Virus record (IMG/VR): IMGVR_UViG_3300031965_000012
Span: 7,998-71,997 of that record
Origin: a virus
Lineage: Duplodnaviria; Caudoviricetes
Direction: 5' to 3' (one strand)
Length of the DNA stretch: 64,000 bases
In this document: positions 1 through 64,000 of the stretch, in pieces
Numbering within the stretch: position 1 is the stretch's first letter
Layout: every line of letters starts with the position of its first letter
The notes under the pieces: model-generated
Databases searched by the model: none
The model's input: the letters and a program-made list of their open reading frames with translations, nothing else
What the model was told of the DNA's origin: nothing
Position numbers and translations under genes: made by a program

Positions 1-249
1 AGCGGCGGTCAATGTAACTGATACAGTATTTCCAGCAGTAGCATCTGGCTCGGCGGTATATGTAACACCATCATCAGAATATTGAAGAGTGGCTACAAAC
101 GAGGTTGCCCAAGTACCACAGGACAAAAAGATAGCAGCGGTTGATCCCTTCGTGGTATCAATTGCGGTGGTAGTGTAAGTGGCCGCCGTACGAGAGAGGG
201 CGGTCAAACCTTCACTGATTGTAAAATTACTTCCAACGTCATGTCTCAT
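1..249 (-). CDS. Small virion structural protein (capsid decoration-like), runs off the window start
   Basis: ATG at 249 with AGGAGG upstream; open frame MRHDVGSNFTISEGLTALSRTAATYTTTAID... to base 1; Thr/Ala-rich; downstream of the capsid gene. Confidence 0.5.
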   Translation of the reverse strand, partial: MRHDVGSNFTISEGLTALSRTAATYTTTAIDTTKGSTAAIFLSCGTWATSFVATLQYSDDGVTYTAEPDATAGNTVSVTLTAA

Positions 250-297
250 TTTATAAATCCTCCGTAAGAATTATTTATGTTCGTTTATTACTAAAAA

Positions 298-1071
298 TTA
301 AAGGGCCGATTGAAGCCCACATTCCCAATCAGATAAGGCAACTACACCAGTCTGAGCAGCATTGGCCTGGAGCATATACAGGAAGGGAACAACAACCTCA
401 GTAGCGTCAAAAGAAAATGCCGCCGTAACTGTCGGGGCCACTCCATCAATTGTGTAAGTAACCGCTCCATTAATGTCTACAAATACGCCAAGTTCCACTT
501 CCGTAGCATCTGCTAAATCATCAGTGGTATCAGTAGTCGTGGTATCACCATTGTTTAAAATGGTTTCGATTTTGATATCCCCGGCAATGACATTCAACGC
601 CGCCATTTCATCATAGTCATCAACATTGGCTTGATATGCCTCTGCTTTTCTGAAACCAACGGCAAAATCATCAGTTCCAGCAACCGTGGCAATTGTGACA
701 GTGGCTTTAAGATAAAAAGCATCAGTACCAACTACAAATGCCCCGGTGGAACGTGCTGTAATGCCCTGCCCAATTTCCACCCCGTCATTGTCCGTTTGGT
801 CCATGCCAATATTAAGACCGCCGGCAACAAGCGAGGGGGCGGTAATAGTTTGAGTACCTAGAATATGGTATTCAAAAGCATTATTGGGGAATAGCATTGC
901 ATTTTCATCGCCAGTTGTACCACCGGCAGCACCACCACCGATTTTAGCCGTAACTGGATTTGAGTCAAACGTCTCTTTGGTATGACGTGCATTGAGAGAT
1001 AAAACATCCTCAGTGACATCATGCTCTTTAACAATTAATTTTCGAGTTGCTACATAGGGTTTTTCATACAT
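298..1071 (-). CDS. Hypothetical virion protein (beta-rich)
   Basis: 257-aa ORF with AAGGAG RBS directly after the major capsid gene; acidic, Thr/Ala/Val-rich. Confidence 0.55.
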   Translation of the reverse strand: MYEKPYVATRKLIVKEHDVTEDVLSLNARHTKETFDSNPVTAKIGGGAAGGTTGDENAMLFPNNAFEYHILGTQTITAPSLVAGGLNIGMDQTDNDGVEIGQGITARSTGAFVVGTDAFYLKATVTIATVAGTDDFAVGFRKAEAYQANVDDYDEMAALNVIAGDIKIETILNNGDTTTTDTTDDLADATEVELGVFVDINGAVTYTIDGVAPTVTAAFSFDATEVVVPFLYMLQANAAQTGVVALSDWECGLQSAL

Positions 1072-1101
1072 TTTGACTGCTCCTTAAATTGTATGATTAT
1101 T

Positions 1102-1131
1102 AAAAGTAGCCCCTATTTTTCAAGGGGCTTT
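1102..1131 (-). terminator. Intrinsic terminator after major capsid gene
   Basis: AGCCCC/GGGGCT stem followed on the minus strand by ACTTTT. Confidence 0.5.
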
Positions 1132-1150
1132 GAATGAATCGTTTTACTGA

Positions 1151-2344
1151 TTATGAAGCGGCAATCTTCAACAGACGGAATGCCTCAGCAAGTTTTGGAA
1201 GACCTGCAACACGCTTCTTGACGATGAAACCAACCATATCTTTTTCAGCGTATCGCTCGTTCAAACGAGTAATAGTAACACCGGAACGGTCACGAATCTG
1301 ATAGAAAGAGAAATCACCAAAAGCAACTGGATAAGTTCCGGCGGCGACATCTGGCATTCCCTCAGCAGCTACAACACGCTTGCCAAGCAATGTGGCATTC
1401 GGGGCGTTTGCTGTAGCAGGATTCCACAAGTACTGACCATTTCCATCCTTCAATTGCATATAAGACCCCATGGTAACAGAATTCATTGCAAAAGTTCCGT
1501 TCATCCGATAAGATGAGTTGGTGGCTGACATCAAAGTAATCAAAGCGTCAATTCCATTATGTGACGCATCGGAAATAGCAGCGGCGACACCAGAAGCATT
1601 ATAGTTTGCCTGAATGAGTGAATCAGTTGTAATACCCTGCGGGCGATTTCCGCCAGCGCCAGCAACAAAAGCGGTATCTTCCGCCTCAGCAATAACACGA
1701 CCAAACGCCTGAGAAAGATCCCCGATGATATTCGCCTCAGTATCTTCCAGCGTGTTATTGGATACAAGATAAAGTGCTTTGAGGTCTTTAACCTCGTTAC
1801 GACCAACACCAGCATCAAGATCCTGCTCAGAGATATCAAGTTTTTCATTGCCCCATGCTACAATCGGTTTGCTCAGGAGACCATTTACAACAACAGCATT
1901 ACCGGTTGTGCCAACATCACAAAGCGGACGGATTACAGCGATATTACTTGCAGCAATAATAATGCTACTTTCCAGCATTTCAGGAGCAAGGAATCCACCA
2001 TCAGCATCAGATGCCTGGCTCAATGAACGTTTTTCTTCTGAGGTCATTTGCTCAGAAGTAAAACCATATCGCAAATATTTATCCCATGCCCGAACAAGCA
2101 ATTGTGCTTTTTCATCAAGCTCCTTCTCTTCGCGTTTTGGGGCCTCGGCCTTTGCACGCATCTCTTCAATTTCTTTTGTAATTGCTGTGAGGTCAGCAAC
2201 CATCTTATCGACCTTTTCACGGGTCAAAATAGATTCCTGACCAAACTTCTCACGCTCCTGAATAGCGAGGTCATTTGCCTCCTTAAATTCAGCATGGATT
2301 TTATTAATTTTTTCAATCAACTCTCTTGTTTCCATTCTTCCCAC
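1151..2344 (-). CDS. HK97-family major capsid protein
   Basis: N-terminal coiled-coil delta domain, DADGGFLAP, LKDGNGQYLW, LLGKRVV, FGDF..Y.IRDR motifs. Confidence 0.95.
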   Translation of the reverse strand: MGRMETRELIEKINKIHAEFKEANDLAIQEREKFGQESILTREKVDKMVADLTAITKEIEEMRAKAEAPKREEKELDEKAQLLVRAWDKYLRYGFTSEQMTSEEKRSLSQASDADGGFLAPEMLESSIIIAASNIAVIRPLCDVGTTGNAVVVNGLLSKPIVAWGNEKLDISEQDLDAGVGRNEVKDLKALYLVSNNTLEDTEANIIGDLSQAFGRVIAEAEDTAFVAGAGGNRPQGITTDSLIQANYNASGVAAAISDASHNGIDALITLMSATNSSYRMNGTFAMNSVTMGSYMQLKDGNGQYLWNPATANAPNATLLGKRVVAAEGMPDVAAGTYPVAFGDFSFYQIRDRSGVTITRLNERYAEKDMVGFIVKKRVAGLPKLAEAFRLLKIAAS

Positions 2345-2363
2345 TCCTTTTTTAATTGGGTTA

Positions 2364-3641
2364 TTAAATGTTTGAACCTTTTGTTTTAATTACATTACTC
2401 AAACTATCAAGGGACTCTAACAGAGCAGCCATATCCGTAGGACTAGCGCCTTTATCTCCATTACATCCACAATTACATCGTGTTTCTGTACTACCAGCAA
2501 GAACTCGAATACGTGCTAATTCTGCCTCTGAAAATGTCCCCTTATCACGGAGTTGCTGGAAAAGTGAAGTAACAGCCTTTCCACGAACTTCCCGATAAAC
2601 AGAGCTAATTTCAGGTGAAAATTCAGCAAGCCTTGTTCGTGCCTCCACACTAATCAATTCCCCGGCTTTCAGTGACCGTAATTCGTCGGCTGAAAGTGGT
2701 GAGTTAAGCGCGATATCTTCAATGGTTTTATCACCATATGTTTTTTCAAATGCGGCGGATAATTCATTTTTAATTGGATGGAATCCACGAGTAAGGTAAG
2801 CAGACATCCACTCAACATAAGCAGCGTGTGCCTTTTCCCATGTATCATCCATAGCGGCGATTTTATCATCAGGACTTAAATCACTATACCAAACATCATC
2901 CATGGTATAATAAAATGAGTTCATTATCTGGCTACCCTTCTGCCAAAATTCCATATCCTGTAAGGTTTCATTGAAATCAGTGGACCGAGATTCTTCACCG
3001 GCTTCCTCTGGTTCATTATTATTTTCCGGATCAGTATCTTCCTCATGCTCCGCTTGCTCAAACCGGGAACGAACATTGACTACCGATGTATTTTCATTGG
3101 CCCCAAAAGTGACGGGAGAAACTTCCCATAATTTCACTTCTGAGATATCAATAAAACCATCCGTTGCTCTTTTCTGTTTAACAATATCAAATCCAAAACT
3201 CATTTGATTAATGGTACCAGAAAGCATCTGAGTACGGGCCTGGTCAGCCCTTTCCACACCAATATCAAGTTTTCCATTAACCAATAATCCATGGTCATCT
3301 TCCCTGGCATCTTTTACGATGCCAATGGGTTCTTTGATATTGTGTTGCCAAAGTATTTTGATATTCCCGGCTTTCAAACGCTCCTGGATGGATTTCCTAA
3401 ACGCCCCTCTTGTAAAACGAGTTCCGTAAGAATCAACATCACCCCAAACAGCAACGTAAGCCTCAAAAGTTCCATCTGTGTCATCAAATTTGCGGACTTC
3501 AAAACATCGGCGCTCAAAACCTTTATCGGTTCCACTATCACGAGTATGGATTTTATTCCAATCAACCGACTCATCCCCTATTGCCAAAATTGCTATATTA
3601 GGATTCATTCTATTGCCCTTCCCACATCGTTTTTTATTCAT
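2364..3641 (-). CDS. HK97-family prohead protease with long acidic C-terminal extension
   Basis: FEAYVAVWGDVDSYG, ILWQHN..EPIG, MSFGF, LWEVSPVTFGAN motifs; precedes the capsid gene. Confidence 0.9.
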   Translation of the reverse strand: MNKKRCGKGNRMNPNIAILAIGDESVDWNKIHTRDSGTDKGFERRCFEVRKFDDTDGTFEAYVAVWGDVDSYGTRFTRGAFRKSIQERLKAGNIKILWQHNIKEPIGIVKDAREDDHGLLVNGKLDIGVERADQARTQMLSGTINQMSFGFDIVKQKRATDGFIDISEVKLWEVSPVTFGANENTSVVNVRSRFEQAEHEEDTDPENNNEPEEAGEESRSTDFNETLQDMEFWQKGSQIMNSFYYTMDDVWYSDLSPDDKIAAMDDTWEKAHAAYVEWMSAYLTRGFHPIKNELSAAFEKTYGDKTIEDIALNSPLSADELRSLKAGELISVEARTRLAEFSPEISSVYREVRGKAVTSLFQQLRDKGTFSEAELARIRVLAGSTETRCNCGCNGDKGASPTDMAALLESLDSLSNVIKTKGSNI

Positions 3642-3661
3642 CGTTCCTCTCCTATTGAATT

Positions 3662-3700
3662 AAAAATAATTTAGTTATTAACACTATATAAATAAAGAAA
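3662..3700 (-). promoter_or_regulatory. Putative late promoter, copy upstream of protease-capsid
   Basis: Minus-strand TTTCTTTATT-N10-TAATAACTAAATTATTTTT, same two blocks and spacing as 19353-19391. Confidence 0.5.
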
Positions 3701-3708
3701 ATTATGGT

Positions 3709-4059
3709 TTACGTATCCTTCCCACTAACAAGAAATGTGAAAGAATATATTTTTTTATCAAAATTAGCAGAACTGATGGAACCAATAAATATCCCCTCTT
3801 GTAATGCCAACCGAACTAACGCGTATGTTTGGATTATTGATTGTAAATTTGTTTTATTGGTATCATTCGCATTAAACTTTACATCAAACGTCCTGTCGGA
3901 ATGACTAAATCCAGAATGAACAAAAACAGCCCCACCGTCTAGCGTCTGTGTTCTGGTCACGCGCGGGGCTAGTTCAGTTAATTTATTTTCTGAGGAGAGC
4001 CTTATTTTAGCCATCCCGGTTATTGATGAACTTAGTGATGTTATAAATGCTATTTTCAT
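3709..4059 (-). CDS. Hypothetical tail protein
   Basis: 116-aa ORF ending the tail operon; RVTRTQTLDGGAVFVHSGFS resembles small siphophage tail proteins. Confidence 0.5.
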   Translation of the reverse strand: MKIAFITSLSSSITGMAKIRLSSENKLTELAPRVTRTQTLDGGAVFVHSGFSHSDRTFDVKFNANDTNKTNLQSIIQTYALVRLALQEGIFIGSISSANFDKKIYSFTFLVSGKDT

Positions 4060-4062
4060 AAA

Positions 4063-5877
4063 CTATGCTGGCCTCTCATAAAATTGAAAACTATAGGTAT
4101 ACCCACGCTCCAAAAAATCTGTATTGGCTATGTAATCAGTTAGTGCCGTGGTGTTGTCTAAACCAACAAAAGAATCGGCTACTTTATTTTGAGAAATGAC
4201 ATCTGTAATAAACCACGAATTATAATTACGCTCAACGATAGTAGGCTGACCACATGTAGCCCTAATATTATTAGTATACCACTCAAGTTCATCGGTATAT
4301 AAAATATCAAAATACGAATCAAGAGTTTCTGATGTAGGCGTGCAGGTTTGGTATGTTGTTGCTTGTAGTGGACCAATCTGAGTGATGAACTCTATTGATC
4401 TATTACAACCGTGCTCAACGCCATCTATATCCTCAAATGCAAATGTAGTCCAAAAAGAAGATTGGTAATTTGCGTAAAAATCAACATTAACTACTGTCCC
4501 GCCTTGATTAACTGTGACATGGCAATAACCTGTGCCGGTGCCAGTCTCAATTTTATCATAAAGTAGGCTGTATAAACTAACGGGGTCTAGGGCAATTCTC
4601 TCAGAACAAATAACTATATTTCCAGCAGTACACGAAAGCACATTAGTAGAAGTGCCAAATAAATCACTCACATCCACAGTTGCTGAGTCATAACCATACC
4701 ATGTCCATTCCTGAACCCAGTCCTTTAAAATATAATTAGCAACGTCACCAAACGGAGGTAATTCAAAAGGGTGATCCCAATCCTGGGCCTCAATTTCAGT
4801 AAGTGTTGGCCCAGTAAAAACAAGGCTAAGTGGAACTCCTTCAGTAGTATTCCACACACCAGACCCCGTATTCCACGCGATATAAGGGTTGCCAGCTATA
4901 ACACCAGCGTAGCTCTGTTCATAAATCCATGTGCCATTATACGCGTCTGAATACCCATTAGTATACGGTGTTCTTATTTCCCTGATTAACCCCGGTATTG
5001 ACATCCCAGCAGGTCCACCGGCAGTGGAAAGTGATTGCGTCGTTATTACAGCCTCAACCTCTGCTAAAGTGGCATCCTGGACTAAGAATTCACCAGTCTC
5101 AAAATCGTACAAACTATATAATTCATCTGCATAATCTATATTGTTGGTGTATAACGGTGTTTTATTAAGTCTAATTATTAAATTAGCAGCACATTTAACC
5201 GGTGATTCTGTAAATCCAATAACTTTAGGCGTATTCCAATTATATGAAAATTGTACTAGTACTTTATCACCTACTTCAAACGCACGTGAATTACACGGTG
5301 GATACTCAATAGAAACAGAGAATAAAAGTGGAGTTTGATTAACATTAAGCCCCACCATAACTGCCGATGTAAGCACTACTGCACATTTGTCAGTGGTGTA
5401 ATTGATTGCGTAAATAGTACCTTCCCTGTAGGATGGTTTCCATTTTTCGGTCCCGGCAAGCATAGCATAATTATAATAAGCAGATGCCGGTGTCATAAGG
5501 GCAGTAGGGCGTATCCATCCATCATCTGCCTGTGACCATGATCCAATATCAATTACGTTTTTGAACCCCCCCTCAATCACCGCCTCAGCAATAGGGACAG
5601 TACCTGTCAAAGTTTCATCATATCGTGTTGACCAAATAAAAACGTATTCCCCTGTAGTGATGGAATTTAATTTTACAATCTGCTTTTGGTATGAAGTCTT
5701 TAATAGCTTCATATAGGATATGGCATTACTATCTGTTTCCGTCAAAAGGCGCTCATCAATATCAGCAATACGTGCCTCAAAAACGGCAATACGATCAGTA
5801 ATCCCAGTGGAATCATATTGCAAATAGACATAGTATTTCGAATTGCCTAAATATGATATAATTGTGCCCTTACCCAT
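4063..5877 (-). CDS. Tail tip / baseplate-like protein
   Basis: 604-aa ORF tightly coupled in the tail operon; N-terminal coiled coil and OB-like segment (AFEVGDKVLVQF). Confidence 0.5.
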   Translation of the reverse strand: MGKGTIISYLGNSKYYVYLQYDSTGITDRIAVFEARIADIDERLLTETDSNAISYMKLLKTSYQKQIVKLNSITTGEYVFIWSTRYDETLTGTVPIAEAVIEGGFKNVIDIGSWSQADDGWIRPTALMTPASAYYNYAMLAGTEKWKPSYREGTIYAINYTTDKCAVVLTSAVMVGLNVNQTPLLFSVSIEYPPCNSRAFEVGDKVLVQFSYNWNTPKVIGFTESPVKCAANLIIRLNKTPLYTNNIDYADELYSLYDFETGEFLVQDATLAEVEAVITTQSLSTAGGPAGMSIPGLIREIRTPYTNGYSDAYNGTWIYEQSYAGVIAGNPYIAWNTGSGVWNTTEGVPLSLVFTGPTLTEIEAQDWDHPFELPPFGDVANYILKDWVQEWTWYGYDSATVDVSDLFGTSTNVLSCTAGNIVICSERIALDPVSLYSLLYDKIETGTGTGYCHVTVNQGGTVVNVDFYANYQSSFWTTFAFEDIDGVEHGCNRSIEFITQIGPLQATTYQTCTPTSETLDSYFDILYTDELEWYTNNIRATCGQPTIVERNYNSWFITDVISQNKVADSFVGLDNTTALTDYIANTDFLERGYTYSFQFYERPA

Positions 5878-5880
5878 ACC

Positions 5881-7230
5881 CTAAACACTCACTACAGTCA
5901 TTGACTCATATCCAACAGAAACAGAATAGGTGATAGATTCCACTTCAAACGATAAGACATCATATGTTACAATGTCACCGGGATTCAAATAGATATCGAC
6001 CGCCCCTCGAATAGTTTGTTTTCCATCAGACTGAATTGCTGTATATTGCACATTTTCTAATATTGCTGATTGCCCAACAACTGTACCTAAATTCGTACGC
6101 CCTTCTAAAACGGTGGAAGTATTAGTTCCACCCTCATAAATTGTGATTGTTTCAAAATCTACCCTAGCAATTTCCTTTCGAACAACATTTACCCCATTTA
6201 ATTGGTATGACATTTCAATAACCATCTGTCCATTTGGCCTAGCAGTTATTTCATCATCGTAATCATTCCCTTTAACAACAACAGATAAAAATGAAGTAGA
6301 ATCAGAGCCTCTTCGACGAGCCTGGAAAGATGTAATAGGAATTTCAATGTCGGTTGTTCCATCAGCACGCCCAGTTAAAATGAAATAATAACGTCTAACT
6401 ACCTGAGAGCTGTACCGCTCAATAAAATCAGTGAGGTTTAAGGCTGAAAACTCCACTGAGAGAGACGAATTTACATTTTGAGGGATAGTGTACTCCGTTA
6501 TAGTAAAATCAGCGGATAACGAAGAATTTACATTTTCCTCTCTTATCTGTATTGGGAGGAAAGAGACTGATAAGGCTGAAGAGTGTGTAAGCTCTTTTTC
6601 ATATGGTTTATCAGCAGTGAATGAAACAGAAAGGGCACTAACATTGTCAAAATCTCCGGCAGTCTGAGTGATTAAAAAAGAAGTACTTAAACCGCCGGAA
6701 AATGTAATAACACACTCATAGCCGATTTCTACTGAAAACGCGGTAGATAAAGCGGATGAAAATGGGACTACTTCTGTCTCATATGCTGTGTACGGTTCAG
6801 TTGGGACTGTTATAATATCAGTAAGTCCTACAACAGGAGCAGCAGAAAAATCATTTGCATCTGTAATGCGTGCCTGATCAATATATCCATCAAAATAATT
6901 ACTACCAGCCAAAGACCCTACATAAAGAACACCAGCAAAAGCATCTGTATCCGCGTCGCTTACATAGGCCGTCTGTGATCCGTCCAGATAAATACCGTAT
7001 TCATCAGAAACCTTGCAAAGTGCTACATGATGCCAATTTGTGTCTGAAACTTCACCACCGGCAAGAGTGACGATAGTAGTTCCGCCAGAAACGACACGGA
7101 ATTGGAGTCCTGTACCATGGACATGCTCAAGCACCCAGTAGTTGTTGGCATCCTCATATTGACAAATAAGCGTTTCTGTGCCAACGTGATCGGTAAACTT
7201 TGCCCGTAAATCTATCGTCTTGTTTGCCAT
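5881..7230 (-). CDS. Tail protein with N-terminal LamG (concanavalin-like) segment
   Basis: WHHVALCK, YGIYLDG, YFDGYIDQARI LamG motifs followed by a tail-like C-terminus. Confidence 0.65.
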   Translation of the reverse strand: MANKTIDLRAKFTDHVGTETLICQYEDANNYWVLEHVHGTGLQFRVVSGGTTIVTLAGGEVSDTNWHHVALCKVSDEYGIYLDGSQTAYVSDADTDAFAGVLYVGSLAGSNYFDGYIDQARITDANDFSAAPVVGLTDIITVPTEPYTAYETEVVPFSSALSTAFSVEIGYECVITFSGGLSTSFLITQTAGDFDNVSALSVSFTADKPYEKELTHSSALSVSFLPIQIREENVNSSLSADFTITEYTIPQNVNSSLSVEFSALNLTDFIERYSSQVVRRYYFILTGRADGTTDIEIPITSFQARRRGSDSTSFLSVVVKGNDYDDEITARPNGQMVIEMSYQLNGVNVVRKEIARVDFETITIYEGGTNTSTVLEGRTNLGTVVGQSAILENVQYTAIQSDGKQTIRGAVDIYLNPGDIVTYDVLSFEVESITYSVSVGYESMTVVSV

Positions 7231-8766
7231 TTATGCAATATCCCAGTTTCCGGAGTCAGGAATTGCCACATAATCCCCCGTTCCATCAAATTTCCATGAA
7301 GAATTGAAACCTGTATCGGTCTCTTGGGAGAGAACAATTCCGTCTGTGAGAGTGACGTTGTGGTTCTCTCCGCCTACTGCTGAATTCCCACTTGGCTGCA
7401 GAAGTAGTTTTGTATTGGTGTCAGATTCAAGAGGAGCAGAAGGAGGAGTAAAACCACTCTCCATACTCCTAGTTGTCCCAGTACTAATCCTAATAATCGG
7501 GATAAATCCGTCAAAGTAATACACGCCACTTGCGTACGGATTTATCGAAGCAATAATCAATGGAAGACCAGAAGCAGTTTGTATTGTACGTGTACTTATA
7601 TCGTGCGTGGTCCCCTGCTGGACTCCATCAATAAATATTTTTAAATCCGCGCCATTCCGGACTACCGCGAAATGGTAAAGCCTGTTGTTAACTGGGGTAA
7701 ATCCAGAAGAGACATCAACCCTTGTTCCACCATATCTATAAGAAAAATATAATACACCACTCCCACCATTATCATAAAACCACAACCAATAATTGTTTGT
7801 AGTAGCAACATCATTTCCCTTACCAAAAAGTATGGGGTAGCTATCACCAGACGGGTATGTAGTATCTTTACAAAACCACCCATCTATTACAAAGTCAGCA
7901 CTGCCAAGTTCTAAAGATGCATCGTCTGGTATAGACAAGTATTCAGTTGCCCCATCAAGCTCAAATGCCCCATCCCACCAAAAAGTACATCCTGAAACAC
8001 CAACTACTGTAACAGTATGCCCCGTGCTACCACTATCAGTAAAACTAGTAGGTGTCCCCCCTTGTATCCATCCACTATCTTCTGTACTATCAAACTTGAT
8101 ATATAATTTCAGGTTTGAATCCTCTGTTATATCTGTCGGAGAAGTAGGAGGAGAATATGATGCATCTGAGTTATGAACGCAGTTACTGTAAACACCAACA
8201 TGCCCAATATATCCTTGGAACATAGTGCCAACACCAGTTAAAGAGCGCCTACCAATTGAAAGAGAATTCGAATAATTTTGGAATGAAGAAACACTGCCAG
8301 ATCCCCCCAAAACACCATTAATAAATATCCTAAGGACACCGGAAGAGTAAGCCAGCTCAACATAATTCCACTTCCCTATAGATAGTGGTACGGTGGTTGC
8401 AATATATGTTCCAGCTCCATTTGTATAAAATCTTAGGATATCACCAGATCCTCCCTCTACCCACCAACCAGTATATGGGGATGCGTATAATGATTTCCCA
8501 AATAGCTCCTTATTATTTATTGTAACTGTTGGAAAAATCCAAAGCGCGATGGTAAAATCTGATGTGCCTGGTTGAAAATCTGTATGGTCAGGCACCGTTA
8601 AATAGGATGATCCATTAAAGAACCCAGAAGTCCCAACCAGGCTATTCCCCTCAGCCCCGAAACTTTTCAGAACAGGGGTGCCATGAACAGTTATCTCATG
8701 GCCAACGTTCCCCCGGTCCCCAAGGCAAGGCAAGAGTAATTTTGTATTTACGGTATTACCGGCCAT
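7231..8766 (-). CDS. LamG-repeat tail / receptor-binding protein
   Basis: Repeated FNGSSYLTVPD..DFTIALW, WNYVELA, LRIFING, YHFAVVR, KIFIDG motifs. Confidence 0.8.
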   Translation of the reverse strand: MAGNTVNTKLLLPCLGDRGNVGHEITVHGTPVLKSFGAEGNSLVGTSGFFNGSSYLTVPDHTDFQPGTSDFTIALWIFPTVTINNKELFGKSLYASPYTGWWVEGGSGDILRFYTNGAGTYIATTVPLSIGKWNYVELAYSSGVLRIFINGVLGGSGSVSSFQNYSNSLSIGRRSLTGVGTMFQGYIGHVGVYSNCVHNSDASYSPPTSPTDITEDSNLKLYIKFDSTEDSGWIQGGTPTSFTDSGSTGHTVTVVGVSGCTFWWDGAFELDGATEYLSIPDDASLELGSADFVIDGWFCKDTTYPSGDSYPILFGKGNDVATTNNYWLWFYDNGGSGVLYFSYRYGGTRVDVSSGFTPVNNRLYHFAVVRNGADLKIFIDGVQQGTTHDISTRTIQTASGLPLIIASINPYASGVYYFDGFIPIIRISTGTTRSMESGFTPPSAPLESDTNTKLLLQPSGNSAVGGENHNVTLTDGIVLSQETDTGFNSSWKFDGTGDYVAIPDSGNWDIA

Positions 8767-8770
8767 AATA

Positions 8771-9310
8771 TTAAGCTATTGCTGTATCTTGTGCAGTCGA
8801 AGTGACTTGGACCTTTACCACCGTGCCAGAAATAACTCCAACCGGTGAACTAAATTGTGCAGCCGCATAAAGTGTTCCACCACCTGCTGTATCACCCTTA
8901 GTAGCAGCACCAGTTCCACCACCAACAAGGGCACCACCATAAATAGTTACACTACCATTAAATGTGAAACTCGCCTGGGATGCTGAATTATCCACGCTGG
9001 AAACATTGCCCGTAGTTGAAATAGTTCCAGGAGTCCATGCTACACGATTTGCTTCATCATAGACAGTTGATTCAGTATAAACCGGAACGGCGTATGTTTC
9101 ACTTCCATCAATTGTTGTATTCGACTCAAACAAAGCAACCTTCCATGCTGTTATAGCTGTCCCACCTTTATGGAGTACGTCAAGTAGATGTTCCAATCCC
9201 TCGTCAGAAATAAGGTTTTCAAAAGTCTGCTCAAAATCTTTTTTCAATTCTCCATCGTACCAATTAAACCGCTCAATCTTCCAAAATGTTTTAACGCCGG
9301 TGTTATTCAT
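8771..9310 (-). CDS. Hypothetical virion (tail) protein
   Basis: 179-aa ORF after tape measure; NLISDEGLEHLLDV and TLYAAAQFSSP typical of tail-region proteins. Confidence 0.5.
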   Translation of the reverse strand: MNNTGVKTFWKIERFNWYDGELKKDFEQTFENLISDEGLEHLLDVLHKGGTAITAWKVALFESNTTIDGSETYAVPVYTESTVYDEANRVAWTPGTISTTGNVSSVDNSASQASFTFNGSVTIYGGALVGGGTGAATKGDTAGGGTLYAAAQFSSPVGVISGTVVKVQVTSTAQDTAIA

Positions 9311-9326
9311 TGTGCTACTCTCCTTT

Positions 9327-12044
9327 TTATAATCCTAATAAAAATTGGCTTTGTTCTTCCGTTACCTGGACTTGCACCCGTTTTAATATCTCAAACATAA
9401 ATGCTTCTATGTGTGGTTCTAATCCTTGCCCTGATACCGTTATCATCCCATCACCTTTTTGTAATGCCGCTCTTTTTGCGTCCATATAAGCAATGGAGGC
9501 ATTGGCAAGCCGCTCCTCTATAGTGAGTGCACGTTCCTGTAGTTTATTTTGCGCCTCAATTTGGGCAATGATAGCATTAAACCCTTTCCTTCCACTAGCT
9601 GATCCTAAATCAAAATCACCCAATATCCCAAATGCGGCTGATATAGCCTCACCGGTAGATTCGAATAATTTACCAATAGTCTCTGATTCACTTTTTATTG
9701 TGTCAAAAGCGGCTTCCACTTCAGCAATATCAACCTTTGCCTTCCATTCTATTGCTTTTTGAACTACGGCGGCATTTTGTTTTAATTGCTCGATTTTAAA
9801 ATCTGCCTCAATTTCAAGCTTTTTCTCAGCAAGTTTCTGGATCTCGGTGAGTTTCTGTTTGGTATCCTCAATCGGTTTATCAACTTTTGCGGTATCGGCC
9901 TCCATCACAACGAAATAAGGCTTTTTTGTGAGATCCGTAATTCCATTTTCAGCCCTTGCTATGGCTAGTTGGGCGTCATCGCTGTTGACATTTATATTTT
10001 TAGGAGCAACAAGACCATCAAAAAATGATGCTAACTCAGCGTCAACCTTTGCCCAATCAGTGCTTATGCCTTGTACCTCTGACTGTACACTTCGCGCCCC
10101 CTCCTTCATTTTATCAGTGGCAACAATAGAAGCATCACCCGCCTTTTCGGCCTCTTCCGTTGTGCCTACTAAAGTGTCTTTGATGGCAATAAGATTGGCA
10201 TTAGCCTCTTCCGAATTACGAACAAGGTTTGATTTTATCGCATTTGCTACATTATCTAAAGAGGCTACTGTAGCATTAAAATCAATTTTACCAAACGAAA
10301 GTACTTTTATAGCTTCATTCGCCGTAAATGCTAAATCTCTAAGTGCTTGGATAATAGCAAATGCGATAAAATCAAACGTAATCTGTAAAGAATTAGCACC
10401 AAGAGCGATAGAATTAAATACAATCTCAAAAGCGTTTTTAAAGGACAGGCCGCTCTCATTCATTAAAGCAAGCGCCCCAGCTACTTCTAATCCTATTGTA
10501 GTAATGGCTTGAGCGGCACCTAGAACATTACCAAAGTCTTTTACCATTTCAGATGAAAATTTATCTGAATCCTGAATGGCTTGCCCGATTACGTTAAAGA
10601 ATGGTTGGAATGCCTCAACTATTCCAGCGGCGGATTCGACAATAACAGCAAATCCATTTACAACTGCCTGTAATGCTGTAGTAAGTCTATCAACAGTAGT
10701 TAAATCAATATCACCAAGTATTGAGGCAAAAATATCTCCTATTTCACCGCCTAAACCAGATAAGGCATCAAGTAACCGGCTAAAATCTAAATTATCAAAC
10801 GCCTCTGGTAAATCCTGCGCGATGGAAACTAGATACCCTTGTAAATTATCGAGCTGTTCTTTTGCTTTATCAACTAGTTGTTTAAATTTATCCGTGCCAA
10901 TAAGGCTTGTTAAAGCAACCTCAATATCAGTAAATCCACCAACTACACCAGTCGCAGCAGAAATAAATTGATCGCCAAAAGTCTGAGCAAAAATATTAAA
11001 GGCCTGGCGGGCTATTCCAATTTTTGTTTCAAGCGATTCAAGCCTAATAGCAACTTCCTGTGCCGCCGATCCGGCAGAATTTTGAGCTGTTGCTGTTATT
11101 TCAAGAATTTTGTTATAATCTGATAATGATGAAACAAGCTTTCCAGTTTGGTATATCCCAAACACTTCTTGAGCAATGAATTGCTGCTGTGCGTCTGTTA
11201 GAGTTCCAAATTTAGGGGCAAGCTCTTTGAGAATATCACCAGATGTTTTTAATTCACCGTTCGCATCTTTCTGGCTTATGCCGATGGATTTTAAAGCATC
11301 AACTACCGGCTTGGAATCAGATGATAAACGAAGCAACCCTGTTTTAAATGCATTGCCTGCTTCTGTGCCTGATTGGAATACCTCAATGACGGGGGTAATA
11401 AAACCGGTCATTTCCTCAATGGAAAGTCCCGCTAGTTTTGCTATTGGTGCGATAATGGCGAGGGCGTCACCAAGTTTTTGTGAATCAGTTGCGTATTTAT
11501 TGGAAACGGCGTTTAAAATATCAACAATATGACTTGCTTCTGATGCTTCAAAACCAAATCCTTTAAGCGTTTTAATCAGGATATCAGTTGACTGCTCTGC
11601 TGATACCTCGCCAGCAATTACTAAATCAAGCCCGGTTTTCACAAGTCCAAGTGATTCACTTAATCCAAAACCAGCTTGAACAAAGGTGGCTGTACTCGCC
11701 AATTGTGAAGTAGCAGCTTCACCATATGTAAGAGCGTAATCTTTCGCTGCCTGTTTGGCTAAATCAAGTTGTTCCTGGTTTTCTCCTAAAACTTTCTGTA
11801 AATCTGAACCAGCGGCTTGAAATTCTTTGGCCTCATTGACTGCGAATGCTCCAAATGCTAAACCTAATCCCCCCGCGCCAAGGATTACCTTTTCAATCAG
11901 TTCAGCAATATTAGCAAGTGGCTGTGCCGCCGCTTCCACCCCATCCGTAATAGCAGAAAAACCACCAGCAATATCACGTATCGTTGTAGAGGTTTTATCA
12001 GTACCGGCAAATATTATTTCAATTGTTTTTTGGAGATCAGCCAT
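9327..12044 (-). CDS. Tape measure protein (TP901-like)
   Basis: 905 aa, helical Ala/Ile-rich; NAVSNKYATD, GTEAGNAFKTGLLRL, GSAAQE motifs. Confidence 0.95.
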   Translation of the reverse strand: MADLQKTIEIIFAGTDKTSTTIRDIAGGFSAITDGVEAAAQPLANIAELIEKVILGAGGLGLAFGAFAVNEAKEFQAAGSDLQKVLGENQEQLDLAKQAAKDYALTYGEAATSQLASTATFVQAGFGLSESLGLVKTGLDLVIAGEVSAEQSTDILIKTLKGFGFEASEASHIVDILNAVSNKYATDSQKLGDALAIIAPIAKLAGLSIEEMTGFITPVIEVFQSGTEAGNAFKTGLLRLSSDSKPVVDALKSIGISQKDANGELKTSGDILKELAPKFGTLTDAQQQFIAQEVFGIYQTGKLVSSLSDYNKILEITATAQNSAGSAAQEVAIRLESLETKIGIARQAFNIFAQTFGDQFISAATGVVGGFTDIEVALTSLIGTDKFKQLVDKAKEQLDNLQGYLVSIAQDLPEAFDNLDFSRLLDALSGLGGEIGDIFASILGDIDLTTVDRLTTALQAVVNGFAVIVESAAGIVEAFQPFFNVIGQAIQDSDKFSSEMVKDFGNVLGAAQAITTIGLEVAGALALMNESGLSFKNAFEIVFNSIALGANSLQITFDFIAFAIIQALRDLAFTANEAIKVLSFGKIDFNATVASLDNVANAIKSNLVRNSEEANANLIAIKDTLVGTTEEAEKAGDASIVATDKMKEGARSVQSEVQGISTDWAKVDAELASFFDGLVAPKNINVNSDDAQLAIARAENGITDLTKKPYFVVMEADTAKVDKPIEDTKQKLTEIQKLAEKKLEIEADFKIEQLKQNAAVVQKAIEWKAKVDIAEVEAAFDTIKSESETIGKLFESTGEAISAAFGILGDFDLGSASGRKGFNAIIAQIEAQNKLQERALTIEERLANASIAYMDAKRAALQKGDGMITVSGQGLEPHIEAFMFEILKRVQVQVTEEQSQFLLGL

Positions 12045-12236
12045 TTATTTTTTGCTCGCGTATTCGGTTATAAAGCGGGACCACAATAATATTTCTGTTG
12101 TTGTTAAAAATCCCTCTGGAAAGCGGTGTGGAAGTACTTCAAACAAAAACCGTGATACTCCCCTACCAGGTCCACCATAGCACAAGGCCATAGTAGTTTT
12201 TATTTCATCATCATTCCAGAGGGTGTCTACTTTTCC
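12045..12236 (-). CDS. -1 frameshift extension of tail assembly chaperone (gpGT-like)
   Basis: Slippery G GAA AAG at 12236-12230 just before the chaperone stop; the -1 frame GKVDTLWNDD...YASKK is open and ends abutting the tape measure ATG. Confidence 0.75.
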   Translation of the reverse strand, partial: GKVDTLWNDDEIKTTMALCYGGPGRGVSRFLFEVLPHRFPEGFLTTTEILLWSRFITEYASKK

Positions 12237-12700
12237 TCAATTGCTCCTAACCCTGTCAATTGTATAATGGTATTAAATAACTGCTTAAACTCAATAGGGT
12301 ATGTAGTCGCTAATTTGACCACTCCTTCAAAAGTAAATGCGGGGGATACTATTCCCTTATGGACTATATTTAAAGCCCGTACATGCGAATCTGGGACATC
12401 GTCGCCACTAATAAAATGGAATAGTGTCTTCATTGCTTTTACAACGTCCTCGGATGCTATATCGGCAACCTGTTTCCTGGCTTCCTTATTCATCCCAACT
12501 TCCAAATCAATAGCAGCTATTTCTGCCCCTTCCAAATTACGGACGATGATTATTGGGATTGTGTTTTTTGGATAGAATTTTTTTAATGATGGGACCTGTA
12601 TTTCTTGTGTTCGATGTTTAAACTGAGTGGCCTCAAACAAGCCTAAATCCATTTCAGTGGATGCTATTGGTTTTTTGACTTCTGTTTTTTCATTTGCCAT
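12227..12700 (-). CDS. Tail assembly chaperone (gpG-like)
   Basis: Lies between major tail and tape measure genes; slippery site at its 3' end. Confidence 0.75.
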   Translation of the reverse strand: MANEKTEVKKPIASTEMDLGLFEATQFKHRTQEIQVPSLKKFYPKNTIPIIIVRNLEGAEIAAIDLEVGMNKEARKQVADIASEDVVKAMKTLFHFISGDDVPDSHVRALNIVHKGIVSPAFTFEGVVKLATTYPIEFKQLFNTIIQLTGLGAIEEK

Positions 12701-12797
12701 GTTTATACTCTCCTGGTTTTAATTCCCTGGATTGTAATAAATAGATTTCAGCGGGGAGGGAACCAGGGAGAAACCTACCCCGCCTACTCTCTAACTA

Positions 12798-13817
12798 TTA
12801 AGCGGAAAATTCAGCACTTTCCACTTCGGATGAAATAGAAACGGTGGCCTGTACTTGCGTTCCGGCGGGAAATGTACGGCTTAGTCCAACCGTTCCCTGT
12901 GTAAGTACGTAAGGGGCCTTATTACGATTTGGGAAAAACTTTACAGTAAGCTTTTCATTTTTCTCAGCAACAAGGGCGTCCGTTACACCATCAGATAGTA
13001 GTGCTGTAAAAGATCCAGCACCGAGTGATTCAGAAAAGGAAGCGATTGTATCACCATAAATCTGCTGTGAACTGGAACTATGTGATTTTTCAGCCGGTAC
13101 AAAATCAACTGTCCGGGAAAGGTCTGAAAGCGCCGGAGTGTATAACTCAATATAAACACCTTTTGTTACATCTGCTGTGTGGATGGTTGGGAGAGCGGAA
13201 TTGAATTTAATATGGGCATACTTCTCAGCGGTGGTATCAGCCTTTGCTCCATTTCCAATGTTGTTTTCTGTCCACAATGGATAATCAAAACGCTCTGTAT
13301 GAGTTCCATCAACCTGAAAAATCTCACTTGCAGCAATAGCACCAGCGGCCTGAGTTGTTACGCGGATCTGGCCAATCTCGACGGAACCAACAGGAATGTA
13401 AGGAGGACCACCATTTGCTCCGCGTGTTTCTGAAAATGCGGTTGTAGCAGAATCAACCCCGGCTACTACGGCGATAGTACCAGAACTATTCATCGTAACA
13501 GAATTAATTTTTGCGACATCACCGGCTGGACGGGTGATTGTGGTAGTAGTAGCCGTTACAGTGTGAAGCGTTCCTTGGCTATTCGCCGTAAATCCCGCCA
13601 CTGTCACAGTGTCATTTGTTGTGTGAGTGGAAAGCATATTCCGTCCGGTTACAACACCGTCAACTACAACATCCGGCTCATACCCCTCCTTTCCACTCCA
13701 AACATTTGAACTGGTTTTAGTAAAGATTTGATTATCCCCACTATCCGTCATTGCCGCCATACTCACCAAAGTCTGGCCTAACTCAATCTGAATTTTTGCA
13801 TTACTTGCGGTTGCCAT
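12798..13817 (-). CDS. Probable major tail (tube) protein
   Basis: 339-aa Thr/Ser-rich ORF with strong RBS immediately upstream of chaperone and tape measure. Confidence 0.6.
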   Translation of the reverse strand: MATASNAKIQIELGQTLVSMAAMTDSGDNQIFTKTSSNVWSGKEGYEPDVVVDGVVTGRNMLSTHTTNDTVTVAGFTANSQGTLHTVTATTTTITRPAGDVAKINSVTMNSSGTIAVVAGVDSATTAFSETRGANGGPPYIPVGSVEIGQIRVTTQAAGAIAASEIFQVDGTHTERFDYPLWTENNIGNGAKADTTAEKYAHIKFNSALPTIHTADVTKGVYIELYTPALSDLSRTVDFVPAEKSHSSSSQQIYGDTIASFSESLGAGSFTALLSDGVTDALVAEKNEKLTVKFFPNRNKAPYVLTQGTVGLSRTFPAGTQVQATVSISSEVESAEFSA

Positions 13818-13844
13818 AACACTTCTCCTTGTCTGTTTTTATTT

Positions 13845-14210
13845 TTATTTGTTCTTTAAAACAAAGTTATCCACAATAATGTAGTTATTTTCTGATTCAA
13901 AATCTATTAATCCTTGGTAAAAATCCATCCGCTCTACATGTTGGATGGAAACCTTTTTTAAATTACTCTTTACCCAATTATTTATATCAATTTTTGGGGT
14001 TTTTGATTTACCGGTATAAAAAGCTAAAAAATCGTTTGTACTGAACGATTCTGCTCTTTTATAGCCTCCTATACCTAAAACCTCTTGTTCGGGTCTTACA
14101 ATTAAGGTTTGCCCCATTCCTGTAGTTAATTTAATGATTGTAGTAGGGGTGGTTTTAACGTAATCCGGTAAAGTGCCCCCTAGCACGATGGAATTATGGT
14201 TTATTTGCAT
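13845..14210 (-). CDS. Stand-alone degenerate Hint/intein-like protein
   Basis: AAGGAGG RBS before ATG 14210; IIKLTTGMGQTLIVRPEQEVL..GGYKRAE (block B-like) and IDFESENNYIIVDNFVLKN (block F/G-like). Confidence 0.5.
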   Translation of the reverse strand: MQINHNSIVLGGTLPDYVKTTPTTIIKLTTGMGQTLIVRPEQEVLGIGGYKRAESFSTNDFLAFYTGKSKTPKIDINNWVKSNLKKVSIQHVERMDFYQGLIDFESENNYIIVDNFVLKNK

Positions 14211-14224
14211 TTGGTCCCTCCTTT

Positions 14225-16252
14225 TTATCTGAATGTCATCGCACACCGACAATTGACTCTATCATCGGCACTTAAGTTATGATCAAGTGGATAACGGGGG
14301 TATTGTCCATTGCTTGACGCCACTCTTGTAAACTCCTTATCAATATCAACGGTCTCACCTCTGCGTCTCACATGTAAATCGCGAACATTTACAATACTAT
14401 CACGCCAAACCTTTTTAGTGGCCCCTGATAATCTAGCGGCGGTTAATTGTCCCATACTTGCTCCGGTGCCAATAGATGTACGGGCGATTCTTAATGCTCT
14501 TTCTGGACTGAATACCCCGGTGTCCTGAATTGCTTGCGTTATATCAGCAATAGACGAACCATTTTCAATTCCATCCAATACCTGTGCAATAATTGTATCA
14601 ACCGTTGTGGCATCAATAAATCCCAAATCAACTAAGATTACTTTTTCATCCTCAAGTGCTTTTCTTATTTCTGCCTCAACTTGATCATCAAATGCGTCAC
14701 GGGTCTCAATTACAACCTGTTTACCAAAAGAGATACCAGCGTCAACATAGGCATTGGTGAGGGCATTCGTAAAATCCTTATTGCTGGTCTTTATCAATGT
14801 GGATACTGTATCCTCAACGGAATTCATTATCTTATTCATATTGGATTCTATCTTATTTCTGATTCCATCCAATACACTGGAAATAGCAGTGGCATGTTGA
14901 TCGGCTAATTCATCCTTCTGTTCATTTTCCTTTTCAATATCAAAGTTTTCTTGTGCTCTGATATTTAATTGTGGTTTCCATTCCCTTACTTCTATTCCAT
15001 CGTTATTTGAATTAGTGGCAGCAGGGCTATTTGCTTGTTTAAGGCCATTAAACGGTAAATCCCATCCAGGGTATTCTCTAAGCCCTAATCGTAGCTTACG
15101 GTCAATTTCCTGCATTGGAATACCACTGTCATAAAAGTTCTTTACTGTACTGGATTGCTCTACTAGGACTTGTTGAAGTACAGCCACTTTTGTATAGTCA
15201 GCGGAAACCTTTTGGTCTGCCGTTAATACCCCATCCAGTCTAAGGCTAAATGTCATTGTTTCAGCCACAATTGAAATCAATGGAATAATACGGGACCGCC
15301 ATAGAATCAATTCAGATACCATCAAATTATTATATGTGGATGCCTCCGTTGCTCCTACGAGTTGTGGTGATACACCATGAGCAGCTAAGATTTCATTTCG
15401 ATTATCTTTCCTGGATTCCTTATAATCCATTTCAGATGGAGTGGAACTTAGTCGGGTATAACTGGCATCGCCACCAATAAAGGCGGTCCCTTTAACATTT
15501 TTCTTACCCTGGTTCCTTTCTTGCCATGATTCCTTTTGTGTGAGTAATTGGTCCCGGGTCATCACTTGTTTAAATGAAACAATACCTTCCAGCACTCCAT
15601 TATTTTGCATTGCTGATTTCGCAAAGTCCTGTTGTTCATTATCAATATCAACAATCTTTGAACATGCCATCAATGGACTAACGCCTTTTACCGGGCTAGA
15701 TGGATCGATAAGTTTAAATGCAATTATCTCTTCCGGCAGATATTCAACTTTAATATCTGTTGCTCCATCCTTTGGTATCCCATATCCATCAATCATGTAC
15801 TCAATGTCTTTGGATCGGATGGGAACCAATCTATCAGGAGAAACAGGCCAGAATCCACCACCTGATTTTGAGGTCGATGTTTTTATTTTTTTAAAATAAC
15901 CAACACCAGCAAGCAACAACCACAAATAAATTAATTGGTATACATCCCTCCTAGACATTTGTGGATTTGGATTATCCAGAATTGTTTGGTAAGGGTGGCT
16001 GTCTATCCGCTCTCCGTCAAGGTCTGTTATATCAAACGGGACAGATGCCGCTTGAAATGAAATTAAATCATTTGAGCGGTAAACCCATACAGACGATTTC
16101 ATTCCCTCCTTTACAGCTTTTTTAACAGAGATATCATTATAGACGGCCCTTGGCATCCCTTGCCGTAAAGTGGAACTATAAACAAGATTCCGTTGTTCAG
16201 CCATTCCCGGTATTGGTTTACCGTACTGATCATATAATGTAAGTTCGTCCAT
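14225..16252 (-). CDS. Portal protein fused to C-terminal MuF/gp7 head morphogenesis domain
   Basis: HK97-like portal motifs (LDNPNPQMS, WPVSPDRL, GVSPLMA, HGVSPQLVG); C-terminal RALRIARTS, KKVWRD..VRDLH, DRVNCRC. Confidence 0.88.
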   Translation of the reverse strand: MDELTLYDQYGKPIPGMAEQRNLVYSSTLRQGMPRAVYNDISVKKAVKEGMKSSVWVYRSNDLISFQAASVPFDITDLDGERIDSHPYQTILDNPNPQMSRRDVYQLIYLWLLLAGVGYFKKIKTSTSKSGGGFWPVSPDRLVPIRSKDIEYMIDGYGIPKDGATDIKVEYLPEEIIAFKLIDPSSPVKGVSPLMACSKIVDIDNEQQDFAKSAMQNNGVLEGIVSFKQVMTRDQLLTQKESWQERNQGKKNVKGTAFIGGDASYTRLSSTPSEMDYKESRKDNRNEILAAHGVSPQLVGATEASTYNNLMVSELILWRSRIIPLISIVAETMTFSLRLDGVLTADQKVSADYTKVAVLQQVLVEQSSTVKNFYDSGIPMQEIDRKLRLGLREYPGWDLPFNGLKQANSPAATNSNNDGIEVREWKPQLNIRAQENFDIEKENEQKDELADQHATAISSVLDGIRNKIESNMNKIMNSVEDTVSTLIKTSNKDFTNALTNAYVDAGISFGKQVVIETRDAFDDQVEAEIRKALEDEKVILVDLGFIDATTVDTIIAQVLDGIENGSSIADITQAIQDTGVFSPERALRIARTSIGTGASMGQLTAARLSGATKKVWRDSIVNVRDLHVRRRGETVDIDKEFTRVASSNGQYPRYPLDHNLSADDRVNCRCAMTFR

Positions 16253-16258
16253 AGTGGA

Positions 16259-16744
16259 TTATTCCTGTGTTCTGAAAATGAAAAGGTAGTGGATTATGGC
16301 GTCAGCAACAGAATTGTTTGTTGTGGTGACTGTAAGGGTATTTGTTACGAGTGGCTCAAAAAATGCGGATGTTGTAGCAGAGTATGGAAAAGTTTGGGTT
16401 GTAGCGTTTCCATCAACAATATTATCCCCGCTTGTTCCAATGTAATCTTTACCGATGGAATCAACAATATCTAAATCACTGTTATCTGTTGGGCTAATTT
16501 CTGAGGTGGTATTCCAATAATCAACCTCAATTAGTTTGGAACCTATTACCTGTCCATCAATATCAAATGACGGAAATGCCCCAGTTACATTATCACCCAG
16601 ACATTCATATTCCACCGTCATATAGTAGGTACGATATTTGGTTACGGAACCAACCATATCACAAGATGAATTTGCCGCTAGAGTGTCACTGATACCCATA
16701 AAAAGTAAAGCCATTATCAAAACAATCTCAAATACTCTTTTCAT
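16259..16744 (-). CDS. Hypothetical protein with predicted signal peptide
   Basis: N-terminus MKRVFEIVLIMALLFMGISDTLAA; strong RBS. Confidence 0.5.
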   Translation of the reverse strand: MKRVFEIVLIMALLFMGISDTLAANSSCDMVGSVTKYRTYYMTVEYECLGDNVTGAFPSFDIDGQVIGSKLIEVDYWNTTSEISPTDNSDLDIVDSIGKDYIGTSGDNIVDGNATTQTFPYSATTSAFFEPLVTNTLTVTTTNNSVADAIIHYLFIFRTQE

Positions 16745-16768
16745 ACTCTCTTCTCCTTTGTTATTAAT

Positions 16769-17092
16769 TTAATATTGATCCCAGTCCGGTATTTCCACCG
16801 TTTGGTTTTTTAGTTCATGTGTACAATCTGATAAAAATTGTATTTTTCCATCCTTTATAAAACTGTGACAACATTTTTCAGGACGTCCTTTTTCTCCATA
16901 TTCCCACCGTACTCGTAATGACGGGCTAATTGTTGGATTATCTACATCTCCATTAAACGTCCAGCAGGGCATTCCAATATTCGGAATAGTGTTTATTGAA
17001 TGCAAAAGCCCACATCCAGGACAATGAAACAAATAAGAGAACTTTTGCTTAACATTCTCGCCATCATGTTGTTCTTTATAAAATTTTGCCAT
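16769..17092 (-). CDS. DUF6527-like Cys-rich protein
   Basis: FHCPGCG..H, WTFNGDVDNPTISPSL, CHSFIKDGKIQFLSDCTH. Confidence 0.6.
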   Translation of the reverse strand: MAKFYKEQHDGENVKQKFSYLFHCPGCGLLHSINTIPNIGMPCWTFNGDVDNPTISPSLRVRWEYGEKGRPEKCCHSFIKDGKIQFLSDCTHELKNQTVEIPDWDQY

Positions 17093-17101
17093 TTTATTCT
17101 C

Positions 17102-18766
17102 CTATGCCCACGCCATCACAATTTCATTGTCCACTGCTGGCCAATAGAGCATCATAATGGAATCGGCTTTATTTGGTGATGTTGAACCACTTGGTTTTTT
17201 ATCAATTAAAATTCTTCCACGTTTATCATATTTGACTATTGGTTGTGATAGCTCTTCCACAATCTCATGGATATTGGAAAGCGCACTTGGTAAAACAATT
17301 AATTCATCAAATGGAATTTCGATACCTTGCACAACTACTTTATATGTATTTTCAAACCGCTGCCGTAGTTTCCACCATCCCTGTGCTTTGAGATTAGCAA
17401 AAAAATCTTTATTGATTGGTGTATCTGGATCATCAGGGATTATGTGCATGTCAGGATCTAGGCAGGTGGCCCCGGCATCCCATTTGACAATTTGAAGGTT
17501 TTTCAATTGCCCTTCATCCATTAAGCGGTTTACTTCTGCTTTAACGCCACTTCCAACACCAATACAATCGTAATCCAGCCGGTGGCTTCCATTAACATGC
17601 ATCCTAGCAAGTGCTTTCCTTGCTGTTACACCAGTATCCCTCTCATGCCACTCTTCCACTTCGGTTAGGATAATACCTTTTTTGGTAGCACAAGCATTGC
17701 TATCACCATCATCGGAATCACCAACATCAAGTGCCGATGAAATCATTCCATCCATTTCCGATTCTGTAAAACCCAAAACAATATGAGCGTCAATAGCAGC
17801 CTTAATCCATGCTGGTGGAATACATGCCCCTTTTACAGCGGCTGAATAATCCCGATCAACTTCCTGAGCAAATACATGTAGTAAACCTTCCCGTTCCGCT
17901 TTAGCCCTGCGTGTTTCATACCATTCCTGAGTTTTATTGGGATGATCACGCCAATCAAAAATGAATACTTTAGTTGATCCCTTTGGTATTTGTTTTCCCG
18001 GACTCCATACTACTCCTGATTTACGACGGCGAGCAAATATATTGGCGGTTCCGTTTACGCTGGATATATCAATTTGGACATTGGTATTATCACCAAGTGC
18101 CGCTTCAATCTTTTCAGGACGTTCATAGTGCGCCGATTCGTCCTTGAAGTATATTGATTTCCGTCCACCACGCCCAATATTATCACCCGCCTCGCCGGTA
18201 ATTGTAGCGCCTGTTTCTGGATTGGTTACTTTCATGTATCCGGCATTGTATCGGATATCAAAATCTTTTGGCCAAAAAAACCTTGGAAGGTGGTCAATTA
18301 TAATTCGGATCTTTTCAAAAATGCTATCTGGGTCACCGAGCTTATCAACAAGCTGTTCCTTGCGACTACCAAATCCAACCGCCACTCCATCGGAAAACAA
18401 CCACATCCAAACGGAAAAAGCAGCACATTCCCATGTGGCACCCATGTCCCTTGATTTTTCCACCAAACCATTTTCCTGATCATTTATACAATCCTGTAGG
18501 AAATAGATAAACTCAATCTGTCGGGGGAACAATATAAATGGAAGAGTGGTTGGTAATCCAGATGAAACATTCCGTGGATCATATGTTACACACCAATCAT
18601 TTATAAATTCGATTGGTCTAGTACGGTAATACTCTTTTGCCCCAACAATTAAATCATGATTGGAATTGAGTAATGACAACCGTTTTGCACGAGCAATAAA
18701 AATATCTGTGTAATTTGGTGGCCAGTTTATATTGATAGGAGCCGTCATGATTTTATTCTTTCTCAC
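17102..18766 (-). CDS. Terminase large subunit
   Basis: EKSRDMGATW Walker A-like motif, YFKDESAH Walker B, ALDVG nuclease aspartate, SPNKADS; the start may be 18748. Confidence 0.92.
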   Translation of the reverse strand: MRKNKIMTAPININWPPNYTDIFIARAKRLSLLNSNHDLIVGAKEYYRTRPIEFINDWCVTYDPRNVSSGLPTTLPFILFPRQIEFIYFLQDCINDQENGLVEKSRDMGATWECAAFSVWMWLFSDGVAVGFGSRKEQLVDKLGDPDSIFEKIRIIIDHLPRFFWPKDFDIRYNAGYMKVTNPETGATITGEAGDNIGRGGRKSIYFKDESAHYERPEKIEAALGDNTNVQIDISSVNGTANIFARRRKSGVVWSPGKQIPKGSTKVFIFDWRDHPNKTQEWYETRRAKAEREGLLHVFAQEVDRDYSAAVKGACIPPAWIKAAIDAHIVLGFTESEMDGMISSALDVGDSDDGDSNACATKKGIILTEVEEWHERDTGVTARKALARMHVNGSHRLDYDCIGVGSGVKAEVNRLMDEGQLKNLQIVKWDAGATCLDPDMHIIPDDPDTPINKDFFANLKAQGWWKLRQRFENTYKVVVQGIEIPFDELIVLPSALSNIHEIVEELSQPIVKYDKRGRILIDKKPSGSTSPNKADSIMMLYWPAVDNEIVMAWA

Positions 18767-19304
18767 CCTTTATCATTTGGGCATAAAGTTGGGCGGCATC
18801 TTTTGGAGACATATCAGAATTAATTGTTTGAATTGGAGCACCGTTTGGACCTGAATGTTCCCGCTTATCAGCCAGTCCTAAATCACGTGCAATTATGTTT
18901 GCATTTAATAGACCAGCAGCAGCTCCCGTAAACTTTTGTTCCCTTATAAATCGTTCCACAAAGCTAGTGACTTCTAGGAAGTCTGTGCCCCTTTTTTTGT
19001 AATTATTCCATGTATCATTACTAATACCAAGGAATATATGCAAACCATCAAAGGTCATAGCACGCATCTTCTTGACATTGGTTAAAGTGATATCCCCCAT
19101 ATATGGAAATGCTTTTTGCTCATATAGTGGATTATCTTCTACCCACTTAAAATACTCTAGGGAAACCTCTAATAGATGTTGTGCTGTTTCATATATTGGT
19201 GGTCTTCCATGTATAAGTCTTCTTCTCCACAATTCATTTCCAGGAACAAACGGTGTTATAATTGTTTTGTTTGGTTTATTGTTGAACTTTGTTCTTTTCG
19301 CCAT
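18753..19304 (-). CDS. Terminase small subunit (P22 gp3-like)
   Basis: GRPPIYET, KKMRAMTFDGL, EQKFTGAAAGLLNANIIARDLGLAD. Confidence 0.85.
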   Translation of the reverse strand: MAKRTKFNNKPNKTIITPFVPGNELWRRRLIHGRPPIYETAQHLLEVSLEYFKWVEDNPLYEQKAFPYMGDITLTNVKKMRAMTFDGLHIFLGISNDTWNNYKKRGTDFLEVTSFVERFIREQKFTGAAAGLLNANIIARDLGLADKREHSGPNGAPIQTINSDMSPKDAAQLYAQMIKGEKE

Positions 19305-19352
19305 GGTTTTTGTTTTGGTTTGTTTTTATTGGTGAGTAAGGTTTGTTTTATA

Positions 19353-19391
19353 AAAAATAATTTAGTTATTATCAGTGGTTTAATAAAGAAA
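19353..19391 (-). promoter_or_regulatory. Putative late promoter, copy upstream of terS
   Basis: Same bipartite motif and spacing as 3662-3700. Confidence 0.5.
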
Positions 19392-19413
19392 AATAAAGAA
19401 ATTATAAAATATT

Positions 19414-19449
19414 TAAAATAAACCTTGTTTTTATTTTAAATATGAATTA
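19414..19449 (+). promoter_or_regulatory. Class-E (early-like) promoter copy 1
   Basis: TAAAATAAACCTTGTTTTTATTTTAAA core, TTGTTT-17-TATTAT; core repeated five times. Confidence 0.65.
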
Positions 19450-19502
19450 TTATGGTTTCTAAAGGGCATGAGAGATCAATTAAAACATTAGGAGGGTAGG
19501 AT

Positions 19503-19640
19503 ATGAAAGCAGGAATGAGAGTAAAAACAATATATGGGAAGATTGAAACAATTATGGTTATCCAGGGATGCCAGGTTATCACATATGAATCAGCAAGGCG
19601 TGGTAATTGGTATCATATAACCAAAGTATTTTCAATATAG
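19503..19640 (+). CDS. Small hypothetical early protein (45 aa)
   Basis: AGGAGG RBS; MKAGMRVKTIYGKIETIMVIQG... Confidence 0.5.
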   Translation: MKAGMRVKTIYGKIETIMVIQGCQVITYESARRGNWYHITKVFSI

Positions 19641-19652
19641 GAGGAATAGGAC

Positions 19653-19898
19653 ATGGAAATGACGCCAACAGTTAACAAAACTATGTTTTTATTTAGAAAA
19701 TATTTCTACATAGTAAATAGTTCTATGGGTATTGTTGGGTATAATAATATTTCAACAGGAAAATATAAAATCTACAAATGCAGAATTGTGATAGTTTGTG
19801 AAGATGCAACAAATATGGAAGATCAAGTAAACTTACTGGTAAGAAATGCCGATATGGCAGAATTGCTTATTGGAAATATTTTTAGAAGGATTCTATAA
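19653..19898 (+). CDS. Hypothetical protein
   Basis: AGGAGG RBS, 81-aa ORF. Confidence 0.5.
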   Translation: MEMTPTVNKTMFLFRKYFYIVNSSMGIVGYNNISTGKYKIYKCRIVIVCEDATNMEDQVNLLVRNADMAELLIGNIFRRIL

Positions 19899-20037
19899 GG
19901 AGAAAGATCATGGAAATGATACCTACCTGTACCTGTGGCGAATGTAGAATTATTGAATATTTAGAAAATGACGCAGTTTTAAAAACTTGTCCAAAATGTC
20001 TGGATAATTGGTGGGGTGATCCAAAGGAGGTAGAAAA

Positions 20038-20361
20038 ATGAGAATGTGGGATATTGATCCGAAATTGTTATGTAGAAAGCATTTATTAGGGGAACATGTA
20101 GAAATGCACATGTTCGTCGGCACTATCAATAAAAATAAATCTGTTAGTGGGTATCTTGAAAAAGGATTGGTTGAAATTCACAATATCAAAAACCGGCATG
20201 AATTGCTATCGGCTGAAATGGTAAAACGTGGATACAATCATAAATCCCCATTACCAGAATTTAAGGCGTGGGAAGCTGGAAAAGTAGATATCCAAGCTAA
20301 TCTTATTGATTTGGCAGGACGGTGTGAGGAGTGCCGGGGGAGAATAGAAAACCATGGCTAA
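20038..20361 (+). CDS. Pyrimidine-dimer DNA glycosylase (DenV-like)
   Basis: MRMW.IDPKLLCRKHLLGEHVEMH, RHELLSAEMVKRGYNH. Confidence 0.75.
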   Translation: MRMWDIDPKLLCRKHLLGEHVEMHMFVGTINKNKSVSGYLEKGLVEIHNIKNRHELLSAEMVKRGYNHKSPLPEFKAWEAGKVDIQANLIDLAGRCEECRGRIENHG

Positions 20362-20671
20362 ATTATTAAATATTGAAGGGGAAGATTTAACATATTCCCA
20401 AGCCGCTAAAAAATACAGTATCAATGAATCGTATCTCCGGAAAGTGGCCTCTGATCATAGCAAAGAATATACTGAGAGATGGGTTGTTTTATATTTTTAT
20501 GCTGATAGAAGGCCTGAGCCATGCAAAACATGTGTGAAATACCGCCCATGCTCTGATAAACTTGCTTTTAATAAAGGAATTGAGCAGAATGCCTGGCCTA
20601 TACTTTTTGGAAATGGTTGTTACCAGGGGAAAGAAGCTAAATTTGATAAGTGGATGTATACCACACCATAA
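20354..20671 (+). CDS. Hypothetical protein, N-terminal HTH-like segment
   Basis: LTYSQAAKKYSINESYLRK; CxxC motif. Confidence 0.45.
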   Translation: MAKLLNIEGEDLTYSQAAKKYSINESYLRKVASDHSKEYTERWVVLYFYADRRPEPCKTCVKYRPCSDKLAFNKGIEQNAWPILFGNGCYQGKEAKFDKWMYTTP

Positions 20672-20686
20672 CCAGGAGGCAGGAAA

Positions 20687-21199
20687 ATGAAATTTACAGA
20701 TATACAAAGATTAACGGAATCAGCTCATTATAGGGTGAATCAAGCCTGGCAAGATTTAGAGGGCACATTAAATCGTTATTTCGATAAAGAACTTACTCCA
20801 CTCAACATAGATCCTGATTTTCAGCGCGGGCATGTGTGGACTAAAAAACAGCAAATTGCTTATGTTGAATTTAAACTTCGCGGTGGTGAAGGCTCAGATA
20901 TTATTTACTTCAACTGTCCTGGTTGGATGGATGATTTCCGTGGGCCTTTTGAGCTTGTAGATGGTAAACAAAGATTACAAGCTGCTAGGCGCTTTATTAA
21001 TAACAAAATTCCTGCTTTTGGAAAATACCGGAAAGAATATGAAGGAAGAATCCCTTCATATTGTGATTTTATATTTGCTATAAATAATTTGAAAACAAGA
21101 AAAGAAGTACTCCAATGGTATCTTGAAATGAATTCAGGCGGAACGCCACATACTAAAAAAGAGCTTGAAAAGGTAAAATTAATGTTGGAGGAGGAGTGA
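20687..21199 (+). CDS. DUF262/ParB-like domain protein
   Basis: PDFQRGHVW and LVDGKQRL motifs. Confidence 0.75.
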   Translation: MKFTDIQRLTESAHYRVNQAWQDLEGTLNRYFDKELTPLNIDPDFQRGHVWTKKQQIAYVEFKLRGGEGSDIIYFNCPGWMDDFRGPFELVDGKQRLQAARRFINNKIPAFGKYRKEYEGRIPSYCDFIFAINNLKTRKEVLQWYLEMNSGGTPHTKKELEKVKLMLEEE

Positions 21200-21203
21200 A
21201 AAA

Positions 21204-21557
21204 ATGAAAGCAACACGAGCAGATGAAGTATGCCAAAGGATTTATGATGGCTGGCCCCGCCCTGGTGATTGGATAGAGTTGGGGTGTTTAATCGGTAATG
21301 GGATTCTACCATCATTTTATAACGTCGATATTAAAAATTTATCCATTAAGCCAAAGCGGCCTCCAATAATACTAAGCAGCGCACCAAAATCAATATATCA
21401 GGAAAAAGGGTTTAAAGACCGTTGGGATTATCTTGATAGTCTGACCGAGGAAACAGGGGCACCAGATGATACTGTCCGGGCATTGGCTGAATTACTTGGC
21501 GAAGAAGAAGATTTTGACGGGTTATTAAATGCTTTAGAAGATTTCCAGGAGGAATAA
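21204..21557 (+). CDS. Hypothetical protein, acidic C-terminal module
   Basis: 117-aa ORF with GGAGG RBS. Confidence 0.45.
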   Translation: MKATRADEVCQRIYDGWPRPGDWIELGCLIGNGILPSFYNVDIKNLSIKPKRPPIILSSAPKSIYQEKGFKDRWDYLDSLTEETGAPDDTVRALAELLGEEEDFDGLLNALEDFQEE

Positions 21558-21796
21558 AATGCTCCCCATCCTATTTAACCACGATGTAACAAACCAAATT
21601 GGGGCTTGTGAGATAACAGATGACGGTGTTATTCTTACATTTAATAAACATTTTTATATTACTGCCTCGCAATTAATTGATCTTTTTCCAGCAGTGGCCT
21701 TTGAGATTATAAAAATGAAAGAAAAAAACGGGGATGAAATATATGTAGAAAAGGCCCGTTTAGTATACTTTTCTATTTAGCTATGGGAGGAGTAAA

Positions 21797-23482
21797 ATGA
21801 ATGATAAACAGGCAGCAATTAATAATTCCCGCATTCAGGTTAAATTTAGGTATAATCCTGATCTCGTAAAATCAATGAGAGCACTGCCTGGTAGGGAATA
21901 TGAATCAGCTTTGAAAGCCTGGTTTTTGCCTTTGGTAAAAGACAGGGTGGAAGATTTATTGAAACTTGATTTTGAACTGAGCCAGGAGCTTAGAAATTGG
22001 TATGTGAAAGATAATGCCATTTCAAACCTCCCAAAAATAACAATCCCCGGCCTCTCTATTACTCCCCGACCATACCAAGAGCAAGGGGTAGCATTTATTG
22101 AGGATAAAAAAGGCAGGGCATTAGTCGCTGATGAAATGGGACTCGGTAAAACTCTACAAGCGATTGCCTGGACACGTCTAAATCCTGCTAAAAGTTTGCC
22201 GGTAATAATCGTATGTCCTGCATCTGTCAAATATCAGTGGGCAGAGGCTATAAAAAATGCTGTGGAAGATAAAACTACTGTTCATGTTTTTGTGGGGAAT
22301 AAACCAACTTTTGTGAAAGCCGATTATTACGTGATTAACTATGATATCCTTTATGTATCACAAATCTGCCCGGTATGTGAGGGAACAAAAAAGGCCCGTA
22401 GAGGTATGGAAATAGTAAAGTGTAGTAAGTGTAAGGGCAAGGGCAAAATCGTCGTTGTACGCGAAGATTTGCTATGGTGTAAGGCAAATACTATAGTGTT
22501 TGATGAGATACATTTTATTAAGGACCAGAAGGCGTTTAGATCAACTGCATCAAAACGGCTAGCATCCGGCAAAAAACATGTAATTGGGTTATCTGGTACA
22601 CCCATTGATAATAGACCAATTGAAATATTTGCGGGACTCAATATCATTAATCCGAAATTATTTCCGTCATATTGGAAATTCGGGCAACGGTATTGTGGGG
22701 CCACTCATACAGGATTTGGATGGGATTTCTCAGGGGCCTCTAATACTCAAGAACTGTTTGAGATATTATCAAGCACTGTTATGATCCGGCGTAGGAAAAA
22801 GGATGTATTGAAAGACCTGCCCGATAAAACAAAAGCGGTTATTCCACTCCCTATTGATAACCAAAAAGCATATGATTCCGCTGTCTCTAAATTTAAAAAA
22901 TGGCTGAAAGATAATCCAGATAACGAAGCAAAAGCCATGGTCGAAATTGGCCATTTAAAACAAGCCGCCGTTGCTGGTAAATTGGAATCATGTATCCAAT
23001 GGATTTGGGACTTTTTAAGCTCTGATGAAAAATTAGTAGTGTTTTGTGTTCATAAAGCAACTGTAGCAATGTTAAAAAAACGGTTTGCTGATATGGCTGT
23101 AGTAATTGATGGGTCTGTTCCCAATGCTAAAAGAAAAGCAATTATTGATCAATTTAGAACAAATGAGGGGAAGCGGTTATTTATTGGGAATATTCAGGCT
23201 GTGGGAACCGGAGTAGATGGTTTACAGGATGTTTGCTCAAATAGCTGTACAATCGAATTTGATTGGAGTCCTAAAAAACATGAGCAGGCGGATGACCGGT
23301 TACACCGTATGGGGCAAAAACAGGCGGTCACTAATTGGTATCTGGTCGGATTAAGGACTATTGAGGAAGAAATTATCAGAATTTTAGATGAAAAAGATAA
23401 AATAATTACCCAAGTTTTAGACGGAAAAACTATTGAAAACAATACTTTACTTACCGGGCTGCTGAATAAGTATAAAAAGTAA
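21797..23482 (+). CDS. SNF2/SMARCAL1-like helicase with HARP-like N-terminus and Zn-finger insert
   Basis: ADEMGLGKT, FDEIH, LSGTP, QADDRLHRMGQ; CPVC...CSKC insertion. Confidence 0.9.
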   Translation: MNDKQAAINNSRIQVKFRYNPDLVKSMRALPGREYESALKAWFLPLVKDRVEDLLKLDFELSQELRNWYVKDNAISNLPKITIPGLSITPRPYQEQGVAFIEDKKGRALVADEMGLGKTLQAIAWTRLNPAKSLPVIIVCPASVKYQWAEAIKNAVEDKTTVHVFVGNKPTFVKADYYVINYDILYVSQICPVCEGTKKARRGMEIVKCSKCKGKGKIVVVREDLLWCKANTIVFDEIHFIKDQKAFRSTASKRLASGKKHVIGLSGTPIDNRPIEIFAGLNIINPKLFPSYWKFGQRYCGATHTGFGWDFSGASNTQELFEILSSTVMIRRRKKDVLKDLPDKTKAVIPLPIDNQKAYDSAVSKFKKWLKDNPDNEAKAMVEIGHLKQAAVAGKLESCIQWIWDFLSSDEKLVVFCVHKATVAMLKKRFADMAVVIDGSVPNAKRKAIIDQFRTNEGKRLFIGNIQAVGTGVDGLQDVCSNSCTIEFDWSPKKHEQADDRLHRMGQKQAVTNWYLVGLRTIEEEIIRILDEKDKIITQVLDGKTIENNTLLTGLLNKYKK

Positions 23483-23493
23483 GGTAAAATAAT

Positions 23494-23529
23494 TAAAATA
23501 AACCTTGTTTTTATTTTAAATATGAATTA
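23494..23529 (+). promoter_or_regulatory. Class-E promoter copy 2
   Basis: Same core as 19414-19449. Confidence 0.65.
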
Positions 23530-23580
23530 CATTCTGTAATCAAGAGAGAGCAATAAAGCCAAAATTAAAAGGAGATAGCA

Positions 23581-23811
23581 ATGAATACTACCCTGACAAA
23601 AAAAGAATCTGAACTCTGGACACTGGCAACAGAACATCTGGGCAAAATAGGTGGAGTTGCTGCTATAAGAAGAAACAGTAATCCTGAAATCCGACAAAAA
23701 GGAAAAACAGAGGGAACGTATGAATGGGCACTTATCCAAACAACGGCGCTTGGCTCAAGTAATTTCTCTGATGAAGAATGCCAAATGCTTATTGATATCA
23801 TAAACAAGTAA
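23581..23811 (+). CDS. Hypothetical early protein
   Basis: AAGGAG RBS, first ORF after promoter copy 2. Confidence 0.55.
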   Translation: MNTTLTKKESELWTLATEHLGKIGGVAAIRRNSNPEIRQKGKTEGTYEWALIQTTALGSSNFSDEECQMLIDIINK

Positions 23812-23847
23812 TAAAATAAACACTTAAACCAACAGGAGAACAAAATC

Positions 23848-24006
23848 ATGACAGAACAAGAAAAAGTACAAAATTGGTCCGTACAGAACATCGACAAAAC
23901 AATCAAGAATAAATTTTGTGCTAAAGCCAAAGAAAAGGGGATAACAATCCCGGCACTCCTTGAGGAAGTGCTCTCCAACTACCTCAAACAGGAAGAGGGA
24001 AAATAG
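23848..24006 (+). CDS. Ribbon-helix-helix (Arc-like) DNA-binding protein, 52 aa
   Basis: AGGAG RBS; WSVQNIDKTIKNKFCAKAKEKGITIPALLEEVLSNYLK fits the strand-helix-GxS/T-helix pattern; not in the ORF track. Confidence 0.6.
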   Translation: MTEQEKVQNWSVQNIDKTIKNKFCAKAKEKGITIPALLEEVLSNYLKQEEGK

Positions 24007-24007
24007 T

Positions 24008-24484
24008 ATGCCTGACAAAAATTACCAGGGAATGATCATTAAACTGGCATACAAATATTCCCTCACCTCGCTAATCGAAATGGAGGATTTAATCAGTGAG
24101 GGGTATATCTGTTTATATGAAGCAAAGGGGCAATTTGATCCCGCAAAGGGTAATTTTCCAACGTTCCTGTACATCAAAATAAGCAATAGGTTCAGGACGC
24201 TTAGTAATAGACAGAAAATAAAAGTTGAACTTGTGCCAGAGCACATTGAAGGGAAAATTTTGCCCCCTGAATACTATCTGGAATTTATGGAAACAATTCG
24301 TAGGCTATCAGAAGGGGCAAGAAGTGTTATCCATGCCATTTTTGGGACAAATAAAATCGTGAAAACCGGTACTGAATCAAGAGCAAAAATAAGAGGAAAT
24401 GTAAAAGCCTATTTACTTGAATCCGGTTACACACATCAATCATCCTGGGAAATTATCAGGGAATTAAAAAAGGAGTTCTCATGA
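24008..24484 (+). CDS. Small sigma-70-family (region 2) sigma-like factor
   Basis: EMEDLISEGYICLYEAKGQFDPAKGNFPTFLYIKI. Confidence 0.7.
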   Translation: MPDKNYQGMIIKLAYKYSLTSLIEMEDLISEGYICLYEAKGQFDPAKGNFPTFLYIKISNRFRTLSNRQKIKVELVPEHIEGKILPPEYYLEFMETIRRLSEGARSVIHAIFGTNKIVKTGTESRAKIRGNVKAYLLESGYTHQSSWEIIRELKKEFS

Positions 24485-24966
24485 AAAATAAGCGATTAAA
24501 GGACTTTCTGAAAGCGGCTTTACTCAGTATTATTTTATTTCCTACCTCAATAGCCTGGATATTGATTTTATGGGCCTCACAGCAATAGTAATTTATAACG
24601 GCCATGTCAGATGGAAAAATACAAATTATTGTTTTTGCTGCGTTGCTAAATCAAAAAAGAAGGCAAAGAAAAAACTAAGGAAGATGGCTAAACTGCTATC
24701 AATTACCAAAAAATTAAGGGTGACAAAAAGCAAACTATGAAAGAAATGAAATGGAATGAAACAACCAACGAATATACGGGCGCGGATGGATGTAAAATAA
24801 AAAGGCTCCTCACTAATTGGGTTTTACTAAACAAAGGTGGGAAAATAATTGATTGTGATAGATCCCAGCATAATCTAGCCACCCGAAATAATTACACCGT
24901 TACTGGGCACTAGCCAGATGCTTTTCCAAGTCAAGTATGATAAACCACCAATATTGGAGGAACAAT

Positions 24967-25317
24967 ATGATTAAATTTTTCAAAAAACTCTTTCGGATAG
25001 TCAAAAATTACGACAGCCACCAGATGTTTGTTGAATCTGAAATATCGCATCTTAACTCGGAGATGAAAATGGCGACCAATTTTATCCGTGAACGCACAGA
25101 AGTTCATGCCGATATCCACATGAAATCTCCTGCTCAGGTGGTAATGATTGGCCACTATCACGCCAAAGACTTCGTGAATATCTACGATGTCGGGCAGGGT
25201 GAATTTGAAAGTTTGCTAGAACACCTAAAACAGATTGACCGGTACGCTAGGCCAGGCCGGTTTGATTCTCCCTGGCCGGTGGTTAATGCGATAATTGAGC
25301 GTGAGTTCAAGCACTGA
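24967..25317 (+). CDS. Hypothetical protein
   Basis: GGAGG RBS before ATG 24967. Confidence 0.5.
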   Translation: MIKFFKKLFRIVKNYDSHQMFVESEISHLNSEMKMATNFIRERTEVHADIHMKSPAQVVMIGHYHAKDFVNIYDVGQGEFESLLEHLKQIDRYARPGRFDSPWPVVNAIIEREFKH

Positions 25318-25329
25318 GGTTTATAACGC

Positions 25330-26232
25330 ATGAACATTGAACGGCTATATAGGGATTACGGTATCCCCACTGCCCCAACCGGGCACAAACATTGGAATAA
25401 AGGATGGATTAACGCCCCGTGCCCCTTTTGTACCGGGAATCCTGGCTATCATCTAGGGTATCACGTATCAAAAGAATATTTCCACTGTTTCCGCTGTGGT
25501 AAGAAGCAAACCGAATATGCTTTAAAAGCTCTATTCCCGCTCTCTAACGCCGAATTAAAGAATCTTATCTCTTTGTACGGTAATAGGCCAAAAAACCGCT
25601 TACAAGCGAAATTTGAGGGGAAGAATAGGCTATCTAAAGTGGTATTCCCTGATGATTGTCACGAAGAGCTAAATCCACTCGCGGAAAAGTACTTAATTGA
25701 CCGGAATTTTAAACCACAAAAATTAATCAAAAAATGGAACCTTCGATCAACTGGGAAATTCGGACCTTATAAATTCAGACTAATTGCCCCAATTTACCAC
25801 TACTCAAAAATTGTGAGTTATCAGGGCAGGGATTACACTGGCAAAGCAGAATTGAAATATAAAGCATGTCCGAAAAAGTTTGAATTAATTGAACATCAAT
25901 CATTGCTTTATGGTGCTGATAAAATTCAGGGAGATAGTGTCGTATTAGTTGAGGGAATTACAGATGTTTGGCGGCTTGGATATGGGGCTGTGTGCTGTTT
26001 CGGAATTGATTTTACACCGTTTCAGATTGTTCGACTAACCAATTATAAACAGGTAATTATTATGTTTGATTCTGATCCACAGGCAATCCAGCAAATGGAC
26101 AAATTAGCTGGGTATTTAGATGGTGCAGGAATTGAAGTAGTGATGAAGGAAATGGTCGGAGGAGACCCAGCGGAACTCACACAAAAAGAAGCAAATAAAT
26201 TTATGAAAACTATACTAGGTGGTAATCTATGA
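25330..26232 (+). CDS. DNA primase (Zn finger + TOPRIM)
   Basis: CPFC...CFRCG, SYQGR, VLVEGITD, MFDSD. Confidence 0.85.
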   Translation: MNIERLYRDYGIPTAPTGHKHWNKGWINAPCPFCTGNPGYHLGYHVSKEYFHCFRCGKKQTEYALKALFPLSNAELKNLISLYGNRPKNRLQAKFEGKNRLSKVVFPDDCHEELNPLAEKYLIDRNFKPQKLIKKWNLRSTGKFGPYKFRLIAPIYHYSKIVSYQGRDYTGKAELKYKACPKKFELIEHQSLLYGADKIQGDSVVLVEGITDVWRLGYGAVCCFGIDFTPFQIVRLTNYKQVIIMFDSDPQAIQQMDKLAGYLDGAGIEVVMKEMVGGDPAELTQKEANKFMKTILGGNL

Positions 26233-26768
26233 GAGACAGCTACGGAACAACATTGATGCCACTATGGAAATGTAAAATAGCAGACTACTATCCAAATGAT
26301 TTTTATACTGTGATTATAGCCGCGTGGAATAGGCGAGATGGCATTAATCTGCTGAAAGAAAAAACAAATCTAATCAGCACAAATGAACCAGAATTGACAA
26401 GAATGAAAAATTGCTTTGGGAAGTTTAAAGAAGCTAAAATATTGAGCTAATTAAGGGGAGGGAGCTGCAATGGAAAAATTAAATATTACACCATTTCTAA
26501 ATGGTAGTAGTGATGATGAATATTGGGAAAAAGTAAAAAAATATAGTAATCCCAGGAAATAAAATTGAATTATATTACAACAAAAATAATATAAATAACT
26601 GCACTATCCATATTAGGGGCATAGTGGATGATGAATATATCGTTTGCCGTAAATGGAGCAAAAGAAATAAACGATGGATGTATTCAATAGAGTATATCTA
26701 TTTTTTCTTCATAGCCTTTGAAAGAAAAAATATTGTCAATTATGGTAAAAGCAAATAGGTATCAACTT

Positions 26769-26867
26769 TGGATGCTAGGAACCTTGATCTCCTCTTGTCC
26801 TAGCTCGGTTTATCCGATAGGGGGTGAGGCTATATTATGAGTATAGCCCTGCGCACCCCCTAATCCA
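26769..26867 (+). ncRNA. Candidate structured RNA, perfect four-way junction (strand uncertain)
   Basis: TGGAT/ATCCA closes GCTAGGA/TCCTAGC, TCGG/CCGA and TAGGGGGTG/CACCCCCTA helices with no unpaired junction bases. Confidence 0.45.
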
Positions 26868-26960
26868 TTTTCATATAAAGTATTAAAATCATTACATAAA
26901 TTATTTTCTTTATTTATCCTAAAATTTATAATATAATGTAATTTCTTTACCCCCTAAAGG

Positions 26961-27070
26961 ATACCCGGGACTGATCCCCCGGGCATGGGGTGAGGGTGGA
27001 TTAATTTCCATCATCGAAGCCTCACCCCATCCTTTTCTTCATAACCATTTCTTCGATGGAGGTGTCAAAA
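26961..27070 (+). promoter_or_regulatory. Structured 5' leader of the replication initiator gene
   Basis: CCCGGG hairpin, 11-bp ATGGGGTGAGG/CCTCACCCCAT stem, competing CATCGAAG/CTTCGATG helix abutting the GGAGG RBS. Confidence 0.5.
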
Positions 27071-27844
27071 ATGGTAAAACGTTCCAGTAGTATCATTTAC
27101 GAAATACAAGATGAGCCAATTGTAATCCATAAAAGTCTATTTGATCTCCTATTAAAACATAAAAATTTTGCTGAATTATACGCTCTATATTCATTTTATT
27201 ATTACACCGCAAAATGGCAAAAAACAAATATCCCTAAAGCAACAAACTCATATGTAGCAAAAGGAATAGGATGGGGAATTGAGAAAGTCCAAAAATATAA
27301 AACACAATTGGTTAAAATCGGACTGATTGAAAAGATTGTTTCCAGAAATGAAAACAGTCAAATAATGGGGCACTATGTTAAAATAAAATTTATATGGGGT
27401 GCTAAAAAAGTAGTTGAGCTACAATCTGATTTTACCAGGCAGGGTAAATTACCCGATATGGCAAGATCAGGTATAAATGCTTTAAGTACTAATAATAAAA
27501 ATGCTTTAAATATTAATAATAAAAATTCTTGCGATTTCCCAAAAGATTTCCAAAAATCAAAAGAGTTCATCCAAGCATGGGAGGAATGGAACCAGCACCG
27601 AAAAGAAAAAAGAAATCCACTTACCCCCACCGCAATAAAACGCCAAATAAAACTCCTCACCAAATATTCCATCAAAGAAGCAATCCAAATAATCAACAAA
27701 TCTCTCAATTGTGGCTACACTGGGTTATTTGATTTACCCAAATCAAACGATATCCCAATCCAAGATCCAGATCATTACGAAGGATTTGTGGAACCTCAGG
27801 TTGTTCGTGAAGCTAACGCGCGAAGAAAAGCCAGGGGGATATAA
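27071..27844 (+). CDS. Putative replication initiator (N-terminal winged HTH)
   Basis: ATNSYVAKGIGWGIEKVQKYKTQLVKIGLIEK HTH; C-terminal AWEEWNQHRKEKR..LT; upstream of a DnaC-like gene; GGAGG RBS favours ATG 27071. Confidence 0.65.
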   Translation: MVKRSSSIIYEIQDEPIVIHKSLFDLLLKHKNFAELYALYSFYYYTAKWQKTNIPKATNSYVAKGIGWGIEKVQKYKTQLVKIGLIEKIVSRNENSQIMGHYVKIKFIWGAKKVVELQSDFTRQGKLPDMARSGINALSTNNKNALNINNKNSCDFPKDFQKSKEFIQAWEEWNQHRKEKRNPLTPTAIKRQIKLLTKYSIKEAIQIINKSLNCGYTGLFDLPKSNDIPIQDPDHYEGFVEPQVVREANARRKARGI

Positions 27845-28504
27845 ATGTCAATATCTCCATTTGTGCTACAAAAACATCCAGCACCTTTGCAATTTATCCA
27901 ACAATGCATTTGTGATGGTGTTTATAGGTCCACTGGTTCACGTAGACATTCATCTGCCAAATTATCCGATTACAATGATAAAATCCAAAAACAAATCCGG
28001 CAATGCCTACTCAAAAAAACAGGGGTCTATATTTCTGGCTCCACAGGAGTTGGTAAAACTCATTTGCTTGCCGCCATCATCCACGAAATTTATACCAACA
28101 AGTTTTGCGAAAATGTGGCACATCTAAATTCCACCAAAGACAAACGACTCGATTATATCAAAGGGGTCTGCTATATGGCTGAAAGCCACGACATCAACAA
28201 CGAAATAAAAACCATATACTCCAACAATGAAAAAGCGGTCACAGAATTGATTAGGGACTATGTGGAAATCCCACATTTGTTTATTGATGATTTTGGAGCT
28301 GAAAAACAAACTGAGCATACCTCAGATGTTTGGGATGCTATTTTTAATGCCCGGTGGTGTAAAGACAATTTAGCTGCCACATACATCACATCAAATTTAT
28401 CAATTAAAAAAATTCAGGAAAGATACGGATCAAGAATTTCTTCCAGAATCAAAGGAATGTGTTTTGAAATCGAATTAGTAGGGAAAGATAAAAGGGTAGG
28501 GTAA
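27845..28504 (+). CDS. DnaC/IstB-like AAA+ helicase loader
   Basis: GSTGVGKTHL, LFIDDFGAEK, ITSNL, YGSRISSRI. Confidence 0.85.
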   Translation: MSISPFVLQKHPAPLQFIQQCICDGVYRSTGSRRHSSAKLSDYNDKIQKQIRQCLLKKTGVYISGSTGVGKTHLLAAIIHEIYTNKFCENVAHLNSTKDKRLDYIKGVCYMAESHDINNEIKTIYSNNEKAVTELIRDYVEIPHLFIDDFGAEKQTEHTSDVWDAIFNARWCKDNLAATYITSNLSIKKIQERYGSRISSRIKGMCFEIELVGKDKRVG

Positions 28505-28634
28505 GAAAGTGTATTTATTTATCCATTCTATAGGGTAAATCTTTCGCGTAACGAACAATAATTAAATTTTTATACCCTAGTATACCTTGAGTATAAAAAC
28601 GCCTTAAATCGAATTTTTATAATAAGCGGATAAA

Positions 28635-28732
28635 AAGTATAAAATAATTAAAATAAACCTTGTTTTTATTTTAAATTGCTATATAATAGTAATCAAGAGG
28701 TAAGGGAAATTCAACAATAACTAAAAACAAGG
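28635..28732 (+). repeat. Class-E promoter plus leader copy 3 (98 bp identical to 46597-46694)
   Basis: Direct base-by-base comparison. Confidence 0.85.
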
Positions 28733-28742
28733 GAGTAAGGAC

Positions 28743-28967
28743 ATGAAGGTATTGGAAAAATTCTTAAAAAGTGATGGATTTAAGCATACTACACACAGTA
28801 ATTCCTGGAATAAAGGTAATACAAGAGTTTATTTTGAGGATAACACCGTTCATGTGCTCCGGTTTAATAACCCTAAATCTCAATTGATAGAGTGGCATAA
28901 TATTATTGACGGTAATATGTCAATTGAAGCAATTGAAAGTATTATTTTCACAATGGCCAGAGTTTAA
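28743..28967 (+). CDS. Hypothetical early protein
   Basis: First ORF after promoter copy 3, with RBS. Confidence 0.55.
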   Translation: MKVLEKFLKSDGFKHTTHSNSWNKGNTRVYFEDNTVHVLRFNNPKSQLIEWHNIIDGNMSIEAIESIIFTMARV

Positions 28968-28977
28968 CTTAAAAATC

Positions 28978-29016
28978 TAAACTTTTTCATAATTATTTTT
29001 AGGGAACTTAGTATAA
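28978..29016 (+). promoter_or_regulatory. Class-M promoter copy 1 (39 bp identical to 50046-50084)
   Basis: TTTTTCATAATTATTTT-N9-TAGTATAA. Confidence 0.6.
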
Positions 29017-29033
29017 ATAAGGGAGGTAGAGAA

Positions 29034-29423
29034 ATGAAAAGATACATGAGGAAGGCGTTAATCCAGAATGAGAAACAACTCAAGGCGGGTAAATATATCC
29101 GGGCCTCTGTAAATAGTGAAGGAGAAGCATTTTTTCATACGGAGGATGTAGTAGGTGTGCCGTATACAAAGAAAATTGGTGGGTATATTGGTCATAGTGA
29201 GCAGGCAAGGGCGATTAAGACTAAAAACCTTTATAATAATTATGCCTATATAAATGACCTAATGGTACACGCTACTCTATTTAAATTCAGTAACAGGCTA
29301 TTGGCGGAACTTTCCAAAATATCTGACCCAATAGAATTTTTGGAATTTATTACGGGAAATAAACTTGCTACCGATAAAAGACAGTATATTAAAATGGAGT
29401 GGAGAACGAATAGAAACTGGTAA
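29034..29423 (+). CDS. Hypothetical protein
   Basis: GGAGG RBS, 129 aa. Confidence 0.55.
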   Translation: MKRYMRKALIQNEKQLKAGKYIRASVNSEGEAFFHTEDVVGVPYTKKIGGYIGHSEQARAIKTKNLYNNYAYINDLMVHATLFKFSNRLLAELSKISDPIEFLEFITGNKLATDKRQYIKMEWRTNRNW

Positions 29424-29425
29424 TT

Positions 29426-30492
29426 CTAAGTTGCATTCAAAGAAATACTATTGACTATCCACGGCCAGCCACTTAACCGAGTTACCCTTGCTGGCTCACC
29501 GGAAAACAGGTGCAGTCCGGTTTCCACTTCTTGGCACACTGTTTCAAGCGAGTCGAAGACGCGGTTAGCGCAATATTTTTCTCGCAACTCGTGCCAGAGT
29601 ATTTCCGTTGGATTGAGTTCTGGCGAGTAGGGCGGCAGTTGAATCAAGGAAATATTGTCTGGAATTTCGAGAGCCTTTGCCCTATGAGAACTTGCGCCAT
29701 CAACTACCATGAGTATATGCCGATCAGGATGAGCCTGTCCAACTTGCCGGAGAAACAAACCCATGCATTCTGTGTTCATCTTCTCGGAGGCCATCCAGTG
29801 CAAAGTGCCATCTTGGGGGCCTATGGCCGCATAGAAGTAGCGAAATTCACGAATCAAAGCCAAGCCGACTGTTGGACGTATGGGCGCTGGCGCCCAGCAT
29901 CTGGCAGGATCACTCATACGCCCGAACCGGGCTTCATCTTGAAACAACAACAAAAATGGTTTCTCGTTTCCTGCTATTTTTTCGGCGATGATGTCGGGGA
30001 GTTTTTTTTAAACTCGTCCCGAACAGCCTCGTTGCCCTTGGGATGTCGAGTGTCTGGTGTCACTTTACGCCAACCATGTCTGTCCAGCAGTCGATACACT
30101 GTTGACTTCGGCACTTTATGGCCAACACGTTCTTCGAGTGCCAAGTGGATGGGCGGAACAACCAACACGCCCCCTGTCTCTGCCTTTGCGACCCAAGGAT
30201 CGAGAAACGTTTTTTCTTCCTCAATGCTCATCAGTTCTCGACGCCGTCCTCCGCGTCGTTCGCCAATCGTCACTTGGGAAGATTTTGTCAGTTCACCGAA
30301 TTGCCGCCGTAGGACACAAACTCTGTCGCGACTTAAGCCCAATACTTCTGCTGTCGTGTCCATTGTCGCGCCAGTAAGGGCTGGCAACAAAATGGCTTGC
30401 CCCTGTCGTAGTTCCTGGAGAGTTGTTGCTTCAGAGACCATCTGGAGTGCAACTTTTATCTCTCCTTCGTCGTGTCGAGCTGGTCTTGCCAT
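29426..30492 (-). CDS. IS630 transposase (orfA HTH + orfB DDE joined by -1 frameshift)
   Basis: FQDEARFG, MVVDGASSH, LPPYSPELNPTE; A8 run at 30002-30009 joins the frames as KKLPDIIAEK... Confidence 0.9.
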
Positions 30493-30554
30493 GTTTTCTC
30501 CTCCTGTTTGAGAGCATGGCAATATTGTAAATTAGTATTGTTTTGAATGCAACT
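29429..30554 (-). mobile_element. IS630-family insertion sequence
   Basis: Terminal inverted repeats AGTTGCATTCAAA..AATACTA at both ends, TA duplicated at 29427-29428 and 30555-30556, visibly GC-richer than its flanks. Confidence 0.93.
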
Positions 30555-30567
30555 TAGAATAATAAAC

Positions 30568-30909
30568 ATGAATGGTGAAAACAAAACCATACCAACAATG
30601 TCAATTTCAAGCCGTTGGGTTTATGAAACCGCCCGGTGGGATGATGATCTACTTAAATATGTTGACCGAAAAAGCAGGGAAGAAATAAAAACCATTGAAA
30701 TGGTAATTGAGTATAGCAAGCGAGGCAAAATCCTTAAATTCATCGGCAGGCCTACCGGGTATGAAAGTTACTATATATCAGACCTCCTCATAAATGAAAT
30801 ACAAGGGAGGGATGAATTTTGTATTTGTGCTGGCACAGTAAATAGTTGGCCCGCTTGTTATGTGGATTATCAAACAGTAATGAATTTTATAAAAAGGGAA
30901 GGAGAATAA
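30568..30909 (+). CDS. Hypothetical protein, possibly the 3' part of an IS-interrupted gene
   Basis: The track start 30547 lies inside the IS end; the empty-site reconstruction extends the frame to TTG 29365. Confidence 0.45.
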   Translation: MNGENKTIPTMSISSRWVYETARWDDDLLKYVDRKSREEIKTIEMVIEYSKRGKILKFIGRPTGYESYYISDLLINEIQGRDEFCICAGTVNSWPACYVDYQTVMNFIKREGE

Positions 30910-30912
30910 ACT

Positions 30913-31125
30913 ATGCTTTGTGTATATTGTAATAAAGATATAACCGAACAAGGAGCTGTTCATAGATGTTTTGTGGTTTGCCATGTAACAGGAAAACAAT
31001 GTGAACACTATACGTTTCAAAGGGATCGCAATGAATGGATGGCTATTGAGCACTGCAGTCATCCAAATAATCCAGAAAATACTGAGGGTAATTGTAAAGA
31101 GTCTCTGTGTCCATTACTAAAATAA
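30913..31125 (+). CDS. Small Cys-rich hypothetical protein
   Basis: GGAG RBS; seven Cys. Confidence 0.5.
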   Translation: MLCVYCNKDITEQGAVHRCFVVCHVTGKQCEHYTFQRDRNEWMAIEHCSHPNNPENTEGNCKESLCPLLK

Positions 31126-31297
31126 AGAGAATAAATCATGTGGTATGACCAATATATTTATACACAGCAACAAAAAATATCTGATAGATTATTTTGGTTT
31201 ATTATGAGTAGGGAATGTGCAAATACAAAAACCCCGTTTAGACGTAAAAATTTTATGTATTCAACAAGGCTCATTTACCCAACAAGGAGAATAAACT

Positions 31298-32278
31298 ATG
31301 CAAATAATTGAACAGTATTATGAAATCCAGCCAGAACTTACAGAGCTGACCACAGAGGCCTACCAAAAGCAAATCGAAAGGAGGGGGCGGATCTGCTATA
31401 AATCAGAGGATAGAATTACAGATGAATCCGCACCTGTATTTGTTGATAAGGTGATTAATCAAAAGCATAATTCTGTAATGGAAATGGCAGTAATCCATGT
31501 AAAATTCAAAATCAGTCCCTTTGATGTAATACCACAGTTTAATAATTTCTTATCTTCCCCATTTTTTAAATGTTCTTATTTAGAGGATAAAAATATTTTT
31601 GTAGTAACAGCCTCTATCAGGGCATGGAGGGAGTTTAGAAAGTTATTTATAGGGTTCGATATTAATGTCTATGAATTTGTACATTACAAATTTCCTGATT
31701 TTTTTAAGGATAGACCCCCGCTTGATGATTCAATTTTTTGCGTATTTAATGATATGGTAAATATGTTTGAAATGGAAATTGTTTCAGACGAGTGGATTAA
31801 AGCAAATGTTCCAAACTATAGAAAACATATTCATGTTTGCGTAAAACTCGTCACTAATCGGGTCGTTACTCATGAAATAGTTAGGCACCGCCCCTGCTCG
31901 TTCCTCCAAGAAAGTCAGAGATATGTCCGTTATGACAGAGGGGAAATGGAGTTTATTAAGCCAGTGCAGTGGGATAATTGGAAACGCAATCAGCAGAAAA
32001 GGTTCATTGATACTTGCCTAGATGCAGAGGAAAATTATCGAGCAAATGTAACCGGTCCCGATAAAATGACACCACAAGAGGCTCGAAATAATCTCCCGAA
32101 TTCCACTAAAACAGAAATCTTAGTTTATACAGATTTACAGCAGTGGAACCATATCATGTACCAACGCTCTGAGGGCGGTGCTGACCCTCAAATGAAAGGA
32201 TTAATGAAACCATTATTAGAGGATCTTAGGCAATTATATCCGGGATATTTCGATTGCCTGGTTCCGAAAAAAGGCTAA
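31298..32278 (+). CDS. thyX: FAD-dependent thymidylate synthase
   Basis: GRICYKS, KHNSVME, THEIVRHRPCSFLQESQRY, ARNNLPNSTKTE. Confidence 0.9.
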   Translation: MQIIEQYYEIQPELTELTTEAYQKQIERRGRICYKSEDRITDESAPVFVDKVINQKHNSVMEMAVIHVKFKISPFDVIPQFNNFLSSPFFKCSYLEDKNIFVVTASIRAWREFRKLFIGFDINVYEFVHYKFPDFFKDRPPLDDSIFCVFNDMVNMFEMEIVSDEWIKANVPNYRKHIHVCVKLVTNRVVTHEIVRHRPCSFLQESQRYVRYDRGEMEFIKPVQWDNWKRNQQKRFIDTCLDAEENYRANVTGPDKMTPQEARNNLPNSTKTEILVYTDLQQWNHIMYQRSEGGADPQMKGLMKPLLEDLRQLYPGYFDCLVPKKG

Positions 32279-33069
32279 ATAAGGAGGGGGGTTGTTATGT
32301 CTACAAATAGTAGAATGGGACTGGCCACTATGCAGACAATGATGATGGCGGCACTGGCAGAAGATTTTGGAAAGTGGAGTAAAGGAGGGCGGTCAGCCAT
32401 AAAAAGAAAAAGCAGTAGAAAAAAGGGAAAGGCAAATTATCGAAGTGGCTGCAAAAATAAAAGGAATAAGTTCTATTTACGATGATTAGAACTTTATAAA
32501 GAGGATTAAGCATATGGATGATTTAAAAAATGAAATAAAGGAAACGTTAGATTATTTAGTGCGTTACGGTATGATTAGTACAATTACTAATATAGAATAC
32601 CCAGCCGGATCACATCAATATTTTTTAAAAAAGGCCATGAATTTAATTAGTAAAATTGATACCCTATAAATAATAAAGGGAGGGAATTTATAATGACATT
32701 TTGGCAATGGTTTGAAAAACATATCGACTTACGATTACTACTCACTCCATTTGGCGTAGTCAATACTATTTATAGAACTAAAGGCGTTGTTGGATATTGT
32801 GATTACTATATTTTTGGAATACGAATTGCCCGAATACAAAAAACAAATCCATGGGATTAGATAAAAAGAGGAAAAAATGAAACTAAACCAGCAGACAACT
32901 TTAATATTTGAGAATACAGATGATTTTGTAGATTTTGTCTGTATAATTGATAAAATCGACTCGTTTTATACATCCGCAAATCCACCTGAATTTCGCATAA
33001 CCCCTGAGCAATATAAAATAATTAAAACCATATCAGATAAAATCACAGAAGCTATTGGTGTGAGGGATT

Positions 33070-34347
33070 ATGCCGAAAATAAAGGATAGGAAACTTGACA
33101 CCAAAACAGAGAAAAAAATTATAACCGGAATTATCGCCTCAACTAAATTTCTTGAGACAATAGAGCCACAAATAAACTACGATCTATTTGATTTGCCATA
33201 TTCAGGTATTGTAATCAATTGGTGTTTGGATTATTACGAGGAATTTAAAAAGGCCCCCGGTATTCACATACAATCAATTTTTGAAAATAAATTCAAAACA
33301 ATTGATGAAAATATAGCGGATCTTCTGGCAAAATTTCTTGATCAGCTTTCCACCAGTTTTGAAAATATTGAGGAATTTAACGAGGAGTACTTAATAAAGG
33401 AAGCCGTAACCCATTTTAATGAACGGCTCCTAAAAATCCTCAATGAAGATATCGCTATCCATTTAGGAAACGGGCACCCTGATAAAGCTCAGGAACTGCT
33501 CAATGAGTATAAACCGATTGTAATTGAGGGGAATCTAGTTGATAAAATTTCATCATCGACTATCTCTGAGAAAAAACTCTATAAAAAGAAAATAAGGAAG
33601 CCACGAAATATTATCCGCCCCTGGTTAACCGCCCCAAGTCTCACACAAATCTATGCAAAAGAGGGCGTTGGTAAAACAATGATAGCTTACATCCTGGCTA
33701 TTGCTATGACGCGGGAAAATTACAGGGAAATTAAATTATTTGGTGGGTGGGAAGTAAAGATGCCGGTTGGGTGTCTCATTGTGGATGGTGAGATGGATGA
33801 GGGATTGATCCGTGATAGGCTAAAAAAATTAGCAGGGCCTTGTGGAAAAAGCGGGAAGAAAACACCACTATCCATTTTTAGTGCTTCTGCTTTTTTGAAG
33901 GACCATGAGAAAGAACAGCCGCCGAATCTTGGTAGTAAAATATGGCGATCTTCTATCATGGAATACACCAAAAACAACCCAGAATATCAGGTCATTATTC
34001 TGGATAACTTGTACTCCTTGATAAAGGGAATTGATTTATCTGATAATACGGAGTGGCAGGCTATTAATGAGTGGTTATTGGAGTTGAGACATAACGGGGT
34101 ATCAGTTATAATGCTTCATCATGCGGGCAAAAGCGGGGATCAATTAGGAGCGAGTTCCAGGAATTTCAATCTAAATAACACAATCTACTTAAAGACCCCA
34201 AAAGGGCATATGATTGAAAAGGACGGGGCAGTATTTGAAGTACATTTTGAAAAGGGACGTGATATTAAACCGGGGGATATTACACGATTCACATTGCGTA
34301 TAGAGGATTTCGGGCATAATGATTGGCTGACATGGGCGGAGGAGTGA
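33070..34347 (+). CDS. SF4/RecA-like (AAA_25) replicative helicase
   Basis: AKEGVGKT, VDGEM, IILDNL, LHHAGKSGDQLGAS. Confidence 0.75.
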   Translation: MPKIKDRKLDTKTEKKIITGIIASTKFLETIEPQINYDLFDLPYSGIVINWCLDYYEEFKKAPGIHIQSIFENKFKTIDENIADLLAKFLDQLSTSFENIEEFNEEYLIKEAVTHFNERLLKILNEDIAIHLGNGHPDKAQELLNEYKPIVIEGNLVDKISSSTISEKKLYKKKIRKPRNIIRPWLTAPSLTQIYAKEGVGKTMIAYILAIAMTRENYREIKLFGGWEVKMPVGCLIVDGEMDEGLIRDRLKKLAGPCGKSGKKTPLSIFSASAFLKDHEKEQPPNLGSKIWRSSIMEYTKNNPEYQVIILDNLYSLIKGIDLSDNTEWQAINEWLLELRHNGVSVIMLHHAGKSGDQLGASSRNFNLNNTIYLKTPKGHMIEKDGAVFEVHFEKGRDIKPGDITRFTLRIEDFGHNDWLTWAEE

Positions 34348-34521
34348 ATGATAAAAAGAAAAGGGGTATTGATTTGTGTATGTAATCAAGCAGAAGAAGA
34401 AATGTGCAAACGGTGTGAAAATAACAAAAGACTAAAGCCTGATTTGATTCTCTATTGCTCAACATGGCCAAGAAAAGTATAAGGGAAACAATAATTGATT
34501 TTTAAAAATGAGGTATAAACA

Positions 34522-34776
34522 ATGGTAAAGAGAAAACAAGAACCACTCCCAGTTATTCGCATGTTCCCGGTTGAATCATCCAATATTGAAAAGATCGGAT
34601 ATTTACATAAAATAAAAGTGGTTATTATCCAATTTAAAGGAGGAGCCCAATATAAATATCTCAATTTTACAAAAAAGGATTGGGCTAAATTATGCTGCTG
34701 TGAATCAGTTGGTAAATTTTTCGCCAAAAATATTAAAGATAAGTTTGAGTGCCACAAAATACCATTTTCTGGATAA
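34522..34776 (+). CDS. KTSC domain protein
   Basis: PVESSNIEKIGY, IQFKGGAQYKY, ESVGKFFAKNIK. Confidence 0.85.
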   Translation: MVKRKQEPLPVIRMFPVESSNIEKIGYLHKIKVVIIQFKGGAQYKYLNFTKKDWAKLCCCESVGKFFAKNIKDKFECHKIPFSG

Positions 34777-34784
34777 TAAAATAA

Positions 34785-35009
34785 ATGCAAACAAGACTTG
34801 AATCCTTAATTGAAATCAGCTTAAATACATTATCTGGATTTGTTATTGCTTGGATTACTTCCCTTTTTATTCTTCCTCATTTTGGGTTTAACGTAACATT
34901 GAATCAAAACACGCAAATAACGCTTATATTTACGGCTGTCTCAATAGTTCGTGGATGGGTATGGCGTAGGCTATTCAATTTTAAAACGGCCCGGAGGATG
35001 CGAAAATGA
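34785..35009 (+). CDS. Small two-TM membrane protein
   Basis: QTRLESLIE..N...GF...SIVRGWVWRRLFN. Confidence 0.6.
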   Translation: MQTRLESLIEISLNTLSGFVIAWITSLFILPHFGFNVTLNQNTQITLIFTAVSIVRGWVWRRLFNFKTARRMRK

Positions 35010-35166
35010 AAAGGAAAATAAAATATCTAAAATGCGTTGATTGTAGAAGCATGATTGACCCTAAAGAGGAATGCCAATTTTGGAAAGAAAAGAAGAAAAA
35101 AACAATCCGCCCCCTATGCCAGATATGCATGGATAGAAGGGTAAATAAAAACCAAGGAGGAAAGAA

Positions 35167-35559
35167 ATGAGCTTAACAGTCACAAAGGAATTTTCATTTT
35201 GTTATGGGCACCACTTGCCGGAATACCCTGGTCTGTGTAAAAATCAACATGGCCACAATTCAAAATTATTGGTTACTGTTAAAAATCCAGGAGAGCAGGA
35301 AATAAGGCCAGGGATGGTTTGTGATTTCTCCATTTTGAAAAAAGTGGTTATGCGAGAAATTGTTGAAAAACTTGATCATCAAAATATTAATGATCTAATT
35401 CCTACAGATGAGTTTGAATATATTCAAATGATAGATATGCCAACGGCAGAGAATATTGTAATATGGATAGCACATGTGCTTTATAAGCATTTTGGTACGG
35501 GGTTAGTGGCTATTCGGCTTTATGAAACACCAACATCATATTGTGAGTGGAGGAGATAA
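35167..35559 (+). CDS. queD: 6-carboxytetrahydropterin synthase
   Basis: GHHLPEYPGLCKNQHGHN, LDHQNIN, PTAENI, LYETPTS. Confidence 0.93.
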   Translation: MSLTVTKEFSFCYGHHLPEYPGLCKNQHGHNSKLLVTVKNPGEQEIRPGMVCDFSILKKVVMREIVEKLDHQNINDLIPTDEFEYIQMIDMPTAENIVIWIAHVLYKHFGTGLVAIRLYETPTSYCEWRR

Positions 35560-35560
35560 A

Positions 35561-36238
35561 ATGAAAAAATTAATGGTATATTCCATATTTTTGAGTATTT
35601 CAGGGGAAGTTGGATTATTTAAGCAGGGGTCTTTCACTACTTTTATCCGTTTAGCAGGGTGTAATATCCATTGTGGATATTGTGATACTCCTAACACTTT
35701 AAGAATGGATAGCGGTACATCCCAATCAATTGAGTCCATAATTGAGGCAGTTGAGGCTATAGGATGTAAACAGGTATTAATTACCGGTGGCGAGCCACTC
35801 ATGCAAAGAACGGCGCTTAATGATTTAGTATATAATCTACAAGTTAAAGGGTATAATATACAGATTGAAACAAACGGATCATTTGTGCCACAATTAGAAA
35901 CCACTGACCCTATTTGCTGGGTAATAGATTATAAGTTGCGTGGTTCTTTAATGGAGCATAGGATGCCACCGATTGATAAGTTTGTAAGGCAGGTGCCTTA
36001 CAACTCCTGGGTAAAATTTGTTTGCTGTGATGAGGATGATTTTAACCAGGCACTTGAAGTAATTAAATTGATTAAAACTGTTTTACCCTATGGCAGTATT
36101 CAATTTGCTATGTCGCCCGCCGGATTTCCAGGAAAAGAATTATATAAGTGGATGAGAGATAAACGGCTATATGATATTGTTTTGAATACACAAATCCATA
36201 AATTTATATTCCCGGAAGGTGAGGAAGAAATAAAATAA
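35561..36238 (+). CDS. queE: 7-carboxy-7-deazaguanine synthase (radical SAM)
   Basis: SISGE, FIRLAGCNIHCGYCDT, ITGGEP, IETNG, QIHK. Confidence 0.93.
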   Translation: MKKLMVYSIFLSISGEVGLFKQGSFTTFIRLAGCNIHCGYCDTPNTLRMDSGTSQSIESIIEAVEAIGCKQVLITGGEPLMQRTALNDLVYNLQVKGYNIQIETNGSFVPQLETTDPICWVIDYKLRGSLMEHRMPPIDKFVRQVPYNSWVKFVCCDEDDFNQALEVIKLIKTVLPYGSIQFAMSPAGFPGKELYKWMRDKRLYDIVLNTQIHKFIFPEGEEEIK

Positions 36239-36248
36239 TTATTTTTTA

Positions 36249-36333
36249 TAAAATAAACCTTGTTTTTATTTTAAATATGAATTATTATCTTTATTAACAG
36301 GTAAGGGAAATTCAACAATAACTAAAAACAAGG
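36249..36333 (+). promoter_or_regulatory. Class-E promoter plus leader copy 4
   Basis: Same core, plus the AGGTAAGGGAAATTCAACAATAACTAAAAACAAGG leader shared with copies 3 and 5. Confidence 0.7.
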
Positions 36334-36343
36334 AGGTAAGGAC

Positions 36344-36600
36344 ATGACGACAAGATTATTAGACTCCCAATATTTAAGAAGGGTGCTCACTCTTAGTGCG
36401 GAAGGTTTAACTTATGATGATGGAGAGAGGAGGCTTGGTGAATTCTTTAGGGCAGTAGCAGATAGATTAAACCAGGTATACCCTGACGGGATGTTGATGC
36501 TGAATATGTCCTTAATCTATGTAATGAGCCTCCACTTTTAGGGCAATTTGATGATCTTAATCTTGAGCAGGAACTTGATGATATGTTTTTAGGTTGTTAA
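36344..36600 (+). pseudogene. Early hypothetical gene with apparent 1-nt frameshift near 36490
   Basis: The -1 frame DVDAEYVLNLCNEPPLLGQFDDLNLEQELDDMFLGC is open to 36600 and reads more protein-like than the 0-frame tail. Confidence 0.4.
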
Positions 36601-36612
36601 AATCAAAAAATT

Positions 36613-36651
36613 TAAACTTTTTCATAATTATTTTGGCTCTATTTAGTATAA
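36613..36651 (+). promoter_or_regulatory. Class-M promoter copy 2
   Basis: TTTTTCATAATTATTTT-N9-TAGTATAA. Confidence 0.6.
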
Positions 36652-36723
36652 TATAGAAACAACGCAAAACGCGTCCAATTAAAACCAGGTTTTAGTAAAA
36701 ACCAAAAATCAGGAGGAATTACC

Positions 36724-37383
36724 ATGGCACCAAAAAAGAAGACAAAAAAAACTGAATCAGCAGTAAGCAAAAAGCAACTTAAGCTGGCCCTTGAGGACAT
36801 GATTGAAGTGATGGGTCTCACGGATTGGGATGAAGATGATCCAATGAATGAGGTTGAGGGGGACATTACCAAGCTGAATGAAAAACAGCTTGAAAAGCAG
36901 ATTGTTTTCTGTTCAGACGCCATTTCTGAGGATGATGAGTTTTCCCCGGCTACATTGACCGTATTTTCAGCTTTGGATATTGAAATGCCTGAGAAAAAAG
37001 AAAAACCGGCAAAGAAGGCAGAAGAGGAACCTGCAAAGAAGGGCAAAGCCAAGAAAGAGCCAGAGCCTGAACCGAAAGAGGAAGAGGCTAAGAAGGATAA
37101 AAAGAAGGTTGTAAAAAAGGAAGATCGCCCAGAGGCTAAAGCCGGTGAAAAAGCACGGGAAAAGAAAAATAAAGGTCCTGGTGTAATTGCTACAATCATC
37201 TCTTTACTTGAAAATGGCCCGATTACTAAAGAAGATATGCTTAAAAAATTAGTTGCCGCCTTCCCTGATCGTGAAGAAAAAGCAATGAAAAGCACATTGA
37301 ATATCCAAGTTCCTGGGCGCCTAACAAAAGATAAAGAGCTTGATGTTGTGGAAGTAAAAGATAAGGGTTGGAAAATTAAGTAG
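36724..37383 (+). CDS. Lys/Glu-rich protein with C-terminal winged-helix-like domain
   Basis: Acidic N-domain, K/E/P linker, GVIATIISLLENGPITKEDMLKKLVAAFPDR. Confidence 0.55.
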   Translation: MAPKKKTKKTESAVSKKQLKLALEDMIEVMGLTDWDEDDPMNEVEGDITKLNEKQLEKQIVFCSDAISEDDEFSPATLTVFSALDIEMPEKKEKPAKKAEEEPAKKGKAKKEPEPEPKEEEAKKDKKKVVKKEDRPEAKAGEKAREKKNKGPGVIATIISLLENGPITKEDMLKKLVAAFPDREEKAMKSTLNIQVPGRLTKDKELDVVEVKDKGWKIK

Positions 37384-37413
37384 GAATTCACCATTACATA
37401 ATAAAATAAGTAG

Positions 37414-37448
37414 AAATAAGCGGGGGTACCTTCCCCGCTTATTTTATA
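37414..37448 (+). terminator. Intrinsic (possibly bidirectional) terminator
   Basis: 12-bp AAATAAGCGGGG/CCCCGCTTATTT stem. Confidence 0.7.
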
Positions 37449-37460
37449 AGGAGGTACAGC

Positions 37461-38141
37461 ATGAAAAGAAAAGTGGTCCTTGCCTTATCAGGTGGGATGG
37501 ATTCTACAACCTTACTCGGAAAATTACTGCATGAGGGGAATGATGTAAAATGCCTTTGTTTTTATTACGCGTCAAAACATAACGAGTATGAAAATAAGGC
37601 GGCAGCAATGGTTGCCGAACACTACGGGGTTAATCTACAAATGGTTGATTTATCCCAGGTCATGAGTGGATTCACGTCAGCACTTTTAAAATCAGGCGGT
37701 GAAATTCCAGAAGGGCATTATACAGATTCCTCCATGTCTCAAACTGTGGTCCCTTTCCGTAATGGCATTTTTCTTTCTATAATGGCAGGATTGGCAGAAT
37801 CAATTGGAGCAGATTCAGTTGCTGTTGGCATCCATCAAGGCGACCACGCGATATATCCAGATTGTCGTGAGGTATTCTACAAGATGATGAATAATGCTAT
37901 CTTAGCGGGCACTGATAATAAAGTGCATATCATAGCCCCTTTTCTTAACACAGATAAAATTGGGATTTTACAGGAAGGATTCACTATTAATGTCCCCTAT
38001 CATTTAACCCGAACCTGCTATAAAGACCAGCCAGTTTCGTGTGGTAATTGTGGCAGCTGCAATGAAAGAAAGGAAGCGTTTAATATAGTGGGGGTAATTG
38101 ACCCTATCCCCTATTCAGATGAATCCTATTTACAGGTATAA
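37461..38141 (+). CDS. queC: 7-cyano-7-deazaguanine synthase
   Basis: LSGGMDST, VVPFRNGIF, YPDCR, TRTCY, CGNCGSCNER. Confidence 0.95.
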   Translation: MKRKVVLALSGGMDSTTLLGKLLHEGNDVKCLCFYYASKHNEYENKAAAMVAEHYGVNLQMVDLSQVMSGFTSALLKSGGEIPEGHYTDSSMSQTVVPFRNGIFLSIMAGLAESIGADSVAVGIHQGDHAIYPDCREVFYKMMNNAILAGTDNKVHIIAPFLNTDKIGILQEGFTINVPYHLTRTCYKDQPVSCGNCGSCNERKEAFNIVGVIDPIPYSDESYLQV

Positions 38142-38145
38142 ATAA

Positions 38146-39000
38146 ATGGCTAAATATAAAATGACGTGGGATGAAGTTCTCAGAAGAATGAAATTTTTTG
38201 ATTTACCTGAAAATAAAATTTACGGAGTGCCCCGTGGTGGCATGATTTGTACTGCCTTTTTAAATAAAGCCAAAGCGGTGACTACTCCGGAACAAGCAAA
38301 CATTATTTTAGATGATATTGTGGACTCAGGGGCTACCCGTGCAAAATATCTTAAAATGTATCCAGAAATTCCATTTGTTGCCTTAGTAGATAAAAACATA
38401 CCTCATGATGCTAAGATTGGTTGGGTAATTTTCCCATGGGAACAGGATGAGATAGCTTCCATTGAAGATTCTGTTATCCGTCAATTAGAATTTATCGGCG
38501 AAGATGTATCAAGGGAAGGATTACTTGATACTCCAAAACGGGTAATTAAATCCTGGGCAAAACTATATGGTGGCTATTCACAAAATCCAAAAGATGTTAT
38601 TACCGTATTTGATTCCGCCGGTTGTGATGAGATTGTGCTGCTAAAAAATATTGAGTTCTTTAGCACATGCGAACATCATATGTTACCATTCCACGGAAAG
38701 GCCCATATTGCGTATCTCCCAAATAAAAAAGTCATTGGTATATCTAAGCTCGCCAGATTGTTAGAAGTGTTCTCCCGGCGATTACAGATACAGGAACGAA
38801 TTGGGGTACAAGTGACAGAAGTCCTAATGAATGATTTGGGGGCCGTAGGGGCTGCTTGTATTTTAGAGGCACAGCATTTTTGCATGACCAGCAGAGGCGT
38901 GGAAAAACAAAATTCTATAATGACCACATCATCCATCAAGGGCATTTTTCGCGAAAACCTGGCTGCGCGTAATGAGTTACTCAATTTAATTGCCCTATGA
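38146..39000 (+). CDS. folE: Type I phosphoribosyltransferase-like domain fused to GTP cyclohydrolase I
   Basis: N-terminal YGVPRGG and ILDDIVDSGAT; C-terminal GLLDTPKRV, CEHHMLPF, GISKLARL, RRLQIQER, HFCMTSRG. Confidence 0.9.
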   Translation: MAKYKMTWDEVLRRMKFFDLPENKIYGVPRGGMICTAFLNKAKAVTTPEQANIILDDIVDSGATRAKYLKMYPEIPFVALVDKNIPHDAKIGWVIFPWEQDEIASIEDSVIRQLEFIGEDVSREGLLDTPKRVIKSWAKLYGGYSQNPKDVITVFDSAGCDEIVLLKNIEFFSTCEHHMLPFHGKAHIAYLPNKKVIGISKLARLLEVFSRRLQIQERIGVQVTEVLMNDLGAVGAACILEAQHFCMTSRGVEKQNSIMTTSSIKGIFRENLAARNELLNLIAL

Positions 39001-39200
39001 AAATTTACTTGGCTGGGATTGGGATGGATTTAAAAGGAGATTATTTTGAAACCATCCCCCCCATTAATTTTCTATTATCATTCCATTTTTTATTAAATAC
39101 AAGTGCCCCTTTCCATAAATACCATTGGAAGAGGTTTAAAAGGATTATAGATTATTATGAAAATATGGATAGCCGGGGAGACTTGTCAAATAGAACGTGA
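38997..39200 (+). CDS. Small protein resembling the DpdA N-terminal module (copy 1)
   Basis: MKIYLAG...FLLSFHF; ATGA overlap with folE. Confidence 0.5.
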   Translation: MKIYLAGIGMDLKGDYFETIPPINFLLSFHFLLNTSAPFHKYHWKRFKRIIDYYENMDSRGDLSNRT

Positions 39201-40194
39201 AGTAAGATGCAGTTCAAAGTTACCGCAACGCCTCCTTTCCTATTTCTTTCTTAGTACTGAAAAATCTAGCCACCTTACAATGGAGTATGATATGAAAAAC
39301 AATGTTGATTTATTTCTTGATTCAGGGGCATTTTCAGCATTCACGCAAAATACTGAAATTAATATCAACGAGTACATATCCTTTATTAAGGAACACAAAA
39401 ACCACCTTGAGGTATACGCCAATCTTGATTCCATCGGTGATCCGAAACAAACATGGAAAAATCAAAAGGTAATGGAAAAAGCGGGATTACACCCTCTGCC
39501 CTGTTTCCATTACAACGAACCAATAAAATACCTCAAGCGGTACGTTAAGAAATATGACTACATAGCATTAGGAGGTATGGTCCCTATTTCAACTAAGGAT
39601 TTACAAGTATGGCTTGATGACATGTTCCAAAATTACATCTGTGATAAAGATGGGATGCCGAAAGTAAAAGTTCACGGATTTGGAATGACAAGCCTTGTTC
39701 TCATGTTGCGGTATCCCTGGTATTCTGTTGATAGCACATCATGGGTAATGGCCTCGCGTATGGGAACCATTTACATACCACGTTTTAAAAATGGTAAATG
39801 GTTTTACGATGAAAATTGCTGGAAAATAAGTGTATCTGCAAAATCCCCTAATCTTAAAGATAAAAACAAACACATCTCCACCATGTCACCTAAAATAGTA
39901 AAAGTGATTTTAGACTATTTAGAGGATAAAGGGTATCTTCTCGGAAAATCAGAATTTAAAGAAGTCCCAGCAGATTATGAACCCACAGGTAATGAGAGGT
40001 GGGCTTGTGCTAAAAAAGAGAGGACAGCGACTGGTAAGGGCCATGTTGAGAATATAATTAAGCCGGGGCTTTGTAATGATTACAAATTAAGGGATGAAGT
40101 CAACATTATTTATTTTAAAGATTTACAGGAGGCTCTGCCAGAATGGCCGTGGAAATTAAATCTGCCAAAAGTGAATAAAGGATTTGGAATATGA
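39157..40194 (+). CDS. dpdA: DpdA-like (TGT-fold) DNA deazaguanine transglycosylase
   Basis: LFLDSGAFSA, YANLD.IGD, PCFH, YIALGGMV, KVHGFG, YPWYSVDSTSW; sits in the que cluster. Confidence 0.75.
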   Translation: MKIWIAGETCQIEREVRCSSKLPQRLLSYFFLSTEKSSHLTMEYDMKNNVDLFLDSGAFSAFTQNTEININEYISFIKEHKNHLEVYANLDSIGDPKQTWKNQKVMEKAGLHPLPCFHYNEPIKYLKRYVKKYDYIALGGMVPISTKDLQVWLDDMFQNYICDKDGMPKVKVHGFGMTSLVLMLRYPWYSVDSTSWVMASRMGTIYIPRFKNGKWFYDENCWKISVSAKSPNLKDKNKHISTMSPKIVKVILDYLEDKGYLLGKSEFKEVPADYEPTGNERWACAKKERTATGKGHVENIIKPGLCNDYKLRDEVNIIYFKDLQEALPEWPWKLNLPKVNKGFGI

Positions 40195-40343
40195 AAATTT
40201 ATTTAGCCACCTGGTTATTGGAACCTAGTCAGGGATTATCCCTGACTAATGTAAATGCACGAAATAGACTGATCTCATATTTTCATACCCAGCAAAAAGA
40301 AAAATTTTTAAAAAATTATGTTATAACAGGCATAGTAAAATGA
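40191..40343 (+). CDS. Small protein resembling the DpdA N-terminal module (copy 3)
   Basis: MKIYLATW...RNRLISYFH; ATGA overlap; not in the ORF track. Confidence 0.55.
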   Translation: MKIYLATWLLEPSQGLSLTNVNARNRLISYFHTQQKEKFLKNYVITGIVK

Positions 40344-40504
40344 AAATCTACCTGGCAGCATCCGCCCCTGGCACTGAACCTGAAAGAACTCTCTCTCTTG
40401 CTATCAAAACAAGATTATTATCCTACCATCATATAAAGATGAAACAATTCGCAATTGATCAAATATTCTATAAATTAATCGGAGGAAAAAAGAATGGAAA
40501 TTAA
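40340..40504 (+). CDS. Small protein resembling the DpdA N-terminal module (copy 4)
   Basis: MKIYLAAS...KTRLLSYHH; ATGA overlap; not in the ORF track. Confidence 0.55.
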   Translation: MKIYLAASAPGTEPERTLSLAIKTRLLSYHHIKMKQFAIDQIFYKLIGGKKNGN

Positions 40505-41519
40505 CAGAAAAGAATTACTTGAGGCACTTAATGCGGTAAAGCCCGGACTTGCATCAAAAGAAGTGCTTGAGCAAACAACATCATTTATTTTTCAGAAAAA
40601 GAAAATTTATACTTACAATGACGAAATCGCAATTACAACCGATACCCCCCTTGATATTACCGGCGCAATTCCATCCAAAGAGCTGCATGGTATTTTAACA
40701 AAAAAATCAGAGGAAGTACTGAATATTGAGGTAGTTGATAACGAGCTTCAAATTAAAGGGAAACGGTCAAAAAGTGGTATCCGCCTCGACGAGGAAATCA
40801 CCATTCCGATAAAAGAAATTGGTAAGCCAAAAGAATGGAATAAAATACCTGAGAATTTCACACAGGCCTTAAAAATGTGTGTTGGCTCCGCCTCAACTGA
40901 TATGACAAAGCCAGTACTGACCTGTATTCATCTATTTGAAAATTACGTGGAAAGTATGGATAATCTGAGATTGACTCGTTTTGATCTATCGAAGACAGAT
41001 GATGACGGAGATTTATTTTTCCCCGACCACATCCTACTTCCTGCCTCCTCTGCCGCTCAATTAATCAACTACACCCCTGTAAAATATAGCCTGACGGATG
41101 GATGGATTCATTTTAAGTGCGGAAACAATGTTATTTTTTCCTGCCGTATTCAGGAAGGGGAATACCCAGAAATAGAGCAGTATATTGAATTAAAGAAAAG
41201 CGCAAGTTTAAAGCTGCCATCAAACCTAACTGATATAATCAATAAAGCTGCTATATTTGCCTCATCAGATTTTGACTCTGATACACAGATTAAAGTCACT
41301 ATCAAAGAAAAGAAAATAGTCATCCGTGGTGAAGGAAATACCGGATGGTTTGAAGAATCTGCCAAAATCAAATATGAAGGGAAGCCGGTTACTTGTTACC
41401 TTCACCCCGCTCATTTATCCTATATTATATCCCATCTGGATCATTGTGAAGTGAATGAAAACGCTATGAAATTCATCGGCAATGATTTCTGCCATGTTAT
41501 TTCCATTGAATCTGAATAA
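40494..41519 (+). CDS. DNA polymerase III beta-like sliding clamp
   Basis: MEINRKELLEAL, SASTDMTKPVLTCIH, MDNLRL, CRIQEGEYP. Confidence 0.75.
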   Translation: MEINRKELLEALNAVKPGLASKEVLEQTTSFIFQKKKIYTYNDEIAITTDTPLDITGAIPSKELHGILTKKSEEVLNIEVVDNELQIKGKRSKSGIRLDEEITIPIKEIGKPKEWNKIPENFTQALKMCVGSASTDMTKPVLTCIHLFENYVESMDNLRLTRFDLSKTDDDGDLFFPDHILLPASSAAQLINYTPVKYSLTDGWIHFKCGNNVIFSCRIQEGEYPEIEQYIELKKSASLKLPSNLTDIINKAAIFASSDFDSDTQIKVTIKEKKIVIRGEGNTGWFEESAKIKYEGKPVTCYLHPAHLSYIISHLDHCEVNENAMKFIGNDFCHVISIESE

Positions 41520-41811
41520 ATAAATTTCTTAGTTACTCTTAGAAAATAGAATGAAACTACTGATGCGTTTGATGGTATCACCACTGGTTTTACTGAGAAT
41601 TTTAGCTGCGTACTTCATAGCCAGTCTTGGCACCTGGCTGGTTTGGGTTTTTGATTCAAAATACGACCATGCCTCCGCCATGATTGCAACTGCGGGGATG
41701 ATAGATTTTTTGAAGAAGTGGCGAGAATAATTCAGCCACGCTTAATATTCCCCGCCGCAAGACTTAAGATATTTGACGTGACAAAAGAAAATAGAATAAA
41801 GGATTTGGAAT

Positions 41812-42123
41812 ATGATAGAATTACTACATAAAATACTTTCATTCCGTGATAAACGGAACTGGAAACGATTTCATTCTGGAATGTCATTATCACATGGCCT
41901 CATGATTGAAGCTGGTGAATTGGCAAGAAATTTTCAATGGAATAGAAGTCCTAACATTGAAAATCTTATTGATGAAATAGCGGATTGTCAGATTTTTTTA
42001 ATGTATATTGCCCATGATAACGGAATTGATATTAAAAAAGTAGTAGAACAGAAGATAGCCAAAAATGAAATAAAATACCCTGTAAACGGTGCCCTTGAAA
42101 AAGAATGGGGTAAATGTAAATGA
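41812..42123 (+). CDS. MazG-like nucleotide pyrophosphohydrolase
   Basis: EAGELARNFQW, DEIADCQIFL, QKIAKNEIKYP. Confidence 0.8.
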   Translation: MIELLHKILSFRDKRNWKRFHSGMSLSHGLMIEAGELARNFQWNRSPNIENLIDEIADCQIFLMYIAHDNGIDIKKVVEQKIAKNEIKYPVNGALEKEWGKCK

Positions 42124-43424
42124 AGGGGTTTTTCAGCTCTTCTACCATTGAGAAATACAGTGGTGAAAAAAGGACCAGTACTATTGCCGCCTGTGGTAGT
42201 TGTGGGATTTATAAAAAATGCAAAAACCCAAAGCTAACGGCAATAGGGAAAGGGAAAAAGAAAATATTAATTATCAATGATTGCGTCTCTGCCAAAGAAG
42301 ATTACCACGGAACCTACATAATCCCCAATAATATAAAAAAAGCGTTTAAAGATTGTGGGATTGATATTGAAAAAGATTGTAAAGTAATCGCCGCCATTCA
42401 GTGTTTTAATGGGGATAGACAAGGTAAGCATTCTTGGTGTTCCTACGCCCAAATAGAGGCCTGTAGGCCCCGAATAATGAAAGAGGTGGCTGAGTATAAG
42501 CCACGAATGATTTTTCTTCTGAGCGGGCAAATATTTAAAAAAGCAGAGGACTCAAAATTTGCGGTTGAATCATATTTAGGGCATCGATGGAAAAAAGAAC
42601 TTGGTGGAGTCCATAAATGGCGAAATCATGTTATCCCAGATCATGAAAATAATTGCTGGGTGGTCCCAACATATAGCCCTCAATATATAGAGCGCCATGC
42701 TATTAAAAAGGGGATGGATACAACTGAGATATTTTGGCGGCAGGATATTAGCCAGGCATTAGAGTATCTTGATAAGCCACTACCACACAAATTTGAAACA
42801 TCCCAAATTGAAGTACTCACCAAAGAAAAAGAAATCAATAGCAGGTTAAACCGTATTTTACAGCTCCAACCATATATTGCTTTTGACTATGAAACAACCG
42901 GATTAAAGCCACATAGAAAAGAACAGAAAATATATACTTGTTCTATATGTGATAACCTCGATTCAGCGTTTGCTTTCCCGATGTCCGATGAAATTCTTAC
43001 TAATTTTAAGGCTATTTTACTACAATGGAGAATTAGAAAGATAGCGGCCAATCTCAAATTTGAACACATATGGTCAAACGTAAAATTAGGCACAAACGTT
43101 ATGGGATGGTTGTGGGATACAATGTTGACTGCTCATTTAATTGATAACAGAAAAATGATTACTTCCCTTAAATTTCAATCTTTTGTCCGGTTTGGTGTAG
43201 AAGATTATGATAGCCACATAGCTCCATTTTTAAAGGCTACTGATAAGGAGGTTGACAAATACGGGGCAAACGGACTGAACCAGATCCACAAAATTGATAT
43301 GAAGGATTTACTTATATACAATGGAATGGATGCATTACTGGAATACCACTTGGCACTTGATCAAATGGAACGGATGAAAATTGATCCTAAAGAATTTAGA
43401 TTGCCAACAAGTGAGGGGGTATAA
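42120..43424 (+). CDS. Uracil-DNA-glycosylase-like domain fused to PolA 3'-5' exonuclease
   Basis: CGSCGIYKKC, IEACRP, PTYSP (family-4 UDG-like); AFDYETTG, NLKFE, WDTML, YNGMDA (exonuclease). Confidence 0.82.
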   Translation: MKGFFSSSTIEKYSGEKRTSTIAACGSCGIYKKCKNPKLTAIGKGKKKILIINDCVSAKEDYHGTYIIPNNIKKAFKDCGIDIEKDCKVIAAIQCFNGDRQGKHSWCSYAQIEACRPRIMKEVAEYKPRMIFLLSGQIFKKAEDSKFAVESYLGHRWKKELGGVHKWRNHVIPDHENNCWVVPTYSPQYIERHAIKKGMDTTEIFWRQDISQALEYLDKPLPHKFETSQIEVLTKEKEINSRLNRILQLQPYIAFDYETTGLKPHRKEQKIYTCSICDNLDSAFAFPMSDEILTNFKAILLQWRIRKIAANLKFEHIWSNVKLGTNVMGWLWDTMLTAHLIDNRKMITSLKFQSFVRFGVEDYDSHIAPFLKATDKEVDKYGANGLNQIHKIDMKDLLIYNGMDALLEYHLALDQMERMKIDPKEFRLPTSEGV

Positions 43425-44888
43425 ATGCTACTACATCCACAAACAAAACAAGCAAACCAATTACTCCATGAGGGTATCCTTGCTTTTGCCGATTTTGAAA
43501 TGAACGGTCTAAGGATTGATTTAAAACACTGTAAAAAGTGGGATAAGAAAATCACAAAAAAGATTAAAAAATTAACCACAAAAATTTATAAATCAAAGGA
43601 AATAAAAGTTTGGAAAAAGGTGTATAAGTCCGATTTCAATATGGATTCTAACAAACAGTTGGGAACCGTACTTTTTGAGCATTTAGGCTATAAACCTGAG
43701 ATATACACCACGGAAGAAAAAACAACTCCTAGCGTATCAGAGGCCGCTTTACAGGCGGCAAATATTCCTATTGCAAACCAGCTCCTTGAACTGAGAAAAA
43801 TTCAAAAACTTCAAAATACGTACCTTGGTAACATTATAAAAGAGACGATTGACGGGTATATCCATCCAATATTTAATTTACATACCGTATCAACTTTCCG
43901 CTCAAGTAGCAACAGTATTAACTTCCAAAATCAGCCCAAACGTGATCCAAAAGCAAAGAAAATGATCCGGTCTGCTTTTATTCCAAGAGAGGGACATTGT
44001 CTAGGTGGGTTGGATTATTCCGGTGTGGAAGTACGAATTTCTTGCTGTGTCCATAAAGATCCGAATCTAATTGCTGATGTAATTGATCCTAAAAAAGATA
44101 TGCATCGGGATATGGCAATTGAATGCTTTATGTTGGATGAAAATGAGTGGACAAAACAAGCACGAAATACAGCAAAAAATAAATTTGTTTTCCCAGAGTT
44201 TTATGGAAACTGGTTTAAAGCATGTGCCAGAGATTTATGGAATGATATTGAATTATACGGCCTTGTAACAAAAAATGGGACCCCACTCTATGAACATTTA
44301 AAAAAACAGGGTATTAAAAATCTCTCTCAATATACAGATTATATTGAGGATGTTGAGGATAGATTTTGGAATGTGCGATACCCTGTATTTAATGAGTGGA
44401 AAGAAAAGGTCTGGCATGATTATCAAAAAACTGGCTATGTGGATTTAATTACCGGATTTCGTTGCCGGGAAAAAATGAAAAAAAATGAGGTATTAAACAG
44501 GCCAATTCAAGGCCCCGCATTCCATTGTCTTGTTTGGTCAGCAATTGAAGCAAATAGAATAGCTAAAAAAGAGAAATGGAAAACCAAATTAGTAGGGCAA
44601 ATCCACGATGAATTGACCGTGGATTTTAATGGAAAAGAGATGTCTTATGTACTTGATACCGCCAGCCGTATAATGACAAAAGACATTAGAGAGGCGTTTC
44701 CGTGGATCATTATTCCGCTTGAAGTTGAGGCGGAAGTCACCCCTTTAAATAGCCCGTGGCCCACTGCAAAAGGAGTAACAAGGTCTGGTAAATGTAAGTG
44801 TGGAAATCGTTGGTGGCATGTGGAGCTATTGGAAAACTCATTTACAAAATGGATCTGCCCTGTTTGTGGAAATTCGGAGTGTAAATAA
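43425..44888 (+). CDS. Family A DNA polymerase (polymerase domain)
   Basis: TFRSSSNSINFQNQP, LDYSGVEVRI, AKNKFVFPEFYG, NRPIQG, QIHDE. Confidence 0.92.
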   Translation: MLLHPQTKQANQLLHEGILAFADFEMNGLRIDLKHCKKWDKKITKKIKKLTTKIYKSKEIKVWKKVYKSDFNMDSNKQLGTVLFEHLGYKPEIYTTEEKTTPSVSEAALQAANIPIANQLLELRKIQKLQNTYLGNIIKETIDGYIHPIFNLHTVSTFRSSSNSINFQNQPKRDPKAKKMIRSAFIPREGHCLGGLDYSGVEVRISCCVHKDPNLIADVIDPKKDMHRDMAIECFMLDENEWTKQARNTAKNKFVFPEFYGNWFKACARDLWNDIELYGLVTKNGTPLYEHLKKQGIKNLSQYTDYIEDVEDRFWNVRYPVFNEWKEKVWHDYQKTGYVDLITGFRCREKMKKNEVLNRPIQGPAFHCLVWSAIEANRIAKKEKWKTKLVGQIHDELTVDFNGKEMSYVLDTASRIMTKDIREAFPWIIIPLEVEAEVTPLNSPWPTAKGVTRSGKCKCGNRWWHVELLENSFTKWICPVCGNSECK

Positions 44889-44890
44889 AT

Positions 44891-45706
44891 ATGAAAAAAG
44901 CGGCCTGGTTTTGTACTAAAGTTGATAAACATCGTTTAAGTGAAGATGAAACAACGCGCTACATAAAACGGGCACGGCGTGGGAATAGAGCTGCTCGTGA
45001 TTTAATCGTTCAGGATAATATTTTTTTAGTTATTAAAATCGCGGGGGAACTCAATAAAATTTATCGTTATAAGGGTGAATTTGAGGATCTTGTCCAGGAA
45101 GGTTCCATCGGTATAATAAAGGCAATTTCCACTTTTGATTTATCCAGAAATATAAAATTTATGTCCTACGCCCATTACTGGGTACGTGCTGAAATTATTA
45201 GATTTATCATTAACAATACAAAGATAATAAAAATTGGGACAACCCAAACCGAAAGGGCCTTATTTTTTAAAGGCAAAATGATAAATGAGATTCTCAGACT
45301 ACCCCTGCCTGAAAGAGAGAAAGAAATTGCGGAATTAGCAGCAGCATATAATACCACAGTTGATATAATTTGGAGTTTTATCCCCCGGCTAAATAAAGCT
45401 AGTGAACGTTCATTTAGTTTAGAATTAGGGGATGATATTCCATCTGAAAAAACAATAGAGGAGTGCCACTGTGAGGAAGAGGAGGCATCATTTTTATTAA
45501 AAGCGATATCAACAGCATTAAATAAAAATGAGTTATATGTGATCAATAACCGGTATCTAAAAGATGAAAAAACCTTACAGGAAATCGGGGATGAATTAGG
45601 TTTTACAAGGGAACGAATTAGGCAAATTGAAACTAAAGCACTTGGTAAAATAAAAAAACAATATCAATTTTTAACATGGGAGAAAAACAATGCCACTACA
45701 TATTGA
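44891..45706 (+). CDS. RpoH-like group 3 sigma factor
   Basis: DLVQEGSIGIIKAISTFD, FMSYAHYW, KIGTTQTERALFF (RpoH-box-like), TLQEIGDELGFTRERIRQIE. Confidence 0.85.
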   Translation: MKKAAWFCTKVDKHRLSEDETTRYIKRARRGNRAARDLIVQDNIFLVIKIAGELNKIYRYKGEFEDLVQEGSIGIIKAISTFDLSRNIKFMSYAHYWVRAEIIRFIINNTKIIKIGTTQTERALFFKGKMINEILRLPLPEREKEIAELAAAYNTTVDIIWSFIPRLNKASERSFSLELGDDIPSEKTIEECHCEEEEASFLLKAISTALNKNELYVINNRYLKDEKTLQEIGDELGFTRERIRQIETKALGKIKKQYQFLTWEKNNATTY

Positions 45707-46598
45707 TTACCGGCCAGATAATTTAGATGAAATTGAGGGAAATGAAGCAGTTGTTAAAGCATTAAAAAGCAAATTAAAGAGTAAGGACATTCCCCACTCT
45801 TTTTTGATAACCGGTCCTAGCGGATGTGGGAAAACAACAATCGCCCGAATCATTAAAACAGAATTAGGATGTAGTGATGATAATTACAAAGAGGTAGATT
45901 CGGCAGATTTTAGGGGGATTGATAGCATTCGTGAAATCAGGAAACAAATGAATACCAAAGGACTAGGCGGGGGTATTAAAGTTTATTTGCTAGATGAATG
46001 TCATCAGATATCTAAAGATGGACAATCAGCACTATTGAAAGCATTAGAGGACACGCCACCTCATGTTTATTTTATTTTGGCAACCACTGATCCACAAAAG
46101 CTATTACCAACTATAAAAACGCGTTGTACGACATATAATGTTGAACCCCTTACCCAGGCCCATATGGAGAAGTTTTTGGCGGAGATATGCGATTCTGAAG
46201 CCAAGAAAGTACCAGAAAAAGTACTTGCTCAGATTGCCATGGATTCTATGGGTAGTCCGAGGGCGGCACTTGTCATTTTAGACAAAGTAATCGACATGAA
46301 GAAAAAGGATATGGAGGAAGCTGCAAAACAAGCTGCTATACAGGAAAATCAGTCGATTGAGCTATATCAGGCGGTAATTAAGAAAAAGGGCTGGAAAGCG
46401 ATTTCTGCTATCATAAAAGGGCTAAATGAAGAGCCTGAGACAATCAGAATAAAAGGAATGTTTTATTTTGAAGCTGTGTTGCTAAATAGTGGACAAGAAC
46501 GGATGTTTGATATTTTGGAATGTTTAAATAAACCAATATATAATGAGCCAAAGCGCCCTCAACTATCCATGATGTTTTTTGATGCATCCTCATGTTAA
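45690..46598 (+). CDS. Clamp loader (DnaX gamma/tau-like)
   Basis: LHIDYRP, GPSGCGKTT, LLDECH, ALLKALEDTP, ATTDPQKL..TIKTRC. Confidence 0.9.
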   Translation: MPLHIDYRPDNLDEIEGNEAVVKALKSKLKSKDIPHSFLITGPSGCGKTTIARIIKTELGCSDDNYKEVDSADFRGIDSIREIRKQMNTKGLGGGIKVYLLDECHQISKDGQSALLKALEDTPPHVYFILATTDPQKLLPTIKTRCTTYNVEPLTQAHMEKFLAEICDSEAKKVPEKVLAQIAMDSMGSPRAALVILDKVIDMKKKDMEEAAKQAAIQENQSIELYQAVIKKKGWKAISAIIKGLNEEPETIRIKGMFYFEAVLLNSGQERMFDILECLNKPIYNEPKRPQLSMMFFDASSC

Positions 46599-46694
46599 GT
46601 ATAAAATAATTAAAATAAACCTTGTTTTTATTTTAAATTGCTATATAATAGTAATCAAGAGGTAAGGGAAATTCAACAATAACTAAAAACAAGG
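46597..46694 (+). repeat. Class-E promoter plus leader copy 5, directly upstream of the cassette island
   Basis: 98 bp identical to 28635-28732. Confidence 0.85.
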
Positions 46695-46703
46695 AGAACT
46701 ACC

Positions 46704-46898
46704 ATGAAACTTTACGCTTATGACCCCAACACGATGGAAGTTTTGGCAATCGCAAATGGAGAAACCAACGAAGAATGTGAATCCAAAATGAACGAAGCCG
46801 GATTTCCTGACGGTGACGAGATCGGTTGGACTTACTCTCCGGCCTTTGGAGCGGTTGACGGTTTGGTAGAAACTGACGATGCCAAGGAAATCGAGTAA
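46704..46898 (+). CDS. Acidic hypothetical early protein
   Basis: AAGGAG RBS; GC-richer codons than the flanking core genes. Confidence 0.6.
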   Translation: MKLYAYDPNTMEVLAIANGETNEECESKMNEAGFPDGDEIGWTYSPAFGAVDGLVETDDAKEIE

Positions 46899-46909
46899 TG
46901 GTTGAGGCC

Positions 46910-46943
46910 AAAAAGAGCCGGGGTAATAATGTTGACCCGGCTC
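46910..46943 (-). terminator. Minus-strand intrinsic terminator candidate
   Basis: GAGCCGGG/CCCGGCTC stem followed by TTTTT on the minus strand. Confidence 0.5.
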
Positions 46944-47091
46944 ACTCAAAGAGAACGCCCGCCGGGTAGCGATAAAAATACGCTGGACGGCGGGCGAAAT
47001 TGAAGAGGTCAAGGTAGCGGCGGAACGGGCCGGCGAGGATGTTTCCTCTTTTATTCGGGTCGCTGCCCTTGACCGTTGCCGTAAAATCTAA
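46944..47091 (+). pseudogene. RHH-like gene fragment lacking an in-frame start
   Basis: RVAIKIRWTAGEIEEVKVAAERAGEDVSSFIRVAALDRCRKI*; three in-frame stops upstream inside the hairpin. Confidence 0.4.
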
Positions 47092-47211
47092 CGCCAAGGG
47101 TAACTTGCCTTTTGGCTACCACAAACTTGATAAGGAGCAATGGGATGAATCAACCACATGATATTGACGAAGCCGACGGCCAAAAGGTCAACGTTGGCCC
47201 GTTTGTTAGCG
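47086..47211 (-). other. attC site 1 (126 bp)
   Basis: + strand ATCTAAC-GCCAAG-GGTAACT...CGTTGGCC-CGTTT-GTTAGCG; extra G and T in the 3' arm. Confidence 0.8.
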
Positions 47212-47447
47212 GCTTTGAGGAGTTATTTAATGCCCTGAAAGAATCACTTGAACATGACGTTTCATGGTGGCGTATTATCGGATTTGTAGATGAACCGAAA
47301 GGAGACTGCCAACCGAGCGATTGCAAATATTTTGAATACGAATTTTGTGACCAGAGATGCGGCGGGCCGGATGGGGATATGTGTGATGGCGACATCTATT
47401 TTCCACTCCCTGATGGCAGATTTCTGATGGTGAATTATTGCATCTAA
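47145..47447 (+). CDS. Cassette A hypothetical Cys-rich protein (starts inside attC1)
   Basis: AAGGAG RBS at 47132-47137; stop TAA inside the next box. Confidence 0.6.
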   Translation: MNQPHDIDEADGQKVNVGPFVSGFEELFNALKESLEHDVSWWRIIGFVDEPKGDCQPSDCKYFEYEFCDQRCGGPDGDMCDGDIYFPLPDGRFLMVNYCI

Positions 47448-47529
47448 CGTTAAGGGTGAGCCGACCGGGCCACCCAACAAGGCAAAAACCGCCAGCGTTC
47501 CCCCGGTCGGCTCTACCCGCTTGTTATGC
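47442..47529 (-). other. attC site 2 (88 bp)
   Basis: ATCTAAC-GTTAAG-GGTGAGC-CGACCGGG...CCCGGTCG-GCTCTACC-CGCTT-GTTATGC. Confidence 0.88.
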
Positions 47530-47547
47530 ACTTTTGGAGTTATTGCA

Positions 47548-47976
47548 ATGGCAAATTGGGATAAGCGATTCCTTGACCTGGCCCAGCATATTGCTGGATG
47601 GTCAAAAGATCCATCGACACGGTGTGGGGCTGTTGTCACAGATGGGAAGCGGATAGTTAGCATGGGTTTTAACGGATTTCCACAGGGTGTTGGAGATACC
47701 AGCGAGCGACTGGACAACAGAGAGACAAAATACCGTCTTGTGTTACACGCCGAACAAAACGCGTTGTCATTTGCGAACCGTGATCTATCAGGCTGCACAA
47801 TCTATGTCTACCCTATGCCTCCATGTTCCAGATGTGCGGCCCAGATTATCCAGGCTGGAATTAGACGAATAGTCACTCAGCGTCCTGATGCTGATAAGTT
47901 GGAACGGTGGCAGGAAGATTTTGAGTTGGCCAACGAAATGTACCGGGAAACCGGTGTTGATTTTAACTACCTGTAA
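47548..47976 (+). CDS. dCMP deaminase (cassette B)
   Basis: WDKRFLDLA, SKDPST, MGFNGFP, HAEQNA, PCSRCA. Confidence 0.92.
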   Translation: MANWDKRFLDLAQHIAGWSKDPSTRCGAVVTDGKRIVSMGFNGFPQGVGDTSERLDNRETKYRLVLHAEQNALSFANRDLSGCTIYVYPMPPCSRCAAQIIQAGIRRIVTQRPDADKLERWQEDFELANEMYRETGVDFNYL

Positions 47977-47985
47977 GGAGAAGAC

Positions 47986-48333
47986 ATGACCCCTGAACGA
48001 TTTCAAGAAATAGTCAAAGAACTGCAAGTCAAGACCACCGATGTCTTGACCAAGAAAGCGATGGAGTACAGCAGAAACGGCGAAAGGTTCCACAATTTTG
48101 TCGTGGCCGGTCGCCGTTTAGGGTGTGACCCTATACAAGCTCTTATCGGCATGAAAGAGAAGCACAGTGTTTCCCTGGTTGACATGCTGGAAGATTTGAA
48201 GGACGGGAAGCTGCCAACCATTGCTATGCTTAATGAGAAGTTCGGTGACGAAATCAATTATCTGATCCTTGAATATGCCATGTTCAGAGAGAGGATTGAC
48301 GCTTCCCCAAAAGGTGCCGAAGCGGGTACATAA
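47986..48333 (+). CDS. Hypothetical helical phage protein (cassette B, second gene)
   Basis: AAGGAG RBS; KAMEYS..ERFHNF, KFGDEINYL; stop inside the box. Confidence 0.65.
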   Translation: MTPERFQEIVKELQVKTTDVLTKKAMEYSRNGERFHNFVVAGRRLGCDPIQALIGMKEKHSVSLVDMLEDLKDGKLPTIAMLNEKFGDEINYLILEYAMFRERIDASPKGAEAGT

Positions 48334-48450
48334 CGATAAAGCTCACCTGAAACATGGGAAACGAAACTATGATTGAAATGACGAAAACACCCACCGTGAT
48401 GGAACAAAGAGCAGCAGCCCCATGTTTTCAGGTGAAGCGCCTGGTTATGC
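48328..48450 (-). other. attC site 3 (123 bp)
   Basis: ACATAAC-GATAAA-GCTCACC-TGAAACATGGG...CCCATGTTTTCA-GGTGAAGC-GCCTG-GTTATGC. Confidence 0.88.
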
Positions 48451-48662
48451 CAAAAACACGGGGTTACACCGAAGCCCAGGCCATTGCAGGAGGGATGCAC
48501 TATTCTGACGATAAGCACTGCCCCGAGTGTGGGTGCCCATGGTACGGCAATAAAAACATGCTTGGTGATGGATCAAGGGTGTGTTGCGATTGCTATCAAG
48601 ATTGGTGGACAGATATTGTTTATACTATGGTGGCAGAAAGGCGAGAACTACCCGAGGCATAA
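48354..48662 (+). CDS. Cassette C Zn-finger-like hypothetical protein (frame opens inside attC3)
   Basis: CPECGC...CCDC; in-frame ATGs at 48354, 48369, 48378 and 48447. Confidence 0.6.
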   Translation: MGNETMIEMTKTPTVMEQRAAAPCFQVKRLVMPKTRGYTEAQAIAGGMHYSDDKHCPECGCPWYGNKNMLGDGSRVCCDCYQDWWTDIVYTMVAERRELPEA

Positions 48663-48746
48663 CGGCTTGATAACCCGACCGGGCCATTGAAGCCGCCCGG
48701 GAGGCCACCCCGAATTGCCCCGGTCGGGTTTATGAAATTGTTATGC
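48657..48746 (-). other. attC site 4 (90 bp)
   Basis: GCATAAC-GGCTTG-ATAACCC-GACCGGG...CCCGGTC-GGGTTTAT-GAAATT-GTTATGC. Confidence 0.85.
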
Positions 48747-48758
48747 AAGGAGAAGAAT

Positions 48759-48953
48759 ATGGCAAGGGCACGATTACATATCATTTGTGGGAATTGTGGG
48801 TGCAATGACGAGTGGAAATTGATTTTATCTCGTGACGGGGATGATATTACCAAAGAAGACCCTGAGTTTGAAGATGCAGCACGATTGCTATGCCGTAATT
48901 GCTCCACATTGCACAATCTGAAAGATTCGGCAAAAACGGTAGAGATTTTATAG
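48759..48953 (+). CDS. Cassette D Zn-ribbon-like hypothetical protein
   Basis: AAGGAG RBS; CGNCGC...CRNC. Confidence 0.65.
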   Translation: MARARLHIICGNCGCNDEWKLILSRDGDDITKEDPEFEDAARLLCRNCSTLHNLKDSAKTVEIL

Positions 48954-48955
48954 GA

Positions 48956-49041
48956 GCATAACGCTTTAACTCAGCGGCGGGCCAAAAGCGGAGGCTCAAA
49001 GCGCAAAAGTTATTCCCGTCCGCTGGAGTGCTTTGTTATGC
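48956..49041 (-). other. attC site 5 (86 bp)
   Basis: GCATAAC-GCTTTA-ACTCAGC-GGCGGG...CCCG-T-CC-GCTGGAGT-GCTTT-GTTATGC, canonical extrahelical T and G. Confidence 0.9.
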
Positions 49042-49238
49042 AAAATTTTGTATTTGTTTATGCCCTTAACGGTGATTACCGCTGTCTCGGAATTGATGCA
49101 GCACAGACAACCGGCAAGCAATTAATAAAAGAGGGCTGGAAGCACACAGCCACGTTAAATCCTGAAACATGGATGGAATTTTTTCTTAATGGCGACGAAA
49201 CGCGAAGATTTGAAGCGATTGAATCTATCTCTGCATAA
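49038..49238 (+). CDS. Cassette E hypothetical protein (ATG inside the attC5 box)
   Basis: GGAG at 49025-49028 within the attC; TAA inside the terminal GCATAAC box. Confidence 0.6.
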   Translation: MQNFVFVYALNGDYRCLGIDAAQTTGKQLIKEGWKHTATLNPETWMEFFLNGDETRRFEAIESISA

Positions 49239-49297
49239 CAGTGTCAATAAGTGGAAAACTTCTACATATCACGATATTAAACGTTAAAAGTGGAAAA
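49233..49297 (-). other. Terminal recombination box (attI-like site or attC remnant)
   Basis: GCATAAC without a pairing arm, followed by the direct repeat AAGTGGAAAA at 49249-49258 and 49288-49297. Confidence 0.45.
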
Positions 49298-49348
49298 TAT
49301 AACAGGGTGTTATCAGGGATAATAGTCAAGTTAATACCCACACATTTT

Positions 49349-49424
49349 TAAACCAGGCATAGCTTTTCCATGCTGAGCTATCCGTTGGGCACGGTGCTGA
49401 CAATAGTGTCGGTGGCCTGGTTTA
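49349..49424 (+). ncRNA. Candidate structured RNA, perfect four-way junction
   Basis: 10-bp closing stem TAAACCAGGC/GCCTGGTTTA with helices ATAGC/GCTAT, CCGT/ACGG and TGCTGACA/TGTCGGTG (G-U pairs favour the + strand). Confidence 0.5.
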
Positions 49425-49445
49425 TTTTTAAAGAGGGAGAAACTT

Positions 49446-49811
49446 ATGGTAAATAATGGAAGTATAGCTATCTATAGGGGACCAGTAACTATACAAAGCG
49501 ATCATACTGAGGTAAACGACTACTGGAAAGAAAACGACATAGAGAAGCCACAGCAAGTAGTGGTCTGTGCCGCTTGCAGGAGGGGTGATTTGATTATTGC
49601 CGGGGCCAGACATTTTGATAAAGTTATGCGATCCCAACTTAACCATATTTCTGTAAAACCACATGGTGAATGGGAAGAAGGTTTTATTGACCAATTTGGT
49701 GATTTCCTTACCCGCGTTGAAGCGATGAAAGTTGCTCTTGCCGCTGGTCAGAAAATTGATTTTAAAAGAAATGGTGACAAGGAAAAGCTTTATAGCGAAG
49801 GGCTTTATTAA
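49446..49811 (+). CDS. Conserved-looking phage hypothetical protein
   Basis: VVCAAC, IIAGARHFD, EGFIDQFGDFLTR.EA, LYSEGLY. Confidence 0.65.
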   Translation: MVNNGSIAIYRGPVTIQSDHTEVNDYWKENDIEKPQQVVVCAACRRGDLIIAGARHFDKVMRSQLNHISVKPHGEWEEGFIDQFGDFLTRVEAMKVALAAGQKIDFKRNGDKEKLYSEGLY

Positions 49812-50045
49812 AGGAGAGAAAATGAAAATAGAAGTAATATTGGCTTGTATTTTGCCGTACTTGTAACTTTCTTAATTGCGGTGGCATTATGCGAATATGG
49901 CCATAAAAATACAATCAAAAAAGCCTACAACGAGGAGGTGTGCCGAGGCGATCACCTGTATTATAAAGGTCTAGGAATAAAACTCACAGATTACGGTGCG
50001 CCGATAAGATGTGATGGAACGACTACCGATCTTGAGGAAACAAAA

Positions 50046-50084
50046 TAAACTTTTTCATAATTATTTTTAGGGAACTTAGTATAA
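50046..50084 (+). promoter_or_regulatory. Class-M promoter copy 3
   Basis: 39 bp identical to 28978-29016. Confidence 0.6.
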
Positions 50085-50311
50085 TATATAAATGAGATTA
50101 AAAATGAAATGAAATTGTATACGCATGAAAGTAAAGAAGATCCTAGAAATTGTGTCATTGTTTTGGCGAACGATAGAGAAATTGCTAAAAGAATGATACG
50201 AGAACAATTAAACCAAATAGGAGCAAAAAAAGAAAAAATAAACATAACTCAGGCGGTAAAACCTAGTAGGCAAATGGTTGTCTACGCAAATAAAGGAGAG
50301 GGAAAGAAACA

Positions 50312-50794
50312 ATGGATGAAAGAAATTATGAACAAGATATCTCAATTGATGTAAATAGTCTTGATCTCGAATGGAACCAGCAAGCATTTATTTTTGGGTA
50401 TTACTCAAAACAACTTGCAAAGGCTATTCGCAATGTGAATCGTGTTTGGGAAAAATTAAAAATCCGCCGGTCTGAATTAATTCAGGAATGCAGAGAAAAT
50501 GATCCTAAAGCCTCCGCCCCAGTAATGGAAGCATACTACCGCACGAATGAAGACCATCAAAAGCTAAAGCAGGATTTGTTTGATGCTGAATATGAAAGGG
50601 ATATTCTTCAAAATGCCGTATATGCCCTTAATCATAAAAAAGCGGCATTGGAAAAGTTGGTTATTCTCCACGGGCAGTCCTATTTTGCCGGTCCTGTAAT
50701 TCCAAATGATATTAATCGTACGTGGGAAAAGCAAGCAACCCCTGAAAAACTTGAGGAACGCAAAGAAAAACGAGCAAAGCGAAAAAGAAGTTAA
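50312..50794 (+). CDS. UvsY-like recombination mediator
   Basis: DISID..SLDLEW..Q, helical; lies before the SSB and RecA genes. Confidence 0.6.
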   Translation: MDERNYEQDISIDVNSLDLEWNQQAFIFGYYSKQLAKAIRNVNRVWEKLKIRRSELIQECRENDPKASAPVMEAYYRTNEDHQKLKQDLFDAEYERDILQNAVYALNHKKAALEKLVILHGQSYFAGPVIPNDINRTWEKQATPEKLEERKEKRAKRKRS

Positions 50795-50918
50795 ATGGAA
50801 CCCATTAAATTTTACATAGCGGCAATTATTGTTCCGCTTATCCTGTACCACGTTGTACGACTGATTAGTAGGGCGTGGCACAAAGAAAAATTCAAAATGC
50901 AATTGGAGGTATTACAGT

Positions 50919-51911
50919 ATGGCCAAAGCAAAGAAAGTGGATCGGAAAGAAGCAAGACGGCTGAAAGCAGAGGCGCGAAGGAAACGCCGTGAAAAACGGG
51001 AAAATAGAGGAGGTAGCAGCCTTTATAAAATTTCAGGGGGTGCCGAATACCTTGAGTTGAAAGACCGGATGAAACTTGATTTTATCCCGTTTATCGACAA
51101 AGAAGGAAATGTTCAATACACATTTGAATACATGATGCACCGTGAAGTTGGTCCGGAGGAGGTACGGGTTGTTTGTCCTAAAACATTTGGTCAGCGGTGC
51201 CCTATTTGTGAGGAAGTCGCTATGTTGTCCAAGAATTATAAGGAGAACAAAAAGACCATTGAGGCCCTACGGGCGAAATCACGCAATCTCTATAATGTTA
51301 TTGACACAGAGGATCGTGATAAGGGTGTTCAATTCCTTGATCAAAGTTATTTTCTTTTTGAGAAGCAGCTTGAGACTGAGCTGGAAGAGTACGGGGATGA
51401 GAGCCCAGAAATCGACTTTGATGATCCGTCAGGCGGAATGACTGTTGCCGTCCGTTTTGAGAAAAAGAAATTCAGTGATAATGAGTATTTTGAAGCTGAC
51501 CGGATTGACTTTATTGAACGTGATGAACAGTATGATGATGATATAATTGAGCAGGCTATTAAGCTCGATACCATCCTGATTGTCCATGAATATGAAAAAC
51601 TTGACGCCATTTTCCAGGGGATTGATACCCCTCATGAAGATGAAGAGCAAGAGGGGACAGAAAAAAAGGATAAAAAAGAGCCGGAACCTGAACCTGAACC
51701 TGAGGAAGAAGAAAAACCAAAACGGAAGCGAAATAAAAAAGAGCCGGAACCTGAACCTGAACCTGAGGAAGAAGAAGAGGAAGAGAAAGAAAGTAATCCC
51801 TGTCCAGAAGATTTCACTTTCGGCGTTGACTTTGGTAAGTATGACGAATGTGAAGATTGTTCAGAAGCCAAAGAGTGTAAAAAGGAGAAAAAACGGCTGA
51901 AAAAGAAATAA
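50919..51911 (+). CDS. gp32-like single-stranded DNA-binding protein
   Basis: HREVGPE, CPKTFGQRCPICE, RNLYNVID, acidic tail. Confidence 0.75.
   Translation: MAKAKKVDRKEARRLKAEARRKRREKRENRGGSSLYKISGGAEYLELKDRMKLDFIPFIDKEGNVQYTFEYMMHREVGPEEVRVVCPKTFGQRCPICEEVAMLSKNYKENKKTIEALRAKSRNLYNVIDTEDRDKGVQFLDQSYFLFEKQLETELEEYGDESPEIDFDDPSGGMTVAVRFEKKKFSDNEYFEADRIDFIERDEQYDDDIIEQAIKLDTILIVHEYEKLDAIFQGIDTPHEDEEQEGTEKKDKKEPEPEPEPEEEEKPKRKRNKKEPEPEPEPEEEEEEEKESNPCPEDFTFGVDFGKYDECEDCSEAKECKKEKKRLKKK
51670..51775 (+). repeat. 43-bp direct repeat (two copies) encoding KKEPEPEPEEE
   Basis: 51670-51712 equals 51733-51775. Confidence 0.9.
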
Positions 51912-52615
51912 ACAACCTTTACTTATAATTGATTTAAAACAACCCGCCTCTGGCCTTGCCATGCGGGTTAAGGCCGTGCGAGGTAATAGTTTTGAAATTC
52001 TTTTTAATTATTTCAAAATGAGGTGCCAAAATGATACAGGCCGGAGAAAGACCGGCAACTAACTAATCACCCTGAGTAGTAGGTATGGAACTAGAACAGC
52101 AGTATAGACTAGTGATGTGATATTGCTCAGGGTGATTTTTCAATTTATAAGGAGGGTATAAAAATGAATTTCACCGCTGATAAACTTATTGCCGCTTTTG
52201 ATAATTGTGAAAGTTCAGCAAGCTTTGAAATAGACGAAAATACTTTTGCAAAATTACGAACAATAAAAGATGGGGCTGGTCATTATATTATGCCGGGGTG
52301 TCTTATTTTTTTTAATTTACCAATAAAAATAGCAATTACAAATGAGGAATTATTTTGTCTACGTTATGACTTCAGTGATGGTACATTCATTCGTAAGGAT
52401 ATGCTTGCTGAACTACGTAAAATTGAGAATCAATAAGTAATCAGAAAGACATAAAGCCACGGGAGGCAAGTCACTATGAAAAAACATTGTAGAGAATGTG
52501 AAATGAAGGAAGTAGTCGCCATCATCAATAATCTCCCACAAATAATTATCTGTAATCTCGATGGAAAAACCAAAGCAGCAAATCAATTCTGTGACCAGGA
52601 AGGGGAAAAATAATC

Positions 52616-53680
52616 ATGGTAAAGCGTTCTAAAATAGTTGATCAAATTGTTGAAACCTCAAATAAACCAATCAAAAGAGAAAATTCCAAAATCAATAAAT
52701 CCCACCTTCTCCCGACCGGCTCCACTCTTCTTAATCTCGCTGGTTCTGATTCCCGGCATGGGGCAATGATCCCTGGACACTTATATAATTTCATCGGTGA
52801 TAGTAGTAGTGGAAAAACACTTGTCAGCCTTAATTGTTTAGCAGAGGCAAATATTAAGCCGTTTTTTGATGATTACGATTTCCACTATGATGATGTGGAA
52901 AGGGGGTGCGGTTTTGATATCGGAATGATGTTCAGTGAATCCCTTGAAAAACGCTTACAAGTCCATCACAGTGATACCATTGAGCAATGGCAGGATAATA
53001 TGACGGAGGTGGTGGCGGAAGGAAAGCCATTTATTTACATCCTTGATTCATATGATGCCCTTGATTCAGAAGAGGCGGAAAAGCAAAGGGAAGCTGAAAA
53101 GAAAGCCCGTGACAAAGGAAATGTGGTAAATGGTTCATATGGAATGGCTAAGACCAAAAAGACCCACGCCTTATTCCGCGATATTGTTGATAGCCTCGAC
53201 GAAATGAATTCCATCCTAATAATCATTTCCCAAACAAAAGATAATATTAATCCGATGTCATTTAAGAAAAAAACTAGGAATGCGGAAAACGCTTTAGAGT
53301 TTTTTAGTTCCCAGTGTATCTGGTTTGCTATGGCAGGCAAGGAACCCTCTAAAAATCGCATTATAGGCACGAAAACAAAAGCTAAGTACGATAAGAACCG
53401 TCTCACAGGAAAACGCCGTGAGGCTCAATTTTCCATCTTTAATGAGGATGGAATTGATGACCTGAGTTCATGTATTGAATTTTTGTTAGAAGAGAAGTGG
53501 TGGAATACTCGGAAATTAACTATCCTGGCAACAGAATTTGATATTGAAGCCACCAAGGCAAAACTAATTCAACATATTGAAGAGAATAATCTGGAGGATA
53601 AATTACGAAAGATTACCGAAAAATGCTGGGTACAGATTGAGGAATCCTTAAAGCGAAATAGGAAGAAACGCTATGCTTAA
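52616..53680 (+). CDS. RecA/UvsX-like recombinase
   Basis: LPTGSTLLNLA, GDSSSGKT, YDDVE, ILDSYDAL, ISQTK, ALEFFSS. Confidence 0.88.
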   Translation: MVKRSKIVDQIVETSNKPIKRENSKINKSHLLPTGSTLLNLAGSDSRHGAMIPGHLYNFIGDSSSGKTLVSLNCLAEANIKPFFDDYDFHYDDVERGCGFDIGMMFSESLEKRLQVHHSDTIEQWQDNMTEVVAEGKPFIYILDSYDALDSEEAEKQREAEKKARDKGNVVNGSYGMAKTKKTHALFRDIVDSLDEMNSILIIISQTKDNINPMSFKKKTRNAENALEFFSSQCIWFAMAGKEPSKNRIIGTKTKAKYDKNRLTGKRREAQFSIFNEDGIDDLSSCIEFLLEEKWWNTRKLTILATEFDIEATKAKLIQHIEENNLEDKLRKITEKCWVQIEESLKRNRKKRYA

Positions 53681-53849
53681 AAGATGGTGGAATTTATTGA
53701 TGAAGGGCTTTACCGAGCAGGGGAGTGAAATAGATTTATTTGTCAGTTTGTGTATTGGTATGCCAATATGGTTATGTTTTGCTGTTTTAGTATGGATCAT
53801 ATTGGATTGTGCTGTAAATTTTTAAAAAAAATAACAAAGGAGAACTACA

Positions 53850-54335
53850 ATGGATATTACCGCCGAATTACAAGCAGTGATCACAAAATCATTACCGGAG
53901 GCTACTGCTAACGAAATGAAAAGGTTTATTGAGGAAGCAAATGCCACATCAATAAATTTAGAGAAAGCAAATTATAAGATTGAAGAATTAAATTCACATG
54001 TTCAAAAAATGGAAAAGGAAATAAATAGGCTTAAAACCTTTGAACAAAAAGACGTTGATTTACAGATGAAAGAAAAGGCACTCGCCGCTAAAAGCTTAGA
54101 ACTTGAAGAAAAAGAAAGAAATCAAAAAATGGCTATCCTTGAGACAAAATTAGATATGGTAAATAAAGGGCAGGAGCAAATTGTGCGACTTGTTGAAAAA
54201 GTGTTTGGACACCCTTCCGTGACAGTATCAACAAGCCGTCAGGTCCAACAAAGGGTGGATGAGTATGGAAATCCTAGGTACCTCCCAACTGAGTATTTAA
54301 ATGATAGTACAGTAACCACCCAAAGTAAGGATTAA
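53850..54335 (+). CDS. Coiled-coil hypothetical protein
   Basis: AAGGAG RBS; heptad-rich. Confidence 0.55.
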   Translation: MDITAELQAVITKSLPEATANEMKRFIEEANATSINLEKANYKIEELNSHVQKMEKEINRLKTFEQKDVDLQMKEKALAAKSLELEEKERNQKMAILETKLDMVNKGQEQIVRLVEKVFGHPSVTVSTSRQVQQRVDEYGNPRYLPTEYLNDSTVTTQSKD

Positions 54336-54739
54336 ATTTTTATGCAACAATGTTCAAGATGCCATAGTTTTGCTTTAAATATCGCCCCTAAATCAGGGCT
54401 TTGTGATGTATGTTACTACAAATACCCTCTATTAAATTTATTGGCAATTTTACATCGTGATGGAGGACATTACACTGAAAAACATGGGGTTGATAAATCG
54501 GTAAAGGTGGCAATGAAAAAAGCCTCTAATTTAGTTGTAAAATAAAAGGAGATAAACATGAAAGACACGATACTGATTGAATTAGCAGCACGATGGGAAA
54601 GGGAAGCTGTTACACCTGATTGCCTGGATGTATCAGAAGAGGATGCAATAGGTGATTATATAGAACAGGGAAACCGGAAAGCGAAAAGAGAATGTGCTGA
54701 TACTTTAAGAATACTTGTCTCGATGCTTGGTGATTCATA

Positions 54740-55219
54740 ATGAAAAGAAGGCCAACCGCCACGTTATATATGGGAATAGATTTATCTCTCAGGGGAACAG
54801 GAATTTCCATTATTGATAAAGATAAAATAGTAAATCAATTTCTCATTTCCACGACACCAAAACAGGTGACAGAGGGACGGCTAATTGAGATTGGTGATAC
54901 CATTAAAAAAATACTCAAAAAATATCCCCCCATTTTAATTAATATTGAGGGGTTGGCATTTGGGGCGCGTGGGCAAAGAATGTTTGAACTCGCCGGATTG
55001 CACTATTATATCCGTATCATGGTTAAACAGTTGGAATATCCCTATATTGTTACTCCGCCAACAGAAGTGAAAAAATGGGTTACGGGGAAAGGGAATTGCA
55101 ATAAGGATGTAATGCTCATGAAAGTGTTTAAAAAATACGGAATTGAATTTACTGATAATAATTTATGTGACGCCTTTTGTTTAGCACGATACGGGGAGTT
55201 TATCAATGCGAAGAGGTAA
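54740..55219 (+). CDS. RuvC-like Holliday junction resolvase
   Basis: MGIDLSLRGTG, INIEG, VKKWVTGKGNCNK, NNLCDAFCLA. Confidence 0.85.
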   Translation: MKRRPTATLYMGIDLSLRGTGISIIDKDKIVNQFLISTTPKQVTEGRLIEIGDTIKKILKKYPPILINIEGLAFGARGQRMFELAGLHYYIRIMVKQLEYPYIVTPPTEVKKWVTGKGNCNKDVMLMKVFKKYGIEFTDNNLCDAFCLARYGEFINAKR

Positions 55220-55759
55220 GCCGAGGCAAAGAGGATTGCCAGCAACAGGTAAAAAAGTATTGAAATGGTATCATCGAAAAAAGAAATTTCCACCTGACGA
55301 TGAAACTATTTCTTGCGCTGTCTGGTATGCATTTTTTAATAAGCACCAGTATGTTGATGCTAAAACATTACGGGCAATGTATAGCAATTTAATACTGATG
55401 CCTGAGCTAAGACATGATAAAGACGATCCACGGACAAATCAACTATCACCATTATATACCGACCATTGGATGATAATTCCCCCGCCAAAGGAGAAGAAAT
55501 GAAATGGCGAAATTCACAACAAATAAAAAGTACGCTAAGAATCCATTCCCAAACTATCTAAAAATTAAGATTGATTTAGTTGAAGGGAAAATGGCTTATA
55601 AAATTTATCTATTTGATGAGAAAAATAAGTGTGAACTCGATCATGTTGTATTCCGTTTCAATTACCCATTTAATAAAAAACATGCTATTAAAAATGCTGA
55701 AAGGTACAAAAGTCAATTAATAATCAATTGCTGTTAAAACCAACCAGGGAGGAAGTAAA

Positions 55760-56233
55760 ATGTATTTAGGCGATAAAGTAAAAGATGTAATCGCAGGATT
55801 TGAAGGGGTTGTTGTAAGTTACACCAAGTATCTACATAACAGTGATACAGTAGGTGTTAGAAGCCAAGAATTAAAAGATGGCATGCCACAGGATCTTGTA
55901 TGGTTTGATACCCCTCAGTGTGAAGTTATTCAGGAAAAAGCAGTGCCATGCCTACTACCACTACCGGAATGTAATATTACGCTAGGAGATTTAGTACAGG
56001 ATACTATCACAGGGTATAAAGGCGTTGTTATTGGTATTACTCATTGGATCAATGGTTGTGTGAGAATTGGAATACAGTCAAAAGACAGAGATAAAGATAA
56101 TTCACCAGCACAACAAGAGTGGCCTCCCGCTGGACAAATTGAAGTAATCAAAAAAGTGAAGGAAGAAAAAGCCCCTGTCAGAACCGGTGGCCCTATGAGT
56201 CCACCAAAACAACAAGCAAACCCAAAATTTTAA
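55760..56233 (+). CDS. Hypothetical protein with two tandem SH3-like repeats
   Basis: LGDKVKDVIAGFEGVV and LGDLVQDTITGYKGVV. Confidence 0.6.
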   Translation: MYLGDKVKDVIAGFEGVVVSYTKYLHNSDTVGVRSQELKDGMPQDLVWFDTPQCEVIQEKAVPCLLPLPECNITLGDLVQDTITGYKGVVIGITHWINGCVRIGIQSKDRDKDNSPAQQEWPPAGQIEVIKKVKEEKAPVRTGGPMSPPKQQANPKF

Positions 56234-56290
56234 ATATTTTTCATAATTATTTTAGTACTGCTTAGTATAATAGAGTGGTACTAAAATAAT
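56231..56290 (+). promoter_or_regulatory. Class-M promoter copy 4 with a 13-bp inverted repeat around its -10
   Basis: ATTATTTTAGTAC (56246-56258) / GTACTAAAATAAT (56278-56290). Confidence 0.55.
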
Positions 56291-56327
56291 ATGAATTTTA
56301 TAAAATGTTTCTCGATGGAATCTAAAC

Positions 56328-57380
56328 ATGATACAATCAATTGAAATAAATAATTTTCAAAGCCATAAAAAAACTGAGTTGGTATTTAGCCCCGGTGTCA
56401 ATTGTATCCTTGGTACCTCTGACAGTGGTAAAACAGCAATATTACGTGCCCTGAATTGGGTAACTAATAATCGCCCTGGTGGTGATGCTTACCGCTCATA
56501 TTGGGATGGGGATACAGAAGTCGCTGTAAAGGTCGCTGGAATTACAGTCACAAGAGCGAAACATAAAAATGGAATTGGTGATAATAATTTCTATTCCATT
56601 TCCACTTTGGATTCCCATTTAACCGGATTCGGACAATCTGCCCCGGATGCTGTAAATGAAATCCTCAATATGGGGACCATAAATATTCAGGCCCAACTCG
56701 ATGCCCCATTTATGTTAAGCAGTAACGCCGGGGAAGTCGCCAGACAATTAAATCAAATTGCTAACCTGCAAATAATTGATACAGCACAAACCAATATTAA
56801 ATCCGCTGTAAAGAAAACCAAATCACGTAAATCATATGTTGAAGATGATATCGAGGCAAAACAGAAAAAGCTCGATGAAATGAAATGGTTGGATAATTTT
56901 GAAATAGATATTCAAGCGGCTGAAATTATCCAAAATGAAATAGATAAAATAGAGGGAAAGCAGAATAGTTTAGCCCCTATTATCTCTCAATGTAAAGAAA
57001 CGCAAAATTCCCTTGATTCCTATAGGCAAATCGAGACTGTAAGCAATGAAATTAAAAAAGTAGAGGCATTATATACTGAATTAGAAAAGGGCCTTAAATC
57101 GCAAAATTTAGGACAGTCATTAGTTGATTCCATTAAGGCGGCAAAGAATAAAAAGAAACAGGTTAAAAAATTAGTCTCGTTGGATATTCCCCTTACTGAA
57201 TATCTGGAATTGAAAAAGCAGATGGAAGAGCAAGAGGATCAGGAATATAAACTAAGTGGATTGATAAAATCTGCCTATACAATCCATAAAACAATTAAAA
57301 CTAAAGTGGCAGAAATTGAAACGGCTGAAAAAGAGTTTCATGAGTTGATGCCAGAGCAATGTCCATTATGCGGCAAATGA
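56328..57380 (+). CDS. Rad50/SbcC/gp46-like ATPase, N-terminal half
   Basis: INNFQSH, GTSDSGKTAILRAL, Q-loop QAQLD; coiled coil ending CPLCGK. Confidence 0.88.
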   Translation: MIQSIEINNFQSHKKTELVFSPGVNCILGTSDSGKTAILRALNWVTNNRPGGDAYRSYWDGDTEVAVKVAGITVTRAKHKNGIGDNNFYSISTLDSHLTGFGQSAPDAVNEILNMGTINIQAQLDAPFMLSSNAGEVARQLNQIANLQIIDTAQTNIKSAVKKTKSRKSYVEDDIEAKQKKLDEMKWLDNFEIDIQAAEIIQNEIDKIEGKQNSLAPIISQCKETQNSLDSYRQIETVSNEIKKVEALYTELEKGLKSQNLGQSLVDSIKAAKNKKKQVKKLVSLDIPLTEYLELKKQMEEQEDQEYKLSGLIKSAYTIHKTIKTKVAEIETAEKEFHELMPEQCPLCGK

Positions 57381-57554
57381 GATTATGATTACCGCAAAAA
57401 TCCCAATAACAAATAAACCAGGAATGAAAAAATTAAATTCCATCACCAGGATAATACAGGAACCTTCTATATACGTACAGTGGTGTTATCTGCTGAGGAA
57501 TTAAACGCTTTTGAACAGGAATGTATTAATCGGTATAAAGGAGGGAAATAAACA

Positions 57555-58358
57555 ATGGCTGAGCATGTGATTATTAAAAAAGAGGAATTATACGTACTTG
57601 ATTTAGACCCCGCTGAAATAGCAGAGAAACGAGGGCTAAAAGTAGTATACCCAAAACCAAATGAATTTCAACTTGATATTGATTCCCAAGAAAATATGGA
57701 CAATTTCTACTGCCGTATAAATGATATAGAAAAATTAGGATTTGATATCCGTTTTAAAAGGACGAAATCAAAAACAGAAGGAAATTATCATATTACTGCC
57801 TCTATAGATGGGATAGATGAACTTTCCGAATGGCAAAGAATTGCGTTACAATTTATGTTTGGCTCAGATTATAAAAGAGAAGTATTTAATGGCTTACGAC
57901 AGTTATTAAATATATCACCGATTGACAGATACGAAATGGTAATGACATGGGGAAAGTATCAAGGGAAAACAATTGAAGAAATTCCCAGTGGTTATTTACT
58001 ATGGATACGTGATGAATCGGATTGTGGTGATGAATTACGTGATGCTGCCGCTGCTGAACTCGATTTTAGGACAAAGCATAAAACACATTTTCGTAAACGT
58101 GGGGGAGGACGCAAGATAATGGTAATGGAAAGATATCACCTAGATAAGTTTGAATTATTACTCAGTAGGGTATATAGGCACAAGTATAGAGCGAAATTTG
58201 CCCGGCGGTGGATATTTTACGCCGTCACTGATTTACAAAATATGATACGTGAGGCCGGAGGTAGATTCTTTTCAAAAAAAGAATTACTTCAAATGACCTA
58301 TGCTGAATGTATTATAAATTTCTACCCTAATGGAATTACAATGGAGCGTACTAAATAA
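57555..58358 (+). CDS. Multi-module hypothetical protein with MTWGKYQGK motif
   Basis: MTWGKYQGKTIEEIPSGYLLW; internal GGAGG-ATG suggests a fused second gene. Confidence 0.55.
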   Translation: MAEHVIIKKEELYVLDLDPAEIAEKRGLKVVYPKPNEFQLDIDSQENMDNFYCRINDIEKLGFDIRFKRTKSKTEGNYHITASIDGIDELSEWQRIALQFMFGSDYKREVFNGLRQLLNISPIDRYEMVMTWGKYQGKTIEEIPSGYLLWIRDESDCGDELRDAAAAELDFRTKHKTHFRKRGGGRKIMVMERYHLDKFELLLSRVYRHKYRAKFARRWIFYAVTDLQNMIREAGGRFFSKKELLQMTYAECIINFYPNGITMERTK

Positions 58359-58374
58359 TAGGAAAAAACATTCA

Positions 58375-59271
58375 ATGAAACGAAAACAAACTAAACCAAC
58401 TGCTATACTATGTGGTGATATTCATTTGCGAGAAGATACACCTGTTTGTCGTCTGGATGAATATGAAAAAGCAATGTGGAGTAAAATAGATTGGCTATCC
58501 GATCTACAGAAAAAATATGATTGCCCTGTTTTAGATTCCGGCGATCTATTCCACCGATGGAAACCAAGTCCGTATTTACTCAGTAAAGCAATCCAACATC
58601 TCCCAGATGAATTAGTGACAGTACCAGGAAACCACGACCTTCCACAACATAATCTTGAAATGGTAGGAAAATCCGGTTTAGCTGTTTTATCAAGTGCTAC
58701 TGCCGCTAGTGTGTTTATGCACGCTATGGCATTTGTATTTAGAAAAATTAGGGTGTATGGGTGCCCCTATGGCGAAATACCAGAAGAACCAGCAGATGTG
58801 CTTATCTGGCATGTAATGACATATCAAGGTAAAAAACCATGGCCGGGTTGTAAAGATATGAGTGCCAAAGGAATCCTTAAAAAATATCCGCAATACAAAC
58901 TAATCCTGACTGGGCATAATCATATTCCATTTGTCGAGGAATTGGATGGAAGGTTGCTTGTAAACCCCGGATCAATGATGCGGATGAACGCTGACCAGGT
59001 AAACCATAAACCACGTGTTTATTTATGGTATGCTGAAACAAATACAGTTGAGCCAGTTTATTACCCAATTGAGGAGGATGTTGTAACAAGGGGGCACATT
59101 GATGTGGTTGAAAATAGGGATGAACGGCTTGACTCATTTATTGAGCGGTTAAATACTGATTGTGAAATAGATTTAAGTTTTACGAAAAATATGGAAGGAT
59201 TTATTTCCGGCAATAAAGTAAAAAAATCAATTAAAAATAAAATATGGGAGGCCGTCGATGGCGAGCGTTGA
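58375..59271 (+). CDS. Mre11/SbcD/gp47-like nuclease
   Basis: GDIH, SGDLFH, PGNHD, LTGHNH, NPGS. Confidence 0.9.
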   Translation: MKRKQTKPTAILCGDIHLREDTPVCRLDEYEKAMWSKIDWLSDLQKKYDCPVLDSGDLFHRWKPSPYLLSKAIQHLPDELVTVPGNHDLPQHNLEMVGKSGLAVLSSATAASVFMHAMAFVFRKIRVYGCPYGEIPEEPADVLIWHVMTYQGKKPWPGCKDMSAKGILKKYPQYKLILTGHNHIPFVEELDGRLLVNPGSMMRMNADQVNHKPRVYLWYAETNTVEPVYYPIEEDVVTRGHIDVVENRDERLDSFIERLNTDCEIDLSFTKNMEGFISGNKVKKSIKNKIWEAVDGER

Positions 59272-59503
59272 ACAAAAATTATTAAGTCTCAAGCAGAAGA
59301 TTGAAAGCGCCAAAACGGAAAAATCTAAACTTGATGGTGCAATGGAATCTCTGAAAAAAAGATTGCTGGATGAGTTTGGTTGCAAAACCGTTAAACAGGC
59401 AGAAAAGAAAATTGAGGAAATGAAAGAGAAATTAAAAAGTCTAAATAACGACATCCAAGAAAAACTCAAATCCATCGAAGAAGAGTATGGGGATTTATTA
59501 TGA
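59258..59503 (+). CDS. Small coiled-coil protein
   Basis: Heptad pattern; lies between the nuclease and the Rad50 C-half. Confidence 0.6.
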   Translation: MASVEQKLLSLKQKIESAKTEKSKLDGAMESLKKRLLDEFGCKTVKQAEKKIEEMKEKLKSLNNDIQEKLKSIEEEYGDLL

Positions 59504-60105
59504 TTGCTGAATACCTTAAAAAACTTGAACAGTTAAAAGGGCAACGGAAAGAAAAACAAAGTGAATTGAAGTCCCTTAATGCTGAACTGAAATCTTTAAT
59601 AATTGATTTAGAAGAGTATGAGGAGGCACAGGTAATCATTCAACAGGTGGCCAGAATGACACAACAGCAACTTGAATACCGGGTATCTGAAATCGTTACT
59701 CTTGCCTTGTCAGCCGTATTTGAAGACCCCTATAAATTTGAAATTGAATTTATTGATAAACGGGGGAAAACAGAGGCGGAAATATGGTTTGTCAGAAATG
59801 AAGAAAAAATTAAACCAATTGATGCCTCCGGTGGTGGTGTAGTGGATATAGCAAGCCTGGCTTTACGAATCGCCCTATGGAACTTACAAAAACCAAAAAC
59901 CAGGAATGTATTGATTTTAGATGAACCATGTAAATGTTTGAGTGCTGATATGCTGGATAAGGCGAGCCTAATGATTAAGGAAATTAGCCAGAAATTAGGA
60001 TTACAAATAATCATGGTAACTCACTCTGATGTACTGGCAGAGGCGGCGGATAAAGTGTTTTATGTCAAAAAGAAGAATAATGTTTCTGTTTGTATTGAAG
60101 GGTAG
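59500..60105 (+). CDS. Rad50/SbcC/gp46-like ATPase, C-terminal half
   Basis: ABC signature ASGG, Walker B LILDEP, H-loop MVTHS. Confidence 0.88.
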   Translation: MIAEYLKKLEQLKGQRKEKQSELKSLNAELKSLIIDLEEYEEAQVIIQQVARMTQQQLEYRVSEIVTLALSAVFEDPYKFEIEFIDKRGKTEAEIWFVRNEEKIKPIDASGGGVVDIASLALRIALWNLQKPKTRNVLILDEPCKCLSADMLDKASLMIKEISQKLGLQIIMVTHSDVLAEAADKVFYVKKKNNVSVCIEG

Positions 60106-60110
60106 ATGAG

Positions 60111-60476
60111 ATGTTTAAACAATATGATGAATACCTCTATAGGTATGAGGATGCTACTTACTCCGGTGGATTTGATGAATATGGGGACTATATACCAGGA
60201 TCATCAATACTAAAAGTCGAGCTAAGGGAATACGGAATTATAAAACGAACCCCAAAAGGTGCTTGGATAGATTATTACGGGGATAAAAAGTTTGTCCTTC
60301 TTACAGCAAGGAAGAAGTTTGCATGTAATACAATAGAAGAGGCGAAGGAATCGTTTGTAGCACGTAAAAATAGGCAATTACAAATTCTTGAAGCACAGCT
60401 TAATAAGTGCAAAAGTGCTTTGAGGATTATTGACAAAGAAAAGGGAGACTATGATTCTTCTGAAATTGAAATATAG
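60111..60476 (+). CDS. Hypothetical protein
   Basis: IIKRTPKGAWI..KFVL..ARKKFA. Confidence 0.55.
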   Translation: MFKQYDEYLYRYEDATYSGGFDEYGDYIPGSSILKVELREYGIIKRTPKGAWIDYYGDKKFVLLTARKKFACNTIEEAKESFVARKNRQLQILEAQLNKCKSALRIIDKEKGDYDSSEIEI

Positions 60477-61031
60477 AATACGATTTTACTATAAACAGGC
60501 AATGTATTTTATTGGTATTTGCCCACATTGCTTTTCAAAGCTATCTTTTGGCCGTAATGGAACCCCTATTTGTACGGCCTGTTCGAAACGATAAGGAGTA
60601 GTTTATTATGTGTGAAAAACGAGTAGGTAAGTGGGTGGTTGAATCTATTTTTGAATTTATGCTTTTATATTCCGTCATTATAACATGGGTGTTTGGAACA
60701 GTTCTAGCGCCTGGATGGTTAAAAATAATAGCCTTTACCTTCCCACCATATGCCTGGTATCTAGTTGCTGAAAAAGTATCACAAATTAATGGATGGATTT
60801 AAAATGGAACTTATAAGTTGTAGCCAATGTGGTGTTGTTCTAGATAAAAGCAAAATTATATTCCCTTCCATTTATGATCATGATACGCAAATGGTTATTA
60901 GCACTAATGCCGTATGGGATGGTGATGAATATAAATCTAAAATAGACTGCCCTGTTTGTGGTGCTGATGTTATTGATGAATAAATTAAGGGGAAGTATAA
61001 TAGAATAGGAAAAATTAATAATAATCGAGTT

Positions 61032-61111
61032 TAGCAGTGACAGGTCTCGAACCTGCATCGCCCGCCTGAGTTTTGTCTCATCGGGCGTTTTACCAATTAA
61101 ACCACACTGCT
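61032..61111 (-). tRNA. tRNA-like element with non-canonical 15-nt anticodon region; no amino acid assignable; no encoded CCA
   Basis: 7-bp acceptor AGCAGTG/CACTGCT, D-arm GTTT-AATTGGTA-AAAC, T-arm GCAGG-TTCGAGA-CCTGT. Confidence 0.65.
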
Positions 61112-61138
61112 CAGGTTCAGCACCGTTCTAGAATAATA

Positions 61139-61543
61139 CTAAGCCTGTTTTTCATGTTGTCTTTTATAAATCTTCGCCCCTATCGTATCAACTGAATTAT
61201 AATAGGTAACAGCACGATACAATCTAAGACATTTCAACAATTCATTCTTTGACCCCTTCTGAATTATAGCAATAAGATTATGAAGAAAAATAGAATTGCT
61301 TTGATGGAAATCATCCCATGAACCATCTGAAAATTCCCATGACATATCATGGAAAAAGCAAGCGGCACTAATTACCAACATGTACACTGTTTCAGGAACA
61401 AGTTTTTGCCCTATTCCTTTGCCAGCACCGCAGAACGCCCCAAAATCTTCTATTGTATTAGTAGGTAATTCGATACCAGTAGGACCGATTAAAGTGATGG
61501 GGGTTCCGTCCTTAAATTTCAGGTAGTATTTTTGAGTATCCAT
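61139..61543 (-). CDS. Hypothetical protein (DUF1353-like)
   Basis: VPET.Y..VISAACFFHD.SW..SDG; lysis region. Confidence 0.5.
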   Translation of the reverse strand: MDTQKYYLKFKDGTPITLIGPTGIELPTNTIEDFGAFCGAGKGIGQKLVPETVYMLVISAACFFHDMSWEFSDGSWDDFHQSNSIFLHNLIAIIQKGSKNELLKCLRLYRAVTYYNSVDTIGAKIYKRQHEKQA

Positions 61544-62098
61544 TTACATGCCTCTTATGACAGGAACCAGAATTTTACCCATTGTGATGCCAATGTTCAA
61601 AGCATCCATTACCAAAGCTGCTCTATCCACTGTTTCTGGATTCTGTTTCATAAGTTCAAATCGGTTGGCCAGGAATGTTGCATTCCTATCAAAATTTTCT
61701 AATTGCATTCTATCGATAGTATTGAACTTTTCCTTATTTCGGTTTAGAACTTCCTTTCCGAGAAGGTAGTTTGTGCGGGAGTAGTTATAAACCTGCTCAA
61801 GTGATTGCTGGCTTATTGTGATGGAATTCATATCGAGACTTGCCCACCCTTCCACTATTTCAATCATGGAATTTAAGTTATTATCCACCGATACCAGCAA
61901 TACACGATCCTCTTCTGAAATGGTATCCAATTTATCCTTGGTAATCTGTTTGATTTCAGAATAAGCGTAGGCAAGTTGGGTAGCGGAACTTATAAATTGT
62001 GCTGAATCCATAACTACTTGTGTACTGGTGGGGGTACAACGTACCGCCCCAATCAAAGCCATAAACATCACCAAAATCATCGCTGCTTTAGTTTTCAT
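61544..62098 (-). CDS. Putative lipoprotein in the lysis region
   Basis: Signal peptide followed by Cys: MKTKAAMILVMFMALIGAVRC. Confidence 0.5.
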   Translation of the reverse strand: MKTKAAMILVMFMALIGAVRCTPTSTQVVMDSAQFISSATQLAYAYSEIKQITKDKLDTISEEDRVLLVSVDNNLNSMIEIVEGWASLDMNSITISQQSLEQVYNYSRTNYLLGKEVLNRNKEKFNTIDRMQLENFDRNATFLANRFELMKQNPETVDRAALVMDALNIGITMGKILVPVIRGM

Positions 62099-62112
62099 CT
62101 TAACTTTCTCCC

Positions 62113-62541
62113 TTATTTTAATTTTAATGAGAAGTGGCCAGGATCGCCCGTACCACCACGTAATTTATAATTCCCACCCCACTCCACTCTATAACCTAAT
62201 CGCCCCGCTACGGCGATAATATGAGACGCTAGAGCGTTAAACGCATATGCATCCTCCCATAGATAATTTTTTATTTCAGATGAATACGGGGCAATATCAA
62301 TACCAAGTGACCATGGCTTATTTCCAATCATTACATTATGATCGGATTCCCCCCACCTAGCATTTGATTTTCCATCCATAAATGCTTTATCTTGATCCCA
62401 CTCATTCCTCCATCCACAAACAATCCCAAAATCACAGGGGCATTCAGAATCGTTTGCTGCTTCAATCATTATTTCAGACCATGCTGGATGGCAGGTTGCT
62501 AATCTCTTTTTACTTGTACTTCCAAAATAAACTTTTGGCAT
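62113..62541 (-). CDS. Endolysin, M15 family (L-Ala-D-Glu peptidase-like)
   Basis: KRLATCHP, GWRNEWDQ, SDHN, GIDIAP, WGGNY, DPGHF. Confidence 0.88.
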   Translation of the reverse strand: MPKVYFGSTSKKRLATCHPAWSEIMIEAANDSECPCDFGIVCGWRNEWDQDKAFMDGKSNARWGESDHNVMIGNKPWSLGIDIAPYSSEIKNYLWEDAYAFNALASHIIAVAGRLGYRVEWGGNYKLRGGTGDPGHFSLKLK

Positions 62542-62740
62542 TACCAAAACCCTCCTTCCTTTGATGTCCAGCACCACATATTGATAAATGGTTTCCCAGT
62601 AGTTTGCATCGGAGCACATGTCTCTTTATCATAAAAACAAGTGTCACAATAATTGATGTCATACCTATAACATCGTTTGCCCGGATAATAATATTTAGGG
62701 CACGTTGCCTCGTGCGGGCACCCGATACATGTATTTTCCA

Positions 62741-63160
62741 TCAGACTAAATGAAGTACTTTAAAGCACATGGTAAACAATTCATTTATGTGCCCTGTTAA
62801 AATTAATGTGCCGGTAATGATTCCGACACCAAGCCATACTTTAAGAAATGTTTTTCCTATTTTTTCATGTTGGCCTAATTTACCTGTTTTGTGTTCTTCA
62901 ATATCTTTTTCAATTCTATCAAATCTTCCGGAGCCATCTTTTAATAGATTTGACCCCTCCTGTAGCCCTGAGACGCACTCCACTATCGTCTGCTTTATCT
63001 CAGCGAAGGAGGATGAATATTGATCCATGTTCTTTTGCATTGTTTGAAGTTGCAAATTAATTAAATCAAATTGCCCTCTTGTAACTGCCCCTAATTCAAC
63101 TACCGTAGTACATGGACATTCAGTGTTCTTCCGGCGTTCTTTGAAATGTTCGTTTGGCAT
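62741..63160 (-). CDS. Coiled-coil protein with C-terminal TM (holin-like)
   Basis: KVWLGVGIITGTLILTG; upstream of the endolysin. Confidence 0.5.
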   Translation of the reverse strand: MPNEHFKERRKNTECPCTTVVELGAVTRGQFDLINLQLQTMQKNMDQYSSSFAEIKQTIVECVSGLQEGSNLLKDGSGRFDRIEKDIEEHKTGKLGQHEKIGKTFLKVWLGVGIITGTLILTGHINELFTMCFKVLHLV

Positions 63161-63178
63161 TACGCGTGTCCTTTTATT

Positions 63179-64000
63179 TTATGCCATCCGTATTATGCTG
63201 ACGGCTGTGTTTTTATATTCCACTGTGAAATTATTTGCTGTTCCCCTATAAAAACCAAATAAAATGGTGGCCCCCGCAGAAACGGTTATTATAGTGCTTC
63301 CGTAGACGCTGCCCTGCCCGCCTGCGGCTACGTTTACAGACGGTTCGATCTCTCCGCTATCATATGTCGTTGTCCCGGTTAGAATCGGTATTAAGTAATA
63401 AATATCAGCAACAGATGATGTATCAAGAACCCTAGCACTTACGGTAATTTGATATGTCCCAGCATTGACAAATGTAAACACTCCGCTCGACAGCGTAATG
63501 TTAGATGTTGATATCCCAGTAGTATCAAATAGTATTGTAGGCACTGGCCATGTTGCTCCAGTAACCCCCGTTTGATTAGCAGACATTGTGTATCTGCCAA
63601 AATTCGAGCCTATAACATTTGTGCCAATCGTTAAACCGGCAAAAGTGGGTGTCCCAGTCGTGCTGACATCTTGGTTGATCTTAAAGTCTGCACCAAATTC
63701 TGCTATTATGCCACTTGTCGTCGGCTTAAAATATAGATTACTTGCAGTAGCATCTGTCGCTGCCTTGAGGTTTACAGTCCCACCAGACGAAGGGACAAGA
63801 CCAACACTTCCACCTGTTCCAGTTGAAACACCCTGTGCTTTTAGCACCTGCGTACTGTTATTATATGTTAAATTAGCAGTAGACTTAGTAGGGATATTTC
63901 CTGCCCCTAAAGCCATTAGAACACGGTAAATAGTACTCTCACCGCCCGTGGTGGCAACCGCTATGTTCGTGGCATTAGTGGCAGTACCAGATGTAGCAGC
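63179..64000 (-). CDS. Tail fibre-like protein with C1q/BclA-like C-terminal domain, 5' end beyond the window
   Basis: Frame open from base 64000; QDVSTTGTPTFAGLTIG, ILFDTT, SGVFTFVNAGTYQIT. Confidence 0.6.
   Translation of the reverse strand, partial: AATSGTATNATNIAVATTGGESTIYRVLMALGAGNIPTKSTANLTYNNSTQVLKAQGVSTGTGGSVGLVPSSGGTVNLKAATDATASNLYFKPTTSGIIAEFGADFKINQDVSTTGTPTFAGLTIGTNVIGSNFGRYTMSANQTGVTGATWPVPTILFDTTGISTSNITLSSGVFTFVNAGTYQITVSARVLDTSSVADIYYLIPILTGTTTYDSGEIEPSVNVAAGGQGSVYGSTIITVSAGATILFGFYRGTANNFTVEYKNTAVSIIRMA

Follow-up and report, generated by a model that had tools for sequence, protein, structure and literature searches.

Whether integron-type recombination sites can form an array of gene cassettes in a tailed phage whose sequence encodes no integrase is the question raised by a short GC-rich region of IMG/VR record IMGVR_UViG_3300031965_000012 (Duplodnaviria; Caudoviricetes). 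Positions 7,998 to 71,997 of this record (64,000 nucleotides, here termed the window) were analyzed, following an original prediction that five imperfect hairpins between 47086 and 49239 are attC sites that separate phage genes carried as cargo. attC sites are bounded by the terminal boxes RYYYAAC (R') and GTTRRRY (R'') and are defined on the bottom strand (PMC5027507). All five hairpins are present as predicted, with lengths of 86-126 nt (Table 1), and it is considered likely that they constitute a genuine integrase-less integron-type cassette array (CALIN) among the early/replication genes of a large tailed phage from soil. attC arrays had been described as rarely reported in phages; a literature check showed that phage CALINs are already published, 17 of them from 10,705 phage genomes (Qi, Rajabal, Ghaly, Tetu & Gillings 2023, Front Microbiol; PMC9892861). 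Phage attC arrays were first reported in that year, and the array described here is a strong further example and not a new class.

The identity of the hairpins was examined with a covariance model (R2) trained on 10 known attC bottom strands (eight from class 1 integrons, one from Myoviridae sp. ctTUS972, and one from Tetrasphaera phage TJE1) and on zero window sequences. When the entire 64 kb window was searched with filters off, the top five matches were exactly the five elements at the coordinates of Table 1, each full-length and all on the + strand. Their scores decrease from attC5 through attC3, attC2, and attC4 to attC1, with E-values of 8e-10 to 0.07, and the sixth-ranked match reached 11.5 bits (E 2.1); these E-values are rough, R2 being purpose-built and not the curated attC model of IntegronFinder. 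Scored with R2, four of the five sites lie above the 20-bit threshold of the HattCI+Infernal pipeline, and a model built from four class 1 sites only (R1) already detects attC4 (24 bits) and attC2 (20 bits). True attCs absent from the R2 training set scored 42.4 and 25.3 bits (TJE1), 23.6 bits (Pseudoalteromonas phage PH101), and 13-22 bits (the chromosomal integron of V. anguillarum), and the sites in the window score in the same range. The five elements are confined to a GC-rich island, with none in the other ~60 kb scanned with R2. A simple box-plus-fold detector had been tried and was dropped as too unspecific, and an Rfam scan of 44-52 kb (E <= 10) returned nothing attC-like, a result that is little informative given that no attC family was among the matches.

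Folded as single-stranded DNA on the + strand, three elements outperform every one of 200 shuffles (z -3.0 to -3.6, the latter for attC3), and elements 1 and 5 do not (z -1.3 and -1.7). In the model structure, 91% of cells are paired and compensatory changes occur in 12 of 21 pairs, as counted in an alignment fitted to the model; none of 500 shuffles matches this level of pairing, and slid controls reach 48% at most. In each imperfect hairpin, the central spacer is unpaired, an L'/L'' stem is present, and the terminal loop varies, and structure is conserved more than sequence. Unpaired extra bases are present on the 3' arm of the + strand in all five sites. Those of attC5 (T...G) are spaced as in attCaadA7 in a by-eye comparison with the aadA7 bottom strand, and attC2 and attC4 each carry a single extrahelical T. 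Together, the covariance model, these structural features, and the clustering of the sites support the reading of the five elements as genuine integron-type attC sites, as far as sequence comparison can establish it.

Table 1. Coordinates and properties of features in and around the attC array (window numbering)
Feature	Position	Strand	Remarks
Phage promoter-leader repeat (family D1)	46597..46694	+	100% identical over 98 nt to 28635-28732; five family members in window
64-aa ORF, first gene of GC-rich island	46704..46898	+	No family match
RHH / NikA-like ORF fragment, no start codon	46936..47091	+	TAA stop inside first RYYYAAC box; Pfam NikA-like 26.4 bits, just below cut-off 27
attC1, 126 nt, weakest site	47086..47211	+	3' box GTTAGCG degenerate; loop contains RBS and ATG of next ORF; R2 17.0 bits, E 0.07
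Cassette 1 ORF, 100 aa, orphan	47145..47447	+	Runs X3 and X5 have partial homologues, broken at box
attC2, 88 nt	47442..47529	+	5' box ATCTAAC vs own 3' box GTTATGC: mismatch; R2 27.2 bits
Cassette 2 gene 1, dCMP deaminase	47548..47976	+	PF00383 E 2e-18; phrog_174 E 2e-44
Cassette 2 gene 2, 115-aa all-helical protein	47986..48333	+	phrog_6802
attC3, 123 nt	48328..48450	+	In-frame ATGs of next ORF in loop and 3' box; R2 31.0 bits
Cassette 3 ORF, up to 102 aa, cysteine-rich	48354..48662	+	
attC4, 90 nt	48657..48746	+	Sequence related to attC2; R2 23.9 bits
Cassette 4 ORF, 64 aa	48759..48953	+	CxxC motifs
attC5, 86 nt, most canonical site	48956..49041	+	R2 46.6 bits, E 8e-10
Cassette 5 ORF, 66 aa	49038..49238	+	ATG in GTTATGC box; stop in lone GCATAAC box
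Lone RYYYAAC half-site	49233..49239	+	No hairpin after; - strand G|TTATGC, as expected at array's entry end; right border of GC island

Among the terminal boxes, all five 5' boxes fit RYYYAAC and four of five 3' boxes fit GTTRRRY, the exception being attC1, and 7 of the 10 copies of GTTATGC/GCATAAC in the window fall within 47523-49239. The sixth, lone GCATAAC box that had been predicted was confirmed. Re-reading of the sequence likewise returned the predicted agreement between each right box and the left box at the far end of the same ORF unit (5/7, 6/7, 7/7, 7/7, and 7/7), although among these comparisons only that of attC2 is really informative. For the proposed hybrid box of attC2, agreement is 4/7 inside the array and 6/7 when the far box is used, which fits the cassette model but is statistically weak. 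Of the six ORFs that end at a box, five (the RHH fragment and the 100-, 115-, 102-, and 66-aa ORFs) have their stop codon within the box, and the sixth, the 64-aa ORF of cassette 4, stops 3 nt ahead of it. Three elements contain or adjoin the start codon of the ORF that follows, and in the two long sites the loop includes both the RBS and the start codon of this downstream ORF.

The five attC sites delimit five cassettes with six ORFs. The suggestion that phage genes are the cargo stands for cassette 2, which encodes a dCMP deaminase and a phrog_6802 protein, but not for the other ORFs, which are orphans; the 100-aa protein of cassette 1 has no homologue in a set of 5.8 billion proteins and no usable Atlas match. 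No drug-resistance or virulence gene is present in the array. The 115-aa protein of cassette 2 is predicted by AlphaFold2 to consist of five helices (pLDDT 85) and gave no Foldseek or VIA-align match above background (best Z 6.1, to part of a helical model); its assignment as a MazG-like nucleotide pyrophosphatase was unsupported by these structure searches. Homologues of its gene occur in two other attC-bearing phage contigs and in an IntI-encoding provirus (G001), in which the deaminase and 115-aa genes are also paired, there without attC. The pair is thus a candidate for a phage gene pair turned cassette.

Cassettes 1 or 2 were also detected on contigs from two other studies, with different neighbors and with breaks at the R boxes. 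In soil runs of another study, contigs span 47452-48335 and continue into the apparent start of another attC, and one contig spans 47182-47448 before unlike sequence; in a sediment run, 47383-47449 is covered and another attC-like start follows. These contigs from other runs are short, and a different neighbor was called on loose ends of at least 30 letters. Five other metagenome contigs share only attC2 with the window (82-89% over 47442-47530). Between 2 and 6 attC matches at E <= 1 are present on four of the five, and none of the five encodes an island ORF, their ORFs being unrelated. Additionally, other members of the attC families in the window are present in AT-rich contexts in the source sample (loose ends at 49012 and 49043). 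To judge from these sequence matches, the cassettes and an attC family are re-used modularly in other metagenomes. The original claim that the phage probably shuffles its cassettes gains indirect support, in that the same cassettes have other neighbors and the same attC family other ORFs elsewhere; recombination in the phage itself would be an inference from these patterns.

No integrase had been predicted for the window, and this holds for the whole 72 kb contig (71,997 b, ~68% complete, from a phage genome of roughly 100 kb), in which no tyrosine or serine recombinase is encoded and no match to TIGR02249, PF00589, a resolvase, or a Y1 transposase was found. With five attCs and no recombinase in the contig, the array is a CALIN: the five sites lie within 1,956 bp with no intI near, and the arrangement of a complete integron (intI next to attI and the array) is absent from the contig, itself ~68% complete. 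Provirus G001 encodes an integron integrase (TIGR02249, 404 bits, cut-off 265) and a second, interrupted copy, with no attC match by R2; it links the gene pools but does not identify the enzyme that acts on the array in the window. A 99%-complete phage with four strong attCs encodes no IntI. A GC-rich pattern derived from attC2 and attC4 was also searched for: it had no match in viral contigs and one match in each of 52 species genomes, mostly high-GC Actinomycetota, which were judged to be chance matches.

The island that holds the array (~46700-49239) lies between the genes for a clamp loader and a gp32-like SSB and is compositionally foreign, with a GC content of 0.45-0.56 against 0.28-0.40 in the flanks and a rise from ~0.30 to ~0.50 directly after 46694. 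The genes to the right of the entry end encode a 121-aa phrog_839 protein and then the gp32-like SSB. No strong promoter or terminator consensus was found inside the island, nor a strong promoter consensus at the attCs, and the terminator-like sites are short stems inside ORFs or in the arm of attC1, none of them an attC hairpin followed by a T-run. Since the island is directly downstream of the phage's own promoter-leader and has no strong internal promoter or terminator, the array is probably read within a phage transcript. A blastn search with 46000-50500 against the phage collection returned no related DNA, and a search of viral contigs for the clamp loader returned no match, the best protein match being 60% identical; with no close phage relative, cassette gain and loss among relatives cannot be read. 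No circle, deletion, or empty site was found as a product of recombination, and the source-sample contigs show no excision joint. One apparent joint there (46694 to 50046) was ruled out as an excision product, as it comes from the paralogous promoter locus 28635-29045, its loose end matching 29017-29046.

With the recombinogenic bottom strand on the + (coding) strand, it is the folded + strand to which an integron integrase would bind, cutting each RYYYAA|C between A and C. The mobile unit is accordingly C-hairpin-GTTRRRY-ORF(s)-RYYYAA, and the lone box at 49233-49239 is read as the G|TT junction that results when a cassette enters a site other than an attC. The integrase would presumably act in trans and could be encoded by the host, by an IntI-bearing prophage or plasmid resident in it, or by the third of the phage genome that is unsequenced. 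A second history, less probable though a serious contender, is that recombination at the promoter-leader, whether homologous or illegitimate, brought in a copy of the whole array from another phage or from a chromosomal array of a bacterium, and that the array is now a moron island without attC recombination. Its left border is consistent with this: it falls at the phage promoter/RBS and away from any attC, at a 98-nt repeat identical to a second copy in the phage, and is followed by ~390 bp of GC-rich, non-cassette DNA, including the start-less RHH fragment, outside attC1, such that the block may have arrived by ordinary recombination and not by IntI. The degenerate attC1, the absence of an integrase from 72 kb, and the lack of an excision joint in the source sample point the same way, and off-target or illegitimate recombination has also been proposed for phage CALINs (PMC9892861). 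However, four of the five sites have intact boxes, bulges, and stems and score like experimentally active sites, the island ends on the right precisely at a G|TT half-site, and the same cassettes and attC family have other neighbors, with breaks at the boxes, in other studies. This alternative bears on the history and present activity of the array and not on its identity, and import as a block is compatible with later IntI activity.

That the phage has its own intI (and attI) in the missing ~32% of its genome, or that the DNA to the right of 49239 represents a relic attI, seems improbable. The incompleteness of the contig, the AT-rich members of the attC families in the source sample, and a 10-bp direct repeat (49249-49258 and 49288-49297) that adjoins the G|TT junction at 49239 would agree with it, as would the integrase and its interrupted copy in the provirus that has the genes of cassette 2, and temperate phages with complete integrons are known. 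In known integrons, however, intI adjoins attI, whereas the window has the phrog_839 protein and the gp32-like SSB in that place; moreover, the IntI-bearing provirus lacks an attC match with R2 and the 99%-complete attC-bearing phage lacks IntI. Far less credible, and close to refuted, is that the hairpins are phage regulatory structures (terminators, RNA stem-loops, or REP-like repeats) that resemble attC by chance. They are located between co-transcribed genes, three contain or touch a start codon, and attC sites are thought to be weak terminators (PMC9892861), but they occur only in the foreign island, have no terminator T-runs or adjacent promoters, are matched end to end and in the right polarity by a model trained on class 1 sites, recur as a family in unrelated arrays elsewhere, and are very different from the real repeated regulatory elements of this phage (D1 and D3). 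It is just as hard to sustain that bacterial integron DNA was misjoined into a phage contig during assembly. The left join does run through a repeat present twice in the phage, and the depth of the left part of the island in the source sample is 16.7 against 10.7-12.7 in the flanks, a difference explicable by GC bias; yet both sides carry phage genes, a single source-sample contig (48417-50075) crosses the right border at phage depth, the left repeat is phage-specific such that either exit stays in the same phage, and cassette 2 has phage-type genes.

As a CALIN, the array resembles those published from phages, which include TJE1, PH101, and ctTUS972 and in which attCs lie between small co-oriented ORFs, with R boxes of the same type and no intI, in apparently virulent phages (PMC9892861). 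TJE1 shares the GCATAAC/GTTATGC boxes, and IntI1 recombined five of six phage attC sites tested in vivo (PMC9892861). The array in the window differs in having five sites, against 2-4 listed for integrase-less arrays, in its location in the replication module of a ~100 kb phage with a clamp loader and gp32-type SSB, and in its dCMP deaminase cargo, against DNA methyltransferases in the published arrays (PMC9892861). The array is a cleaner and larger example than those published of integron recombination sites that extend into the core of the early region in a large phage of apparently virulent type, with phage-type genes and not bacterial resistance or defense genes. If an integrase acts on the sites, phages could swap accessory genes among unrelated phages via integron machinery. 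With canonical integrons (class 1 and the chromosomal integrons of Vibrio and Shewanella), the array has in common the R'/R'' boxes, unpaired spacer, L boxes with extrahelical bases, variable loop, stop codons in a box, hybrid boxes at cassette joints, and a G|TT half-site at the entry end; unlike them, it has no intI, recognizable attI, or Pc promoter, and its two long sites have an RBS and start codon in the loop.

Insertion of cassettes by the integrase at non-att genomic sites (attG, consensus 5'-GWT-3'; Loot et al., bioRxiv 10.1101/2022.09.11.507474) would be a route into a genome without attI, and its product would be flanked by a lone G|TT like that at 49239-49233 on the - strand, a motif that is trivial. 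The other end of the array adjoins GC-rich foreign DNA and not phage backbone; a simple single-site attG insertion therefore does not explain the whole island. Another system of modular early-gene shuffling, reportedly described by Arbiol, Comeau and Krisch in 2010 for T4-type phages, is that of the PeSLs (promoter-stem-loop cassettes). A PeSL comprises a promoter and a short stem-loop and acts by homologous recombination. The likeness is that accessory genes are proposed to be shuffled through elements that recur between genes of a plastic early region, and the promoter-leaders of this phage (D1 and D3, one of which bounds the island) add to it, but the five elements have no promoter and are attC-like in sequence and structure.

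The array is oriented such that the recombinogenic attC bottom strand is the + (coding) strand at all five sites, and an attC is therefore part of the cassette whose ORF lies on its 3' side and does not belong to the preceding ORF; at an attI site, these cassettes would insert antisense to Pc. R2 reports the bottom strand for every array of known polarity. By this measure, the bottom strand is also the coding strand in arrays L065 (4/4 sites), L066 (3/3), ctTUS972 (4/4), and PH101 (2/2), the latter two from our own analysis of published sequences, and mostly so in L076, L078, and L080. The reverse holds for TJE1 and also for each of the four integrase-linked arrays checked, whose ORFs are on the attC top strand. 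Five published two-site CALIN phages (HQ632860, KT160311, KJ018214, KP233880, and MN013086) had no R2 match at E <= 0.05 and were left out of this tally. Strand polarity relative to the ORFs is not discussed in PMC9892861. The evidence is suggestive of, and we would only tentatively propose, a pool of reversed-polarity cassettes that soil and sediment phages share as their own, with the attC as the 5' leader of the gene and sometimes an RBS and ATG in its loop, ordinary phage genes having become cassettes that host or prophage IntI passes between unrelated phages. If this is a true pool, the recombinogenic strand might be exposed either on the lagging-strand template or, where early genes are heavily transcribed, as their non-template strand, and the reversed polarity in most phage arrays examined is a testable clue to the stage, transcription or replication, at which the sites fold. 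The deaminase and 115-aa gene pair, found with attC in the window and without attC in the provirus, offers rare material on the question of cassette origin.

All five hairpins named in the original prediction were present when the sequence was re-read, and three of the five fold better than all 200 of their shuffled versions. The GTTATGC/GCATAAC words are concentrated here, with 7 of the 10 in the window falling within 47523-49239. Six ORFs precede a box, and in five of them the stop codon lies inside the RYYYAAC sequence; the ATG of one GTTATGC box is the start codon of an ORF. A scan against Rfam gave no match for the hairpins. Covariance models were trained and calibrated on attC sites from published integron-bearing records (PMC9892861), namely two class 1 arrays (L057 and L058), the Vibrio anguillarum chromosomal integron (L053), the Shewanella M16-3 integron (L054), and the phage arrays of TJE1 (L055), ctTUS972 (L056), and PH101 (L060). 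A first model (R1), whose structure was written by hand for four bottom strands of class 1 sites, matched attC4 (24 bits) and attC2 (20 bits) with exact ends on the + strand. A second (R2), made from the ten best known sites with no window sequence in the training, was searched against the entire window with filters off. Its five best matches were the five hairpins, full-length and on the + strand (46.6, 31.0, 27.2, 23.9, and 17.0 bits), followed by an unrelated match of 11.5 bits (E 2.1). True attCs outside the training set scored in a similar range (TJE1, 42.4 and 25.3; PH101, 23.6; Vibrio, 13-22 bits). Placed on the R2 structure, in an alignment that was itself fitted to the model, the five sites had 91% paired cells and both-side changes in 12 of 21 pairs, and none of the shuffled or slid controls of this pairing approached them. 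The 8 kb of contig beyond the window contain no additional attC. The predicted attC identity stands: at the sequence level the array has all the hallmarks of attC sites and of a cluster lacking an integron integrase (CALIN), not those of a complete integron. The counts of matches between boxes at opposite ends of an ORF unit were also correct. The argument from hybrid boxes built on them is weak, though consistent with cassettes, and only attC2 is truly informative (its left box matches its own partner in the array at 4/7 positions versus 6/7 for the far box).

Coordinates of features in and around the array (positions in the window)
Feature	Position	Strand	Remarks
Family-B DNA polymerase ORFs	42120-43424; 43425-44888	+	both match phrog_17, successive profile parts
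Clamp loader gene	45690-46598	+	
attC1 to attC5	47086-47211; 47442-47529; 48328-48450; 48657-48746; 48956-49041		
Lone box (GCATAAC)	49233-49239		
10-bp direct repeat	49249-49258; 49288-49297		AAGTGGAAAA
Composite hairpin	49349-49432		AAACCAGGC...GCCTGGTTT, then ATTTTT
gp32-like SSB gene	50919-51911	+	
44-nt direct repeat	51670-51713; 51733-51776		perfect, 63 nt apart
Promoter-leader family	19400-19497; 23485-23529; 28635-28732; 36236-36333; 46597-46694		TAAAATAAACCTTGTTTTTATTTTAAAT... with TATAAT-like box; two copies 100% identical over 98 nt
Second promoter-like family	28964; 36599; 50032; 56218		AAACTTTTTCATAATTATTTT...TAGTATAAT

Bottom strands of attC sites, including those published for aadA7 and for phages, have the RYYYAAC box at their 5' end and carry the extrahelical bases on the 3' (L'') arm (Nivina et al., 2016). 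Each of the five window sites carries its extra bases on the + strand's 3' arm, with attC5 (T, five bases, G, three pairs, spacer, GTTATGC) nearly reproducing the aadA7 layout, and the R2 bottom-strand call was right in every array of known orientation. From these features the coding (+) strand is assigned as the bottom strand, with cleavage expected at RYYYAA|C. An attC forms one cassette with the ORF 3' of it, and on the - strand the array reads as a canonical G|TTATGC followed by five units of cassette plus attC, with the lone box as the entry junction. Four integrase-linked arrays carry their ORFs on the strand opposite to the bottom strand, whereas here they are on the bottom strand itself, indicating that the window array is inverted relative to its own genes. 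The bottom strand is likewise the coding strand in the 99%-complete phage L065 (4/4 sites, compared with 5/5 in the window), the comparison sequence L066 (3/3), ctTUS972 (4/4), and PH101 (2/2), and mostly so in the comparison contigs L076, L078, and L080. Canonical polarity is seen in TJE1 and in the integrase-linked arrays. At the long sites attC1, attC3, and L066:4831-4960, the downstream ORF has its RBS and start codon within the loop. Polarity is not discussed by Qi et al. (PMC9892861), and a sense-strand bottom strand as a pattern of phage arrays is offered here as a lead only, since the sample is small and was picked by relatedness. The original prediction regarded attC arrays in phages as rarely reported; the kind is already known, as CALINs have been published for phages together with recombination of their sites by IntI1 (PMC9892861). 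The window array is a strong further example that combines five sites with cargo from phage nucleotide metabolism and a reversed polarity.

The carrier is a linear IMG/VR viral contig of 71,997 b, ~68% complete according to CheckV, and the sequencing run that contains it is a soil metagenome. Terminase, portal, and tape measure genes are on the - strand, and a replication cluster of helicases, split family-B polymerase, clamp loader, and gp32-like SSB is on the + strand. The polymerase is divided between two adjoining ORFs, and the acidic C-terminal part of the SSB gene contains a perfect direct repeat (see table). The closest relative of the clamp loader is just 60% identical and a blastn search of a phage collection with the array region gave no match, indicating a phage without a close sequenced relative. 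The predicted lack of an integrase in the window extends to the whole contig (~68% complete), where no integron integrase, other tyrosine recombinase, resolvase, or Y1 transposase was found. The island that holds the array is not an assembly chimera: its right border is spanned, at the phage depth of 12.7, by a contig of the probable source run (48417-50075), and the left join passes through a repeat that belongs to the phage itself. Depth is somewhat higher in the left part of the island (16.7 versus 10.7-12.7), which may reflect GC bias or additional copies. The sole joint seen in that run, 46694 to 50046, proved to be a paralogous locus at 28.6-29.0 kb.

Parts of the array recur elsewhere. 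Contigs with 88-95% identity from the soil runs of another study span 47452-48335 (cassette 2, a dCMP deaminase gene plus a 115-aa protein gene) and then run into what looks like a further attC beginning there; 47182-47448 is covered by one contig that is divergent beyond. In a sediment run, 47383-47449 is covered and followed by a different attC-like start, and an attC3-like site has another neighbour. A scan of metagenome contigs for the attC2/4 pattern yielded five contigs whose homology to the window is confined to the attC (47442/5-47527/30, 82-89%); four of them have 2-6 model matches at E <= 1, and none carries island ORFs. One of the five, L078, looks like a phage because it encodes an ERF recombinase and a cytosine methylase. 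The contigs in other runs and the shared attC2 family may be taken as signs of cassette modularity. Relatives of the 115-aa gene (84-92%) occur in the 99%-complete phage (L065/G002), which is integrase-free and has four strong attCs, and further relatives occur in L066, where attCs bracket a methyltransferase. There (L066:4831-5734) an N6/N4 DNA methyltransferase gene lies between two attCs, the loop of the upstream one holding its RBS and ATG, an arrangement that recalls the methyltransferase cassettes reported in phage CALINs. The deaminase and 115-aa pair is also found, at 81% nucleotide identity, in a provirus (L062-L064, L068/G001; 55-kb contig) that encodes a full, bona fide integron integrase (TIGR02249, 404 bits against a cut-off of 265) at L062:1742-2758 (also in L063 and L064). 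The IntI loci in G001 are 44838-45779 and 48273-49073; a second IntI-like gene is interrupted by one TGA, and the integrase and its downstream genes share one strand. In this provirus the model found no attC, and homology to the pair ends at the ORF ends.

The borders of the island bear on how the array arose. GC content is 0.45-0.56 from ~46700 to 49239 versus 0.28-0.40 on either side. The right edge is the lone box, and the array could have been assembled by IntI insertion at its G|TT site. The left edge lies at no attC but past a 98-nt promoter-leader (46597-46694), which shares 100% identity with 28635-28732 and belongs to a five-member phage family (see table); alternatively, the array could have been imported as one block at this promoter repeat. 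Both repeat families probably serve the phage as its early/middle promoters and could be substrates for module shuffling. Between the left edge and attC1 are a 64-aa ORF and an RHH/NikA-like fragment without a start codon. The ATG at 46929 opens a frame of 24 codons with a stop at 47003, and the RHH/NikA-like sequence terminating in the first box is read in a different frame and lacks a start codon, so that 46929-47091 is probably a frameshifted gene.

No strong promoter consensus was found inside the array and no terminator at the attC hairpins, suggesting that the array is likely expressed by transcription from a phage promoter. A long composite hairpin between the array end and the RBS of the next gene looks like a terminator of the array transcript. 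Just past the lone box, on what would be the attI side in a - strand reading of the array, there is also a 10-bp direct repeat.

Follow-up and report, generated by a model that had tools for sequence, protein, structure and literature searches.

Organization of the locus

The window, that is the whole 64,000-nt stretch analysed (positions 7,998 to 71,997 of the IMG/VR record IMGVR_UViG_3300031965_000012), is part of a soil phage contig of 72 kb in all, estimated to be 68% complete. Between 47086 and 49238 the window has five hairpin sites bounded by ...YAAC and GTTR..., plus a sixth, lone box (Table 1). The sites lie within 2 kb, all in one polarity, with single genes or gene pairs between them. 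A site finder looking for AAC...GTT plus arm complementarity returned five sites in 46700-49240, against a mean of 0.03 (maximum 1) over 300 shuffles, and one site in the remaining 69 kb of the genome. The attC sites recognized in the earlier note are thus confirmed.

Table 1. Features of the array and its surroundings. Coordinates are those of the window; bulges are extrahelical bases, all on the 3' arm of the + strand, numbered from the 3' end.
Feature	Position	Strand	Description	Bulges
Phage promoter-leader module	46597-46694	+	just ahead of the GC-rich island	
GC-rich stretch left of attC1	46704-47091	+	64-aa ORF (46704-46898); NikA/RHH-like fragment (46939-47091)	
attC1	47086-47211	+	126 nt; left box ATCTAAC, right box GTTAGCG	G15, C20, T24
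Cassette 1 (AA|C to AA|C)	47092-47447	+	attC1 body; ORF1 (47145-47447, 100 aa)	
attC2	47442-47529	+	88 nt; ATCTAAC ... GTTATGC; perfect 12-bp stem	T16
Cassette 2	47448-48333	+	attC2 body; dCMP deaminase (47548-47976); phrog_6802 protein (47986-48333)	
attC3	48328-48450	+	123 nt; ACATAAC ... GTTATGC	A16, T26
Cassette 3	48334-48662	+	attC3 body; ORF4, zinc-ribbon-like protein	
attC4	48657-48746	+	90 nt; GCATAAC ... GTTATGC; stem related to attC2 stem	T18 (inside TTT run at 16-18)
Cassette 4	48663-48961	+	attC4 body; ORF5 (48759-48953, 64 aa)	
attC5	48956-49041	+	86 nt; GCATAAC ... GTTATGC	G17 (GG at 16-17), T23; aadA1-like spacing
Cassette 5	48962-49237	+	attC5 body; ORF6 (49038-49238, 66 aa)	
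Lone left box	49232-49238	+	GCATAAC; no hairpin partner; read as attI-side array end	
Terminator-like element	49349-49430	+	after the array; long hairpin then T run; inverted repeat I12	

All five sites have boxes of the integron type (RYYYAAC and GTTRRRY, with conserved AAC and GTT). The right box GTTATGC, found at four of the five, carries a T at one R position of GTTRRRY, its single departure. The spacers next to the boxes, earlier given as 6 and 5 nt, come out nearly so in the folds (6/5, 5/4 and 4/4). As had also been pointed out, the stop codon of five of the six box-adjacent ORFs is a TAA belonging to the left box; the exception, ORF5, ends in a TAG five bases ahead of its box.

The 72-kb contig, 68% complete, gave no match to TIGR02249 or PF00589 in a search for an integron integrase or tyrosine recombinase. 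The locus is thus a CALIN, a cluster of two or more attC sites with no integron integrase nearby, and within the contig it does not have the intI and attI that adjoin the array in a complete integron. Since neither IntI nor another tyrosine recombinase is found in the contig, the present-day mobility of the five cassettes is conjectural.

The array is part of a GC-rich island. GC content climbs from about 0.35 to about 0.5 immediately past the promoter-leader module, which is 100% identical to 28635-28732 and has partial copies at 36249, 23485 and 19403. This module is the likely source of transcription through the array. The NikA/RHH-like fragment (Pfam NikA-like, 7e-6) has no usable start codon and terminates at the TAA supplied by the left box of attC1. 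The stretch left of attC1 may be a former cassette whose attC has disappeared. The island was unmatched in a distant blastn search of a phage GenBank collection. The neighbouring clamp-loader gene had no close relative among viral contigs, hence no empty-site allele was available.

Genes of the cassettes

Judged by profile matches, homologues and third-position differences, the + strand ORFs are real genes. The dCMP deaminase of cassette 2 matches Pfam at 2.4e-18 and PHROG at 1.7e-44, and the second ORF of the cassette matches phrog_6802 at 1e-29. ORF5 has a weak PHROG match and no other. ORF4 and ORF6 have homologues in other viral contigs. In one of these (L006), an 85% nucleotide copy of ORF6 keeps 21 nt of the attC5 3' arm ahead of the gene and ends in GCATAAC. 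ORF1 has no relatives among the viral contigs, and a protein library search returned only ORF1 itself. An 88% copy of it in sequencing run X3 nevertheless ends at the TAAC at 47448, and 12 of the 17 listed differences fall on third codon positions. The letters upstream of that copy translate to an N-terminus related to that of ORF1.

Strand polarity of the attC sites

The sites were folded as DNA, both free and with the boxes constrained, and the two procedures agree on the arm that carries the bulges. At none of the five sites does a single-base bulge fall outside the 3' arm of the + strand. Extrahelical bases opposite the AAC triplet, G16 and T23/24, are the mark of the attC bottom strand (Nivina et al. 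2016, PMC5027507). The present sites have the unpaired central spacer and, opposite AAC, bulges at 15-18 and 23-26, where about 16 and 23-24 are expected of an attC hairpin. The aadA1 attC of plasmid R100, folded by the same script, gave G16 and T23 on its bottom strand, which is the non-coding strand. In phage TJE1, a published CALIN, the bulge geometry is likewise on the non-coding strand.

The earlier note had placed the unpaired bases in the + strand 3' arm and taken the coding strand to be the attC bottom strand. The folds agree with this placement, and the aadA1 and TJE1 controls are opposite relative to their genes. In a standard cassette the gene is on the top strand with the attC at its 3' end; here the genes supported by Pfam and PHROG are on the strand with bottom geometry. 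The array is therefore a variant and not a standard cassette-array member.

Viral loci that carry IntI (L030-L043) served solely as a calibration of attC polarity relative to intI. In the few kb upstream of intI, nearly all attC-like sites that are asymmetric bulge on the 3' arm of the intI-sense strand. Pfam found nothing in the cassette ORFs of these loci, and open-frame coverage fails to separate the strands in GC-rich DNA. At a chromosomal IntI locus of Azoarcus, taken as a bacterial control, transposases and no array lie beside intI.

GC-rich, intergenic hairpins within an operon might instead be look-alikes of attC, namely phage terminators, REP-like repeats or regulatory stems of RNA, and a consensus scan gives one weak terminator-like match inside attC1. 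The scan as a whole is near shuffle level, no T run follows the GC-rich stems, and the bodies differ from site to site, unlike a uniform repeat. The hairpins have conserved AAC/GTT boxes, unpaired spacers and bulges at 16 and 23-26. The same site types adjoin an IntI scoring 407 bits in related arrays, and cassettes have been exchanged exactly at the boxes (both described below). We regard this explanation as hardly conceivable.

Candidate translation starts within the attC sites

The loop of attC1 holds a ribosome binding site (RBS), AAGGAG (47132-47137), and the ORF1 ATG at 47145; between attC1 and the remainder of the ORF there is no in-frame start. In attC5 an RBS, GGAG, lies in the 3' arm and the ORF6 ATG (49038) in the right box (GTT-ATG). 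Both arrangements are present as the earlier note described them.

attC3 represents a conserved 118-nt attC type, found in at least seven other viral or metagenome contigs, whose loop has ATG-ATT-GAA-ATG in frame with the downstream gene. The loop ATG frame is open into the downstream gene at all nine complete sites, several of which have no other available start. Matches to a 21-mer of the attC3 loop in a 139-kb contig (L012, L017, L018) and in L021 have no attC around them and were set aside as chance or unrelated. Two starts are candidates for ORF4, the loop ATG at 48369 and the right-box ATG at 48447. L001 contains a homologue of 61% identity, with no attC, that starts at the position of ATG 48447. 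The ATG in the GTTATGC box is therefore probably the ancestral start of ORF4, and the in-frame upstream ATGs may also be used. The earlier note had named ATGs further upstream in attC3 (48354, 48369 and 48378), which are probably not the ancestral start.

The deaminase starts 18 nt and ORF5 12 nt downstream of their attC sites, each with its own RBS (for ORF5, AAGGAG directly after the attC4 box). The proposal that each attC is the 5' leader of its gene thus fits all five sites, and a start codon within the attC is limited to ORF1, ORF4 and ORF6. From these arrangements we infer that translation of ORF1 starts in the attC1 loop and that of ORF4 and ORF6 in the GTT-ATG-C box.

Movement of cassettes and the probable crossover point

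In sequencing runs X2-X4, from another soil study, window positions 47452-48335 recur at 95-99% identity between unrelated flanks. Upstream of this copy lie a different left box and different DNA, and downstream a different attC body. Both junctions fall at left boxes (AAC-G, AA|C), in this copy and in contig L046, so that the transferred segment is a unit bounded at the AA|C crossover. Since both breakpoints are at left boxes, the mobile unit is an attC with its downstream gene, and the high identity of the cassette 2 copy in another array indicates that the movement was recent. The crossover at the left box (TAA|C), with a unit of attC body plus downstream ORF, had been deduced in the earlier note from the layout of the sites, and the cassette 2 transfer bears it out.

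More distant copies of cassette 2 (87-89% nucleotide identity; L047, L054) have unrelated attC bodies upstream, and their homology to the window begins only about 5 nt before the right-box GTT. The link between attC and gene is thus not permanent; these copies could stem from sporadic exchange at the right box or from cassettes that formed independently. The deaminase pair also occurs as plain phage genes, at 81% identity. A segment shared by L014 and L015 was considered as a cassette and rejected, being phage backbone (recombination module). Box complementarity, compared by hand under two circularization models, does not tell the two apart, the boxes being too alike.

Related arrays with an integron integrase

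Several relatives of the array, phage contigs that share its attC types (G005 and L055 among them), have a genuine integron integrase of their own. G005 combines an IntI matching TIGR02249 at 407 bits (cut-off 265) with four attC sites, among them two attC3-type ones, and with a pair of PF01555 methylases encoded on the strand of intI. L055 is a Mu-like phage (IntI 80% identical); it has six cassettes whose called genes all share the strand of intI, and a lone TAAC box precedes its intI. L056 is of the same kind. In these relatives the array is followed by intI, which comes directly after the lone ...TAAC box and shares its strand with the cassette genes. In all three the lone box, which lies about 48 nt ahead of the start codon of intI, is succeeded by AGA(T/G)ATTA and then a short hairpin. 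After the lone box of the window only the first two bases (AG) agree with this stretch.

Read in this way, the relatives have normal attC-attI-intI geometry, and the genes alone are flipped. L047, with five sites, has the same polarity relative to Pfam-supported genes. The reversed gene polarity of the array recurs in G005, L055, L056 and L047; all cassettes are reversed in the window and in at least six related arrays.

The alternative of ordinary polarity makes the coding strand the top strand, gives each gene the attC behind it, places the crossover at G|TT in the right box and treats the bulges as a quirk. The order of a stop near or in the left box, hairpin, box, RBS and ATG does resemble a gene followed by its attC, two genes start just past the right box with their own RBS, and the window and L047 become homologous only near the right box. 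The bulges opposite AAC are on the coding strand at all five sites, though, and aadA1 and TJE1 are the reverse. In G005, L055 and L056 it is the downstream end of the array that has the lone box and intI, and they are on the strand of the genes. The recent transfer has left-box junctions and keeps the upstream attC, not the downstream one. Moreover, the reading frames that ORF1 and the genes behind attC3-type leaders begin inside attC would be split at every excision. Ordinary polarity is very improbable on this evidence. Four independent lines, namely bulge geometry, the position of the integrase in relatives, natural transfer and frames starting inside attC, agree in supporting a reading in which the + (coding) strand is the bottom one and an attC body plus downstream ORF forms the unit.

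Another alternative accepts the reversed array but makes it a relic, acquired once from an integrase-bearing phage or host and never recombining since, in which early-operon genes have starts and stops in boxes of no special role. An integrase is absent from the contig, the island abuts the promoter-leader directly at its left end and has there an RHH fragment with no start codon, and the sequence after the lone box is unlike the attI-like stretch of G005, L055 and L056 beyond two bases. The ORF6 copy in L006 shows that cassettes can decay into ordinary phage genes. On the other hand the five hairpins have all stayed intact, their bulges being in the correct places and their box pairs almost perfect, and cassette 2 is 95-99% identical to its copy in another array. 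The contig is also only 68% complete, and IntI could act in trans. A relic is unlikely, though still a serious contender.

Proposed mechanism

We consider it about 80% probable that the locus is a genuine integrase-less array (CALIN) of a soil phage and belongs to a phage integron lineage with genes on the attC bottom strand, which is the intI strand. The mobile unit would consist of C, attC body, GTTRRRY box, ORF and RYYYAA. Each attC would serve as the untranslated or translated 5' leader of its own gene, and the left box would often give the preceding gene its TAA. The array would be read rightwards, starting at the repeated promoter-leader and not at a Pc next to intI. The + strand hairpins would be cut at AA|C by an integron integrase that the host or a co-infecting phage provides in trans. 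A ribosome halting at the left-box TAA may open the base of the hairpin and free the paired start region; such opening would couple the translation of neighbouring cassettes. Sequence is the basis here for strand choice, cleavage site, transcription and start codons alike.

A broader reading is possible and offered tentatively, namely that phages have an integron branch of their own. It would comprise a dedicated IntI clade, a short conserved attI before intI, bottom-strand attC-gene cassettes, hairpins serving as recombination site and RNA leader at once, and mobility linked to transcription. The attC RNA leader would hold the RBS and start, with one attC type adding a translated N-terminal peptide, and the hairpin would bring the stop of each cassette into pairing with the following cassette's start. 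Transcription from the phage promoter would leave the bottom strand, being the non-template one, exposed as single-stranded DNA, and could tie mobility to expression.

The cargo consists of DNA-modification genes, the dCMP deaminase here and, in the relatives, many methylases, a PAPS reductase and a sulfotransferase. Such cargo points to a system that shuffles DNA-modifying functions, possibly against host defences.

Comparison with known integrons

According to the integron model, bottom-strand selectivity inserts promoterless genes facing away from intI, to be read from Pc. The geometry of recombination is kept here, while the genes are reversed in every cassette, and this in several lineages of phages, of which some have an IntI of their own. 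If this is true, annotation pipelines in which an ORF is given the attC that follows it draw the borders of such cassettes wrongly. The logic of expression would be inverted, a new cassette being last in the operon, beside intI, instead of first. Cassettes could evidently be made from ordinary phage genes, the deaminase pair existing as such at 81% identity, which would provide a handle on the question of cassette origin.

Classical integrons, both In2/aadA1 of R100 and chromosomal ones, share with the present array the RYYYAAC...GTTRRRY boxes, the central spacer, the bulges at about 16 and 23-24 and the variable length of the sites. The AA|C crossover on the bottom strand is also common to both, as deduced here from sequence. 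A lone box at the attI junction by intI, and an intI sense strand on the bottom strand, are classical features found again in the relatives. The classical gene is on the top strand in a gene-attC unit, whereas here it is on the bottom strand in an attC-gene unit and points towards intI. A classical Pc beside intI cannot drive such reversed genes, and expression must come from the far end of the array. RBS and start codons inside several of the attC sites are a further difference from classical cassettes.

CALINs are known from phages, for example Tetrasphaera phage TJE1 with methylase cargo, and an assay showed that IntI1 recombines phage attC sites (Qi et al. 2023, PMC9892861). An integrase-less attC cluster with phage-type cargo is common to TJE1 and the present array, the cargo here being a deaminase (methylases in relatives). 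The TJE1 sites, when folded (1016-1075 and about 1464-1520), have normal polarity, with the coding strand as top strand and G16/T23 on the non-coding strand, the reverse of the situation here. The TJE1 array is called typical by its authors, and no reversed cassettes are described (PMC9892861). The integron literature searched, which returned only Qi et al. 2023 and general integron papers, did not contain the reversed phage cassette layout.

An inverted integron-integrase group, for example in Treponema, is attributed to Boucher et al. 2007 in Cury et al. 2016 (PMC4889954). Going by the description in that secondary source, intI and the cassette genes are co-directional there, as in the relatives of the present array. 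Unlike that group as so described, intI here is normal relative to attC and attI, the array is at the 5' side of intI, and it is the genes within the cassettes that are flipped. The intI-sense strand of G005, L055 and L056 has bottom geometry, as in R100, and the relatives thus do not belong to the inverted group as defined in PMC4889954.

Chromosomal integrons, too, contain single cassettes in reverse orientation, such as toxin-antitoxin cassettes with their own promoters, in which the gene is antisense to its attC. Those are scattered exceptions that bring their own promoters, whereas in the phage array all cassettes are reversed, apparently promoterless, and tightly packed from stop-in-box to start-in-box.

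The cassette island and its genes

The virus record around the window is 72 kb long and linear, with an estimated completeness of 68%. Its genes lie almost all on the + strand and its G+C content is about 35%, rising to 0.46-0.53 between 46700 and 49240. This island starts directly 3' of a 98-bp promoter-leader module (46597-46694), which is 100% identical to a copy at 28635-28732, and its 3' end is marked by a lone GCATAAC box, after which come a long hairpin and a T run. The module occurs five times in the phage, the three further copies (36249-36335, 23485-23521 and 19403-19441) being partial; one copy stops exactly at the ribosome binding site (RBS) of the island's first GC-rich ORF. The GC-rich stretch left of attC1 has no attC of its own and consists of a 64-aa ORF and an RHH/NikA-like fragment. 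The frame of this fragment (46939-47091; Pfam 7e-6) has no ATG, GTG or TTG start, the ATG at 46931 being out of frame, and its TAA forms part of the attC1 left box. It looks like a frameshifted or truncated gene.

Among the cassette genes, the + strand dCMP deaminase matches Pfam at 2.4e-18 and PHROG at 1.7e-44, and the ORF directly after it matches phrog_6802 at 1e-29. Homologues of ORF4 (61% identity) and ORF6 (86%) occur in other viral contigs. ORF1 has no relative in the protein library searched. An 88% nucleotide copy of ORF1 is found in X3, a sequencing run of another soil study, and 12 of the 17 listed differences fall at third codon positions of its frame. Judged from the sequence, the + strand ORFs of the island are real genes.

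Strand polarity of the attC sites

A site finder requiring AAC and GTT 50-150 nt apart with complementary arms recovered exactly five attC sites in the island, compared with a mean of 0.03 and a maximum of 1 in shuffles (n=300). The remaining 69 kb of the genome gave one weak site. All five hairpins are bounded by ...YAAC and GTTR..., and every single-base bulge is on the + strand 3' arm, both in free folds and with the AAC/GTT pairs enforced. The sites and unpaired bases noted earlier were confirmed.

attC sites of the island, with bulges numbered from the 3' end
Site	Coordinates	Strand	Bulges
attC1	47086-47211	+	G15, C20, T24
attC2	47442-47529	+	T16
attC3	48328-48450	+	A16, T26
attC4	48657-48746	+	T18, inside TTT run
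attC5	48956-49041	+	G17 (of GG), T23

In the attC rule of Nivina et al. the extrahelical base is at position 16, with a T at 23 or 24 (PMC5027507). The numbering was validated on real DNA, the aadA1 attC of plasmid R100 and the attC cluster without integrase (CALIN) of Tetrasphaera phage TJE1. In R100 this attC directly follows aadA1, with intI1 on the opposite strand; its bulges are on the 5' arm of the coding strand, giving G16 and T23 on the bottom, non-coding strand. The TJE1 fold also has G16/T23 on the non-coding strand, the normal polarity. The sites of the window have the reverse polarity of both controls, and the earlier proposal that its coding strand has the bottom-strand layout of aadA is supported. 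In 15 viral loci bearing an integron integrase (IntI), the extra bases were on the intI-sense 3' arm in almost all of the asymmetric attC-like sites located up to a few kb upstream of intI, which calibrates the polarity measure without reference to any gene.

Starts and stops within the boxes

The palindromic box pair GCATAAC/GTTATGC supplies TAA on the left and ATG on the right. As the earlier note had counted, the left-box TAA is the stop codon of five of the six box-adjacent ORFs. Its reading of starts inside attC is supported, with small corrections. ORF1 lacks any in-frame start downstream of attC1; AAGGAG and ATG 47145 both lie within the attC1 loop, and translating the sequence that precedes the X3 copy yields a related N-terminus. 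ORF6 begins with the box ATG, and GGAG lies in the 3' arm. For ORF4, the loop ATGs are in frame with ATG 48447 in the right box, and a homologue without any attC starts at the position of 48447, probably the original start. The deaminase and ORF5 start 18 and 12 nt after the box, each with its own RBS. A ribosome stopping at the left-box TAA may open the base of the hairpin and free the paired start region.

Beyond the window, the 118-nt attC3 type recurs in seven or more viral or metagenome contigs. In 9/9 complete sites its loop frame ATG-ATT-GAA stays open across the 3' arm and the box and continues into the downstream gene, giving open frames of 67 to >100 codons despite a one-base length difference between two subtypes. 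Several of these sites, preceding methylases and a Ros/MucR-like protein, offer no other start codon. A nearly invariant loop segment, ATGGGAAACGAAACTATGATTGAAATGACGGAAACACCC, is shared by the window site (within 48354-48450) and contigs L013-L016, L019 and L022-L024, and in every case its frame is that of the downstream gene. A shared N-terminal peptide beginning MIEMTETP may be encoded by it; conservation is at the nucleotide level, and a DNA or RNA role is equally possible. A 21-mer of the attC3 loop matched contig L017 (JBBABY010000003.1, 138,951 bp, filed as "MAG: archaeon") and the equally long IMG/VR viral contig L012; L017 probably comes from a phage and was placed in an archaeal MAG by binning.

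Crossover position and cassette transfer

A sequencing-run search with the island returned the source sample and three runs of a different soil study that contain about 15% of its words. Contigs of these runs match the island over 47452-48335 alone, with 95-99% identity. This segment comprises the attC2 body, the deaminase, the phrog_6802 ORF and, from the following left box, TAAC-G. To the left is unrelated DNA ending in its own ...CCCAAC box, and to the right a different attC body; the foreign flanks were confirmed on a retrieved contig, L046. Since these flanks start at left boxes on both sides, the recent transfer, as read from the alignments, is one of attC plus genes as a unit. If each gene were instead paired with the attC on its 3' side, junctions would be expected at 47524 and 48444, and the genes would take attC3 with them; attC3 is absent from the transferred segment. 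The crossover at the left box and the unit of attC body plus downstream ORF, both proposed earlier, are supported.

A second, weaker case is contig L006, where an ORF6 homologue (85% nucleotide identity) ends at GCATAAC and the 21 nt before its GTT-ATG are still those of the attC5 3' arm with its bulges. This decayed cassette (L006:2413-2635), reduced to the last 21 nt of the attC arm with two boxes kept, sits in an otherwise AT-rich phage context, an indication that a cassette can end up as a fixed, ordinary gene of a phage. Contigs L022 and L023 share an attC3-type site and the same methylase, and their upstream DNA diverges from the left box outward.

In L047 and L054, which carry older copies of the deaminase cassette (87-89%), the attC bodies to either side are unrelated, and homology with the window begins about 5 nt before the right-box GTT. 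The link between attC and gene is therefore breakable over time, a comparison that fits either order of ownership. Ordinary, attC-free phage copies of the deaminase and phrog_6802 gene pair also occur, with about 81% nucleotide identity (L051:3401-4177 and L052:944-1720), so the cassette was evidently made from phage genes; together with the second gene on its own (L050:1427-1747), these copies may be the pool from which cassettes are formed. Another contig of the source sample has only 49012-49043 (the 32-nt attC5 3' arm and box) in common with the island, between unrelated flanks, and attC3 is covered three times as deeply as its neighbours, which points to further arrays with these attC types in the same soil.

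Integrase-bearing relatives

One carrier of the attC3 type, IMGVR_UViG_3300045918_000492 (G005; loci L004, L027 and L029), is a complete integron. Its IntI (321 aa) matches TIGR02249 over the full length at 407 bits, against a cut-off of 265. The intI gene is to the right of four attC sites, on the strand of the cassette genes, which include two PF01555 DNA methylases, and on the intI-sense strand the bulges of all four sites sit in the 3' arm. A GTTATGC box supplies the ATG start of the last cassette ORF, which ends in GCATAAC; the intI start codon is 48 bases further. Two more contigs with the same plan were located via IntI homologues. L055, a Mu-like phage with an 80% identical IntI, has six cassettes whose called genes are all on the intI strand, followed by TTGCTAAC, AGATATTA, a short CCGC...GCGG hairpin, an RBS and intI. 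In L056 (IntI 70% identical) a terminase follows, as in G005.

L004:5101-5157, L055:5946-6002 and L056:5948-6002 have a common attI-like stretch linking the lone ...TAAC box to the start codon of intI, AGA(T/G)ATTA followed by the CCGC...GCGG hairpin and RBS; at ~48 nt it is far shorter than attI1. The same reversed polarity is seen in L047, a metagenome contig of 25 kb: at least five near-identical attC sites of 89 nt (3343-6410) separate a PAPS reductase, the deaminase pair, a C5 DNA methylase and small ORFs, with a sulfotransferase following. Its cargo looks like DNA-modification functions.

Mobility and relation to known integrons

No tyrosine recombinase was found in the 72-kb contig (68% complete). 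Mobility in the window phage would need IntI in trans; alternatively, the array is possibly a relic.

CALINs and a few complete integrons have been reported in phages (Qi et al. 2023), and the TJE1 array was called typical (PMC9892861), a label with which the present fold agrees. No description of arrays with all genes on the attC bottom strand was found in the full-text literature searched, which covers part of the journals. The arrangement differs from the "inverted integron-integrase group", whose defining trait is intI in the orientation of the attC sites (PMC4889954). The reading of the window array as integron cassettes with reversed gene polarity, a variant of known integron cassettes, is well supported at the sequence level. 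The bottom strand of R100 has the order attC, attI and intI (sense), and the phage integrons have the identical order; the sole change is that the genes within the cassettes are turned round.
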